From Octopus sinensis (lineage: Eukaryota): a stretch of 64,000 bases of DNA. The position numbers and the translations under genes were made by a program. The DNA lies in the NCBI RefSeq assembly GCF_006345805.1, contig NC_042997.1:50468001-50532000 (forward strand), read 5' to 3'. The notes below the pieces were generated by a model. It was not told where the DNA came from. It saw nothing but the letters and a program-made list of their open reading frames with translations, and did no database searches. Within the stretch, counting starts at the first letter, position 1; every line of letters starts with the position of its first letter. Positions 1 to 64,000 of the stretch are shown here, one piece after another.

Positions 1-430
1 GTTACTGTTCTATTTAAAGCATTCTGTTTGTTTCCTCTCCATAATCTACCTGTGTGGATGGCCACGTAAAAAGAAACGGAAAGCGCATGTACGCGCGCGC
101 GCATCGCATGCAGTCCACACAAGGCCATACGCTGATACATGTTGGTTCGTGTGTCTGTGTGTGTATGTGTGGGGGTGGGTGTGCGTGCGAGCGTATGTGT
201 TTGTGTATGTGTTTGTGTTCGCCTCAACATAGAATCGTGTGTATGTATATATATATATATGTATATATATATATGGTTATATATATATATATATATATAT
301 ATTAATCAGCCGAAATTACTACGATGATCCGTTCTTGACTGAAGACTGAGGGGTTCGAATGTCTGTCCATGTGTATTGTATCGTCTTCTAAGAGTTATAC
401 GTTCTTGTCCATGTTGTATTTTTCTACATA

Positions 431-490
431 CTTAATATATATATATAGATATATATTATATATATATATTATATATAATATATATATATA

Positions 491-531
<41 letters not shown>

Positions 532-870
532 TCTATATATATATATATTTGTACCGTATGGTTCCATATATTTACCGATTTGCCCTTTCCAATGTGGAAG
601 AACTGCTGGATAAGAGTTGATGAGGAAACTACGAAGATCTCCCTAAAAACAGGATCTCCCGGAAACAAGGGAGAAAATCATGTCTGTGTGTGAGTGTGTA
701 TGTATGTATGTATGTTTGTGTGTATGTACGTATGTGTGTATATATGCATGTGTGTGTGTATGTATGTATGTATGTATGTATGGAGTATGTATGTATGTAT
801 GTATGTATGTATGTATGTATGTATGTATGTATATGTTTGTGTGTATGTGTGTATGTATGTGTGTAAGTAT
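431..870. repeat. (TA)n tract and (TATG)n tract separated by unique sequence
   Basis: Direct reading: (TA)n about 433-545, (TGTA)n about 680-865. Confidence 0.9.
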
Positions 871-1970
871 AAGTACAAAGTGAGTGGGTGGGTGAGAGCC
901 ACGCAACAATAATCCCAGTTTGCGGGGTAAGCTTCTTGCTTCTGGTCTATTAGCTTAGATACCAGCTTAGATGAGGGTCGCAGTAAAGCAGAACCGAATG
1001 GAATGGATAAATCCAATATTTCGTATAAGACAGAGAGAGAGAGAGAGCGAGAGAGAAAGAAAGAGAGAGCGATAGTAAGTGAGTGAATGAGTGAATGAGA
1101 GAGAGAGAAGAAACGAAGGAGAGTGAAAGAGAAATATCGAGTAAAAATCCTCAATATGTACCAGTAATTTACGTGTGTCAGTTGATTCAAAAAGCGATAT
1201 AGCTTTTTATTCCATTTACAAAAACGGGTTTGTCCTTACCAAAGGACTCCCAACCATTTTCGTTATTATCGTTGTTGTTGTTGTTGTGTAGAATGTTCAT
1301 TAAAATTTACGATGTTGTTATTAGGTTCGTTTCCTTCTTTCTTCGAATCGTTTTTGTTGTTTTGTTTTATGCGAACAGCTTGCTTCTTTTCATCTTCTTC
1401 CTGTTTCAATCCTATTTCTATTTTTCTTTCTTTTTCTCTTCCCCTCTCTGCTCTGTCTTTCTCTCTTTCTCTCTCTCTCTCTCTTCATCTCATTCTCTCT
1501 TTCTCGTTTGTAGACGTTTCACTGATATTTGTATTCCTACACTTATGAATATTAATGAGCTCCAAACACTATATATTCACATCTCGCAAGCCAGTTGTAG
1601 CTTTTTTCTAGAAAGCAGTCGCAGTATAGTGTCGGACGAAACAGAAGCACACAAGTCGGTCAATGCTGTAAATACTTTGTACTTTTTTACCGAAAACAGA
1701 AGGGGGCGACAGAGTTGTGTGATTTGCTCTTACGAACCACCAAAACGAAAAAAAAAAACAGACACTAACAACACCAATTGTACTACTACTATTACCAAAA
1801 CAATCATATAACTTTCAATCAGAAATTTTAATATATACATATATATATAACATATATATATATGATATATATATACGATATATATCTACACATACAATAT
1901 CATAAATACTCAACACAGCTGGAAACATACTTAAACAGCTTTTTAAAAAAAAAACCATTCGCTCTACATT

Positions 1971-1981
1971 ACAAGGTAAGT
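1971..1981 (+). promoter_or_regulatory. Candidate 5' splice donor (ACAAG|GTAAGT) of a non-coding first exon, possibly of Tob
   Basis: Perfect AG|GTAAGT consensus in a CpG-retaining region; the Tob coding exon starts at an acceptor so an upstream exon must exist. The link to Tob is inference. Confidence 0.35.
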
Positions 1982-2224
1982 TGGCAAAAAAAAAAATTGA
2001 AGACGTACGGAAGGTGTGAAATGTTTGTAAAATACGGACATCAAAATATATTTAAGCAAGCGCACACGTACACATACTTGCGAAAGGTGAAGAATTTAAG
2101 GGATGCGCCACATATATACACGCATTTCGGAACATCGCGAAAAAAGGAAAGAAAAAAAAAACCTCTTCATTTTCTTATGATATCGCATAAGTTTAGGAGT
2201 TCACCATTCTGTATGTGTATATGA

Positions 2225-2276
2225 TTATATATATAATATATATTCATATATATATATCATATATATAATATAATAT

Positions 2277-2327
<51 letters not shown>

Positions 2328-2387
2328 TATATATATATAGTATATATATATATATATATATATAGTATATATATATATATAGTATAT

Positions 2388-2437
<50 letters not shown>

Positions 2438-3084
2438 TATATATATATATATAATAGTCTATAATATATATATATATCTATATAGTAAATATATATATAT
2501 AATAGTATATATATATATATATATATAATATATATTATATATATATATATGTATGTATATACATACGTGTGACATATGCATGTATGTATATCAAAAGGAG
2601 TGTCACTGAATCGATTCTCAAACTGTTTGTATTGTCCTGTCAGCTGTCTCTCATCCTGTTGATATGTACAATTCCCGTTAGCGATCTATAATCCAGTTGA
2701 TATATATATATATATACATATATGTGTGGGTGTGTGTGTTTGTGTATTTATATGTATGTATATGTGTGTATGTCTATATATGTATATATATATATGTGTG
2801 TATGTGTAGATATGTATATATATATGTATGTATATATATATGTGTATATATGTATGTGTATATGTGTATGTATATATATATATGTGTATATATGTATGTG
2901 TATATATGTATGTGTATATATGTATATATGTATATATACATGTATATATATGTATGTGTATGTATGTATGTGTATATATGTATATATACATGTATATATA
3001 TGTATGTGTATGTATGTATGTGTATATATGTATGTATATATATATGTATGTGTATATATGTATGTATATGTATGTATGTATATG

Positions 3085-3130
<46 letters not shown>

Positions 3131-3414
3131 TATATGCATGTATATATGTATATGCATGTATATATGTATATGCATGTATATATGTATATGTATATATATG
3201 TATGTATATATGTATATATATGTATATATATATATATATATGCATGTATATATGTATATGTATATATGTATGTATATATATATATATATATACATGTATG
3301 TATATGTGTATATATCTATGTATATACATGTATGTATATGTGTATATATCTATGTATATATATGTATGTATATGTGTATATATCTATGTATATATATGTA
3401 TGTATATGTGTATA

Positions 3415-3445
<31 letters not shown>

Positions 3446-3610
3446 GTGTATGTATATGTATACATACATGTATGTGAACGTATATATATGTTTGAATATA
3501 TATATGTATATATATATGTGTGTGTTTATATGTATGTGCATGTGTATATATATGTACGTATATGCATATATATATATATATGTATATATATGTGTGTGTG
3601 TGTGTGTATT
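2225..3610. repeat. Compound (TA)n/(TATG)n microsatellite arrays
   Basis: (TA)n 2225-2560 and mixed TA/TG array 2697-3610. Confidence 0.95.
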
Positions 3611-4111
3611 CGCACCTCGCACGCATTTCCTATTTCAACATTTCCTTCTCATTTACACGTTTGCAAGTGCCCTTTATCAGACTCTCTCTATGTGCGTGTG
3701 TGTGCATATGCTCGCGCGTGTGTGTGTGCATATGCTCGCGCGTGTGTGCAGATGTTGTAGTACAGGTCAATGGCCGAAGCTAATCAATAATAGGTGAGAA
3801 TACATTAAACTGCAAACTCATGATATTCCTTTTAATATATGATAATTTTGTTGTTTTTCCTTCTTTTTTTTTTCTACCCGATTTGAAATCTAGCAAATAG
3901 AAGCAGATAATTATTCCTGTTGCTAAGTGTTGGGTGTATCGCTTCTTGCTTTCGCACATCGGGACTGATTCCTCAGTAGCACCAGAAACTGCGTTGCCGT
4001 TTTAAAATGGAACTAAGTTCGTCTGACACTCACTTTCTCCTCTCTCTTTTCGCTTCTCCCGTCTCTTTTTTCCCGTTGTCTCCTTTGATCTTTCTCTTCT
4101 CTCTCTCCCTT

Positions 4112-4113
<2 letters not shown>

Positions 4114-4158
<45 letters not shown>

Positions 4159-4386
4159 GTCTATCTGTCTATCTATCTATCTGTCTATCTGTCTATCTGT
4201 CTATCTATCTATCTATCTATCTGTCTATCTGTCTATCTGTCTATCTGTCTATCTATCTATCTGTCTATCTGTCTATCTATCTATCTGTCTATCTATCTAT
4301 CTGTCTATCTATCTGTCTGTTTATCTATCTGTCTATCTATCTATCTGTCTATCTATCTGTCTTATCTATCTATCTATCTATCTGTC

Positions 4387-4450
<64 letters not shown>

Positions 4451-4452
4451 AT
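4114..4452. repeat. (TCTA)n/(TCTG)n tetranucleotide microsatellite
   Basis: Direct reading; includes TCTG and TCTTA variant units. Confidence 0.95.
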
Positions 4453-4587
4453 CTGTATATATGAATATCAGGGTAAAAAAGGGGGCGAAAAGGGTTTTTC
4501 TTTTTTTAATCCGGACATATTTTTCAAAAAGAAACGTAAAAACATTATTTAAATGAATATTCTTCAACAACTACACTGTATGTGTGC

Positions 4588-4636
<49 letters not shown>

Positions 4637-4830
4637 GAAACACGGAAATCTTACTCAAGTTTTTGAAGATTTCATTTTCGTCCGTTTTTCTCCTCTTTTT
4701 CACACCCACCCACACACGCACATATTACACTCGATCATTCCTTCTCTAGTTTTGGTTTTTTTCTTTTGTTTTTGGATTCTGGCAATATCTCGCCTCTTCT
4801 CGATCTCACTGGAGTTTTTTCGCATTATCT

Positions 4831-4895
<65 letters not shown>

Positions 4896-5217
4896 TTGGT
4901 GTGCGTGCGTGTGATCATATGTAGCTCTGCTGCTTGATCAGGGTTGAACTTGGGCCCAGATGCTGCCATATATGCATATCTATGTGTGTAGGTGTGTATT
5001 TGTGTGTATGTGTCTGCGTAAAGACACGCACACACACACACATGTATGTATGTATGTATGGGCGGATATGGCGGACCATCACCACACCCCCTCCTCTTTT
5101 TTCTCTTACACATGTCCGCCTGTGTGTGCATATGTATGTATATGCATATATATATATATATATTATACATATGTATGTATATTTATATGTATGTGTATAT
5201 ATATATGTGTGTGTGTG

Positions 5218-5253
<36 letters not shown>

Positions 5254-5366
5254 TCCATGCAGTCAACCTCAGTCTCGACCATTTAAATTCTCGTTATTTC
5301 TTCTAAGAGAAAGAGAGAAGAGAAGGGTAAAATAAACAACAAAATAAAAAATATAAGATATATATA

Positions 5367-5399
<33 letters not shown>

Positions 5400-5548
5400 C
5401 AAAAAAAAAGCAAGATTATTTGCGGGGGAAGAATATGTATGATCAGCTGACGAAGCAGAATGGGCCAAGACAGTCTCTCTCTCTCTTTCTCTCCCCTTCT
5501 CTCTCTCTCACACACACACGCTCTCACGCTAACATGTATTCATACCAT

Positions 5549-5586
<38 letters not shown>

Positions 5587-6124
5587 ATGTGTGTGTGTGC
5601 CTACATATATATAGAGAGAGAGACACATATATACACACGCACACAGATTCACCTACACACACACATGGACACACTCACGCACACAGACATACACATTGGC
5701 ACGTAAAATAGAGAAAGGCGCAGTTTAGAAACAAGATGTACGGTGTGTGATGGTCGACGAGTCTGCAGAATTGATGCAGAGTGGAGATGCTTTCCTTACC
5801 GTTTCTTTTTCTGCCAACATTTTCGCCTCTGGAAACAGAAATTTGCGTGGGCGACCTTTTGGCTGTTTCTTTCTTTCTTTTAGATTTGTATATATCTCAT
5901 CGCCATATGGTACAACATGAGTTGCAAAAGTCTTAACTCTTTCTTGAAATTCTTTCGATGTTTCTATTATTCCAACCGAACGGACAAATATACAACTACA
6001 TATATACATTTGTGTGTGTGTGTGTGTTTCTAAGAGTCTGTAACCTAGAAACAACCGTCTTTCGCTGGAATCTAGAGGCATCAACTATCTAAATGATTAT
6101 GTGTGTATATATATATATATATGT

Positions 6125-6395
6125 AGGTCCCGGGTTGATTCGGGGTTAACCACAGTAAATAAGGTACTCAATACATAGCAGAGTAAAATTAATTTATTAT
6201 ATAGAAGGAGCTTCTACAGGACTAGAACTGTTTCATTCAAGAGAAATCTTCAGGAAGCTAGTTAACAAGAATTGTATGGGCATTTATACATTTAGGCAGG
6301 TTTAAAGGGGTGGTGGTGGGGGACTTTTTGGGGGTAGGCATAGCGCAAAATATCATACTTGGGGGAGTGGTCAAGGAGTCAGTGGTAAATTAGAT
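6125..6395 (-). mobile_element. Probable Penelope-like element pseudo-LTR fragment
   Basis: On the minus strand: C-rich tract, GTATAAAT, then a hammerhead motif; flanked by (TA)n and (TTTA)n. Penelope-like elements are known to carry minimal type-I hammerheads. Confidence 0.5.
6209..6259 (-). ncRNA. Type I hammerhead ribozyme motif
   Basis: Minus strand: AGCUUC-CUGAAGA-u UUC ucuu GAA u-GAAA-CAG uucuaguc CUG-UA-GAAGCU. Stem I 6 bp, stem II 3 bp, stem III 4 bp, intact core, GUA cleavage triplet. Confidence 0.75.
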
Positions 6396-6502
6396 AAAAG
6401 AATAAATAAAAAAATAATAAATAAAAGAATAAATAAAAGAATATATTATATATATATATAATATATATATATATATATAATTTGGATATGTGTACGCATG
6501 TA

Positions 6503-6535
<33 letters not shown>

Positions 6536-6628
6536 ATACACAATTATGTGTGTGTATATATATATACATACACAATTATATGTGTAAGTGTATATATATA
6601 TATATATATATACATACACAATTATATG

Positions 6629-6672
<44 letters not shown>

Positions 6673-6840
6673 AATTAGATGTGTGTATATTCATATACTG
6701 AGGACGTGAGTGTGGGAGGGCGTGATATAAATATCACACGCATATGTGAAAATGCATGTGCCTGCTTGTACATAATACAAAATGTAAGTATATATATATA
6801 TATAGATATACATATATGTATATATATACACACACATACA

Positions 6841-6879
<39 letters not shown>

Positions 6880-6947
6880 GCACTACTTAATGCGCTTGAT
6901 TTTTAATTTAGAAGACTGCAGTGCGAGTTATACACGAGTAAATACAC

Positions 6948-7130
6948 AGTATTTCTAGTTAAGGCAGAAGATCAACAATTTCAAGGGAAGAGGTTTAATC
7001 GATGCCATTGACTGCAGTTCTTACAGTAAAACTGTGTTCTCAGAAACGTGGAAGGAGAAAAAGAGTAAGGTAACCTCGTCGAAATTCGAACCTCAGAACG
7101 TAATTAACCAGAAACCAGAAGAAATGTAGC
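6948..7130 (-). mobile_element. Degenerate tRNA-derived SINE (family A)
   Basis: GAAATTCGAACCTCAGAACGTA is the reverse B-box region; similar to copies at 47644 and 51947. Confidence 0.5.
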
Positions 7131-7605
7131 TCTAAAACGATTTTCTCTTGAAAAGCTATATACATGCATAGATATGTGTGTGTCCTAGTGTATCACTCGC
7201 CTTCAAAATCAGTTGCCTTTTGCTCCCAAATAACATTTATTTTCTATATCACGAAATTCTTCCAATAGATTCTAATTGCCTCTTGTAGTATTGAACAGCC
7301 TATAATCAAAGGTGTTCCAGTCTTGAGCAACACACGCTGGGGCACGGGCGCGCGTGCGAACACACACGCACAGACGCGCACACAAACACGCGTGAGTGTG
7401 TGTGTAGATAGATAGATAGACTGACTAACAGATATGTATGTAAAAATATATACACACACGTACATATATATATACATACATATATGCATACATACATGTA
7501 TATATATATATACTTATACATATATACATACATATATACACACATATATATACATATATATATATATATTATATATATATATATATGCATATATACATAT
7601 ATACA

Positions 7606-7733
7606 TCTATTCACAAGGCTTTGGTCGGCCCGAGGCGGCTATATATAGAAGACACTTGCCCTAGGTACTACACAGTGGGACTGAACCCTGAACCATGTGG
7701 TTGGTAAGCAAGCTACTTACAACACAGCCACTC
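7606..7733 (-). mobile_element. tRNA-derived SINE 5' half (family B, CORE-like)
   Basis: Matches the head of the full copies at 16709 and 20019. Confidence 0.8.
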
Positions 7734-7756
7734 CATGCATATATATATATATATAA

Positions 7757-7805
<49 letters not shown>

Positions 7806-8917
7806 ATATAAACACACACATATATATATATACACACACACAGTAGTCTGCATACGTTTTTGTGACCTGGATACAATCTTTTTTGCTTAAGGAACACGAG
7901 ATCCTTAACTACATTTTGGATTTTGGTCAATTGTGATCCTTCGATTTAAAATCTTGTACAGCACCCAGACCTAAGGGCCCCAAACATTTCCGCTACTTAT
8001 TATATGCTTCTTGCATTTTAGAGGATTTTCCTACGGATCTCAGGTTTTTAAAAAGTTTGTCCACCCATCAAATTTCAAACTGAGAAACTCAGCAGACAGT
8101 ACCTCAGGACTACTTTTGCCAAGCCATAACTTGGAAACGCTAACCTTTTATGTCACGATGCTCCGATCGGAAATGGGAGATTTAAGGTTCACACTAGCCA
8201 ACCCAACCTCCTTTCTTCAGTTTTTCTTTTTCTTTTAACACACTCTTGACTATAATATTGGAGAGATGTATAGACATATATTTTACTCTACAGTAGAATG
8301 GATGACTATGTTTGGTGCTTGACCGTTTGGAAATCATTCATCTAGGGCAACATTAACAAGCGAATTCGTCTTTTTTTTTTTTGTTTGTTACTAAGGCAAC
8401 AGTGTGATTTTGAGACATATTTGGTTGCTATTTCTAGCAGTTTAGTCGGCCACCTAGAGGCTCCCTTCTTTGCTCGTTGTTACTTTTTTACTTTGATGTG
8501 GTGTCGGTGGCAGTAAATGAAAGAATAACATTTTGTCCGACCTGTCTACCTGTCTGGACGTGTTGGACAACATCTTGTCAAGAAAATTTACTTATCTATA
8601 AATCGACGCGGGTGGGATGCTTGTCTCACACGCGCGCACCTAGGATTGATGGATAGTTACGGATGCACACAGATACTTCAATATACGAAAGGGAGAGGAG
8701 AGAGAGAGTGTGTGTGTGTTAGTAGTAACATATTGATATGAAGTGGATGTTTCTCGAATTTTATCAGGTGTTAATGCGTTGACGTGTATATACGTGTATA
8801 AACGTGTGCGTGTGTATGTGTCTAATCTCTCTCTGCATACTCACACACACACACACACACTCACACACACACACACAAGAGGAGGTAAAGAATACGCACA
8901 CCACCCGTTTTTGGTGT

Positions 8918-9003
8918 AACCCTACCCTAACTTACATATATACTAGTACCTTTGTAACCCATGCCAGCATGGAAAACGGACGTTAAATGATGATGACGAT
9001 GAT
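8918..9003 (+). mobile_element. RTE-type 3' tail fragment
   Basis: ACCCATGCCAGCATGGAAAACGGACGTTAAATGATGATG matches the tails at 22300 and 29570. Confidence 0.6.
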
Positions 9004-9639
9004 TGAGTGTGTGTGTGTATTATCGGTCGATATACAGTTTAAGACCCGTATTATCTATGTATGTATGCATGCATGTATATACGTGTATATGGTATGCATG
9101 CATGCCTTCACGTATATAGCCGTAACGGAGATTTCGATTGAGGTTTTCCCACTTATTAAAATGGATCCACCATTCGTCTTCTATTTTCGCACAAGACACA
9201 AAATTAAAATATTACATAAGACAGTAAATATATTTGCACGGAAGCGCGCTGACTTTCGTCCGAATCCCACCACTTCATCACGTGTGTGTGTGTGTGTTGG
9301 TGGGTATTACGAATGGGCGCACGTGCATGTCTACATGTATGCCAGTGTGTCTACGTGTTCATGTGTACTTTATCGCGTTTGATTCTCGAATTAATATTTT
9401 TATCAAATACGCTGAGATGTTCCTCCTCTTCTCTTCTCTCTCATTCACTAAACTGGTTACATAATTTTGGCTAACTATCAAGTCTGCTTATGAACTGCTA
9501 TTACATTATTATTAGAATTTTTGTTGAGGCTCATGTCACAGTGAAATGGCACCATTTTCTTCAGGAATTAAAACATGCCAGTGAGTGGGTCTTGATAATA
9601 GATTTTATCAGTTTATAATATTAAATATCAAGCAATATT

Positions 9640-9648
9640 ACGTTACAT

Positions 9649-9684
<36 letters not shown>

Positions 9685-9714
9685 CAAAATGAGCAACAAG
9701 GATATCCAGAGGTA

Positions 9715-9750
<36 letters not shown>

Positions 9751-9906
9751 CATATATATGTATACATATATATATACATATATATATATATACATATATA
9801 CATACATGCATAGATAAATATATATACATATATATATATATACATATATACATACATGCATAGATAAATATACATATATACATATATACATACATACACA
9901 CACACA

Positions 9907-9947
<41 letters not shown>

Positions 9948-10000
9948 CTATTTCATATTTCCTCCAGTTGAGTATTGTTAGAGAACATCATTATTGCAAA

Positions 10001-10036
<36 letters not shown>

Positions 10037-10403
10037 CATCATCATTATCACCATCACCATCATTGACATCATCTATTATGTATGGTTGTCTGTCTGCATC
10101 AGCATACAAGATGTTATTTCTAGTTGAAGCCAGTTCTCACTCACCTTTCTCTATCTGATCCCATATCGAAAATGTATCTACCTTTATGCCATAACATTGG
10201 CTTTCTCTCAAAAGCCAAAAGCGCATGGTCTCATAGATATTTAGAACATTGCCTCACTGCTTTCCTTTCATATATATATATACACACACACACACATATA
10301 TATACACACACACACATATATACACACACACACATACACATATATACACACACATACGCACACACATATATATACATATATATATACACTCATACATATT
10401 TAG

Positions 10404-10462
<59 letters not shown>

Positions 10463-10750
10463 CACACATATATATACATATATACATATATATATATACA
10501 CATATATATACATATATTATATACATACATATAAAATATAAACACACATATATATATATACACACATATATATACACACCTACATATATGCACATATATA
10601 TATATATACACACATATATGCACATATATATATATATATATACACACATATATATACATATATATATATACACATATATACACACATATATAAATATATA
10701 TACACATATATATACACATATATACATACATTATATAATACACACACACA

Positions 10751-10797
<47 letters not shown>

Positions 10798-10850
10798 CAA
10801 ATATACATACATATGTATATACAAATATATATACATATATATACACGTAG
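9640..10850. repeat. (TA/CA)n compound arrays plus (ATT)n/(ATC)n tract
   Basis: Direct reading: 9640-9950, 9995-10060, 10270-10850. Confidence 0.9.
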
Positions 10851-11316
10851 CACGGAAAACAGACATTAAATGATGATGATCATGCATATATATGTGTATG
10901 TGTGTGTAGAATATGTTTCCCTGAGAGTCCATAAGACCAAAACACCAGTTGCTTTCACCAGTTAGCTTTAAGAACTAAATCCACTCCAATGCTCATCTCA
11001 AATATTTGTGCAACAGTTTTAGTCAACTGAGCTTATTGGAGTTATTTCCCTTATTTCTTGCTTCAATAATTTAAACCTCCATCCTAAAGAAAATGTGTGT
11101 CACGTAATTGCTTGAAATAATCAAAGATGATTGAAGTTTTATGACATATAAGTTTCTTCTGTTAAAGAGGTGTGTCATATCTGTGAGTCAAGTTTAATTC
11201 TCATGCAGTTCAGACAAACATATTCATGCTGCTAAGCACCTTGACCAAAATATCTTGTGTCTTGAAAAAATTATTATTACCTTCCTCTAAAAATTTGAGT
11301 TCAAATCCTACCAGTA

Positions 11317-11572
11317 TCATCATCATCATCGTTTAACGTCCGTTTTCCGCGCTAGCACGGGTTGGACGGTTCGACCGGGGTCTGGGAAGCCAGGGGCTGC
11401 TCCAGGCTCCAGTCTAATCTGGCAGAGTTTCTACGGCTGGATGCCCTTCCTAATGCCAACCACTCCATGAGTGTAGTGGGTGCTTTTTACGTGCCAGGGG
11501 GTGTCCGGCATCAGCCACGATCGGTTGGAGCTTTTAACGTGCCAGCGGCACGGAAGCCAACCAAGGCGGCGC
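11317..11572 (-). mobile_element. RTE-tail retroposon (LINE 3' end or SINE sharing it)
   Basis: Reverse of GGCGTTAGGAAGGGCATCCAGC...ACGTTAAACGATGATGATG, as at 22122 and 29400. Confidence 0.8.
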
Positions 11573-11956
11573 TTATCCAGTTAGCCTATTTATTCCTCCC
11601 AGGTCTCTATGCAGGGCTTCCTTCTAACTTCTGGACTTGTGTCAACATAACAAATCATCATCACCATTATCAATCATTATTCATTTATTTACTTATTTAT
11701 TAGTTTACATTTTCCTTCCCCCTTTTTTTTCCTTTTATTGTTGTTCTAAAAGAGGACTGATTAACCTTGAGCCTAATTTGAACTCAGTGGTAGCTATGAC
11801 TCTACTGTTTGCCATTTGTACTCAGAGACTCTCTTTGGCTGGTGACAGTGTGATTAGTGGGACGGTGTGGAGGAGGAGGAGATTAGCTAATTGTTTCCTG
11901 TAGCCTTATAAGTCAATCAATTAAGAACCTGAAAAAGAAATAAACAAATAATTAAG

Positions 11957-11996
<40 letters not shown>

Positions 11997-12870
11997 TTCT
12001 GTCTGTTTGTTTATACTACTACTACCTTTGGAAACTTTTCTCTTCCAAGAAAATAATTTGATGTCTGTTCATTTATTTAGTTGTATAGGTTTTGTTTTAA
12101 AAAACAACAAGGAACAAAAGTAACATTACAAGTCTGTTCTAAATGAGTATATATATATGTATATATATACATACACATCTATGTTAGTGTGTGTGTGTAT
12201 ATGTATATACTTCTATGAATGCATTATATATATGTATGTGTGAGTGCATATATATATGAGTGTGTGTGTGTGTGTGTGATGAAAATGATTTCATTTATTT
12301 TATAATAGTTTTTATTTACTTTTCTACAAGGCAACTCATTTGGGGGTAGGAGAATATTTGAGTGGGTTAATTTGAGCCTGGTATTGACCTTGGAGACTTG
12401 TAATCTGAAAAAGATTCTGCTAGCTCACTGCCTTAGAATTCTCATATTGTCCCAGGGCTAGATATTTGATAGAGAGGGAACAATCATATATATTTAAAGT
12501 TAGAAAGGAAAGACCTGGAAGAAATGCTGCTAACAATTATGTCTGACGCTTATGATTCTGTCAGCTTACAACCCTACCATTTTATAAATAATAACATACA
12601 TTTTGGCTTAGCTATGAGTTAGTTTTCACAGCCTCTTCTGTTGTCTCGTTCAATTCTCTTAAAGCATTGGCAACTGCCAGGGTATCTTCAGGGTCTCTCA
12701 AAATCAGGAGCACAATACTGAAGCTCAGTTCACATGACTGGTAAAGGAGTTGAACACAGCTCCTCCTCCTCCTCCCCAAAGCATTTGTAGTTCTGCATTG
12801 TTCCATCAATCTAGAACTTGTAAACATTCAAGAAAGATGCTTTTGAATATTGTTCATTGTCTGTAAGTTT

Positions 12871-13210
12871 GAAGATGCATGGTTCAGAGGTGAGAGTGTT
12901 GGGCTCACTTTCATGACGTTGTGAGTTCAATTCCCAGACGAGGCTGTGTATTGTGTTCTTGAGCAAGACACTTTATTTCATGTTGCTCCAGTTCACTCAA
13001 CTGTAGAAATGAGTTGCGACATCACTGGTGCTATCAGCCTTTGTCTTTCCCTAGGATAACATTGGTGGTATGGAGAAGGGAGACTGGTATGCATGGGCGA
13101 CTGATGGTCTTCCATAAACAACCTTGCCCAGACTTGTGCCTCGGAGGGGAACTTTCTTGGTGCAATCCTATGGTCATTCATAACTGAAGGGGGTCTTCGC
13201 CCTTTACCTT
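12871..13210 (+). mobile_element. tRNA-derived SINE (family C)
   Basis: tRNA-like head with GAGTTCAATTCC B box, then TTGAGCAAGACACTTTATTTCATGTTGCTCCAGTTCACTCA shared with the copy at 19712; TTTACC tail. Confidence 0.7.
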
Positions 13211-14212
13211 GTCTGTAAATTTATCCCACAACTCAACAACTCTGTACCTAAAGGAAAGAGTTTTAACCTGTGAAATGACTTCTTTTTTTAATATATGAAT
13301 CAGTAAATGCATCATAAAAGGAATTCTTCTTGTTTTTATCCGTCACCTTCTATTCATCAGTAATATATGCTTATAAATAATCAAAGACTGGAAAGTAGAA
13401 GATTCGGTGCCTATATAAGCCTTTAAAATATTATAGCATAGGTATCACATAGATCCAAAAACAGATCCGTAAGTAAGAATATGACTGCAGTATATAAATA
13501 ATAGAAATTCATATAAATACTAATGAGTGGGTAGGAACACAACTAAAGTACATAAAAGACATAAATTGAGGTGTGAGCAGATATAGCCAAAGTACAGGTG
13601 TGCAGATTGAAGAAGAGAGGAATTAAACATATTCATAAGTATGTTCGTTGGTGTATGATTGAAGTGTTCATAGACTCTAGTGCATGAATTTATGTATGGT
13701 CTTAGTAAACATACTGGTCTGTGGATAGATGCAGTGTCATCTTAAAGCAGGAACACATTGGGTTGATGCCCATGGTTTCTATGGATTTATGGATCCAATG
13801 CTAATGTCTGTGTGCAGTGGCTTGCCATCAATAAAGGAATATTTTAGGCTCCAGTGCATTACATTGTCTGGAAACCAATGTTACCAAAATGGCCTTGGGT
13901 AGATGGATGGTTTGAAGTATACATACCTATGTGTGCATTGATGTATGGCTGTAGTAAATACATTGGTGGTGAATATACACGAATGTTTTATTGAAGTAAA
14001 TGCCAATGAATGCATAGAGTACAACTGTAGTACACAGAGATATTTATATGATTAAGATACATTTCGATGTCTGGACAAGGGTGTAATTTAAATATACTTC
14101 TGAATGTCTGACCAGATATCACTGCAGTACACTGGTGTGTGGGCTGTCATACTAGCCACACTCAAGTGTACCCCAGTCCTACCTGGTCAAACATTCATAT
14201 GTGTGTGCTTAA

Positions 14213-14428
14213 CCCTTTAACATTCAAATCGGCCAAATCCAGCCTAAATATTCTATGTGTTTTATGTTCAAGCCAGTCAGATGCAGCCTCTAGCATCTAC
14301 CCTACAATATCTTTTGAAAATTAAGCCATCATATCTTGAAAATCTCAAAGCTAGAATATAATGCATGATTAATTCAAAACACTGAATAAATGAGTTACAT
14401 TTGACAGAGTAATCTGAATGCTAAAGGG
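14213..14428. mobile_element. piggyBac-type MITE
   Basis: TIRs CCCTTTAACATTCA / TGAATGCTAAAGGG (1 mismatch) flanked by TTAA and TCAA, a decayed TTAA target duplication. Confidence 0.75.
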
Positions 14429-14552
14429 TCAAATCACACAGCTTTCCAAACATCCATGTATACTATATGAGTGAAGTATATACAGACACTGATATGCAGG
14501 AATCCCTACTATTATAATACTGGGATGTGACCAGCTATGACTAGAGTACAAG

Positions 14553-14848
14553 CAGTGGCAGACTGGCTAGGTTGCCAGATGGCAAGTGGGCACCTGCACC
14601 ATTAGAATCCTAATAGGGGGTTCATGTTAGTATCTAAGAGGCCCATCCCCTCAAGTTAGAAAATTTTTTATTCACTATTGGAAGAAAATATTATTTTAGC
14701 CTGGCTGTGTTTGTAGACAGTTGAAAAGAGTACTTTTAACAAAAAAATTAAATGATAGCATTGTAGTTGCGGGTGGACCCCTTTGTAGTTGTGGGTGGGC
14801 TCCCTTAGTCTCCTGGCAACCAATATTTTTAGACCCAGTCCGCCACTG
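14553..14848. mobile_element. hAT-type MITE
   Basis: TIRs CAGTGGCAGACTGG / CCAGTCCGCCACTG (1 mismatch); 8-bp TSD AGTACAAG / AGTACAGG. Confidence 0.85.
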
Positions 14849-15959
14849 AGTACAGGTATACATTGGCCTGTGGCATACACATCTGGAATACGCACAGACA
14901 TTAATGAAAGGATATATAGATATAGCCATTGTTAGAGTACATATGGACAGATGTAAATGGGATTATATTCTAATTTAGATATTTGTATAGGTAGAGCTCT
15001 GAAGTGAATATAGGTCATAGGACTCTTTGGTAGATAGACAAGCAAATTAAAGCATATAAATATGAAAGCAATGTCAGTGATGCAACAGGAACCAAAATGG
15101 ACAAATGCAAGATACCTATTTCTGGAGAGCAATTTGGGTTTCAGATTACATGTATGATTATTTGTGGGGTTTTTTTTGGTTTTCTTTTTAATAGCTAGCT
15201 ACACTATGTACCATAAAAGGTAACTAAAAGGATTCATGACTGAAATGGCATCTGGCCATAAAACATTACCTGAAAACGTAAAACAAAAGAATAGAAGTCC
15301 AACATATGCCAGAATAAAAATGTGTACATGAACTGATGATAACGATGATTTGTTTGTGTGTATATATGATTAAATATTGATTAAGTGATAAATTGATTGG
15401 ATAACTGTTAGAATCACTGTGAGCTTTATTTTAATAAAGGCCATTTTAAGAGCTGATTCTTTTCAGTGGGAAGTATACTTTCATAAGGACTCTGAATTGC
15501 GTCAATTTTATAGTTTGGGCTACAAGAAGAAGCTTTATCCTTGGCTTTCATAAACCCCGAGATTAATTAGATTGACACAATTAATGTTCTTCATAAACGA
15601 CTGCAAGTTGATGGTGAAGGAAGAACCTGAATGAGGAGTAAAGGACTTGGGAAAGTGATTTTTGCAGGGCTGGGAGAAGGGAGGAAAAATGGGAATGAAA
15701 AGAGCTTTGACAAATGAACAAGGTAACTTTGAGCAAAAGTGGTAAAAAGCAGAGACCATTGTAGTAGTGGTAGAAGCAGCAAAATGGGCCTGAAGGTGAA
15801 ATATGTTGGTGAGAGATTTCATGCTAATCAGTCAAGTGGCCTTTCCAGTGGTATAATCTAGAATGATTATATGTTTATTAATATTTAGAGGACTTTGTTT
15901 CTGGTGTTTTTATGATATACTTATGAACAGAACATATTTGAAAGTATTAAAATTGATTT

Positions 15960-16620
15960 CAAATTTTGGCACAAGGCCAGCAACTTCAGAGAAGTGGGTA
16001 AGTCGATTACCTTGACTTCCAGCATTCAAACTGGTTCTTATTTTACTGACACCGAAAGGATGAAAGACAAAATCAACCTCAGCAGAATTTGAACTCAGAT
16101 CATAAAGACAAATGAAACACTGATAAACATTTTACCCTGTATGTTAACTATTCTTCTTGCCACCTTTTTGAAAGTAGAAATATTCTTTTCTACTCTCGGC
16201 ACAAGGCTCGAAATTTTGGGGGAGGGGCCCAGTTGATCAGATTGACACCCAGTATGCAACTGACACTTAATTTATTGACCCTGAAAGTATGAAAGGCAAA
16301 GTTGACCTCAACAGAATTTGAACTCAGGACATAAAGCCAGACAAAATACCGCTGAGCATGCTAATTTTTCTGCCAGCTCACCATCTTTGAAAGTAAAAAT
16401 ATTCTTTTCTACTCAAGGCACAAGGCCCGAAATTTTGGGGGAGGGGGGGCAGTTGATTAGATTGACCCCAGTATGCAACTGGTACTTAATTTATCGGCTC
16501 CGAAAAGATGAAAGGCAAAATTGACCTTGGTGGAATCTGAACTCAGAATGTAAAGACAGATGAAATACTGCCAAGCATTTTGCCTCGTGTGCTAACGTTT
16601 CTGCCAGTTCTCTGCCTTTC
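15960..16620 (-). mobile_element. Three head-to-tail copies of SINE family A
   Basis: Three repeats of GGCACAAGG...GATGAAAGGCAAAGTTGACCTC...GAATTTGAACTCAG...CTGCCAG at about 225 bp period. Confidence 0.8.
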
Positions 16621-16708
16621 AAAGTAGAAATATTAAAACAAAAATGGTTTGATGGCCACAAAAAATTTCAGTTCTCTCATCTTGCAGCTTCTACTGCTTA
16701 ATTAATTA

Positions 16709-17117
16709 CTCTTACTCTTTTACTCTTTTACTTGTTTCAGTCATTTGACTGCGGTCATGTTGGAGCACCACCTTTAGTCGAGCAAATCGACCCCGGGACT
16801 TATTCTTTGTAAGCCCAGTACTTATTCTATCGGTCTCTTTTGCCGAACCGCTAAATGACGGGGATATAAACACACCAGCATCGGTTGTCAAGCAATGCTA
16901 GGGGGACAAACACAGACACACAAACACACACACGCATACATATATATATATACATATATACGACGGGCTTCTTTCAGTTTCCGTCTACCAAATCCCCTCA
17001 CAAGGCTTTGGTCGGCCCGAGGCTATAGTAGAAGACACTTGCCCAAGGTGCCACACAGTGGGACTGAACCTGGAACCATGTGGTTGGTTAGCAAGCTACT
17101 TACCACACAGCCACTCC
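16709..17117 (-). mobile_element. Full-length tRNA-derived SINE (family B)
   Basis: Head, TTGGGCAAGTG CORE-like motif, internal TA/TG microsatellite, (GAGTAAAA)n tail; highly similar to 20019-20426. Confidence 0.9.
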
Positions 17118-17528
17118 TGTCCTATATAATTGTGCATTGGTTGATAGCTCTTTTCAGATAAGTAACATAATTACTTTTATAAATAAAGTTAAGGGCAATA
17201 TTTATTGCATGACTTTGTTATATAATTAGAAACAGGAAATGCCAACTACAAGATGACCCATTGTGATATCATTTACTTGACTGAGGATTAAGCCTAAGCA
17301 ATATTTTTTTAGCCTAATTATGATCCTGAAGGACAAGAATATAATCAATCCTAAAATTGCATTCCTGCAATCAGGCCAACTATTACTCACTGAAAAATAA
17401 TGTTAGCTCTCCTTTCTTGTCTGTTAAGGACTTCTGGTTTCTTCATATTTAAGCAATATAAGTTGGTTGAAAAGCTTCTAAGAGAAGAGCCTACTCTGTA
17501 ATTGCTGGCCTTGTGCAAAATTTTGAAC

Positions 17529-17572
<44 letters not shown>

Positions 17573-17597
17573 TATTATTATTATTACATCATAATGG

Positions 17598-17960
17598 GGA
17601 TAGGCAGAATTGATAGTGTACCAAGTTGAATAACCTACAGTATTTGAGTCTTGCAATTTACAACTTTTCCTTTTATTTTTTCTATATTCTGAGTTCAAAT
17701 GCCCACAGAAGTCATTGTCGCCTTCTTCCCCTTTGGGGGATCATCATCCTCATCATTTAGTGTCCGTTTTCCATGCTAGAATGGTTTGGATGTTTCAACA
17801 AAAACCAATGAGTCACAGGACTGTGCCAAGCTACAGTGTTGAACTTTGGCATGGTTTCGTGGCTGGATGACCTTCCAAATACCAATCACTTTACAGAGTG
17901 TACCGGATACTTTTCTTGGGACACCAGCACTAATGAGGTCACCCAGTACTTGCAAGACCC
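17598..17960. mobile_element. Degenerate SINE A head (+) followed by RTE-tail retroposon (-)
   Basis: TTCTGAGTTCAAAT B box; CATCATC...GTCCGTTTTCCATGCTAG reverse tail. Confidence 0.5.
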
Positions 17961-18871
17961 CTAAACTGAGTTGGGGTATAATACTGAGGAAGGAGAAAGT
18001 ATGATAGAGAGACAGGAACGGGTACCTTGCTAACTAGGAGGTACATGACCTCCTCTGCTGAAGAGACAGAGATGGTAATAATACAAGGTGAATATTAGAT
18101 AAAGAACAAGGATAGAGAAAGAGAAAGGGTAGGTGAGTAGGTAAGAGTGTGAAAGGAGTGTGACAGTGATATAGATAGATAGAGATGGGGATTGGAACGG
18201 GGTGAACAGAAGAGACAGGGTTCAGGATAAATATCAGGAGAGTGCTGGCCTTGAAACGGTTACTATTCAGATACTAGCATTGATTCAATTAACTACACAT
18301 CTTCATAACACCAATAATTAGGAAGTTAATACATTTATTCTCCGTTTATATTTCACCTCTTCTCTCCTATATAAAAACCTTTATTAATGCTCTTATTTAA
18401 AGATATGGCATCGATTTTATGAAATAATATTAAAGGGTACTCTATTTATACTAAGGCCAGATGGCTCGGTAGTTTCCATATGCTATTGTATTAACGAACC
18501 TATAATTTATTCTATTATGTGCAGCTCTTGTTACAGTCATTATATTTATTAGCATTGCATCATTACACCAACCAGCCTAATATCTTGCTGAGGTCAACTA
18601 ATTATGGCTTTGCTTGATTTTTAAATATTTATATTCATAGCCCAATGTATTATTATAACTGACATGTTTCAGTGATATATCTATGGGAAGATCTTAAAAC
18701 CTAATCAATCATAGTTGCTCTGGCCTCTTTTATAGATTGCTATTGTCATTACTTAATATCTTTTTATAGCAGTCCATCTGAAACTACCAGCTTTCATATT
18801 AAAATCTCAGTCAAAATCTTAAAACATTAGATTTCAATTGGTCAACACTGACATAAAATACACCAATATAT

Positions 18872-19268
18872 GTTACTAGCAGTTTCGCCTGGCGTTGCTC
18901 GGGTTTGTTTCGACCCTTTAGAATTGGATTTTTTGAAAAGTAAAATTTTTGCATTATGTAGCTTGTTATACTCTTTAAGTGAACATTTTTCTGGTTGAAA
19001 TACACCAAACAATGGTGACACAGCAGTAAAAAAATCGTAAAAAATAGGGATTTTCATAGAAAAAAAGTACCTTTTTTATGTAAACAATTTTTGGTGTTAA
19101 CATGGTCCGATTTGAATTTTTTCTTCTATGGAAGGAAGAGCAAGACTTCTTCTATCATACTCTCAATTTTGGTCAACTTGCGCTGCAGGGTCTCGGCGGA
19201 GATAGTGTTAGTTGAAGGCTACCAAACCTGCCATGCACAAACAACTTCAGCTTCATATATAGAGAGAT
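18872..19268 (+). mobile_element. Non-autonomous Helitron/HINE (DINE-1/Lep1-like) element
   Basis: 5' TACTAGCAGTTTCGCCTGGCGTTGCTCGGG and 3' CAGCTTCATATATAGAGAGAT resemble the termini of that class; recognition only. Confidence 0.55.
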
Positions 19269-19711
19269 TCTGTGTTTATGTCACAGAATAATTATAATGT
19301 ATCCTGTGAACTACAAAGGTACTTTGTCATTGAGTATAATGGTTTATAAAGCTATAGATATTTTACTAAAATATCCAAAAATACAAACCATAATGGAAAG
19401 TAATTGAAATACATGGACAGACTACTTGTTAGAAATATAGCCAGGAAAGAGTTAAATCTGCTAATGTTTGATTATATTTAAATGAAGTAAGAGTTGGATC
19501 AAAGTTCTCTTGTTTCTTGTTATAGTTGTGGCGTTTATCAGCAAATAGATTCTTTTGACACATTCACTGATGTGTTGACAATTGTGTCACTAGTATACAT
19601 GGATATAGCATAGGTATCCGCAAAGACATTCCATTCTCAAGTTTTTCTTTAAAGCAAAGAGGAGAGCCTGTTGAAATATCTCTTAGTGACTTACATAGAA
19701 AAGAAAACAAA

Positions 19712-19960
19712 ATGACCGAAGGTCCTTCTTGAGCCATAGCCGCATAAGGCCTGTTTCCTGGATTCTGTGGTGTATATATTCCCCCTGGAGTGGATGCTAG
19801 TTCATTACAGGATTACTCAGTTTTACCAGCTGAGTGGACTGGAGCAACATGAAATGAAATGTTTTGCTTATGAATGCAACACATCACCCAGTCCAGGAAT
19901 CAAAACCACAATCCTATGACCTTTAGTACAAAACCCTAACCACTAAGCCACATGCCTCCA
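19712..19960 (-). mobile_element. tRNA-derived SINE (family C variant)
   Basis: Minus strand GGAGGCATGTGGCTTAGTGGTTAGGG head; central block shared with the 12871 copy. Confidence 0.7.
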
Positions 19961-20018
19961 CACTTTTATTTTTTTACTGGATCCAATTGAAAGATTGTGA
20001 CCATACTTTTAGATGCAT

Positions 20019-20426
20019 GAGTGGCTGTGTGGTAAGTAGCTTACTAACCAACCACATGGTTCCGGGTTCAGTCCCACTGTGTGGCATTTTGGGCAAGTGT
20101 CTTCTACTATAGCCTCGAGCCAACCAAAGCCTTGTGAGTGGATTTGGTAGACGGAAACTGAAAGAAGCCTGTCGTATATATGTATATATATATATGTATG
20201 TGTGCGTGTATGTTTGTGTGTCTGTTTTTGTCCCATCCAACATCGCTTGACAACCGATGCTGGTGTGTTTATGTCCCCGTCACTTAGCGGTTCGGCAAAA
20301 GAGACCGATAGAATAAGTACTGGGCTTACAAATAATAAGCCCCGGGATCGAGTTACTCGATTAAAGGCGGTGCTCCAGCATGGCCGCACTCAAATGACTG
20401 AAACAAGTAAAAGAGTAAAAAAGAGT
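20019..20426 (+). mobile_element. Full-length tRNA-derived SINE (family B)
   Basis: GAGTGGCTGTGTGGTAAGTAG...GGTTCAGTCCC head through GAAACAAGTAAAAGAGTAAA tail. Confidence 0.9.
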
Positions 20427-20449
20427 ATGCTGAGAACCATAACTCATTA

Positions 20450-20850
20450 TGGTGTTGCTGTAATAATGTTAGAAGTTTGTTTCCGAACCACATGGTTCCA
20501 GGTTCAAACCCACTGCATGATACCGTGAGTGAAAGTCTTCTGCTGTAGCCTCAAGCTGACCAAAGTGGATTTGGTACACAAAAAGAAGTATGTATGTGTG
20601 TATGTATGCATGTATGTGAGAGTGTGTGTGTGTATGAGTATGTGTGTGTGCCATGACATCGCATAATAATCATAAACAAATGTCTCTGTCATAAAAACAT
20701 GTCTGGTTAAGGGGAAAACATTATCTTACTTAGAAGCAGATGGATGTAGGTTGACAACAGGAAAGCCATCTGGCTGTAGAAAATCCACTTCAACAAAGTC
20801 CCATTCAACTCATGAGAGCATGTAAAAATGGATATAATAACAATGTTGAT
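20450..20850 (+). mobile_element. Degenerate family B SINE with RTE-like tail
   Basis: AACCACATGGTTCCAGGTTCAAACCCACTG head; GGTTGACAACAGGAAAGCCATCTGGCTGTAG tail. Confidence 0.55.
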
Positions 20851-21373
20851 AATTCATATATAAAACCCAAGCGCTTCTGTAGCCTTCAACCTTTTGCTAA
20901 CAGTTACCCTAACAAGATCCATTATCTATAGAATGTGCTATAATGAGATTTGCAATGTCCAAGTCTTTCCAAATCCATTGGCAGAGTGAACCGAAGTGAA
21001 AATTGAACCTGGATTGCTTCCTCCTCTCAATAACTTACTACTTACACACATCGTGTATGTGTATGTATGTATGAATGCATGCACGCATGAATGCACTTCA
21101 TTCAGATGCACACATAAAGCATTCCCTTATATTCCGATCACCTATGACTTTTCATACTGAACAGGTCATTGAAACCAAAGCTTCTGGTGGTGATTCATAA
21201 AAGCTCATTTGCTATAATTATGGTGCATTGATCTTGCCTTTAGAACAAACAGGAATCTTGACTCTGCCAGTGCAGAGGGTAAATAATACATGAAAATTAA
21301 TTAGAATCTTCTTTCAGCTTTATTCAATGGCTAAGCTGTAAAAGGTTGATACAGCTGACACAGCTATGAAACA

Positions 21374-21415
<42 letters not shown>

Positions 21416-21854
21416 TAAAGGAAGGACAGAGTGAATGATGTATGTATATGTTAATATGTCTATGATGTCTACGAGTAATTGATTGATATACATACATGTA
21501 CAGACTGGTATGCACACTGCTCCAGGAGTGTGTATTGCATTATAATGTATGTATGTAAGGTATGTTTGTGTGTGTGCTTGTGTGTATGTGTTTGTTTGTA
21601 CAGAAAGTAATTGCATGGATGCGTTTATCTGTCTCTTAATCTATATGCAAGTTTTTGTTTATATACAGTGACATTGTTTCTATGTGTGTATACATCAATA
21701 CATGTGCTTGAATATGCAACGACTTGTGTATGCAGACAGATCCAATTGAGTGCATGAGAATAGTGTACCGAGTACAAGTATTACGTCATCGTCATCATCA
21801 TCATCATTGTATCTATTTTCCCATACTTACATGAGTCAAACTAGATTATAAATG

Positions 21855-21895
<41 letters not shown>

Positions 21896-22121
21896 ATGTT
21901 CTTATGTTAAGTTGCTAAATTAAAGGGAAAACTTTACGTTTAAACAAAACAATTACTCAATACTTTTTTAAGAATATAAATTTATTATTCCGTAACAAGA
22001 CACTTGTTGACAGTGAATTCGAAGTTTCATCTAGTTAACCCATCATCGGACAGCCTGATGACACTTAGCTGGACAAAACTTTGCAGTCACTATTTCTTAA
22101 AGAATATATATATATATATCC

Positions 22122-22320
22122 CCCCACTGGCCCACGTGCCGGTGGCATGTAAAAGCACCCACTACACTCTCAGAGTGGTTGGCGTTAGGAAGGACATCCA
22201 GCTGTAGAAACTTTGCCAGATCAAGACTGGAGCCTGGTGCAGCCATCTGGTTTGCCAGCCCACAGTCAAACCGTCCAAACCATGCTAGCATGGAAAACGG
22301 ACGTTAAACGATGATGATGA
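22122..22320 (+). mobile_element. RTE-tail retroposon
   Basis: GGCGTTAGGAAGGACATCCAGCTGTAG...GGACGTTAAACGATGATGATG. Confidence 0.8.
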
Positions 22321-23209
22321 TATATATATATATATATATAACTTTTTCAAGGGAAAGAAAAGGTTGATAGTGACTTTGAAGTTTTGGCTTCCTCACTTTC
22401 ATCAGACTGTGAAGGTGAGCAAGTTAATACTTCAAAGTCACTATCTATCTTTTTCTTGTAAATGTTAATAAATACATACTCTCCTGAGTATGACTTTAAG
22501 CTGCATCTAATAGTTTAAGAACTCCAGGACTTTAAGGAGTGTGAACCACCACTTAACTGCTATTGTTCTCAAGTGTATTCTGACCAGGAGTAGTAGAATT
22601 TGTCAGGGTCCTAGCTTTGGGGTAATTAGCATATCATGAATTACTTCCAGAAGGTCACTCACCAATGAACCCAAGGCAGATGAGTTTCTTCAGCTCTTTA
22701 GTAATCCAACTATGGGAAGATAACTCCATACAAATCTTGCATCCTGAAAACTACTGGATTTATGGCATCAGACCAACAGAAGTTCAAAGGACTGGCTCTG
22801 CACAAACCATGCCTGTTATGATAATAAACCCCTGCTGCTTTGGGTAATTTATTGAGAATTTATAAAAAATTAAGCAAACCCTTCCAACAATTCCAGTAGG
22901 AGGGACCCTAAAACAGCTATATACAGATATACTTAACCAATATCTGGCATCTCTTGCAGTTCCATGGATGCTATAAGAGAGAAATGGGAATGCTTGTCTT
23001 TCCATTGTGGTGTATCCATAAGTGGAAAGGTGGTTAGTGTACTTGGAGCTAGGAACTTGCTTTTGGAAACAGCCCAGGCACAACAGAGGTGGTTAAGTTA
23101 CTGCCTCTGCAATAAAATAAAAAGACCAAACACTCTACTAAAAAGTACTGAGTAATCCTTCTGTTTCATGTTAAATTCTTTTATATATAACTTGACATAA
23201 AAAAATAAA

Positions 23210-23251
<42 letters not shown>

Positions 23252-25084
23252 AATATGTGTGTATGTGTGTGATGGCATACAATTATATTCCCATTTCTCT
23301 CTTATACAGGTAAAATAATGATAGACAAAGCTGTGTGGTACTTTATGATTCCAGATTCAGTTGCTGACAAAGTGTTGTCAGCATTTCAAAGACTTTAAAA
23401 AATTAATGTCTCTCTCAATAACATATTAGCACAGGGAATCAAAACAGCTCCAGCATCAGGTTTAGTACTAGTTTCATTTGTATGTGATCCACTTGTGGAC
23501 ATCTAGTAAGCAAATACCATATCACAGAACAATTGAATCAAGTTGACTTACAGCATGAAGGCAAAAGGTGGGTGAAGGTTAAAACCAGGCAATGTTTTAA
23601 TACACACATAAGCAGGTTATCAATAAGGATTGAAAGAATATAGTAGATTCCTGTATAATGGTGGGACGAAGAAGAGAAAGTCACAACTGGAGATCTAATA
23701 CAATTTGAGATAACCAATCTGAAGGCGAGAGAAAATAAAGAACCTGATTTATTCAGATGTCTTAGTTAAGGTGTTTCTCCTTTTTGCCATGTCTTTAATT
23801 GTGATGTAAAAATGTCTTTCTTGTTCTTCTTCATGTTGCCAATTGAAATCAATATTTATTTAAGCATTCAGTGCAGAATCAATTCAAGTTTAAAAAATTT
23901 AGAGTATAACATTTATTCTTTATAATTTGAAATAATTGGTAAATTTTATTTGCCTAAAGGATTCTCATGGTCAGTACTTAAAAATAGTCAATATTTGACT
24001 GATGAGAAGAATTTCCTCTTCGTTAAGTAATTTCCCTAAGTAGCATTGTAATTGTTTTTCATTTAAATGGAAGCAAATAGAATTTTCTTTACTAGAGAGT
24101 CAGCAAAGTATTCAGGATAGAATAAAAAAATCATGTCTCAGCCATTCAAACATTTCACTTTTCAAAATACATTTGTTGGTAAAGTACCTCTTATTTAATA
24201 TTTCATATTTCATCACTAAAACCTGTCTTTCAATGAATAAGTCACATCCTGATAATAGTGTCGTAGTTCAGCAATGTATTAGAAATGTATGACATTGTAA
24301 GAGAGGACTCCATTTATAAAGTGGACAGTGTGTCTCTTAGAGGTAAGATGTAATCTTCACATGAAGACTTTGCTAATGTTTCTTCCTTATCAGCCCAAAT
24401 AGTACAAGTATATGACAAGAGAGAACTAGTAGATTTGGCATATGATTACAGTGTTTTTCTAAAGCTGCAAAGGTGGCTAGTTCCTTCCTTTATCCTTAAA
24501 CAGTAAGAGATTGATTTTCTGTGAAGGGAAGCTAATCTATTGTAGGCTAATTTATCCATTTAGCTTTTATCTATGTTCTTGTCAGGTAATCTGAGATGAG
24601 GAAAGATATTTTTCTTAGTGAACACTTAGATATCTGTATTGAAGTATGAATGATCTATGTACCAGGCTTGCTGGCATCAGTTTCATCTAATTAGCTTTGA
24701 CCTCTCATTTATATGTCATTAAAACCACAGTGATAATCAGCATAATTATCAAGTAATGTTTGCCCTTAATCAAACAAATGTTAGCACTTAACAGTAAACT
24801 GATAAGAATTGAGCTAAGGACTTTGTCACATCTTTAAGAGCTTGGCTGAAACTCGGCTAGATAGCATTGTGTCAATCTGTGCTTTGGCTCTTTACTGAAT
24901 TACTCTGAAGCCTATATTTTTCTCCATATCTCTTCAAATAGAAAGAATTCAAATTGACCATTAACTACTGGGTAGCATAAACAACTTAAATGGTACAAGT
25001 ATGAAAATATGAAGTGCAGAAGTAAAAGAAGTAGTCACTGATATGATACACGGAGAATGATTTTTAGGTTATGACATGGTTAGA

Positions 25085-25262
25085 AATTTAACAGGAAAGG
25101 ATTTAATCAGTTAAATCGGTCCCAGTACTTCACTAGTACTTTCTGACATCAACCCTGGAAGGGAGAAAAGCAAAGTTAATCTCAGCAGAATATGAACTCA
25201 GGACATAAAGAGTTAGGGCTAATACCGTATGGTATTTTGTCCAGTGATCTAATGATTCTTGT
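25085..25262 (-). mobile_element. Degenerate SINE family A
   Basis: AAAAGCAAAGTTAATCTCAGCAGAATATGAACTCAG matches family A body. Confidence 0.5.
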
Positions 25263-25611
25263 TAATTCACTGCACTAATTATGGCATGCAAAGAACATAA
25301 CACAAAGCTGGAAGAGAGTATCCTGCAAAAACAGAAACATTATGAATGCTATTATTTATTTAGTATTGCAATCAAATTTGGTAAGAAAGGTGTTGAACGT
25401 TTGTGATACGTCTGTGTGTCAAAAACATTTTATTAAATATCTGACTGAAGAAAGTAGAATATATATATCTAGATCTATATATATGATTGTTTAAACACAA
25501 GTAGATATCTATATAATATGTAGCCAGTGGCAAGTTTTAAAGCTTAAAAGTGCTGCTATCAGATAAAAACCTAAGCAGAAATTTAGCTTGACGCAGAGCA
25601 AGAGGGAGAAA

Positions 25612-25829
25612 ATGTGTTACCCTATTTCTATTGAAATGCACTGCCTTCCTTCTGATTAATTCTGAAAATAAATAATTTAGTAAAATAAGTCATTGTTGAG
25701 CTGGTTTTGGGAATACAAACGAAAAAGGAAATTTTGTTGGAAGGTTTTAAATTAAATCACTTTGAAGTTGAAAGTTTATATTACAAAACCAAAGGTGTTC
25801 TCAGGTGGATTGATATCAGAAAGGTTAAG
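25612..25829. mobile_element. Probable degenerate piggyBac-type MITE
   Basis: Right end AGAAAGGTTAA; left TIR decayed; recognition only. Confidence 0.35.
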
Positions 25830-26419
25830 TACTAAATGCTATCTTCCCATATGATTTTATTTTATTTCTGCAAGTTCATTCTATAAAGTGCATTTAATTA
25901 ATAATCCCATCATCTGCAGAAATTGGGAGATTTACCATACGATCAAAATATGGAAATGAGCAACTGGGATGAAATAACTCGCTTAAGAATTTTCTCAAAC
26001 ATGTCAGCTGAAAACTTTAAATATGCATTGAAAGGCATTGATGGCACTGATGTAACCGGAACATTTGAAACCTCAAATAACTTTTGGTATTCAATTTTCA
26101 TTCAATATACCTTTCATCCTTCACTTGTTTCAGTCATTTGGCTGAGGCCATGAAAATAGGTTCTCATTTCAAACAGGGTTTCACTTTGCCTTTCATCCTT
26201 TCAGCATCGATAAATTAAACCCCAGCACTGTTTTTAGTCAATTTGCTTGAATATGCTCTTTGCTTTACAAGTTTGGTTTGGTTTCATCTTCTCATTTGGA
26301 ATTGAAATTTGTTCACTAAATACATAAATTTCATAGTTAGACTTTTGATTTGTTTACATCTTAACTTTGCAAATTGATGCCTATTATACTGAAATATCGA
26401 TTCATCTGACATTATTTGA

Positions 26420-26460
<41 letters not shown>

Positions 26461-26739
26461 GATTGCATCATCCTACTTTGCTAAAAGCATTCATCTGTTT
26501 GAAGCCTGAAAGATTACATGTTGCAAAATATCTCTGAGGAGTGATAAAATGAATTATGAACTTCAAACCTATGACAAGGCTGGACCTTAAATATCTCTGA
26601 TGACCTACAGGGTTTCCATCTATCCCATTCCACTAACAAAGTGCTGTAATGTAGGACTGAACCATAAACCATGTGGTTGAGAAGCAAGCATCTTAACCTC
26701 ACAGCTATCCCTACATTTCACAGCCATACCTGTACCTGC

Positions 26740-26974
26740 ACATATATATATATGTGTATATATATGTGTATATATATGTATATATATATGTGTATATATA
26801 TATGTGTGTATATATATATATGTATATATATATGTGTATATATATATATGTGTGTATATATATATATATATATGTATATAAATATGTGTATATATATATA
26901 TGTGTGTATATATATATATATGTGTGTATATATATATATGTATATATATATGTGTATATATATATATATATGTG

Positions 26975-27011
<37 letters not shown>

Positions 27012-27188
27012 GTATTTATATATATATGTATGTATATATAATATATGGATGATACTTTGATACTTTGATAGGTTTCGGCCATTATTGGCCCAGGCCATGT
27101 CTAACTTAATAGCACCACCTGTATATGTATATGTATATATATGTATGTATATATATATATATGGATGTATATGTATATATATGTATGT

Positions 27189-27222
<34 letters not shown>

Positions 27223-27415
27223 GTATGTATATATATGTAAGTGTATGTATGTATATGCATGTATATATATGTATGTATGTATATATATGTAAGTGTATGT
27301 ATGTATATGCATGTATATATATGTAAGTGTATGTATGTATATGCTTGTATATATATGTATGTATATATATGTATGTAAGTATATGTGTGTATGTATGTAT
27401 ATATGTGTATGTATG

Positions 27416-27447
<32 letters not shown>

Positions 27448-27695
27448 TGTATGTATATATATATATATGCGTATGTGTGTATATGTATATATATATATAT
27501 ATATGTGTATGTGTGTATATGTATATATATATGTGTATGTGTGTGTATATATATATATATATATATACATATATGTATGTATATATATATATATATACAT
27601 ATATGTATATATATATTATATACATATATGTATGTATATATATATATATATACATATATGTATGTATATATATATATATGTATATGTGTATATAT

Positions 27696-27727
<32 letters not shown>

Positions 27728-27758
27728 GTATATGTATGTATATATATATATGTATATG

Positions 27759-27797
<39 letters not shown>

Positions 27798-27865
27798 ATG
27801 TGTGTATATATATATATACATATATGTATGTATATATATATAGTTACATATACATATATATAATC
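26740..27865. repeat. Compound (TA/TG)n microsatellites with an 80-bp unique island
   Basis: Direct reading; island at about 27045-27121. Confidence 0.95.
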
Positions 27866-28304
27866 ATCATCATCATCAAGAAGTATTGTCATTAAATGAA
27901 ACCAGGCAGAGGTTTTAGTTGCACCTGGTACATAGCTTCGTCATCATGCATTAATTTAAGTCACTTAAAACATACATCTAAATTTCCTAATCAATATAAT
28001 GGCTTTGTTGCTCTAAGTCAAATAAACTGATAGCATTGGAATAAATTAGAATGACATTTTTTTTATTGCTTAGTCAGAAGAGATAAGGCAGCAAGAATGA
28101 CTCTTTGCAGGGCCTCCAAAGCTGTTAGCAGAAAGTGAGAAAATTACTATTAGACCAGGGACCTAACCCAAATGCTAGCAGCAATCAAAACTGTGTTAAG
28201 AACAACAATAATTCAGGTGGTCCCGTTAAGCTGGGAGGCAAATGAAAATCTGTCCTCTACTCTTGCTAGATGAGTGGTGAATTTGCAGAATTCTAAGAGC
28301 ACAA

Positions 28305-28465
28305 GTCAAGAGTGGTAGATTGGCAGAATCATTTCAGCATCAAACAAAATTCCTTGTGTTATTACTTCTGGCTTGTTTACATGCTGAGTTCAAATCCCAC
28401 TGAAATTTGCTTTACTTTTCACCCCTCCAGGGTTAATAAAATATGATACCAGTCTTGTACCTACT
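28305..28465 (+). mobile_element. Degenerate SINE family A head
   Basis: TTGGCAGAATC A box and CTGAGTTCAAATCCC B box. Confidence 0.5.
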
Positions 28466-28751
28466 TCCCTTGTAATTGCTGGTCTTCAGCTAAAATTAGG
28501 AACAATAATATAAAGCTCCATAGTTAATGATTCACACATGATTCTGCAGTTTTTCACTTAAGCTCTGTCAGGGTTGATTTCAATGGTCAGCATTAATAAA
28601 TTTTTAAGTATGAAGCCACAAGTATTTGAAACCTAATTCATATCTATGGCTTAGGGATATTGAACACAAATCTTTGTTTCATATGATGGATATATAAATT
28701 ACCTGCTGTACTGCATGCACACATGGAGGCTTATACCATACACTTATAGAG

Positions 28752-29582
28752 GCCAGGAAAACCTGGGATGAGGTGGTGAAGCACGACCTATGTACATTGG
28801 GCCTTACTGAGGGAATGACTAGTGGCCGAGACCTTTGGAGATATGCTGTGCTTGAGAAGACCCAACAAGCCAAGTGAGACCCTGGCCCATGGCCTGTACT
28901 AGTGGGTGTAACCGGCCCACTTATGAAAACCCCTCATTCATTGGACAATAAACTTCGTTTGTGAAGACCTATTGAGGCAACTGAAATCAAAATCAAAATC
29001 GCTGACAAGGCTGATAATAGTACCACCTGATTGGCACTTGTGCCAGTGGAACATTAAAAGCACATCTGAACGTGGGGTGTAACTGGCCCACTTGTGAGTA
29101 CCCCTCATTCATTAGACAATGAACTTTGGTTGCGAAGACCTATTGAGGCAAGTGAAAACAAATCAAAATTGCTGATGTGGCCAATGACAGTGCCGCCTGA
29201 TTGGCACTTGTGCCATTGGAATGTTAAAAGCACATCCGAGCATGATCATTGCCAGGGCCATGGACTGGCTTCCGTTCCAGTGACACGTGAAAATCACCAT
29301 TCGAGCGTAATCATTGCCAGAGTTGCCTTACCAGGTAGCACATAAAAAACACCTTTTGAGTGTCGTCGTTGCCAGAACCACCTGATTGGTCCTCATGCCG
29401 GTGTCACATAAAAGCACCCAGTACACTCTCAGCCTGATTGGCATTAAGAAGGGCATCCAGCTGTAGTAACTGCGAGATCAAGATTGGAGCCTGGTGCAGC
29501 CATTTGGTTCGCCAGTCCTCAATCAAACCGTCCAACCCATGCCAGCATGGAAAACGGATGTTAAACAATGATGATGATGATA
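28752..29582 (+). mobile_element. 3' end of an RTE-clade LINE (ORF C-terminus plus 3' UTR)
   Basis: Translates RKTWDEVVKHDLCTLGLTEGMTSGRDLWRYAVLEKTQQAK*, typical of RTE C-termini; ends in the (GAT)n tail shared with 11317 and 22122. Confidence 0.75.
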
Positions 29583-29950
29583 ATGTATCTATTCATGTAA
29601 ATAAATAACATGCATTCACACTTTTATGTACATGTGCATTCATTTCGTCTCAGGTATTTCTTGGAGACCCTCTAAATGTCATACTCTAAATGTCATACTC
29701 CTAGATAAAAAGTTAAGGATATACATATACAAAGTATAATACTCATACTTACTAGCATTCATATACACATACATTGATACACACAAACACAACCAAACAC
29801 AAATATATGTGTATATAAATGCACATCTGAACTGGTGAAGCAGTTGTGCATTATCCATTTATCTTAACAAGATAGCATCTATTGCATTTAATTTAAACTC
29901 ATTTATTATTCCTTTGCTGACCTAAGCAATTCCTTTGTAGATTTTGTTTA

Positions 29951-30017
<67 letters not shown>

Positions 30018-31354
30018 GTTTGCTTCTGTTCCTAGCAGGTATTATTGATTAAAAAGGTCTGAGGTGGGTAAGGATGGAATGACATCACCACTTTTTTTAA
30101 TTTGAATAATTTTGACACAAAATCATTTCAGATATCCTTTACCGGATCCCTTTGGTCATTCTACGGTTGTTTAGCTAATGGCAATTATTAGTTCTGTTCT
30201 CATCATCTGACTTCATCAGATTTCTGTACATTTCTTTATGTTTTGTTTGTACAAGATAAATCACTTTCCTGTGTCACAAAAATTATACTGCATGTTTAAC
30301 AAGATTCCTAGTATCAAATCTTCAGGAAATAATCATAATTATCTCTGTGTCATACAAAAAATCAATAGCTTAGTCATATCTACGTGTGTTATGTTTATTA
30401 TAGCAACTATTTCAAATGATTTATCTTTATATCTTGACCATATTTATTACCAGAAGCATTTAGTAGATTTATAATGTTTTGATAACTGAATGTAAAGAAT
30501 GTAAAGAAATTTTAATTAAAAGTATCCCTAAGAACCAAAATTTTTACATGAGAGGAAATGGATAGCGAACATTTAAAAAATTTTTATTGATCTATATTAT
30601 TTATTTAATTTTTTCCATTTTTCAGCAATGTATTACAAATTAGCTTTAAAAAAATAGAAGAAAAACCTGTTGGGAAAAAACAATTATAACATAAAAATTT
30701 AGTAAATTATTATTAAAATATTGAAAGGTTAGTAACAATAGTTGTGGCAACAAAAATAATATTTGAAATGAACATATTCAGTTTTAAGTGAGATTCTGTG
30801 GCTGAGCTGTTCAATCTCTTCTGTATTCTACAAAAACATTCAGATGAATTGTCACTCTGCCAAGAATGTTTACACATAGAATTCCAATGTTCTTACTGAG
30901 TTCAGCAAAAAGAACAGGTATTCAGGTAGCTCCTACACACAATGTGTATGTTGCATTCTTGTAGTTTGGTCTTTGCTGAAATCAGATCCACAAAACCTCT
31001 TATTCCAACCACATCCATTATTTACTTTCTGAAATTTTTTTGTCACCCTTCCACATTTTTTAATGGTAAGCCTAGACTTAATTTTCATCATGAAATTTTC
31101 AGGGAAAAAATTAAGATATTTAATTCATATTTGAAGACACTTTGTGTATGTCATTAAAATTGGCATTGGTTTTACTGAATTGGTGAATATATATGCAAAT
31201 TTTGACTGTTAATCATTGAACATGGGGCATTCTTTCACTTCAGTCTTTGCTAGAATCATCTCCAAAAGCCTCTTAAACTAAATCGCATTATATTTCGTTT
31301 CTGGATTTGGTTTGCAAGGTTCTTTATATGAGTTCATGTGTTGAAGCACATTCA

Positions 31355-31535
31355 GTTGTGTCTGGGGAGAGTCATTTTCTTTTTGTGCCTTATAATGTAA
31401 CACACACACCGGTAAAATTTCCACTTATTTCTTATTTTTTCTTATTTTTATAAAAATAAGAAATAAGTGGACATTTTACTGGTGAGTGTGTTACATTATA
31501 AGGTACAAAAAGAAAATAACTCTCCCCAGACACAA
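31355..31535. repeat. Foldback inverted repeat, about 85-bp arms
   Basis: GTTGTGTCTGGGGAGAGT...CCACTTATTTCTTATTTTT pairs with its reverse complement with about 5 differences. Confidence 0.9.
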
Positions 31536-32419
31536 CATAATAAACCCTATTAGTCCAAATTGCAATTACTTTTTGTTGCTCTTTCAAAATTATTTAATCT
31601 TGTACTCCATTAAAATTATTTGAAAAGTCAGCTACATATAAATATCTATTGGTCATTGAATAATGAACTCTGTGCTCTGAGTTAATTTGAACGATTCAGC
31701 ATCAGTAGCATACTATATATTTCAATAGCTTACTTTGCAAGTCTTGGCTCAAATCTATAACTAAATGTAGGATTCAATGAAACAAAAAATAAAAATAGCA
31801 GAAAAGAAAAAAAGAGTTAAACTCCTGAGTTCTAAATAAAAAAAAGTCATTATAAATTATATAACAACCAAGAGGAAATGTGCGGTTATTGCTGTTGTTT
31901 AACACCAGGTTCATTTTAATGGTGCAGGTTTATGATCAAAGCATTCTAACTGTGACCAGCCTGTTTTTTAAAAGAGTACATTAAGGACTCTATGAGCTAA
32001 TATGGACCTTGAGTTTCTTTTAAGATGGCGGGTTAGTTTGTGAGGAAAATTTAATTATTATTTCTAGCAGGTTGAGTGACAATACTGAATGTTCCAGGAT
32101 TTGAATTTGGCTATATGTGGACATATCCATATCATTTTAGTATTTCTTTCTTTATGCTGGCATGAGGTTGGACAAAAAATAAAACAATGAAATAATTTGA
32201 TGTTGGAGTATTAAGATGAATATTTATTCATACATGTGCACATGCGCACATACAGATGCATACATAAATATGAATGTAACTGGTATGTATCCCCATGTAT
32301 GATAGACTGCATTTAAAATTGACAGTGTAGATATGTTTGTGTAATGAAGTTATTAAACAGATGTAGATTGCATATATTTCCCTTCTTACTCTACGCATTT
32401 AGTTGCAAAAATCTATATT

Positions 32420-32444
32420 TTCTATTTTCTTTGTCTATTTTCAG
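32420..32444 (+). promoter_or_regulatory. 3' splice acceptor of the Tob coding exon
   Basis: Polypyrimidine tract TTCTATTTTCTTTGTCTATTTTCAG|G, 129 nt before the ATG, with no ATG in between. Confidence 0.7.
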
Positions 32445-32573
32445 GAGAACGTGATAAAACTTTTTGTGAAAAGTTTACTTAACTTGCCAAAGGAGCAACG
32501 TGAAGACTAACAGACAACAATCTAAACAAGATTTTGCATTGAATTTTTGACAGTGTTACCTAGGAGCTAAAAC

Positions 32574-34340
32574 ATGCATGTTGAAGTGTCTGTAGCTCTT
32601 AACTTCATTATTTCCTACCTTTACAACAAACTTCCCCGGCGCCGTGTGGATATGTTTGGTCATGAACTTGAAAAGCGTATGAAAACAAAATTTAATGGCC
32701 ACTGGTATCCTGAGCGACCCAATAAGGGTTCAGCTTACCGATGCATCCGAGTTAATGGAGAAAAAGTCGATCCTGACATTGAGAAGGCTGTTTATGGAAG
32801 CGGCTTAGAGATTGGTGAAGTCAGAAGTTATCTACCAGCTGATTTAACTCTTTGGATTGATCCGTCTGAAGTGTCATACCGTCTTAGTGAGAAAGGCACT
32901 GTCAAAATTTTGTATAGTGACAAGAAAGATGATGAACTTCTCGATACTGTTGATCATGAAGTACAGGCAGCAAACAAAGGCTTCAACCCAGAGGCTCAGT
33001 GCTTTAAGCCAATAGATTCTGTATCATCTTCATTGAGTAGTTTAAGTCTATCTCCGTCATCGCCAACTTCACCTGCTGGTTGGAGTACAGCTGCTTCCCC
33101 GTCCACTACTCTCTTCAGTTCAGCTGCAAGTACTAATATGTCCACAGTTGGTAACCAGGCTCCTGGCTCAACAACGCTCACTGTTGTTCATGCTCCATCT
33201 CCTGAAGCTGTTTCTACTACAGTTGCTGCCATAACTAATTTGTCCATATCTAATAACAACAACAACAGTAATAATAATAATAATAACAACAGTAATAATA
33301 ATAATGATAATAATAACAACAACAACAACAATACCACCAGTAACAATGCAAACAATTCAAGTAATACTAACATATCAACTGCTGCAGCTTCAGTTTCTCC
33401 TTCTGCAACTGTCCCATCTTGTCAGCTTTCAAGTCCTGTCATCACCAGTGCTACTCCTGTCATTGCCTCGAGGCCTACATCTTTTCTAACCAAACCAAAC
33501 CTGACATCTCCACAATTCACAGCTTCATCATTTGCACAGACTAAGTTTGGCTCTACCAAACTGAAGAGCCAGGTGAAACGTCCAACTAGATTGTCTCCTA
33601 TTGAATTTCGAAACTACTTCCGACAAAGAGCTGCTGGTTCATCCCTCCAGTCTTCACCAGTGACCCCTACTGGTGGTAGTCTAATTGGACCTGCTCCCCA
33701 ACCAAGTGTACCTGCAGTTGGTGTTTCACCAACTTTAGCTAATTCTGCACTTCGAGTTGGCATGGGTTTTGGTCACCCTAGCCCAGGTTCATCAGCCCCT
33801 GGTACAACACTGGCCACCCGCCCCAGATCTCTCTCTCCCCGTGATCCAAGGATTGAATTTTTATTTGAGCAACACCATCAACAACCACAACAACAGCAAG
33901 TGCAGCATCCACATCATAGATATATGGCATCTGTGAATCAAAAACCAATAGTTGCTTCTCAGTCAACTCTGCTCTCACCGGCACCCTCCCATGATGTGAC
34001 AGCAACTTCTCCACTACCTCACCACCAACAACTCAATCAGACTCTCTTACAACCAGGAAATTCTCAAACACAACCACACCAATCATCTCCTCAACCACCT
34101 CTGCCCTCTCCATCATCGACTGGTTTGACTCTTCGGGATTTTTACCAGTCACCACTTTCAAACCCCTTTCAACTGTCTCCAGCTCATGGCAGCTTGCCCT
34201 TCACTGATTTTATGCCCAACACTTTAAGTCCTAGCAACCCTTTACTCCCGGACAGTCGTAAGTCTTTCATAGAAGCCCTGAGCAACATAGGCAATCCTGC
34301 ATATAACAACCAATTCCATCATTTACTTGTTGCCAACTAA
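32574..34340 (+). CDS. TOB: Tob (transducer of ERBB2) ortholog, BTG/Tob antiproliferative, CCR4-CAF1 deadenylase adaptor
   Basis: N-terminus VALNFIISYLYNKLPRRRV...GHWYPERPNKGSAYRCI...WIDPSEVSYRL is the BTG domain of Tob type; PAM2 motif KGFNPEAQCFKP; Tob-specific FAQTKFGSTK motif; uninterrupted 588-codon ORF. Confidence 0.97.
   Translation: MHVEVSVALNFIISYLYNKLPRRRVDMFGHELEKRMKTKFNGHWYPERPNKGSAYRCIRVNGEKVDPDIEKAVYGSGLEIGEVRSYLPADLTLWIDPSEVSYRLSEKGTVKILYSDKKDDELLDTVDHEVQAANKGFNPEAQCFKPIDSVSSSLSSLSLSPSSPTSPAGWSTAASPSTTLFSSAASTNMSTVGNQAPGSTTLTVVHAPSPEAVSTTVAAITNLSISNNNNNSNNNNNNNSNNNNDNNNNNNNNTTSNNANNSSNTNISTAAASVSPSATVPSCQLSSPVITSATPVIASRPTSFLTKPNLTSPQFTASSFAQTKFGSTKLKSQVKRPTRLSPIEFRNYFRQRAAGSSLQSSPVTPTGGSLIGPAPQPSVPAVGVSPTLANSALRVGMGFGHPSPGSSAPGTTLATRPRSLSPRDPRIEFLFEQHHQQPQQQQVQHPHHRYMASVNQKPIVASQSTLLSPAPSHDVTATSPLPHHQQLNQTLLQPGNSQTQPHQSSPQPPLPSPSSTGLTLRDFYQSPLSNPFQLSPAHGSLPFTDFMPNTLSPSNPLLPDSRKSFIEALSNIGNPAYNNQFHHLLVAN
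33252..33332 (+). repeat. Coding (AAT/AAC)n repeat, poly-Asn tract in Tob
   Basis: 27 codons N5-S-N7-S-N4-D-N8. Confidence 0.95.
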
Positions 34341-34760
34341 AAACTTTAAATATTTCTTTTTTAAATTTTTAACTGCTGAAAATATTCTTTGTATTTCTTC
34401 TCTGTAATAATTATTTTATTTACCATTAAAATATCTTTAAATTATTCCTCCTACATCTTGTACAAATTAGTTTACTGTTCTTTTTTTTTTTTTTTTTACT
34501 AGTGAGCATTGAGCATGTATTTATGCATGCGATAGAATAGGGTTTACAAATGTTGAAACCATACACAACAGAAAGAGTGCAACCTGTTGCACTTCTAATC
34601 TAACAAGAAAATGATTTTGTGTATCTGAAATCAATAGTCTAACAAATAAAACACAAACTAAACCTTACGAAATGACTGATAATGATTTTAATATTTTTTT
34701 TTTCCTTAGCTTTGGAATGTGAACACTATCAAACAAACAAATATGCATACCTACATACAA

Positions 34761-34795
<35 letters not shown>

Positions 34796-36152
34796 ATATA
34801 TATATACACATACATACATACATACATATATATATATATATTCATTCACATGCATACGTGTGTAACAACCGGCCTAAAAAGTGATATATAATAAGCACTA
34901 AGGATTCATATCTTTAATAAGTGAACTGTGAAATATTCTTTGCTGTTTTTTTTTATTTTTTTATTTTTTCTGTAGAAAAAAAACTGAGAGAGGGAGACAG
35001 CTGTTGGCTTCACTGTTATTATATCAGATAATAAAAAAAAAATAAAATCTGATTTCTAATTATTGATCACTAGCCTGATCTATCAGGAATAGTGTTTCAA
35101 CTAAAGGTAATTTTCATCTTCAGAACATGTTATAAATAGTTACATAAACTGATACTCTTCTGGGTATGTTGTCACCTACTGCTTACATAAATGTTATTGC
35201 CAAAATTTTGATGAATATATTTTTTTTTAAATTCCTATTTGGCAATTAATGAAATATTAAGAAAAGAAATATAAAATTTATTAATGGTTTCAAATTGGAA
35301 GCTTACACACACACACACACACTAACATACACACACACACACACACAGACACACACACACGCACATGCATGTATTATAGATGTAAGTGTGTGTTAGGTGA
35401 TAATATTTTGAAATTACAAAATATAAATGATACCAAGTTTTATTTGACTAAAATCATTTTTATGCTTGTTTATTTGCATCCATTCTACTTTAGTATTGAA
35501 TATAGTTTACATAAATACATAAATTAAAATTTGTTCTTTTTGTAAGCACATGCAAGCCATACACACATACATATAATTACAGAATATACAAGTCTATTAT
35601 GCTTGTTTATTTATCCAAAATAATGTATATTAAAAATAATGGAAAATATTGAAATAGTCAAATTCTGAAGCCACAATACTTTCATAACTTTGCAAAACTT
35701 TATTTGATGATAAAAATTTTACTGTATTTAACCTGCATAATTGATATTCATTTAAAAAAAATTTAAAGAAATAAGACACATGTTAGCAACCTGTGTACTA
35801 TGTCCTATATGTGAATTTATATAACAATGTGCTATACATATATATGTATGTGAAGATGTGTATGTATGCATATATATATATATATATATATATAGCCTGC
35901 ACATGCATATGTATATAAAAAGACTGAACATTAAGTCACAATCTTACTTTGATTCTGTGGTTCATGCAGAGAGTACCAAAAATATATTTATTATAACTCA
36001 CAATATTAAAAAATACTGTGAGAATGAATCTGTTCAGTCTTATATTTTTGCTTATCTCTCCTTCTTCCTCCATGAATCTGGGTAGGGAAGAGAATGAATT
36101 TTACTTAAATTTGAACATTTTTAAACAAAAGATGAGGCAGATAAAAGAAATC

Positions 36153-36186
<34 letters not shown>

Positions 36187-37289
36187 TGAAGAATAACTGC
36201 ATTATCATCAACAATTTTTATCTTCACTCCCTCCACAATATTGATTTTTTTTGCCCCTTTCTATTTTATATTCAGGTTGACTATAAAAAATTTTTTTTAG
36301 TTTTTTTTGCATATCAATTTGGCTAAACTTTATTTGATCCAATCTTTGGGATAGTTTTCTTTCATCTTTTGAAGAGCAATTTCATAAAGTCAGTTCTTGG
36401 TGTAGGGTTTTTTTTCTGTTTACCTTCCCAAAGATCTGTAATATATTGCTAGCTCTAGTTTAGATTTTTCTATGCATGTTGTGAGGCTTTTGATGTGGCT
36501 ATGCCACTTTTATCACATCCATTTCGTATGTGAATCCAATGTACATTTTTTTTGAAGAATACAACAGCAACTTTCAAAAAAGAAAAAAAAAGATTAAAAA
36601 AAATGATTCATAGCCAATATTTCCCCTAACATTAACCCTGTATAATATCAATATCAACCAGCAGTATTTTCTACCTAGATATTCCCTTAAATTCATTGTT
36701 TAAAAATATATGGAAAAAAATATTTAAAAAAATCCAAGAGATTAAATATATATATATTTTTTAATTACTGCAACCAGCTGTTCCTTTTCATATAAAGGGT
36801 ATTTTATTTTGTTGGCCAAAATTGTTTTTGGAAACAAATAGTCTTTTTCTTTTATTTTTCCATACTTTTTATTATATTATTTTCAAAATATGTATATTCT
36901 TAAAACGGCAGAATTTTATCATTTGACTTTTTAACCTAACATTTATTCTTATTTTTAAAATTGTATTCAGCTCACTTTCTTTGAAAGCTATATGTAAGGG
37001 CAGTGTGTGTTCGTATTCGTGTATGCCGAACAATGTATGCATACTAATTCTTGCATACACATGTGTGTAAGTATCTGTGTGTAAATCTGAGGCATTTATT
37101 TAAGTTGTATCAGTGAAAAGGAGTTAAAATATATATATATATGCTGAAAAAAATTCTATTTTTGTTGATATTTATAAATTTCCATATTTTTAGCTTCCAT
37201 TCCTCTATGGTGATACTATTGCAGAAGGTTATGTGAAAGATGATTGATGTTGCATTGATTATAAATTATAGTGTTAATATACTGAGCTG

Positions 37290-37334
<45 letters not shown>

Positions 37335-38140
37335 TGTTTGTATGTATGTGTATTGATCAATTAAAGCTGATAACATATCAATGGACTAAACGCATAGTCA
37401 AAATAATTGCTTTATTGTGTCTAGTTTGGCACCCTGCCATTCTGTTAGGATTGACTTGCTTTTCATTCCTATAAAGTCAATTGAATTGACAGTAAATTTT
37501 TTAAAACCTATTTTAGTAAAAGGTCCTAGTAAAAGGTCCTAGATGAAAGAAATTACTTTTAATTGCAATTTATTTTAACATATATTTAAACATATATAAA
37601 TTACTATGTATTTTAACATGTGCTAAAACATATTTAAATTCAAATGTATTTTAACATAAAAAATAAATTTTAGTGACACAAATGGTATTAATACCAAAAA
37701 TATATATATATATTAGTGACAAACATACATGTTTAAACCTATACATGTTTGGTAAATGACATACACATACATCAAGTATGTCTCAATTATGTTATTAATA
37801 GTAGAACTACCAGGAAAACTAAAAAAGACTCAGGTTTAAATCTTAATAGAATGTTCTATAACTCATGAAATATCTCGTTCATTGCATATTTAATGCACTA
37901 CAGATGATCTCATCTTCATGTGGTATAACTGAGAGTAAGGCCAACTTGCAAAGCTTATCCTTCTTCAAGTATGGGATGACTTGGAAACAAAACAGCAAGT
38001 TAACATGACCTTGTACAAGAAGTTTTGTCAATCCCACTAACGGTTTTAATTATAGGTTCTAAAAACTGTCATGAATATCATTTAGTAATCATTTAGATTT
38101 ATTGAATATGGTTTAAAATGAAGCACACTATTACAGTATT

Positions 38141-38191
<51 letters not shown>

Positions 38192-38483
38192 CACACACAT
38201 ACAAATACACACACTGTTACTTAAAATATATGCTTGGAAATAAGGCATAATGTGATCAAGAAGACAGGATGGAAAAAATATCACGAAATTTAAAAAACAA
38301 AAAAACTTATTTGAAAAATGTTTATATGTAATTTTTTCTTTAAGAAAAAGGAAGAAATAAAATCTAAAAAGTAAACATCACTTAAAACGAATATATCTTT
38401 TTTACCATGCTCTAAATTTCAAATTAGTATAAATTCAATCAATTTATGTGTGTGTGTGTATGTATGTATGTATGCATACATAC

Positions 38484-38523
<40 letters not shown>

Positions 38524-38743
38524 CTGTATGTATCTGTAATGTATGTATGCATGAATCAATATATGCTTATACATATATGTATATATATATATATGTGCAT
38601 ATATATATGTATATATATATATGCGGGAATGTATGGGTGATGGTGACTTGAATTAAGGATGTAGGATTTTGTGGGTTATTACTGACTATATAATTTCCTC
38701 ACACAACAAACTTCGATACTTATAGCTATAGAAAGCATATTTA

Positions 38744-38794
<51 letters not shown>

Positions 38795-39033
38795 ATATAT
38801 ATGTATACATTTCTTAAAATGTTGTCAGATTTTGTATTTTCAACTGTTTAATTTTTAAAATGAAATTTTCAAAATTTTAAAATGTAAAAAATAAAAAGCC
38901 AAAAAAAATAACACAGATATCTTATATTTGTTGAAATCGAGAGGAAAGGAAGCCAGAGATGGGTACCTTGTTTAATATTTAATTATAGTTATTTTGAAAT
39001 ATCTCACAGATCTGGGTATCTTGAAACAATCAA

Positions 39034-39211
39034 CTATATATATATGAATGTATGTATATATATTATATATATTATATATATAATATAATATATATATATG
39101 TGCATATATATATGTATATATATATGTATATATATATATGTGAATGTATGTATGTATATATATATATATATATGTGAATGTATGTATGTATATATATATA
39201 TATATATGTGA

Positions 39212-39242
<31 letters not shown>

Positions 39243-39490
39243 TTATGTATATATATTTATATATACGTATGTATACATATATGTGTATGTATGTATATGT
39301 ATGCATACATGTGTATTTATGTTTATGTATATATACATATATGTATTTATGTATATGGATATATATATATGTGTGTGTGTGATATATATATATATATATA
39401 TGTATGTATATATCAGTAAATTTGTGCATTTTTATACATGTGTATGTTAGTGTATATATGTATATATATATATATGTATATGTGTGTGAT
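39034..39490. repeat. Compound (TA/TATG)n microsatellite
   Basis: Direct reading. Confidence 0.95.
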
Positions 39491-42189
39491 TGTGTGTAAA
39501 CCAGTATTTCACAAACAATGTCTCAGCTTTATTAACCAGATGTTTTCTCTAAAATGTCCTGTGTATTTTTTATCTTGTAATCTTATCTGCTAATTCTGCT
39601 AGTTATGGAGCAGGTTTATTTCTATTTTATTTTTTACTATCTTTTTTTTTTTTTAATATTAATCTTCCAACTATTATTTTTTTTAATTGTCGATTTTACT
39701 TTTGATGAAAAAAAAACATGGTTTGTTAATTTATTTTTTTATAGTATTGTTAAAATGTCTGAATCTGTTGTTTTTTTTAATTTTATTTTATTTTTTTACT
39801 TTCTTGGTGGCTATATTGTTTCTCTAATGCCCTCTTGTGTTCAGAAACATTTAAATGATATTTAAATACAATATTCAAAAATTTGAAAAAAAAAAAAAAT
39901 TTAAAAATACAATTAATATTCTTTAGTATATCCAATTATAACTTAAATTTGTGAACAACTGTTGTAACCATCAATAAACCAGCTGATTAATTTACAACAT
40001 ATTCTAAAGAATATCGGTAAATTTTTATTGAACTTGCAAAAGATACTTTCTATATGAGTCAGTGTTTTTAGCATGTCATCTGTGTCTGTATTTACACAGA
40101 TTTCCTTGGGTCACTTCAGCTTCTATAATTTTTATGACTTATTACCTACAATGCACCAGGTAAATATATTCTAATTATCAGTAATTTCATATTTTTATCT
40201 TTTCAGTTCTTTTTTCTTTTAATTCTATTTTTCTTTTAAATAAACCTGTCAGTTTTAATACTGCATGAATTTTAAGAAATAATGTTGCAAACAACTCATT
40301 ATTGTTTCATTCAAAAATTTTTGTAACGACACCCTAGATTTTATTTCTTTAGAATATTAGTGTAAGGCAGTATTAATTTAGACAACAACATAAAATTAAT
40401 CAGGAAAAAGACCTCTATAAGAGTATCAATGTCAGATCTTGTAAACAGAAACGCACATCTCTTTGGCTGCATATTTTTTAACATGCAAGCGTGATGGCTA
40501 TTGATATAGGAATATATAATTAAAGAGGTAAGATAGGAGAATGAAGATGAAAATAAAATGATGTCTATTTGACAATGATGGTTCAGGTGTTTATAAATTT
40601 TCTTCTGAATAGTTTAACTGAAATTGATGTATAGTCAACTAATTTGCATTACATCAACTTATATCTTGATATTCTTTGAGATTTCTGTGAAATATTTCAG
40701 AACTCTTCAACTTTTTTACTTTCTCATTAAGGGCATATGATAAATCTGTTTGTATAACATCATCACTAGTACCTTGATATTCTTTGAGGCTTCTTTGAAA
40801 TTTTTCAGGACTCTCAAGTATTTTTACTTTCCCTATATTGTTATATCCTTAAGGGTGTATGGTCTATGGCATAGCAAATTTTCGTTGGGTGTTTCGAGCC
40901 TTAATATTTTAGGCATCTTACATATTTTGTGGAATAATATCTGAAACTTTTCAACATTCATGTAACATTTGAAGAAATATAATATCAATTTTTGATAAAA
41001 GTCAATTCTATTTTCATACTTACATATTATGTGTACCAATCTTTTCCACAAAACACTAACAATAAATATTGCTTTTCATATAAAGCATGAATCCTGACAC
41101 TTTTAGTGGGAGGAGAAATGGGAAGTTGTGACATTTATACCTTTTCTTCAAGGATACTAGCACTGAATGTAAGAAATATAAGGGTGTCCATTCAGGAATT
41201 AAATACAGAATTTCAGGTGTAGATCACTGATGATAATTAACCTTGAATCTGCACTCATTAATAAATTAATAATGAAAATAATAGCAATGATAATTTCAAA
41301 ACAATGGGCATACAAATTATTGGACACAATTCCAATGTTTTCCAGTTATAAAAACAATGAAAGCTTATCAAAATAGTGTACATAACAAATAACTACCACT
41401 ATTTCTTAATATTTAAATATTTATTGTTTTATGATAATTTCATGATGAGTTCAACATTGTTTCAGGAAGAACCTAACAGTTAATCAATGAGAAAATTAAT
41501 GATAGCAACCATTTCAGTACTATGGTGGTGTTTCTTGTTCTTTTTTTTTTATTGGTTAAAAATAATTTTTAACTTGTGAGACAAAAGAAAAAAAAAATGA
41601 ATTATTTTGTTATTTTCAAACCGTTTGTATATAGTTTTGCTTACTTTCTGATGGCAATTTTTACAGAGATTATCTCTTCTATTTTTTATTGATTTCTATT
41701 TGATCTCTCTCTTAAGTTTATCAATGTTTTTTAAATTTTTGTTTTAATTTTGTTTCTAACGCTGACGGTGTATCTTAAATTAGATTGTTTTATAAAATAT
41801 TTAATAAAAAAAAATAAAAAATAAAAAGTTCCAAGAATACACATCAAAGAGATGGCTGAATGACAATGTTTAGCCATCTTAATATTTTTCACAAGCCAAC
41901 TAATTATTATTGTGATAATTTATGTGAAATCATAAGCAGAGAAAAAAAAAACAAACACACACATATCTATTTTTACAATAAATCTCTCCACACTTTACAC
42001 ACTAGCTATTTGCTAATTTGATATCATATTTGTGTCATTTCATGAAAATGGATGTTGTCACGGGCACACATTTTCACAACACACACACACACACACTCAC
42101 ACTCACACACACATGCATACAAACTTATCCATGTCAATAGACAGTCTGATAATTTTCATAATGAAACCTCTAGAACAAAAAATGAAATG

Positions 42190-42561
42190 TGTGCGTATGT
42201 ATATATGTTTATATATATTTACATATGTATATATATTTATATGTATGTATATTTATATGAATGTATGTATATATATGTATGTATATTTATATATATGTAT
42301 ATATATATGTATGTATATTTATATGTATGTATATATATGTATGTATATTTATATGCATATATATATATATGTATGTGTATGTATGTATATGTATATATGT
42401 ATATATATGTATGTATGTATGTATATATATATATATGTATGTATGTATATGTATATATATATATATATATTATGTATGTATATATGTTTATATATATGTA
42501 TGTATGTATATTTATATATATATGTATGTATGTATATGTATATATATATGATATGTATATG

Positions 42562-42592
<31 letters not shown>

Positions 42593-42731
42593 GTATATAT
42601 ATATGTATGTATATGTATATTATATATATATGTATGTATATGTATATATATAATATATGTATATGTATGTATATATATATGTATGTATATGTATATATAT
42701 ATATATATTGTATATGTAATATATATGTATG

Positions 42732-42772
<41 letters not shown>

Positions 42773-43650
42773 ATGTATATATTATATGTAGTATGTATAT
42801 GTATGTGTATATGTATATATATATATGTATGTATATGTATATATATATATATATGTTATGTATATGTATATATATATATATGTATGTATATGTGTATATA
42901 TATATATTATGTATGTATATGTATATATAATATATGTATGTATATGTATAATATATATGTATGTATGTATATGTATATATGTATATATTATATATATATA
43001 TATATTATGTATGTATATGTATAATATATGTATGTATAATATATATATATGTATGTATAATATATATATATGATGTATATGTATATATATGTATGTATGT
43101 ATGTATATGTATATATATATGTATGTATGTATGTATATGTGTATATGTATATATGTATGTATGTATGTATATGTATATATATTTGTGTGTATGTATATAT
43201 GTATTTGTGTGTGTGTGTATGTATATATGTGTATATATATATATATATGTATATATCTATATGTATGTGTATATATGTATGTGTATACATGTATGTGTTA
43301 GTATATATATATGTCTGTATATATCTTTGTATTTGTATGTATGTATGTGTGTATATATTTATATATATATGTATATATATATGTATGTGTATGTATATAT
43401 ATGTATATAGATATATATATATATATGTATATATATGTATATGTATATATGTATGTGTATGTATATATATGTATATAGATATATATATATATGTATGTAT
43501 ATGTATGTATGTTGTGTATGTACGAATTTATATATGTGTGTATGTATGTATGTGTATGTACGAATTTATATATGTGTGTATGTATATGTGTGTGTATATA
43601 TGTCTGTATATATATGTATGTATATATATATGTGCATATGTATATGCTTA
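42190..43650. repeat. 1.45-kb compound (TA/TATG)n microsatellite
   Basis: Direct reading. Confidence 0.95.
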
Positions 43651-44489
43651 GAGACACATGCAAGTTCTTCAAAATAATATATGATATTTACAACATATAT
43701 TTGCACTAAGACATTTCACATTTTATTTTTTTTTTAAACTTTAAACCACTGTATACATACACACACATAGAGACATGGATCTGTTTAAAGGTGCAGTCAT
43801 TTAATATGTCGAGCACATAAAAATAACTGGCTTCAAACAATTAGGTGACAATAGTATAATTTAGTTGTATATTTTGCGTGTCAGAACACAACAGTCACAA
43901 GACAGATTGAGGCAGCTAATTTCTGTGTAGCAGAACCTCTTGAAAAACAAAAAGACTTATTTCACTATTAAGCAACCTAAAATAATGACGTAATTCCATT
44001 TTTTTCTTTTTAAATTGTGAAAACTAATTTTATTTTGATAACAGTCAAGATATATTTTAATCTCAATGAAAAGGTTTAGATGAATGAATAACCATCAACA
44101 AGATCTGTGAAGGTTTCCTGGGTGGAACCAGATAATTGAATGAGGTATTTCAAATGAGTTACCATGCTAAGTATTTCACTACGTGTGATATCAGCAAGTT
44201 ACATCTACTTAGATCAGATCTCAACTTATATACATGCATATATACATATATAGCCATGTGCATGTTTCACATACACATATGTAGTCACATGTATACACAC
44301 ATGCAAACAAAAAACACATAGGCATATACATGTAACTACATATAATCATAATTGCTAATTTCAGAAATATGTCTTCTGAATTTAGTGCAACAAACATTTG
44401 AATAATTTGTAATCATAACTAAAATAATTTCCCTCAACTTGGATCAGAACTTTCTGCTCTTTAATCTGTATCTCCATGGAGGTTTTTTT

Positions 44490-44701
44490 CTATATATATA
44501 TAATATATATAATGTATACATACATATATATATATATATATATATGCTTTACATATATATATATATATATTATATATATATATATATATCATATGAATTA
44601 TATATATATATGTATTATATATATATGCATTATATATTATATATATCATATGAATTATATATATATATGTATATATATATATGCATTATATATATATATG
44701 C

Positions 44702-44748
<47 letters not shown>

Positions 44749-45232
44749 GCATTATATATATATATATATATATAATATATGTATTATATATATATATATA
44801 TGAATTAATATATATATATATATCTATTATTATATATATATATGAATTATATATATATATATATATGAATTATGTATATATATATATGTATTATATATAT
44901 ATATGAATTATATATATATATATAGAATTATGTATATATATATATATATATATGAATTATATATATATATGAATTATATATATATATGAATTATATATAT
45001 ATATATGAATTATATATATATATGAATTATATATATATATATGTAATATATATATATGTATTATATATATATTATATGTATATATATATATATGAATTAT
45101 ATATATATATATATATGTATTATATATGAATTATATATATATATCTATATGTATTATATATATGTATTATATATATATATATGTATTATATATATATGTA
45201 TTATATATATATATGTATATATATATATGTAT

Positions 45233-45264
<32 letters not shown>

Positions 45265-45290
45265 GTATATATATAATATGTATGAAGCTG
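44490..45290. repeat. (TA)n array punctuated by TGAAT/TGTAT/TGCAT
   Basis: Recurrent (TA)n-TG(A/T/C)AT-TA units. Confidence 0.9.
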
Positions 45291-45925
45291 TATAAATATA
45301 GTTTGACCAATTTTAATTGGGGAGATTTTTCTTAGGATTTTTTTGTGGGGAATTTGAAAATATTATAAATATCTAAAATATAAATATATATATATATAAA
45401 TTGTGGGTATTTTTTCACCAGAAATATATAACTTGACTAATGTTTTGATACCAGTTCTAAATGAATCTTAAAAGCTGACTTGTTCCGTTTTACGACATAG
45501 CTAACAGGTTTCATGCCAGTACAACACATACACACACACCCACACACATACACACACACACACACACTGCTATATATAAGTATATATATGTATATATATC
45601 TTCATATATATACTTATGTTTATCATTACATATCTATAAAGATATATATACATATATATATATAAACATTTACACAAAAACATAACATATATGCTATGAC
45701 AATATGTTTTCTACAGTCCATGTTATTTTTGCCTAATACTTTCTTCTTTCTAAAACTTTTTTTTCCTTGTTTAAAAAAATGCAAAGCACGAAGTTTAGAT
45801 TTGAAAAACAAAATGACTTAAACATCTTGTGCAATATGCTGTATCCTGTGTGATGCATTGTGAAATGTACCTAAATAGTTCTATGTCAACTTTGTCTTCG
45901 TAATATTGTTGATTATTTTTAAGTT

Positions 45926-45980
45926 TGTAATAAAATATATAAAAATTAATATTTTACACAAATGCGTTTTGTTCTTATTT
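45926..45980 (+). terminator. Polyadenylation site (UGUA, AAUAAA at 45929-45934, CA about 24 nt downstream, GU/U-rich element)
   Basis: TTGTAATAAA...TTTTACACAAATGCGTTTTGTTCTTATTT. Confidence 0.55.
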
Positions 45981-46213
45981 CATTGCAACCTATGGCCTCA
46001 AGCCAAACAAGGGAGTTTCTTACATCAGGGATTAGGGAACTTTTTAACCAATTATCCTAAAATATATTTATTTATGTTACCCCCTTGAATTGAAAGGATG
46101 AAAATCATAGATTCTTTAAATCCAAAATGTTTATTGAATCTATTAATATGAATCTATTTACACGTCCTGTACATTGGACAGATGCAGTGTTGCCAGAAGA
46201 AAAATTTCTCTTG

Positions 46214-47022
46214 TAACTATCTATCTATCCGCTCAGTTGAAGTCGACTCTCGGTTACTCGATGGATCAGTGTCCTCCAGCCAGTTCTATCCTGAGTCGCT
46301 TCTTTCAGATTGTCTATGTCCATTCTCATGTCACTCTTGATGGTGTCAAGCCAGCGGGTTCTTGGTTGGCATCTTCCTCTCTTGCCACTGACCATTCCGA
46401 GCATGATGTCCTTCTCCAGAGATTTTCTTCGCATAATATGACCAAAATATATCAATCTATGCTTGGTGATCCTAGCTTCTAGCGACAGTTTCGGCTTGAT
46501 CTGGTTAAAAACTTCTCCATTGATGAGCCTCGCTGTCCATGGAATCCATAAAAGTCTTCTCCAACACCAAAGCTCGAATGCATTAATTCTCTTCTGGTCA
46601 GCTTTCTTTAGTGTCCAGGTCTCGCATCCATATGTTGCTATTGGGAAGACAATTGCATTCACCAATCTGCATTTGGTAGCGAGTCTGATATCTCTACTCT
46701 TCCGGACCCTGCTCATGCTGACCATTGCCTCTCTGCCTAGTACTATCCGCCGTCTTATTTCTGGAGTGCAGTTACCATCTCGATTTATTTTGGAGCCAAG
46801 GAAGATGAAATCATCAACCACTTCGATCTCTTCATTATCGATCTTGATGCTGATGTTTGTTGTGGCTGCTGTTGACATGATCTTCGTTTTCTTGACATTG
46901 AGGTACAGCCCAAATTTCTCACTCTCTTTCTTAACTAGCAGAATAAGTTTCTCTATATCATTATTATTTTCTGCCAGCAGGGTTGTATCATCTGCATAGC
47001 GAAGGTTATTAATATTTCTTCC
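46214..47022 (-). mobile_element. 5'-truncated RTE-clade (BovB-like) LINE
   Basis: Open frame of 266 codons from GRNINNLRYADDTTLLA (RT YADD) through YGCETWTL and GRCQPRTRWLD to TAG at 46225, then an (ATAG)n tail. Confidence 0.92.
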
Positions 47023-47643
47023 TCTCTGTTGTTACGATGAAAATAAAAAACGTGTCTTTTGTAACAATGAACACGTTTTTTTATATAATTTTACTTATGT
47101 CTAATGAGTTCTCACTTATTACCCACAAGAATTTCGTATTTACTCAACTTGGTGTAATTTAACCCGGTCCACATTAAACTCCTCAGATATGTTTCCAGCT
47201 GGAATAGTTGCATGCCAAGATATCAGTGATTGTTTTTGAAGGCAAGCAAAGTGCTATAAAGGCTGTTCTTATAAACAGTTTCCACAACACCAGCTGCAGT
47301 TACCCATGAACTTAATGGTGATTATAGACTGAGACAAATTTCGTACAGACTACTTTTTCATCCTTTGGGAAATCCAAATCTTCACCATAATATGATGCTA
47401 ACAATTGACACTGCTTCTCTGAGTTATCTGTTGTACACGAAATATATCGTACCATTATCATTAAATCAGAATTCCATTTTCACAATAACCTTATCCAGAT
47501 TAAAATAACGTAGATATTTGAAGACAATCTTTAACAGTTTGATCTACCAATACTGATTAATCAGTCTGGGATTGCAGTTGATGAGAGACTCAGTTTGTCA
47601 TGAAACAAGAATTGTTTGCCAAGGTTGATTACTTTGATAATTT

Positions 47644-48274
47644 ATTTCTTTTATTGCCCACAAGGGGCTAAACATAGAGAAGACAAACAAGGACAGACAA
47701 ACGGATTAAGTCGATTACATCGTCTCTAGTGCATAACTGGTACTTATTTAATCGACCCTGAGAGGATGAAAGGCAAAGTCGACCTCGGTGAAATTTGAAC
47801 ACAGAATGTAACGGCAGACGAAATACCTATTTCTTTACTACCCACAAGGGGTTAAACACAGAGAGGACAAACAAGGACAGACAAATGGATTAAGTCGATT
47901 ACGTCGACCCCAGTGCACAACTGGTACTTATTTAATCGACCCCAAAAGGATGAAAGACAGAGTCGACCTCGGTGGAATTCGAACTCAGAACGTAACGGCA
48001 GACGAAATGCCGCTAAGCATTTCGCCCGGCGTCCTAACGATTCTGCCAGCCCCTCGCAGCATTTCGCCCGGCGTCCTAACGATTCTGCCAGCCCCTCGCA
48101 GCATTTCGCCCGGCGTCCTAACGATTCTGCCAGCCCCTCGCAGCATTTCGCCCGGCGTCCTAACGATTCTGCCAGCCCCTCGCAGCATTTCGCCCGGCGT
48201 CCTAACGATTCTGCCAGCCCCTCGCAGCATTTCGCCCGGCGTCCTAACGATTCTGCCAGCCCCTCGCCGCCGCC
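47644..48274 (-). mobile_element. Dimeric SINE family A with amplified 5' head
   Basis: Two about 185-bp bodies (47644-47828, 47829-48015) plus six copies of the 42-bp head. Confidence 0.88.
48016..48267. repeat. Perfect 6 x 42-bp tandem repeat
   Basis: Unit AGCATTTCGCCCGGCGTCCTAACGATTCTGCCAGCCCCTCGC at 48016, 48058, 48100, 48142, 48184, 48226. Confidence 0.97.
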
Positions 48275-49289
48275 CTCTGCAACTTATCTTTATTATGCAT
48301 TGCAAAGGTTTTCAAAGTTTCCATAATTTCTGCTGTTAGTAAGACTTTGGTTGCTGTTGTTTTTCTAGCTGTTATAACATCTGAGGCTGTATGTATTTGA
48401 CAGCATTATTGTCATCACAACTAACCTGATTAAGTGAGTGTTGCATTTGACATTCAATAATGCACTGCTACCCCATGTGTGCTTTGAATCATTATTATCT
48501 GTGAAGTCAAGTAATGCTTTTATGACATGAGCTACTTGCTCCACCATCTTTTCTCTCTTATAAAAGAACATCTTATTATATTCGAGCTTAAGTGTCTATG
48601 AAATTTGTTCTCCATCAGCCAATATACTTTCAAAGAGTACATGCCATTTGAGATTTGCTTCTACAAAAGTTGTAGTCCTAATATTTCCTAAGGTACTATG
48701 GAGTGGTTTAGTATCTACCACCGTTTGTTGGATAGCAAGATTTAGAAGGTATCCATAACCATGGACATAAATGGTGAGCAGAAAACAATGGATTAATCTG
48801 GTTGTCAACACACTATGAACACCACACATTTTCTGAATTACCAAAATATTTGCCAATTCCCAGCAGCAGCTTCTTGAGTCCAATCGTAACTAACTTGTGG
48901 AGAGTACTTCCTTCACTAGAAGACACTGCATAAAAGCTAGTGGCAGACGTTCTGATTTCTTCTTTACTGATGAACCTAAAAGAGATGCAATGGTTTCACA
49001 GGCAAGTTAACAAAGAAAGTAACTTTTGTATGTGGTAGATACTCAAGAGCAATAAGTAACAATAGCATATGAAAAATACGTTTTCTCAAATGTCCAAGAG
49101 AATTCCTAGAGGTAGTGGATAGCATCTGTTGTCTAGATGACCTTATTAGAAGGGCAGGAGGATGTTCTGAAATATAGTTGCTAGAATAAGAACAGTGGTG
49201 TGTATGTGTTGCTGAAATCAGTCAGATGATTCTTACCTCTTCATTAGTCACATCCTGTATTTAGTAATCGCTTCAAGTTTTCCTGTTCT

Positions 49290-49299
49290 GACAACTGTA

Positions 49300-49332
<33 letters not shown>

Positions 49333-49512
49333 TGTGTGTGTGTGTGTGTCCTGTCTGTCCTGTCTGTCTGTGTCTTTGTGTTTGTGTTTGTCCTCCCTGC
49401 CACTTGACAATGGTGTTGGTTAACAGTTCGTCAAAAGAGACTGATAAAGAATATGGTGGTGCCTGGCATGATTGCAGTCCAGTGGTAGAAGCAAATAAAA
49501 GATAAAGATAGA
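49290..49512 (+). mobile_element. Degenerate 3' half of family B SINE
   Basis: TTGACAATGGTGTTGGT...TTCGTCAAAAGAGACTGATA...GAAGCAAATAAAAGATAAAG. Confidence 0.5.
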
Positions 49513-50879
49513 CTGGTGTCCTTTCCACACCAGCATCAGGGCACCAGGTAATATTACTGAATAAGTGGGAATTATTTTACTTAACATTCCTTCTTCAGCT
49601 ACCCGGAACCAATGTTATTCAGTTTTTCAATATGGTACATCTTAATATAGTTTAATCTCCAAGTTAACATAGACACTTCTCTTGATGTATCGTGTTGTGA
49701 AGGTCACGATTAGTTTGTGGAAACAACGTGGCAATAAAAAAAGACAAATAAAGGAATTCTAGTTACGTTCTTTTAGTTTTTAGAAGAGGACAACTTGAAG
49801 CGATTACTAAATACAGGATGTGACTAATGGAGAGTTAAGAATCATCTGACTGCTTTCAGCAATAGTTTTTGTCTTTGAGTTTAAGACAAACTAATAAATA
49901 AACACTTCAAGGAGAGATTTAGTGTTTGGTTCATCTACTCCAATGAAATTTGTTCACCATAAAGGAACAGTAAGAACATTTAATATTTGGTAAAGAAATC
50001 TTTTTGGAGATGAAGCCAACAAGGGATCCTCTACGCCAAGGTTGGGGGATAAAAAAGAAAATGGAGAAATTGACATATACACATCAATTTATTCAAAGAT
50101 ATTCAAATCAATATAATATGAAATTCTTATCCCTACAACCGTTTCCATGGCCAATTAATTCAATTAGAGAAATTAAATTTAAAATTTTCATGTTGAAACT
50201 GGTTAATTGGAGAATTTTCCAGAAAGGAGTGTGTTTGTGTGTGTGTGTGGGAGGCAACGGGCTGGATGTGATGTGCTATATCAATTCGATATGATGTAGC
50301 TTACTACTAAAAGTAGCGTATAGATGTAACGCTTCAAGGTTCTCGCGTCGGAGTACCAGTAAACACCGAAGAATCAACACCAAGAAGGGAGAAATGTTAT
50401 TTACATATATTTAGTCGATTACTCGATAGGTTGTTACAGAGACAGTAGCAATTCTAGTGATAGTGGCGACAAGGATGACTTGCTGGTTAGTAGCTGATAT
50501 ATAGAAAAAGGTTTTCTGTCAGTAGAGAGGGAAAGAGTAAGGTAGTCATGGTGCTGACTAGAAAGGATAATGGCGGCATCGCATTTCTTACGGCCAAAAG
50601 CCTCTCTTAGCATTTCAAGTGAAGGGAAGTGCTGCTCTTGGTTAAGGCTGATGCAAAAGCGGGTGCTGCTCCTTGGTCTGGCTGACACATCAGAGGAAGA
50701 GATAGAAAATTCTCTGTTATATACACTATGGTCAGTAATGGAGGTCAAACCTTAAACAAAGGACTGACCTTTCCTTGAGTAGTACAGGTCCTAGGGGGTA
50801 GAGTGTTTCCTCATCAATCATCTAGTGTGGAGGATTTCCCACTCGTTTTGACAAGCAGCAAGCCGGTGGATTTGGTTTC

Positions 50880-51030
50880 AAATCTCGGGCAGGGTCAAGC
50901 TAGACTCTTTCATATGTATGTATATGCGACAAGGTTTCTTGCAGTTTTCATCTGCCAAATTCGCTCACAAGGCTGTAACTGACTGTAGTAGAAAACACTT
51001 GCCCAAGGTACCGCATGGTGGTACTGAAAA
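50880..51030 (-). mobile_element. Degenerate family B SINE fragment
   Basis: CCAAATTCGCTCACAAGGCT...AACACTTGCCCAAGGTACCGCA. Confidence 0.6.
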
Positions 51031-51443
51031 GAACATTGAAAAATGCATACATACCTTAAAACTAAAACATTAATTTCATATAAATTACTTTCAACATCTT
51101 AAAAGGCAAACTCAAATGTCTTTTAGCAGTAATACTTGTGAAGTGACTTAAATAAAAATTACGAACCGGAATAGGTACGAACTGATGACATAACCACACA
51201 TTTATTACGGCTAATTAACATTCAGAATTTGCTTCGCTCTTACTCTACTTCAGACTTTCATTGTTGTTTGTAATGAATAATCAGTGTGAATAGGTCTAGT
51301 CCTCGTCTAAGCTGCTTTTTCTATTACGTCTTTGTAAAGTGCAATAATTTTTAATGTTGGCAACATTAAATTAAAAAATAGACTGACGATTATTTTCGCC
51401 TGAGATAAAAATAGAAGAAAAAAATCGCGTCTTATTTGTAAAG

Positions 51444-51516
51444 ATTTCGTTGAAATTAAAAAGACTACAATAGTTTTCATCGTTTGAAAACTATTGTAGT
51501 CTTTTTAATACGAAAT
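51444..51516. repeat. Perfect 25-bp inverted repeat (hairpin) with a 7-bp outer stem
   Basis: ATTAAAAAGACTACAATAGTTTTCA (51455-51479), loop TCGTT, exact complement 51485-51509; ATTTCGT/ACGAAAT outside a 4-nt bulge. Confidence 0.95.
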
Positions 51517-51946
51517 ATTTAAAAGGATTCTTCCTTTAGACAAGCTAGCATTTTACAAAAACAATCATTATGCTAGCAACCAATCTACTTTCAAAAGATA
51601 TAATGAAAATAGTTCCATAACGCAAGAAAGTCATGAAGTTGTGTGAGCTTATTGCAAAGTGAGTGAACTCAATCTTAGGGGTAGGTTTACTAAAATTTGC
51701 ATAGTTGCGATTACAACGAACTTTAACACCAGAAACAAATCAGATTGCTAGGAGATATTAGTTTACTACAGAGGAGAGTTTCTAGCAGTAGAAAAGGCAT
51801 GATTAAAAATATCCAACTAACACTATAACCAGAGTATAACAATTGTATTTCATTCTACAGCTGTGGATGACACAGTAGACACAATAGTTTCAAATTTAGC
51901 ACAAGTTACTTTTTAAAATCTTCCGGTACACAGACCACAAATTAGT

Positions 51947-52156
51947 TATTTCTTTATTGCCCACAAGGGGATAAACATAGAGGGGACAAACAAAGGGATT
52001 AAGTCGAGTGCGTATCTGGTACTTAATTTATCGATCCCCGAAAGGATGAAAGGCAAAGTCGACCTTGGCGGAATTTGAACTCAGAATGTAACGGCAGGCG
52101 AAATACCCGCGAGCATTTTGCCCGGCGTGCTAACGCTTCTGCCAGCACGCTGCCTT
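51947..52156 (-). mobile_element. SINE family A with a 17-bp target-site duplication
   Basis: TSD ACAGACCACAAATTAGT at 51930-51946 and 52157-52173. Confidence 0.92.
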
Positions 52157-52329
52157 ACAGACCACAAATTAGTAAACTGCACTATACCTTAGATAAGCTT
52201 CGTAGGCAGGTACTTGGTCACTAAAAGGTGAACGCCTCTCTCAGAGCGTACTGAATTTACAGAAACCAGATTAGCGAATTAGTTAAGCAGGAGTTGAAGG
52301 GGGTAACCGTCGACAACAAATGAGGATTC

Positions 52330-52570
52330 ATCCTGAAAAGGACGATTAAAGTAGAATCAATTAGGTTTAGTAAAATCGTAGTGATAGCGAATAGGAGACT
52401 TGATTAGGAACTTGGAAAAAGCATCACATCCGAAATACTTGCGGTGAGATTAGCCCTCGACCAGTTCTTCAACTCGAAGTATGAAGATTGTACGTGCTCT
52501 AAGACACGAAGGGGACGAAGTCGCTCGATGGCCTCGGGTGGCAGAAGTGCAACGTGGTGATAAATCCATA
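52330..52570 (+). mobile_element. Old Tx1-like ORF2 fragment (EN-RT linker)
   Basis: Aligns by eye to 61640-61915 (GCCCTCGACCA...TTCAAC...GTGCTCTAAG...CGGGTGGCAGA). Confidence 0.6.
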
Positions 52571-53112
52571 ATTTGATCTTTTGCGAACTATAATAGGTGT
52601 ATAGTGATGTCGATTAAGTGACATCCTATAATTTAATGAGCATGAAAGAAAGAGGGGTCACCATCTTGTACGTAGTAACAATAAAATAGGAATTCGCGAG
52701 ACGTTAGCAATAAGTCATAACATATTTATTACAGGAGGTAATGCGTTAACATATAAGGTTAATTGAAGTAAAGGTCTGTAACATTACATAAACATATTCT
52801 TTTTTGCAATCACGTCTGCAAGTAAGTGAGGCGAACGTACGCGCGAGCGGTTGCGTGTGTGGCGGCCTGACTCAATGCCGGTCTAAGACTGGACAGACAC
52901 TGAATAAATTCCTTTATTGCTTATAAGGGCATACATAGAAAAGCACAAACGAGGGGCCAGGGACAAACAACGGACAGTTTTTACAGGGGAAGGGGTAGTG
53001 GTGTTGGGTTTACAAACAAGAAATCTGCGATGAAAAGCGGTATGAAGTTAAAAATTAAATGTAAATTAAAATATTTAGTAAAAATATACTGAATACACAC
53101 ACACAGATTTAT

Positions 53113-53150
<38 letters not shown>

Positions 53151-53289
53151 GGTTGAAAATATGTGGAAAAAAATATAAAAAGTGGAAGAGAAAAGCTTTC
53201 GTTTCAGATAGTTTAATAACTTTTTATAAATATATATATATATGGATGTCGTGAAATTTAATAGGTTTTGACTATTTAAATTAGCTTTT

Positions 53290-53890
53290 CAAGGGACATT
53301 GTACAGTTATCAATTTGCATGACAGAGGGGTCCGTCATATATATATATATATAGAGAGAGAGAGTTTGACCCCACCAGATTTGCGGGGCATTCTTGGAGA
53401 TCTGGATGATATTTATTTTTTCCTCTCTGCTGACGAGAATGGAGGCGGCTACCCACGCTGCTTCCACCACTGGAGGAATGTTTTTTATTTTTTAATCGGG
53501 CCGTCCTTCTACCCAGATACAGTGGAAAAACAGTATATTTCCACTTTGCACTGTTCAAGCCGAGAAGTCTCTGGCCTTCTCAGCTGACTCGGACTGCGCT
53601 TCTATTGTCGCAAACCTTATGCCTCTGGACAGATATTTGATTTCGTTCAACACCAGCCCAAGGCATTTTTCGATTGTTGATTCTTCTAAGTGTTCGAATT
53701 TTTAGAATTGAAGACTTTATAAATTATGGTCTTTTCTTTGGTTCTAGTTATCATTTCCGCAGGCGGCGTCAGTTTGCTTTGTCCTTCGGTTTCTGTAATT
53801 AGTCCGAAATACTGTTGTACTTCCTCTGGTTTTATCCAATTTTTTCTCCGCTGCCTACAGCGGCGGCAAAATTCAACTTCTTTGGCTGTT
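53290..53890 (-). pseudogene. LINE ORF1-like remnant Y (N-terminal part)
   Basis: MALVEQPKKLNFAAAVG...IEKCLGLVLNEIKYLSRGIRFATIE...KWKYTVFPLYLGRRTARL; homologous to remnant X; frameshifted. Confidence 0.55.
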
Positions 53891-53959
53891 CGACCAAAGC
53901 CATTTCACAATAATAATAATAATAATTTCATAGTAAAAAATACAAGAATAGAAAAATAG

Positions 53960-54645
53960 TGTTCCGCGAGGAACGCAGTCAACAATTCACACAAAAAAAT
54001 TTTCTGCTCCTCCCCCTTGCTGTTCTGTATTTTTTGGTCTTCATCTCTGCTCTCCGCATCTACCTTCTCCGTACCATCCTTCGACTTCACGTTCCTGCTA
54101 CTTTCCTCTTGTCTCACCTCCATTGATATTTGGTTGTTAAGAAGGAGGCAATTCACTTTGATTATGGCCTTCTCTCTGTAGTGGTAGCATGTGGGCGGTC
54201 TTCCCTCCACTACCACACACAGCTTCAACTCTTCTGGCAACTCTATCTCTTTTGTTATTTCTTGTATGTCTGGTGCGGTATCCTGGATTATGACTTCCAG
54301 GCCATATCCCCAACAGTTTAGTTGTTTAGTACGGCTTACCTGCAGCACTTGAGAGTCTTCCTTTTTGTCTATTAGAATAGCTGTGAGCAGCACATCTCGT
54401 TAATCTCTGGGGGCACCCAGCAATCATCACTCTCACCCTTCGCTTCCCAAGGTATGTTGGCAGGCGTGCCCATTTTTCAGTTTTCAAGGTTACGGTGGAG
54501 TGCTTTGCTGCCTCCTCCACAGTCGGGAAGCGCACCTCCACCGTATCAAACTTCCTTCCTTTACAGTAGTATTCCTTGTTATTTATTTTTTTTCAAGCAT
54601 TCTTCCAAATCTTCTTCGTCCCCACTGGGGGAGAAAATACAACAA
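53960..54645 (-). pseudogene. LINE ORF1-like remnant X with decayed CCHC zinc knuckle
   Basis: EECLKK...CKGRKFDTVEVRFPTVEEA...LPTYLGKRRVRV...VVEGRPPTCYHYREKAIIKVNC (decayed CX2CX4HX4C). Confidence 0.65.
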
Positions 54646-54769
54646 AAGTAAGTAATACGACAAGTCAAACAATCGCCAACAATAGGTAAACGAAGAACAA
54701 CTTATCCGTTACGATGCAAAAATCAACTGGGAATCACGATACAAAATCAACTGAGTAGACAGACAGACA

Positions 54770-55010
54770 CTAGGTGGCGCGAATTTAGAAATTTGTTCCT
54801 TTATATAAGGGATGAACCGGAAGTCCCCGACTTCTACGTTAACCGAAAGCTTCTAGAATGTTCTGGAACTTTCTAGAAGGTCGAGGGAGATTACTCTTGT
54901 TAGATCCCTTTTCCGTTTTGCTTTCCTGCTTCACCGCCATGATTCACTACAGGTGTATGTAAAGATTTAAAACAGTATTTCATTTGATTGTTCGGAACAA
55001 ATGGCGGGCC
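54770..55010. promoter_or_regulatory. Compact promoter: CTCF-like, TATA (-), ETS/GABP, HSE, TCT/TOP initiator (+), Kozak ATG, YY1-like
   Basis: ACTAGGTGGCGC (54769-54780), TATATAAA on minus (54800-54807), ACCGGAAGT (54816-54824), CCCTTTTCC (54906-54914), CACCGCCATG (ATG 54939), GTATGT donor (54955), AAATGGCGG (54999-55007). Confidence 0.6.
54850..54879. promoter_or_regulatory. Perfect six-pentamer heat-shock element
   Basis: cTTCtaGAAtgTTCtgGAActTTCtaGAAg, alternating nTTCn/nGAAn in exact register. Confidence 0.85.
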
Positions 55011-55074
55011 GGAATGTAAGATGAATTTCAGACCCTACCTCGACGACCTGTCGCAACTCTCGGCAAGATGGTTT

Positions 55075-56590
55075 GCTGCATAAGGGGCAAATTGCCTGGT
55101 TTAGATGGTCTATTCTATGAGCTTTACTTTTACACGCCAGACTTGTCTGGAGACCTCTTCGCTAATACCTACCGCAATTAACCATAGAACGGAAGAATTA
55201 CCAGCTCTGTGAGTCGATGACCACTGGCATAGCAAGAAAGGACCCAAACAAGGGGGATCACATTGATAATGTCCAGTCCATAACTCTGTAAAACGCTGAT
55301 TTCAAAACTTTTGCCAAGTTATTAACAAAGGGGTTGCCATTTGTCTGATTGGTGATGTGCAATAATGCGTCATTCTAAGCAAGATCTCTCCTCGACAACT
55401 TCTACGTCATGCGATACATCATAGGGATGGTGTGTAAAAAAAATCTGGTAAGCGCGTGGCTCTTATCAATGTAAATCGACTACAAGTTTTTGATAGGATT
55501 GGTCACCAATACCTGACAGCTGTTCTCACAGCAGCCAGTTTCGGTTTCGGATAACGAAAAACCTGGCTGATGACGGTCAAGGCTGATCTGGAACCCAACC
55601 TAGGCCCCCATATCTACGGCGTTCGCCGCTGGAATAAGGAGTGGTTGGAGATCACGCGGTCGTTAGCCTCAAATCGCCAAGCTTGGTCGGCGTTTGTGAG
55701 AGATGCAGCACTGAGGATGAATGAAGCCAGCTCAACCCACCCCGGGTGAATGCTGTAAGAAGAAGAAAGAAGAAGCCGGTTTCGGTTACATTTTCTCGAC
55801 TTCCTTACAGCAATGTAGAGTAACACCAGGTTCGATGAATGACTACCTTACGGAACCATTCATTATTTTGCGCTCGGTTCATCAATGTTGTCCCTTCTCA
55901 TCTCTTCTTTATATACTGACACTTGAGCCACTATTGCGAAAAGTAAAGACGTTGAGGAACAGCCCATGCGAGCTAGGACTAAGAGAACCGCGTTGGCATT
56001 CGCGGAAAACATCACCGTCACATGATCGGCACAATTCTGAGGAAATATAGTGCCAAGACCAAAACAAAAGAAATAAATAAAAGGAAAGACAATCAAAGTA
56101 AGTCAGTGAGCCTGCAACTCCGTTCCTGGAGAGGTAATTCCTTGCCGCCTAAGAGTGACGTGTGACATTGGACGGACGGACTCGCTAAATCGTTTGGGGA
56201 TAGTCTGGTTCAGATTTTCAGTGGAAAAGAAATGGGACGAAATGACGAGCAGGATGACCAATCTCACCTTGAAATGGATTACGAGAAAGCTATCCGTTTG
56301 ATTGTCGCGCTTAGCTCCAGTTCATTCCTGGCCGGGCTGGAGCAACTATTCTGTTTTCTGTGGACGAGACGCTTTTTGCTGTTCAGGCTCGCTGTTGTCA
56401 ATACTCGCTGAATGGAGATGTCGTGGCTGATGATGCGCTGACATACTCTGGGGCAGCAACTTCTCCAGCCTTTCCTTGTAAACGAACAGGGTGGTCACCG
56501 TTTGTCAGACACGCTTCACCGCAGCTTGTCTATTGACTGAGCTGCAGTCCTGGATATAGCGTTGACCGAAGCAGGATGCCTAGCACGTGA
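55075..56590 (+). pseudogene. Degenerate Tx1-clade reverse transcriptase
   Basis: PGLDGLFYELY, KDPNKGDHIDN..SITL*NADFKTFAKLL, RSVHQCCPFSSLLYILTLEPLLRK are homologous to the young copies; many stops. Confidence 0.8.
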
Positions 56591-57215
56591 AAGGCCTTCA
56601 GGCACTCACACTACTCTGTCAGTTGGACAATATCTTGGTGTTCTGTAGAAGCATAGATGTGGGCAAGAGCGACGACGTTCTCTCGGGAGCTCTGAGAGTT
56701 AACGAGAATCAACTGGCTAGTCTGTCGAGAGCGCGTAAGGATATTTTCTGCATTGATTTCATTCTGAAGACGATACAATTTCGCACCAACGTTCGATTTG
56801 CAAGACGAAGTCACTTGGCTTTTTGTTGTGCTGGCATTAATTGCGGTGCTGGTGATGGAGGTACAGTTTGTAAGAGTGTCGAAGCGACAATTTAATTGTT
56901 TGTCTTTCTTTACAACATTCTCATTTCTGCTTTTGTTTTCTTTTTCGACGCTATAGTTAAAGTTCTTTCCATTTTCCTTGTTGTTGGTCGTCGTCGTTAC
57001 TGTTATTGTTGTTCTGGCTGGCAATGTTGGGGGATGCTTTGTTGTGACAGTGGAAAGGCAGAATAAAAAAAACCTGTTTTCAACTCTCACTCACTGATAT
57101 TTCACCGAAAAATTGAACGCCATTCTTAATATATTTGAAGGAGTGACTAAATCCTATAAGATCTTTGAGAAACAACAGTTAAGCTAAAAACAAAACGATT
57201 CTGTTAGCTCGCCGC

Positions 57216-57268
<53 letters not shown>

Positions 57269-57604
57269 CAGTGACAGGAACAACAATAACAACAACAGCA
57301 GTATGAATGTGATCATTAATAATAAAAACACAGTGGCTTGTTAAACAAATATAGGAGTATATTGTAAGGAGACAGCAGCTGCCGTTGTATATCGTAAGAT
57401 AAAGTAACCACTAAAAGTCATTGATTTATGGAAGCTTGCAAGGACAAGAAAGAAATAAGCTAATGAATTCTTTTTGCTGTTCAACAAGGACGATTCATGC
57501 CTTTTCTTCATTTATTTATCTTTTGTTTTCTTACCAAGATTTTTTATTCATAATTTTTTGGGGGCCTGATTTCGTTTCTCTATCACCATTTAACTCTATA
57601 ATTT

Positions 57605-57619
57605 TCTATCTATCTATCT

Positions 57620-57675
<56 letters not shown>

Positions 57676-57676
57676 C

Positions 57677-57755
<79 letters not shown>

Positions 57756-57776
57756 ATCTGTCTATCTATCTATCTG

Positions 57777-57839
<63 letters not shown>

Positions 57840-57865
57840 GTCTTATCTGTCTATCTATCTATCTG

Positions 57866-57917
<52 letters not shown>
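57605..57917. repeat. (TCTA)n microsatellite, 5' flank of Tx1 copy A
   Basis: Direct reading; CCTA, TCTG and TCTTA variants. Confidence 0.97.
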
Positions 57918-59941
57918 GGCAGTCCTGAGAGCGGCTGGTTTCGGTCCCGTCTTCCGCGGCTGGATAGCTGCCTTGTACAGAGGCATCCGTTCGGTAATTC
58001 GCGTAAATGGACATCTATCGAGACCTTTCGACATTGCACGTTCGGTCCGTCAGGGATGCCCCCTCTCGGCGCTTCTATACGTATTGACTCTTGAGCCACT
58101 ACTGCGGAAGCTGGCGACTCTAAGGGGCATCCCGCGAGAATTGGATGCGGGACGAGCGTGTCTGCATACGCGGACGACGTCACCGTCATAGTGTCTAGCC
58201 ACGAGCACATCGAGCTGGTCGGCGAGACACTTGAAAAACTACGAAGCGGTGACAGGAGCGAAAATCAACCGGGAAAAGTCAGTGGGCTTGCGACTAGCCT
58301 GGAGAAGCAAGCCCATGCCGTCCACCAGCGCCTCCGTCGTGGGACGCTGGACCGACGGCCCGGTTGAGTTGCTCGGGGTCTGGTTGGTCCGGACCTCCAA
58401 GTGGAGAAGAACTGAACGAGATAACGAGTAGGGTGGTCACTCTCGCCCGGCAATGGCCGAGAGGAAACTGTCCCTAAAAGGTCGAGCGGAGGTGGCGAAC
58501 ACGTACATCGCGTCCGTCATCTACTACGCCTGACCGTCTACCTGTCCCGACCCTACCATCACCAACTACAACGCATCCTCTTTCGCTTCTTGTGGAAAGG
58601 ATGCGTCCCGATGGTCAGGCGATCCATTTGCTGTCAAAACCCGTTAAAAGGAGGGCTGGGCATGCCGTGGTTGATGATGCGCAGACACGCACTGAGACTG
58701 CGACATCTCTGGCTCTATGTAGACGACGGTGAACAGGTGTGGTCGCCGTTTGTGAGGCACGCTTTCCCGCAGCTCGTCTCCATGACCGAACTGCAGTCGT
58801 GGATCAAAAAGAGGCCGAGGAAGGGCGAATGGCACCGCGAGTGTCGCGTTGCTCTCAAGCAACTCTGCCGTCCTGGGTCGACCTTAAGTGACTTCAACAC
58901 AACCAAAGCATTCTATAGGGGTTTAGTGGAGGGGTAGGTACGACGACGAGCTCGGGGCAACCTGGACGTCGACGAGGAGTACCTGACCCGCCTGTTCGGG
59001 ACGACTTTCGGGCCAGGGCCCATGGACAACTTCCAGAGATCCCTGCCTGGCAGTGCTACCGAGAAGCGCTACCCGTTCGGGATAAGCTCTACAGACACGG
59101 CTCGAGAAACAACGGGGCCGACCTGCCCGAGATGCGGTCAGAGCGACGAAACCGTTCTGCACGCACTCGTTCAGTGTCCACATTTCCGACCTGTGGGCTT
59201 ATGTCGAACAATGCTGTCACGTGTGGGACGAGTCGGTTTATCAGCTGAGTCTATCGTCAATATTGTCACGCCTCCTTCCTTCAAACGGGAAGGAAGAGCT
59301 ATTTTCATCATCCTTGTGGCTATGGCGAAAGAATGTATCGGGTGGACGCGTTCTGAAAGGATTGGAGACAACAACTTTCCTCTCTGGTCAATCTCTCATC
59401 AACTTCTTCAAGTACCACTTGAAAAGGAAAGTGAGAGTAGAGAGGCAAGTTTTGTCTAGCGATGTTTTAAAAAAGATGGGTGAATGTAGCAAGAATGGCA
59501 CGTATGAATGACGAAGCCACTTGAGCATAGTCCTATAACCCAGAAATCGAAAACAGAGAGTTGCTTATTTGCAAAAAAAAAAAAAAAAAAAAAAAGGGAT
59601 AATAAATGTGACTTCATTGACCGAGGTTACCGTGGTCTTTTCCGCAGGCTTTTCTTTCCACGGGTAAAACCTCACCTGTCCTCCCCTTTACACTTCATAT
59701 TGACATTTCTGTGATAACGATCCTATTGATCATTTTTTTTTCCTCTCCCCCCCCCCTTTTTTTTTTTTTTTAACCCCCCTTATTTTTGTCCTCTTTCTCT
59801 CCTTTTACGATCCCTTTTGATCGAACTCCTCCCCTTCCTTTTTTTTTTTTTTTTTTTTTTTTTAATACTTCAAAAGAAAAGCTCTACCTTGTAATTTGTT
59901 CTATCTGTGTGCAGCATGCCTGTGTGGCTAATAAAGAAACA
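57918..59941 (+). mobile_element. Tx1-clade non-LTR retrotransposon, copy A (5'-truncated inside RT, complete 3' end)
   Basis: SVRQGCPLSALLYVLTLEPL, YADDVT, GGLGMP, C-terminal CPRCGQSDETVLHALVQCP; pyrimidine-rich 3' UTR; AATAAA then (TCTA)n. Confidence 0.93.
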
Positions 59942-59983
<42 letters not shown>

Positions 59984-59995
59984 CCTATCTATCTA

Positions 59996-60045
<50 letters not shown>

Positions 60046-60087
60046 GTCTTATCTGTCTATCTATCTATCTGTCTATCTATCTATCTA
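59942..60087. repeat. (TCTA)n microsatellite between Tx1 copies A and B
   Basis: Direct reading. Confidence 0.97.
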
Positions 60088-63000
60088 CCATCAACAGCAA
60101 AACCCAAAGGAACAGAAAAACAAAGAAAACACACACAAACTGATCCCCCATCCCTTATACCGCACTCAACACACACAAACACTCAACAACCAACAACAAC
60201 GAAAACAACAACACAACCACTTACACAGACATACATAGAAGCCCACAACATACCCCTACCCCCTTCTGATTCCTCAGAAATTTCGTCGGAAGACGAAACC
60301 AGTGAGGAATGGCAAATAGCTACAAAAAGAAGGAAAATAAAGAGCAGAAACACAACCAAACCAAATGCAAACACGAACAAAGCAGGGGGAAATACATCTC
60401 CCCGAAGACATTTCAAAACCCAACGCAAACAACAGCCACACCAACACCACAAAAAACATATACAGCAAACATGCTCACAGCCATAGACACCAAAAACACA
60501 AATTTGATGGAATACATCCATCAAAAACAAACATAACAGAAGATGACATAAAAACAAACAACCACCCATACACAACACCACCAGGACCACATCAAAATAA
60601 TACACATCTCCAAAAGTCTGCACCACACACTCAAAGGCATTTTCCCCAGTGCGGTTGGTAAATGCCAAAAATATCTCACAAAGAAACTGTACTGGGATCT
60701 TCTCGAGGACAAACCAACGGAGGAGAAAGCAAAAACTTTCGAGCAGTAAGTAACCCTCTGTATTCTAATTCATTAGAACTATGATCAATATTGGTTGTGT
60801 AAATGCGCGTGGCTTGGGGTCCCCTTGGAAACAAGGGTACCTCTTAAATGACATAAAGTCACATAAGTTAGAAATCATAGCCAAAGCGAGACCAGACTCC
60901 ACAATCCGCGGGCCCTAAAGACCATGTTTGGCGGACAGTTCAACATTTATTTTTCCCCCTGTCTGCCGAGAATGGGCGGTAGTGGCACCGCGGTACTTTT
61001 TCACAAGAGTCTGGATCTCAATGTAAGGACAATATTCGTAGACCCGGAGGGTAGACTGGTCGTCCTGGATGTCGACGGCAGCAATGGGTGCGCTTTTCGG
61101 CTCGTATCAGTTTACGCACCGCCCTTAACAGGTCGGGCGGATTTCTTTCAACGTCTAGAAGTTTTCTTGGGAACGTCTCGTCCTTTACTCTTAGTGGGGG
61201 ATTGGAATGCTACCTTGGACACGCATGTAGACTACGTGGGTAGAGATAGGAATAGACGGGGATGCAAATGCCTCAGAGACCTGCTCAGACGCTTTCAACT
61301 GTCTGACAGGTTTCGACTAGACCACCCGAATGCGCCAACGTGGACATGGAGCAACCGCATCGGTCGTCGAGATCGTATCTAGATAGGATACTGTGTAGGA
61401 CAGTAGATAGAGATAGCATAGGATGTCCACAATTCCACATAGTCAGCTACACGGATCACAAACTTGTGACATGTACGCTAGACTTAGGTAAGACACTTAG
61501 GCAGGGGTCCCGGATACTGGAAACTAAACGCGTCTTTCCCATCGAGACAAGTTTTCAGAGACCGGATTAGCACACTAGTAAAGAGGGCTTTGACGGGAGC
61601 CATCATCAACAACAAATGGTGGTTTGCCCTCAAGAGAGCAGTAAAAGCAGAAGCGATTAGGTACAGCAAAGCACTAGCCATAGATAGAAATAGAGTAGAG
61701 GGTGAGCTAGTTAGAAGCTAGAAGAGGCAATTAGAAGCGGCATCGCATCCGACGTTTTGGGCGCGAGGTTGGCCCTCGACCAACACTTCAACGCCAAACA
61801 CGAAGGATGTGCTGTCAGAGCTAGGATGCGTGCTCTAAGGAACGAAGGTGGTGGAGCGCGAGAGAGGCCCGGGTGGCAGAGGCGCAACACAGGGCAACAA
61901 AGCCACCATTCGGTCACTGGTAGATGAACAGGGGCGCGAATTGCTCGAGCCAAGTAAAATGTGTGAGGCCTTTCAGCAGCATTTTGCCCGAACTGTTCGG
62001 AACGAGTGGAGGGCAAGAACGTAGGGTGGACTTCAGTGCCTACCTACTAGTAGCCTACCACGACTCTCGACAAGAAAGGCAGGTGCTGCGAAGGTGCCAT
62101 CACGGCGGCGGAAGTGCGGGAAGCGATGGCAGAATGCTCGAAGGACAAATCACCGGGTTTGGATGGTCTACCCTACGAGCTTTACAATTGTATGCAGACT
62201 TGTTTGGAGATCTCTTGGCGGCGGTGTACTGCAACTGGCAGCAAAACGGGAGCATTCCTGGTTTTGTGAGCCGAGGAGCCGTAACACTGCTGAAGAAAGA
62301 TCTAAACAAGGGAAATGTAATAGATAACTTTAGGCCCATCACTCTGCTTAATGCAGACTTGAAAATTTTGGCCAAGGTGCTAGCCAAGAGGTTGGCGCTT
62401 GTCATCGAGAAACTGGTCGACAAGGCGCAAACATGCGCGCCGTGCCAGGCCGGACCATCCATGACAACTCCATCTGATGCGCTACATCATAGACAGGGTA
62501 GTTAACGACCTGGCATGGGTGGGGCCTGATCAACTTGGATCAATCAAAAGCCTTTTGATAGGGTAGACCATCGATACTTGGAGGCAGTCCTGAGAGCGGC
62601 TGGTTTCGGTCCCGTCTTCCGCGGCTGGATAGCTGCCTTGTACAGAGGCATCCGTTCGGTAATTCGCGTAAATGGACATCTATCGACCTTTCGACATTGC
62701 ACTTCGGTCCGTCAGGATGCCCCCTCTCGGCGCTTCTATACGTATTGACTCTTGAGCCACTACTGCGGAAGCTGGCGACTCTAAGGGGCATCCCGCGAGA
62801 ATTGGGATGCGGACGAGCGTGTCTGCATACGCGGACGACGTCACCGTCATAGTGTCTAGCCACGAGCACATCGAGCTGGTCGGCGAGACACTGAAAAACT
62901 ACGAAGCGGTGACAGGAGCGAAAATCAACCGGGAAAAGTCAGTGGCTTGCGACTAGGCACCTGGAGAAGCAAGCCATGCCGTCCACCAGCGCCTCCGTCG

Positions 63001-64000
63001 TGGGACGCTGGACCGACGGCCCGGTTGAGTTGCTCGGGGTCTGGTTTGGTCCGGACCTCCAAGTGGAGAAGAACTGGAACGAGATAACGAGTAGGGGGTT
63101 CACTCTCGCCCGGCAATGGGCCGAGAGGAAACTGTCCCTAAAAGGTCGAGCGGAGGTGGCGAACACGTACATCGCGTCCGTCATCTACTACCGCCTGACC
63201 GTCGTACCTTGTCCCGACCCTACCATCACCCAACTACAACGCATCCTCTTTCGCGCTTCTTGTGGAAAGATGCGTCCCGATGGTCAGGCGATCCATTTGC
63301 TGTCAACACCCGTTAAAAGGAGGGCTGGGCATGCCGTGGTTGATGATGCGCAGACACGCGCTGAGACTGCGACATCTCTGGCTCTATGTAGACGACGGTG
63401 AACAGGTGTGGTCGCCGTTTGTGAGGCACGCTTTCCTGCAGCTCGTCTCCATGACCGAACTGCAGTCGTGGATCAAAAAGAGGCCGAGGAAGGGCGAATG
63501 GCACCGCGAGTGTCGCGTTGCTCTCAAGCAACTCTGCCGTCCTGGGTCGACCTTAAGTGACTTCAACACAACCAAAGCATTCTATAGGGGTTTAGTGGAG
63601 GGGGGTACGACGACGAGCTCGGGGCGAACCTGGACCTGCGTCGACGAGGAGTACCTGACCCGCCTGTTCGGGACGACTTTCGGGCCAGGGCCCATGGACA
63701 ACTTCCAGAGATCCCTGCCTGGCAGTGCTACCGAGAAGCGCTACCCGTTCGGGATAAGCTCTACAGACACGGCTCGAGAAACACGGGGCCGACCTGCCCG
63801 AGATGCGGTCAGAGCGACGAAAAACCGTTCTGCACGCACTCGTTCAGTGTCCAACAATTTCCGACCTGTGGGCTTATGTCGAACAACTGCTGTCACGTGT
63901 GGGACGAGTCGGTTTATCAGCTGAGTCTATCGTCAATATTGTCACGCCTCCTTCCTTCAAACGGGAAGGAAGAGCTATTTTCATCATCATTGTGGCTATG
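60088..64000 (+). mobile_element. Tx1-clade non-LTR retrotransposon, copy B (starts within ORF1, runs off the window)
   Basis: Low-complexity ORF1 tail (SSEDETSEEWQIATKRRKIK) followed by ORF2; about 99 percent identical to copy A by substitutions in the stretches compared. Confidence 0.93.
60781..64000 (+). pseudogene. Tx1 ORF2 (APE endonuclease, RT, C-terminal Zn motif), frameshifted as assembled
   Basis: MINIGCVNARGL, SETRL, VSVYAP, GDWNA, YLDRI, TDHK (APE); KSPGLDGLPYELY, FRPITLLNADLKILAK, LDQSKAFDRVDH, YADD (RT). Confidence 0.9.

What the first reader, a model, noticed from the sequence alone, without database searches (positions are those of the whole stretch)
54745..55010. Bidirectional heat-shock/TOP promoter embedded among retrotransposon debris
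Seen within 260 bp: a perfect 6-unit HSE; leftward, ETS then TATATAAA 43 bp from the HSE (hsp70-like spacing) pointing into the ORF1 remnant X; rightward, a TCT-like initiator CCCTTTTCC, a pyrimidine 5' UTR, Kozak CACCGCCATG, five codons (MIHYR), a GTATGT donor and a downstream YY1-like site. Established: GABP upstream, TCT start and YY1 downstream typify ribosomal-protein/TOP genes, and HSF binds such arrays cooperatively. Inference: either exon 1 of a stress-inducible TOP gene whose first intron holds the Tx1 copies (MIHYR recalls TCTP MIIYR, but five codons cannot identify it), or an orphan promoter; in either case heat shock could transcribe LINE sequence on both sides.
Basis: partly seen in the sequence, partly recalled or inferred. 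Interest (0 to 1): 0.7.

Follow-up and report, generated by a model that had tools for sequence, protein, structure and literature searches.

The report
Orphan heat-shock promoter inside transposon debris
A textbook-looking heat-shock switch (six perfect HSF-binding units plus a TATA box) really is present in this octopus DNA, but it sits at the end of a 2.3 kb piece inserted into a dead LINE retrotransposon; the supposed first exon of a ribosomal-protein-type gene beside it is an accident of that insertion junction.

Summary
The window is Octopus sinensis chromosome CM016859.1, about 50.468-50.532 Mb. The six-unit HSE (54851-54878) is real, unique in the window, and far beyond chance.

The surroundings overturn the "bidirectional heat-shock/TOP promoter" reading. 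An old LINE copy on the + strand is split. Its ORF2 runs to 52594 and resumes at 54959, colinear with two relatives. The 2348 bases between (52603-54950) are an insertion flanked by an 8-bp direct repeat, AGGTGTAT, found nowhere else in the window.

- The whole promoter-like cassette lies in the last ~285 bp of that insertion.
- The "GTATGT donor" is target-site duplication plus LINE sequence.
- The "YY1 site" is LINE ORF2 coding sequence.
- The "exon" (MIHYR) ends exactly at the insertion boundary.
- The HSE-ETS-TATA cassette faces inward (leftward) into two decayed, unrelated LINE ORF1 fragments.
- It is not part of that LINE's ORF1 or 5'UTR.

Best reading: an orphan, unidirectional heat-shock-type promoter carried on a transposed segment. 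The segment may be the promoter end of a non-autonomous hAT-like element. No second copy could be found with these tools, and activity is untested. Interest is low to moderate.

The parts
51912..52594 (+). Left part of old LINE copy 1 (ORF2, endonuclease-RT linker region). It carries a SINE-like insertion at about 52016-52162.
   Evidence: tblastx against the fuller LINE copy 3 (61433-61810). Nucleotide alignment runs to copy-3 position ~61915. The same region aligns with L014 12488-12706.
52595..52602 (.). Left copy of the 8-bp direct repeat AGGTGTAT (target-site duplication).
   Evidence: AGGTGTAT occurs only twice in the 64-kb window, at the two breakpoints. Random 62-nt window pairs share any 8-mer 4% of the time.
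52603..53090 (-). Left end of the insertion. Non-coding, with no LINE, Pfam or Rfam homology. It starts (T)AGTGATG... and has a minus-strand AATAAA at 52918.
53091..53344 (.). Microsatellite-rich stretch ((TA)n, (CT)n) that cuts off ORF1 fragment B.
   Evidence: only microsatellite matches to the rest of the window.
53345..53995 (-). LINE ORF1 fragment B. Short 5'UTR with (ATT)n, ATG at 53902, profile positions 13-188 of 295. Contains stops and frameshifts.
   Evidence: Profile HMM of 22 octopus ORF1 proteins. tblastn. The (ATT)n-containing 5'UTR resembles that of L014.
54013..54619 (-). Profile positions 76-275, truncated at both ends, CCHC knuckle decayed. Homology may reach ~54665.
   Evidence: 191 relatives, best E = 2.5e-27. 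Coordinates. No nucleotide similarity to fragment B.
54666..54950 (-). Promoter-like cassette at the right end of the insertion. It is unrelated to LINE ORF1 or 5'UTR, and the terminus reads ...TTCACTA(C).
   Evidence: No ORF1 profile match between 54620 and 55000. No similarity to L014 or the rest of the window.
54851..54878 (.). Six-unit perfect heat-shock element.
   Evidence: one match, 0.00 expected even with 2 mismatches; four overlapping 3-unit matches.
54817..54824 (+). ETS/GABP-type core CCGGAAGT between the HSE and the TATA box.
   Evidence: unique in the window, but within chance expectation.
54800..54807 (-). TATATAAA box directing leftward (inward) transcription. The predicted start is a CA at about 54775, and a minus-strand AATAAA lies 188 nt downstream at 54587.
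   Evidence: The start site is an inference from spacing only.
54906..54953 (+). These are the last 48 bases of the insertion, read on the outward strand.
   Evidence: frame reads MIHYRCM then stop. One search gives the motif frequencies.
54951..54958 (.). Right copy of the target-site duplication AGGTGTAT. It supplies the first four bases of the 'GTATGT donor'.
54959..56569 (+). Right part of LINE copy 1 (ORF2, RT region). It contains the 'YY1-like' AAATGGCGGGC at 54999-55009 as coding sequence.
   Evidence: tblastx against copy 3 from 54966 onward. Nucleotide alignments. L014 matches reach 56569.

Best explanation
**What is shown**
- An old LINE copy on the + strand was split by a 2348-bp insertion (52603-54950), flanked by an 8-bp target-site duplication.
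- The insertion is a mosaic. Both ends are non-coding. Between them lie two decayed, unrelated LINE ORF1 fragments (minus strand) and microsatellites.
- The HSE-ETS-TATA cassette occupies the last ~285 bp of the insertion and faces inward (leftward).
- The rightward 'TCT start, Kozak ATG, MIHYR, GT donor, YY1' series comes from reading outward across the insertion junction into LINE ORF2. It is not an exon.

**What is inferred**
- The cassette is an orphan, unidirectional heat-shock-type promoter that arrived on a transposed DNA segment.
- Most economically it is the promoter end of a non-autonomous cut-and-paste element. Supporting this: an 8-bp duplication, both termini reading TAGTGA (which fits the hAT rule YARNG), a promoter facing inward ~150 bp from the terminus, and a poly(A) signal near the other end.
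- The interior of that element would later have been filled by LINE insertions and trimmed by deletions.

**If active**
- HSF trimers would bind the six-unit array cooperatively and fire the TATA promoter about 45-75 bp away.
- The product would be a short non-coding transcript. It would run into ORF1 debris, with the first AATAAA 188 nt downstream.
- No protein product is expected.
For: **Organism and locus.** The Tob/BTG ORF maps exactly to GCA_006345805.1 CM016859.1. That assembly also encodes XP_036364761.1, named Octopus sinensis by its source.

**Split LINE**
- The left part (51912-52578) matches copy 3 at 61433-61915. The right part resumes at 54957 and matches copy 3 from 61962.
- The joined flanks align colinearly with copy 3 and with an independent relative, L014.
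- The spacing between homologous points is 450-466 nt in the relatives and 2704 nt here.

**Target-site duplication.** AGGTGTAT occurs only at the two breakpoints.

**HSE.** It is unique in the window with zero chance expectation. Variation falls only at unconstrained positions.

**The cassette is not LINE sequence**
- The ORF1 profile begins at position 76 at 54619, and nothing matches upstream of that.
- The family 5'UTRs in fragment B and in L014 lack any HSE.

**Junction artefact.** The 'YY1' region translates as LINE ORF2, and the 'donor' overlaps the duplication.

**Termini and poly(A) signals.**
Against: - No second copy of either insertion end was found, so mobility as a family is unproven. 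Searches covered the window, 27 kb of another O. sinensis chromosome, and a six-frame pseudo-protein search of 5.8 billion predicted proteins.
- The inverted termini are only 6 bp, and no longer inverted repeat exists. In the hAT reading the duplication is 7/8 identical.
- No transposase remnant was found.
- The mosaic interior needs several later events, or else the whole segment arrived as ectopic filler DNA.
- CpG content does not mark the cassette as a protected promoter.
- There is no expression, chromatin or HSF-binding evidence.
Confidence: 0.55

Rival explanations
1. Inert relic. The HSE-TATA cassette is a fragment of a former heat-shock gene promoter, or a fortuitous array. It was copied here as filler during double-strand-break repair or a rearrangement, and it has no present activity. 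Its perfection reflects young age rather than selection.
For: - The cassette sits in a transposon graveyard with no gene to drive.
- CpG observed/expected is about 1 across all the neighbouring debris, so nothing marks the cassette as special.
- No other copy was found.
- Perfect HSE arrays of the same TTCTAGAA/TTCTGGAA type are common in unrelated eukaryotic DNA, and some of them are minisatellite-like.
Against: - All 18 constrained HSE positions are intact, while the free positions differ between units. The adjacent ORF1 fragment A is heavily decayed.
- The HSE, ETS and TATA spacing is that of working heat-shock promoters.
- An exact 8-bp flanking duplication points to transposition rather than filler DNA.
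Confidence: 0.27
2. The cassette is the 5' end, with an internal promoter, of a minus-strand non-LTR retrotransposon. ORF1 fragment A would be the remainder of that element, so the HSE is part of a multicopy LINE 5'UTR.
For: - ORF1 fragment A lies directly downstream on the same strand.
- The insertion is flanked by a duplication of a length that LINEs can make.
Against: - Fragment A starts at profile position 76 of 295, with no N-terminal region and no start codon between it and the cassette.
- Two 5'UTRs of this LINE group (fragment B and L014) carry (ATT)n and no HSE, and they show no similarity to the cassette.
- A TATA-driven start at about 54775 would leave the HSE out of the RNA, so retrotransposition could not propagate it.
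- Neither end of the insertion has an A-rich or LINE-type 3' tail.
Confidence: 0.08
3. A bidirectional heat-shock/TOP promoter whose rightward side is exon 1 (MIHYR) of a stress-inducible TOP gene such as TCTP, with the LINE copies lying in intron 1.
For: - A TCT-consensus match, a 7-nt pyrimidine run, and a good Kozak context CACCGCCATG, which occurs twice in the window.
- GT dinucleotides follow codon 5.
- MIHYR resembles the TCTP N-terminus MIIYR (from memory).
Against: - The exon-intron boundary coincides with the insertion boundary, and the 'donor' is duplication plus LINE sequence.
- CAG|GTGTAT lacks the +5 G. GTATGT occurs 4.8 times per kb and the TCT consensus 1.7 times per kb.
- The 'YY1' site is LINE ORF2 and fails the AANATGGCG consensus.
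- No TCTP-like exon anywhere in the window.
- The promoter would have had to arise inside a LINE by insertion.
Confidence: 0.03
4. A Helitron carrying HSEs, as in Caenorhabditis.
For: Helitrons are known to spread HSEs (PMC6927752, abstract seen).
Against: - The insertion has a flanking duplication.
- Its ends do not read 5'-TC...CTRR-3' in either orientation, and it is not inserted between A and T (read by eye).
Confidence: 0.02

Closest known systems
hsp70-type heat-shock promoters (HSE array upstream of a TATA box; established knowledge, Drosophila hsp70 as the type case)
   Same: - Contiguous inverted nGAAn units in perfect register, six here.
- A TATA box a few tens of bp downstream.
- A CA start candidate about 32 bp after the TATA.
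- A predicted cooperative HSF-trimer mechanism.
   Different: - No chaperone gene or any intact ORF downstream.
- The cassette lies inside a transposed segment nested in a LINE.
- The HSE-TATA gap (43 bp, holding an ETS site) is longer than in Drosophila hsp70.
Transposon-borne HSEs: Helitrons in Caenorhabditis (PMC6927752); ONSEN LTR elements in Arabidopsis (from memory)
   Same: An HSE array residing on inserted, apparently mobile DNA. In principle it could confer heat-inducible transcription on neighbouring sequence.
   Different: - Not a Helitron: it has a duplication and the wrong termini.
- Not an LTR: no terminal direct repeats.
- Only one copy is known here, so dispersal is not shown.
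Non-autonomous hAT-superfamily DNA transposons
   Same: - An 8-bp target-site duplication.
- Both termini begin TAGTG, which fits YARNG.
- A promoter facing inward near one end and a poly(A) signal near the other.
- An interior lacking transposase.
   Different: - Only 6 bp of terminal inverted repeat.
- The duplication does not fit the weak nTnnnnAn preference.
- No transposase remnant, no autonomous partner and no second copy found.
TCT/TOP promoters of ribosomal-protein and translation genes (from memory: Parry et al. 2010)
   Same: A YYCTTTYY match followed by a short pyrimidine run and an ATG in good context.
   Different: - The motif is frequent in this sequence.
- No translation-related gene follows.
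- The 'exon' is the terminal 48 bases of an insertion, and the 'intron' begins in the target-site duplication.

Membership tests
Heat-shock (HSF-dependent) promoter | At least three contiguous inverted nGAAn units in register | tested here: met
   Six units at 54851-54878. Unique in the window, with 0.00 expected even with 2 mismatches.
Heat-shock (HSF-dependent) promoter | A core promoter (TATA and a start site) within tens of bp on one side | tested here: met
   TATATAAA at 54807->54800 on the minus strand, 43-44 bp from the HSE, and a CA at about 54775. TATA-like strings are very frequent in this window, so this is weak on its own.
Heat-shock (HSF-dependent) promoter | Drives a chaperone or other stress gene | tested here: not met
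   Only decayed LINE ORF1 fragments lie downstream. No Pfam domain in any frame of the insertion.
Heat-shock (HSF-dependent) promoter | Heat-induced transcription and HSF occupancy | not testable with these tools
   No expression or chromatin data were available.
TCT/TOP promoter with a first coding exon | A TCT initiator followed by a pyrimidine tract at the transcription start | tested here: inconclusive
   CCCTTTTC matches YYCTTTYY at 54906, but the consensus occurs 111 times in 64 kb. The start site is unknown.
TCT/TOP promoter with a first coding exon | An exon ending in a genuine splice donor, continuing into host intron and a coding gene | tested here: not met
   The boundary equals the insertion boundary. 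The 'donor' is duplication plus LINE ORF2. The frame stops after MIHYRCM. There is no TCTP-like exon in the window.
TCT/TOP promoter with a first coding exon | A downstream YY1 site | tested here: not met
   AAATGGCGGGC fails AANATGGCG and is LINE ORF2 coding sequence aligned with copy 3 and L014.
hAT-superfamily non-autonomous transposon | An 8-bp target-site duplication | tested here: met
   AGGTGTAT is 8/8, or TAGGTGTA/CAGGTGTA is 7/8 in the register that gives TAGTGA termini.
hAT-superfamily non-autonomous transposon | Terminal inverted repeats beginning YARNG | tested here: inconclusive
   Both ends read TAGTGA, but the inverted repeat is only 6 bp and no longer one exists.
hAT-superfamily non-autonomous transposon | Other copies, or an autonomous partner with hAT transposase | tested here: not met
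   None in the window, in L014 or in the protein collection. The octopus genome itself could not be searched at the DNA level.
LINE 5'UTR / internal promoter | Contiguity with the start of ORF1 and similarity to other 5'UTRs of the family | tested here: not met
   ORF1 fragment A begins at profile position 76. The 5'UTRs of fragment B and L014 show no similarity and no HSE.
Helitron | 5'-TC...CTRR-3' ends, insertion between A and T, no duplication | tested here: not met
   The ends read TAGTGA...TCACTA(C) and have a flanking 8-bp duplication.

The most novel reading that the evidence does not exclude
The insertion is one member of a so-far undescribed cephalopod DNA-transposon family (hAT-like). 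Its own inward-facing promoter would be a canonical six-unit heat-shock promoter. That would make it a heat-inducible transposon that also scatters ready-made HSE-TATA cassettes through the octopus genome, in the way Helitrons do in Caenorhabditis and ONSEN does in Arabidopsis.
Probability: 0.1. Interest if true: 0.55.

Novelty: new member of a known kind. Interest (0 to 1): 0.22.

Why it matters
As it stands the result matters mainly as a correction. A convincing-looking bidirectional promoter with a first exon dissolves once the nested-insertion structure is mapped. This shows how insertion junctions can mimic exon/intron architecture.

The HSE array itself is too perfect to ignore. If it proves heat-responsive, it would be an example of stress-inducible non-coding transcription arising from mobile DNA in a cephalopod. 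Octopus genomes are unusually transposon-rich. If the segment is one copy of a family, it would add a mollusc case to the short list of transposons that spread heat-shock elements.

Tried and rejected
- **Word-indexed protein search with the ORF1 remnant:** nothing. The exhaustive HMMER search then found 191 relatives, so the earlier blank was a sensitivity limit.
- **Pfam on the ORF1 remnant and on all six frames of the insertion:** no family.
- **Rfam at E <= 1 on 52000-55500:** nothing.
- **Exact look-ups of three window transposon ORFs, to get neighbouring gene calls or sequence beyond the window:** not on record.
- **Search with P0009, to fetch more octopus loci:** only itself and one fragment, neither with contigs.
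- **Six-frame pseudo-protein of both insertion ends against 5.8 billion proteins:** no hit even at E <= 10. This is weak evidence against a high-copy family.
- **Metagenome scan for the HSE pattern:** 12 contigs with the same HSE core but unrelated flanks. These are independent HSE arrays, not relatives.
- **Long terminal inverted repeats or LTR-like direct repeats for the insertion:** none.
- **HSE as a slippage-born tandem repeat:** TRF finds none, and the units differ only at free positions.
- **CpG island test:** the cassette (o/e 1.14) does not stand out from neighbouring LINE debris at 0.9-1.2.
- **TCTP exons in the window by tblastn:** none below E = 3.
- **Helitron and LTR readings:** rejected on termini and the duplication.

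Full report
**Where we are**

The window's only long host ORF is a Tob/BTG-like protein at 32574-34340. It is encoded identically on NCBI assembly GCA_006345805.1, chromosome CM016859.1, at 50,500,574-50,502,340. The same assembly encodes XP_036364761.1, which its source names Octopus sinensis. So the window is O. sinensis, about 50,468,001-50,532,000. It is AT-rich and crowded with microsatellites and retrotransposon fragments.

**The observation**

- HSE at 54851-54878.
- CCGGAAGT at 54817-54824.
- TATATAAA on the minus strand at 54807->54800.
- CCCTTTTCC at 54906-54914.
- CACCGCCATG at 54932-54941.
- MIHYR codons at 54939-54953.
- GTATGT at 54955-54960.
- AAATGGCGGGC at 54999-55009.

Only the HSE is statistically meaningful. 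The 28-nt, 18-specified-base pattern has one match in 64 kb even with two mismatches allowed, against 0.00 expected. The three 10-bp units (TTCTAGAAtg, TTCTgGAAct, TTCTAGAAgg) differ only at positions HSF does not read. TRF does not see a tandem repeat. That pattern is what a functional, or recently functional, HSE looks like. It is not what fresh slippage looks like.

The other motifs are weak. The TCT consensus occurs 111 times in the window. GTATGT occurs 305 times, because of (TATG)n repeats. TATA-like heptamers occur 43 times per kb. The 'YY1' site fails the AANATGGCG consensus.

**The context that changes the reading**

A degenerate LINE on the + strand (copy 1) is interrupted. tblastx and nucleotide alignment against a fuller copy in the same window (copy 3, with endonuclease from 60924 and RT beyond; Pfam) give two matches.
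- 51912-52578 matches copy 3 at 61433-61915.
- 54957 onward matches copy 3 from 61962.

An independent relative was fetched from another O. sinensis chromosome (L014, the LINE next to ORF1 protein P0008). It gives the same picture. Homologous points that are 450-466 nt apart in the relatives are 2704 nt apart here.

Joining the two flanks gives a sequence that aligns colinearly with both relatives across the junction. The breakpoints carry the same octamer, AGGTGTAT, at 52595-52602 and 54951-54958. These are its only two occurrences in the window. Random pairs of 62-nt windows from this region share any 8-mer 4% of the time.

So 52603-54950 (2348 bp) is an insertion with an 8-bp target-site duplication.

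**Consequences for the finding**

The entire promoter-like cassette lies in the last ~285 bp of that insertion.
- The 'exon' MIHYR is the last 12 bases of the insert (54939-54950) plus the first 3 bases of the right duplication copy, and the frame stops two codons later.
- The 'GTATGT donor' is four bases of duplication plus two bases of LINE.
- The 'YY1-like' site is LINE ORF2 coding sequence (LFGTNGGPE here, LFGTSGGQE in copy 3).

The TOP-gene half of the finding is therefore a junction artefact.

**What the insertion contains**

An exhaustive HMMER search found 191 relatives, the best at E = 2.5e-27. The named ones are uncharacterised or 'CCHC-type domain-containing' proteins of O. bimaculoides and O. 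sinensis. Pfam has no model for them.

The C-terminus of P0008 also matches 60468-60707, just upstream of copy 3's endonuclease. In L014 the P0008 ORF is followed by ORF2 homologous to copy 1. So this is the ORF1 of the same LINE group.

A profile of 22 family members resolves two separate minus-strand fragments.
- Fragment A covers profile positions 76-275 at 54619->54013.
- Fragment B covers positions 13-188 at 53874->53345. It has an ATG at 53902 and a short 5'UTR carrying (ATT)n.

A and B share no nucleotide similarity, so they come from different subfamilies. Below B lie microsatellites, and then 52603-53090 matches nothing.

Nothing between 54620 and 55000 matches the ORF1 profile. The LINE 5'UTRs available for comparison, from fragment B and L014, have no HSE and no similarity to the cassette. 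The cassette is therefore not the LINE's own 5' end.

**Most likely mechanism**

Shown:
- An HSE-ETS-TATA cassette with heat-shock-promoter geometry sits at the inward-facing end of a duplication-flanked insertion.

Inferred:
- It is an orphan, unidirectional heat-shock-type promoter that arrived on transposed DNA.

Four details fit a non-autonomous cut-and-paste element of the hAT kind, whose interior later took in LINE fragments and lost sequence.
- The 8-bp duplication.
- Both termini reading TAGTGA, which fits YARNG.
- The promoter ~150 bp inside one end and pointing inward.
- A minus-strand AATAAA at 52918 near the other end.

This is far from proven.
- The inverted repeat is only 6 bp.
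- There is no transposase remnant.
- I found no second copy in the window, in L014, or by a six-frame pseudo-protein search of 5.8 billion predicted proteins.

The octopus genome could not be searched at the DNA level with these tools. A metagenome scan for the HSE core returned 12 unrelated HSE arrays.

If the cassette is active, HSF trimers would occupy the six-unit array and fire the TATA promoter. The start would be near 54775 (-), and the first AATAAA is 188 nt downstream. The product would be a short non-coding RNA running into ORF1 debris.

**Rivals**
- **Inert relic of a promoter moved by repair or rearrangement (0.27).** The graveyard context, unremarkable CpG content and lack of copies fit this. 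The intact HSE next to decayed ORF1, and the exact duplication, argue against it.
- **LINE 5' promoter (0.08).** The truncated ORF1, dissimilar family 5'UTRs and the absence of a LINE tail contradict this.
The junction analysis contradicts this.
- **Helitron-borne HSE as in Caenorhabditis (0.02; PMC6927752).** The duplication and the termini contradict this.

**Verdict**

The HSE is real and striking. The bidirectional heat-shock/TOP promoter with a first exon is not real. What remains is an orphan heat-shock-type promoter inside nested transposon debris. Its activity and copy number are unknown. Interest is low to moderate. It would rise if the segment proves to be one copy of an HSE-carrying transposon family in cephalopods.

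Noticed in passing
window 32574-34340 (+): A single long ORF (588 aa) with a Tob/BTG-like N-terminus (recognised from memory), then long low-complexity Ser/Asn/Gln/Pro tracts. It is the only evident host gene in the window, and it is the ORF that anchored the window to O. sinensis CM016859.1.
   Followed up: partly
window 52016-52162; also 16182-16577 (-), 47620-48019 (-); L014 796-860, 16662-16724, 21882-22029, 23006-23135: A short SINE-like repeat of about 150 bp, present several times in the window and in the unrelated O. sinensis locus L014 at 82-91% identity. One copy is inserted in the left part of LINE copy 1. Its translation appears as the N-terminus of the Logan-derived 'protein' P0143.
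   Followed up: partly
window 47974-48309 (+): A 42-nt tandem repeat with six or more copies, four of them identical. It reads through as HFARRPNDSASPSQ repeats in an ORF.
   Followed up: no
window 50212-50224 (-): A second, minimal three-unit HSE (TTCTGGAAAATTC), 4.6 kb from the main array. It is the only other 3-unit match in the window.
   Followed up: no
window 46225-46878 (-): An intact 217-aa ORF that looks like the C-terminal part of a different LINE reverse transcriptase (RTE/BovB-like by eye). Pfam gives no hit.
   Followed up: partly
window 53905-53925 and L014 9722-9777: The 5'UTR of this octopus LINE group carries an (ATT)n microsatellite just upstream of the ORF1 start, in two diverged copies. 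It may be a conserved feature of the family's 5'UTR.
   Followed up: partly
window 54705-54752 (-): An imperfect 24-nt tandem duplication (CAGTTGATTTTGTATCGTGATTCC / CAGTTGATTTTTGCATCGTAACGG) in the leader-like stretch between the putative start site and ORF1 fragment A. TRF does not flag it.
   Followed up: no
L013 (Ga0134123_10052674) and L004 (Ga0302309_10139785): Metagenome contigs in which HSE-like 10-mers (TTCTGGAAnn/TTCTAGAAnn) form long minisatellite-like arrays. Perfect HSE runs can therefore also occur as repeats in unrelated eukaryotic DNA.
   Followed up: no
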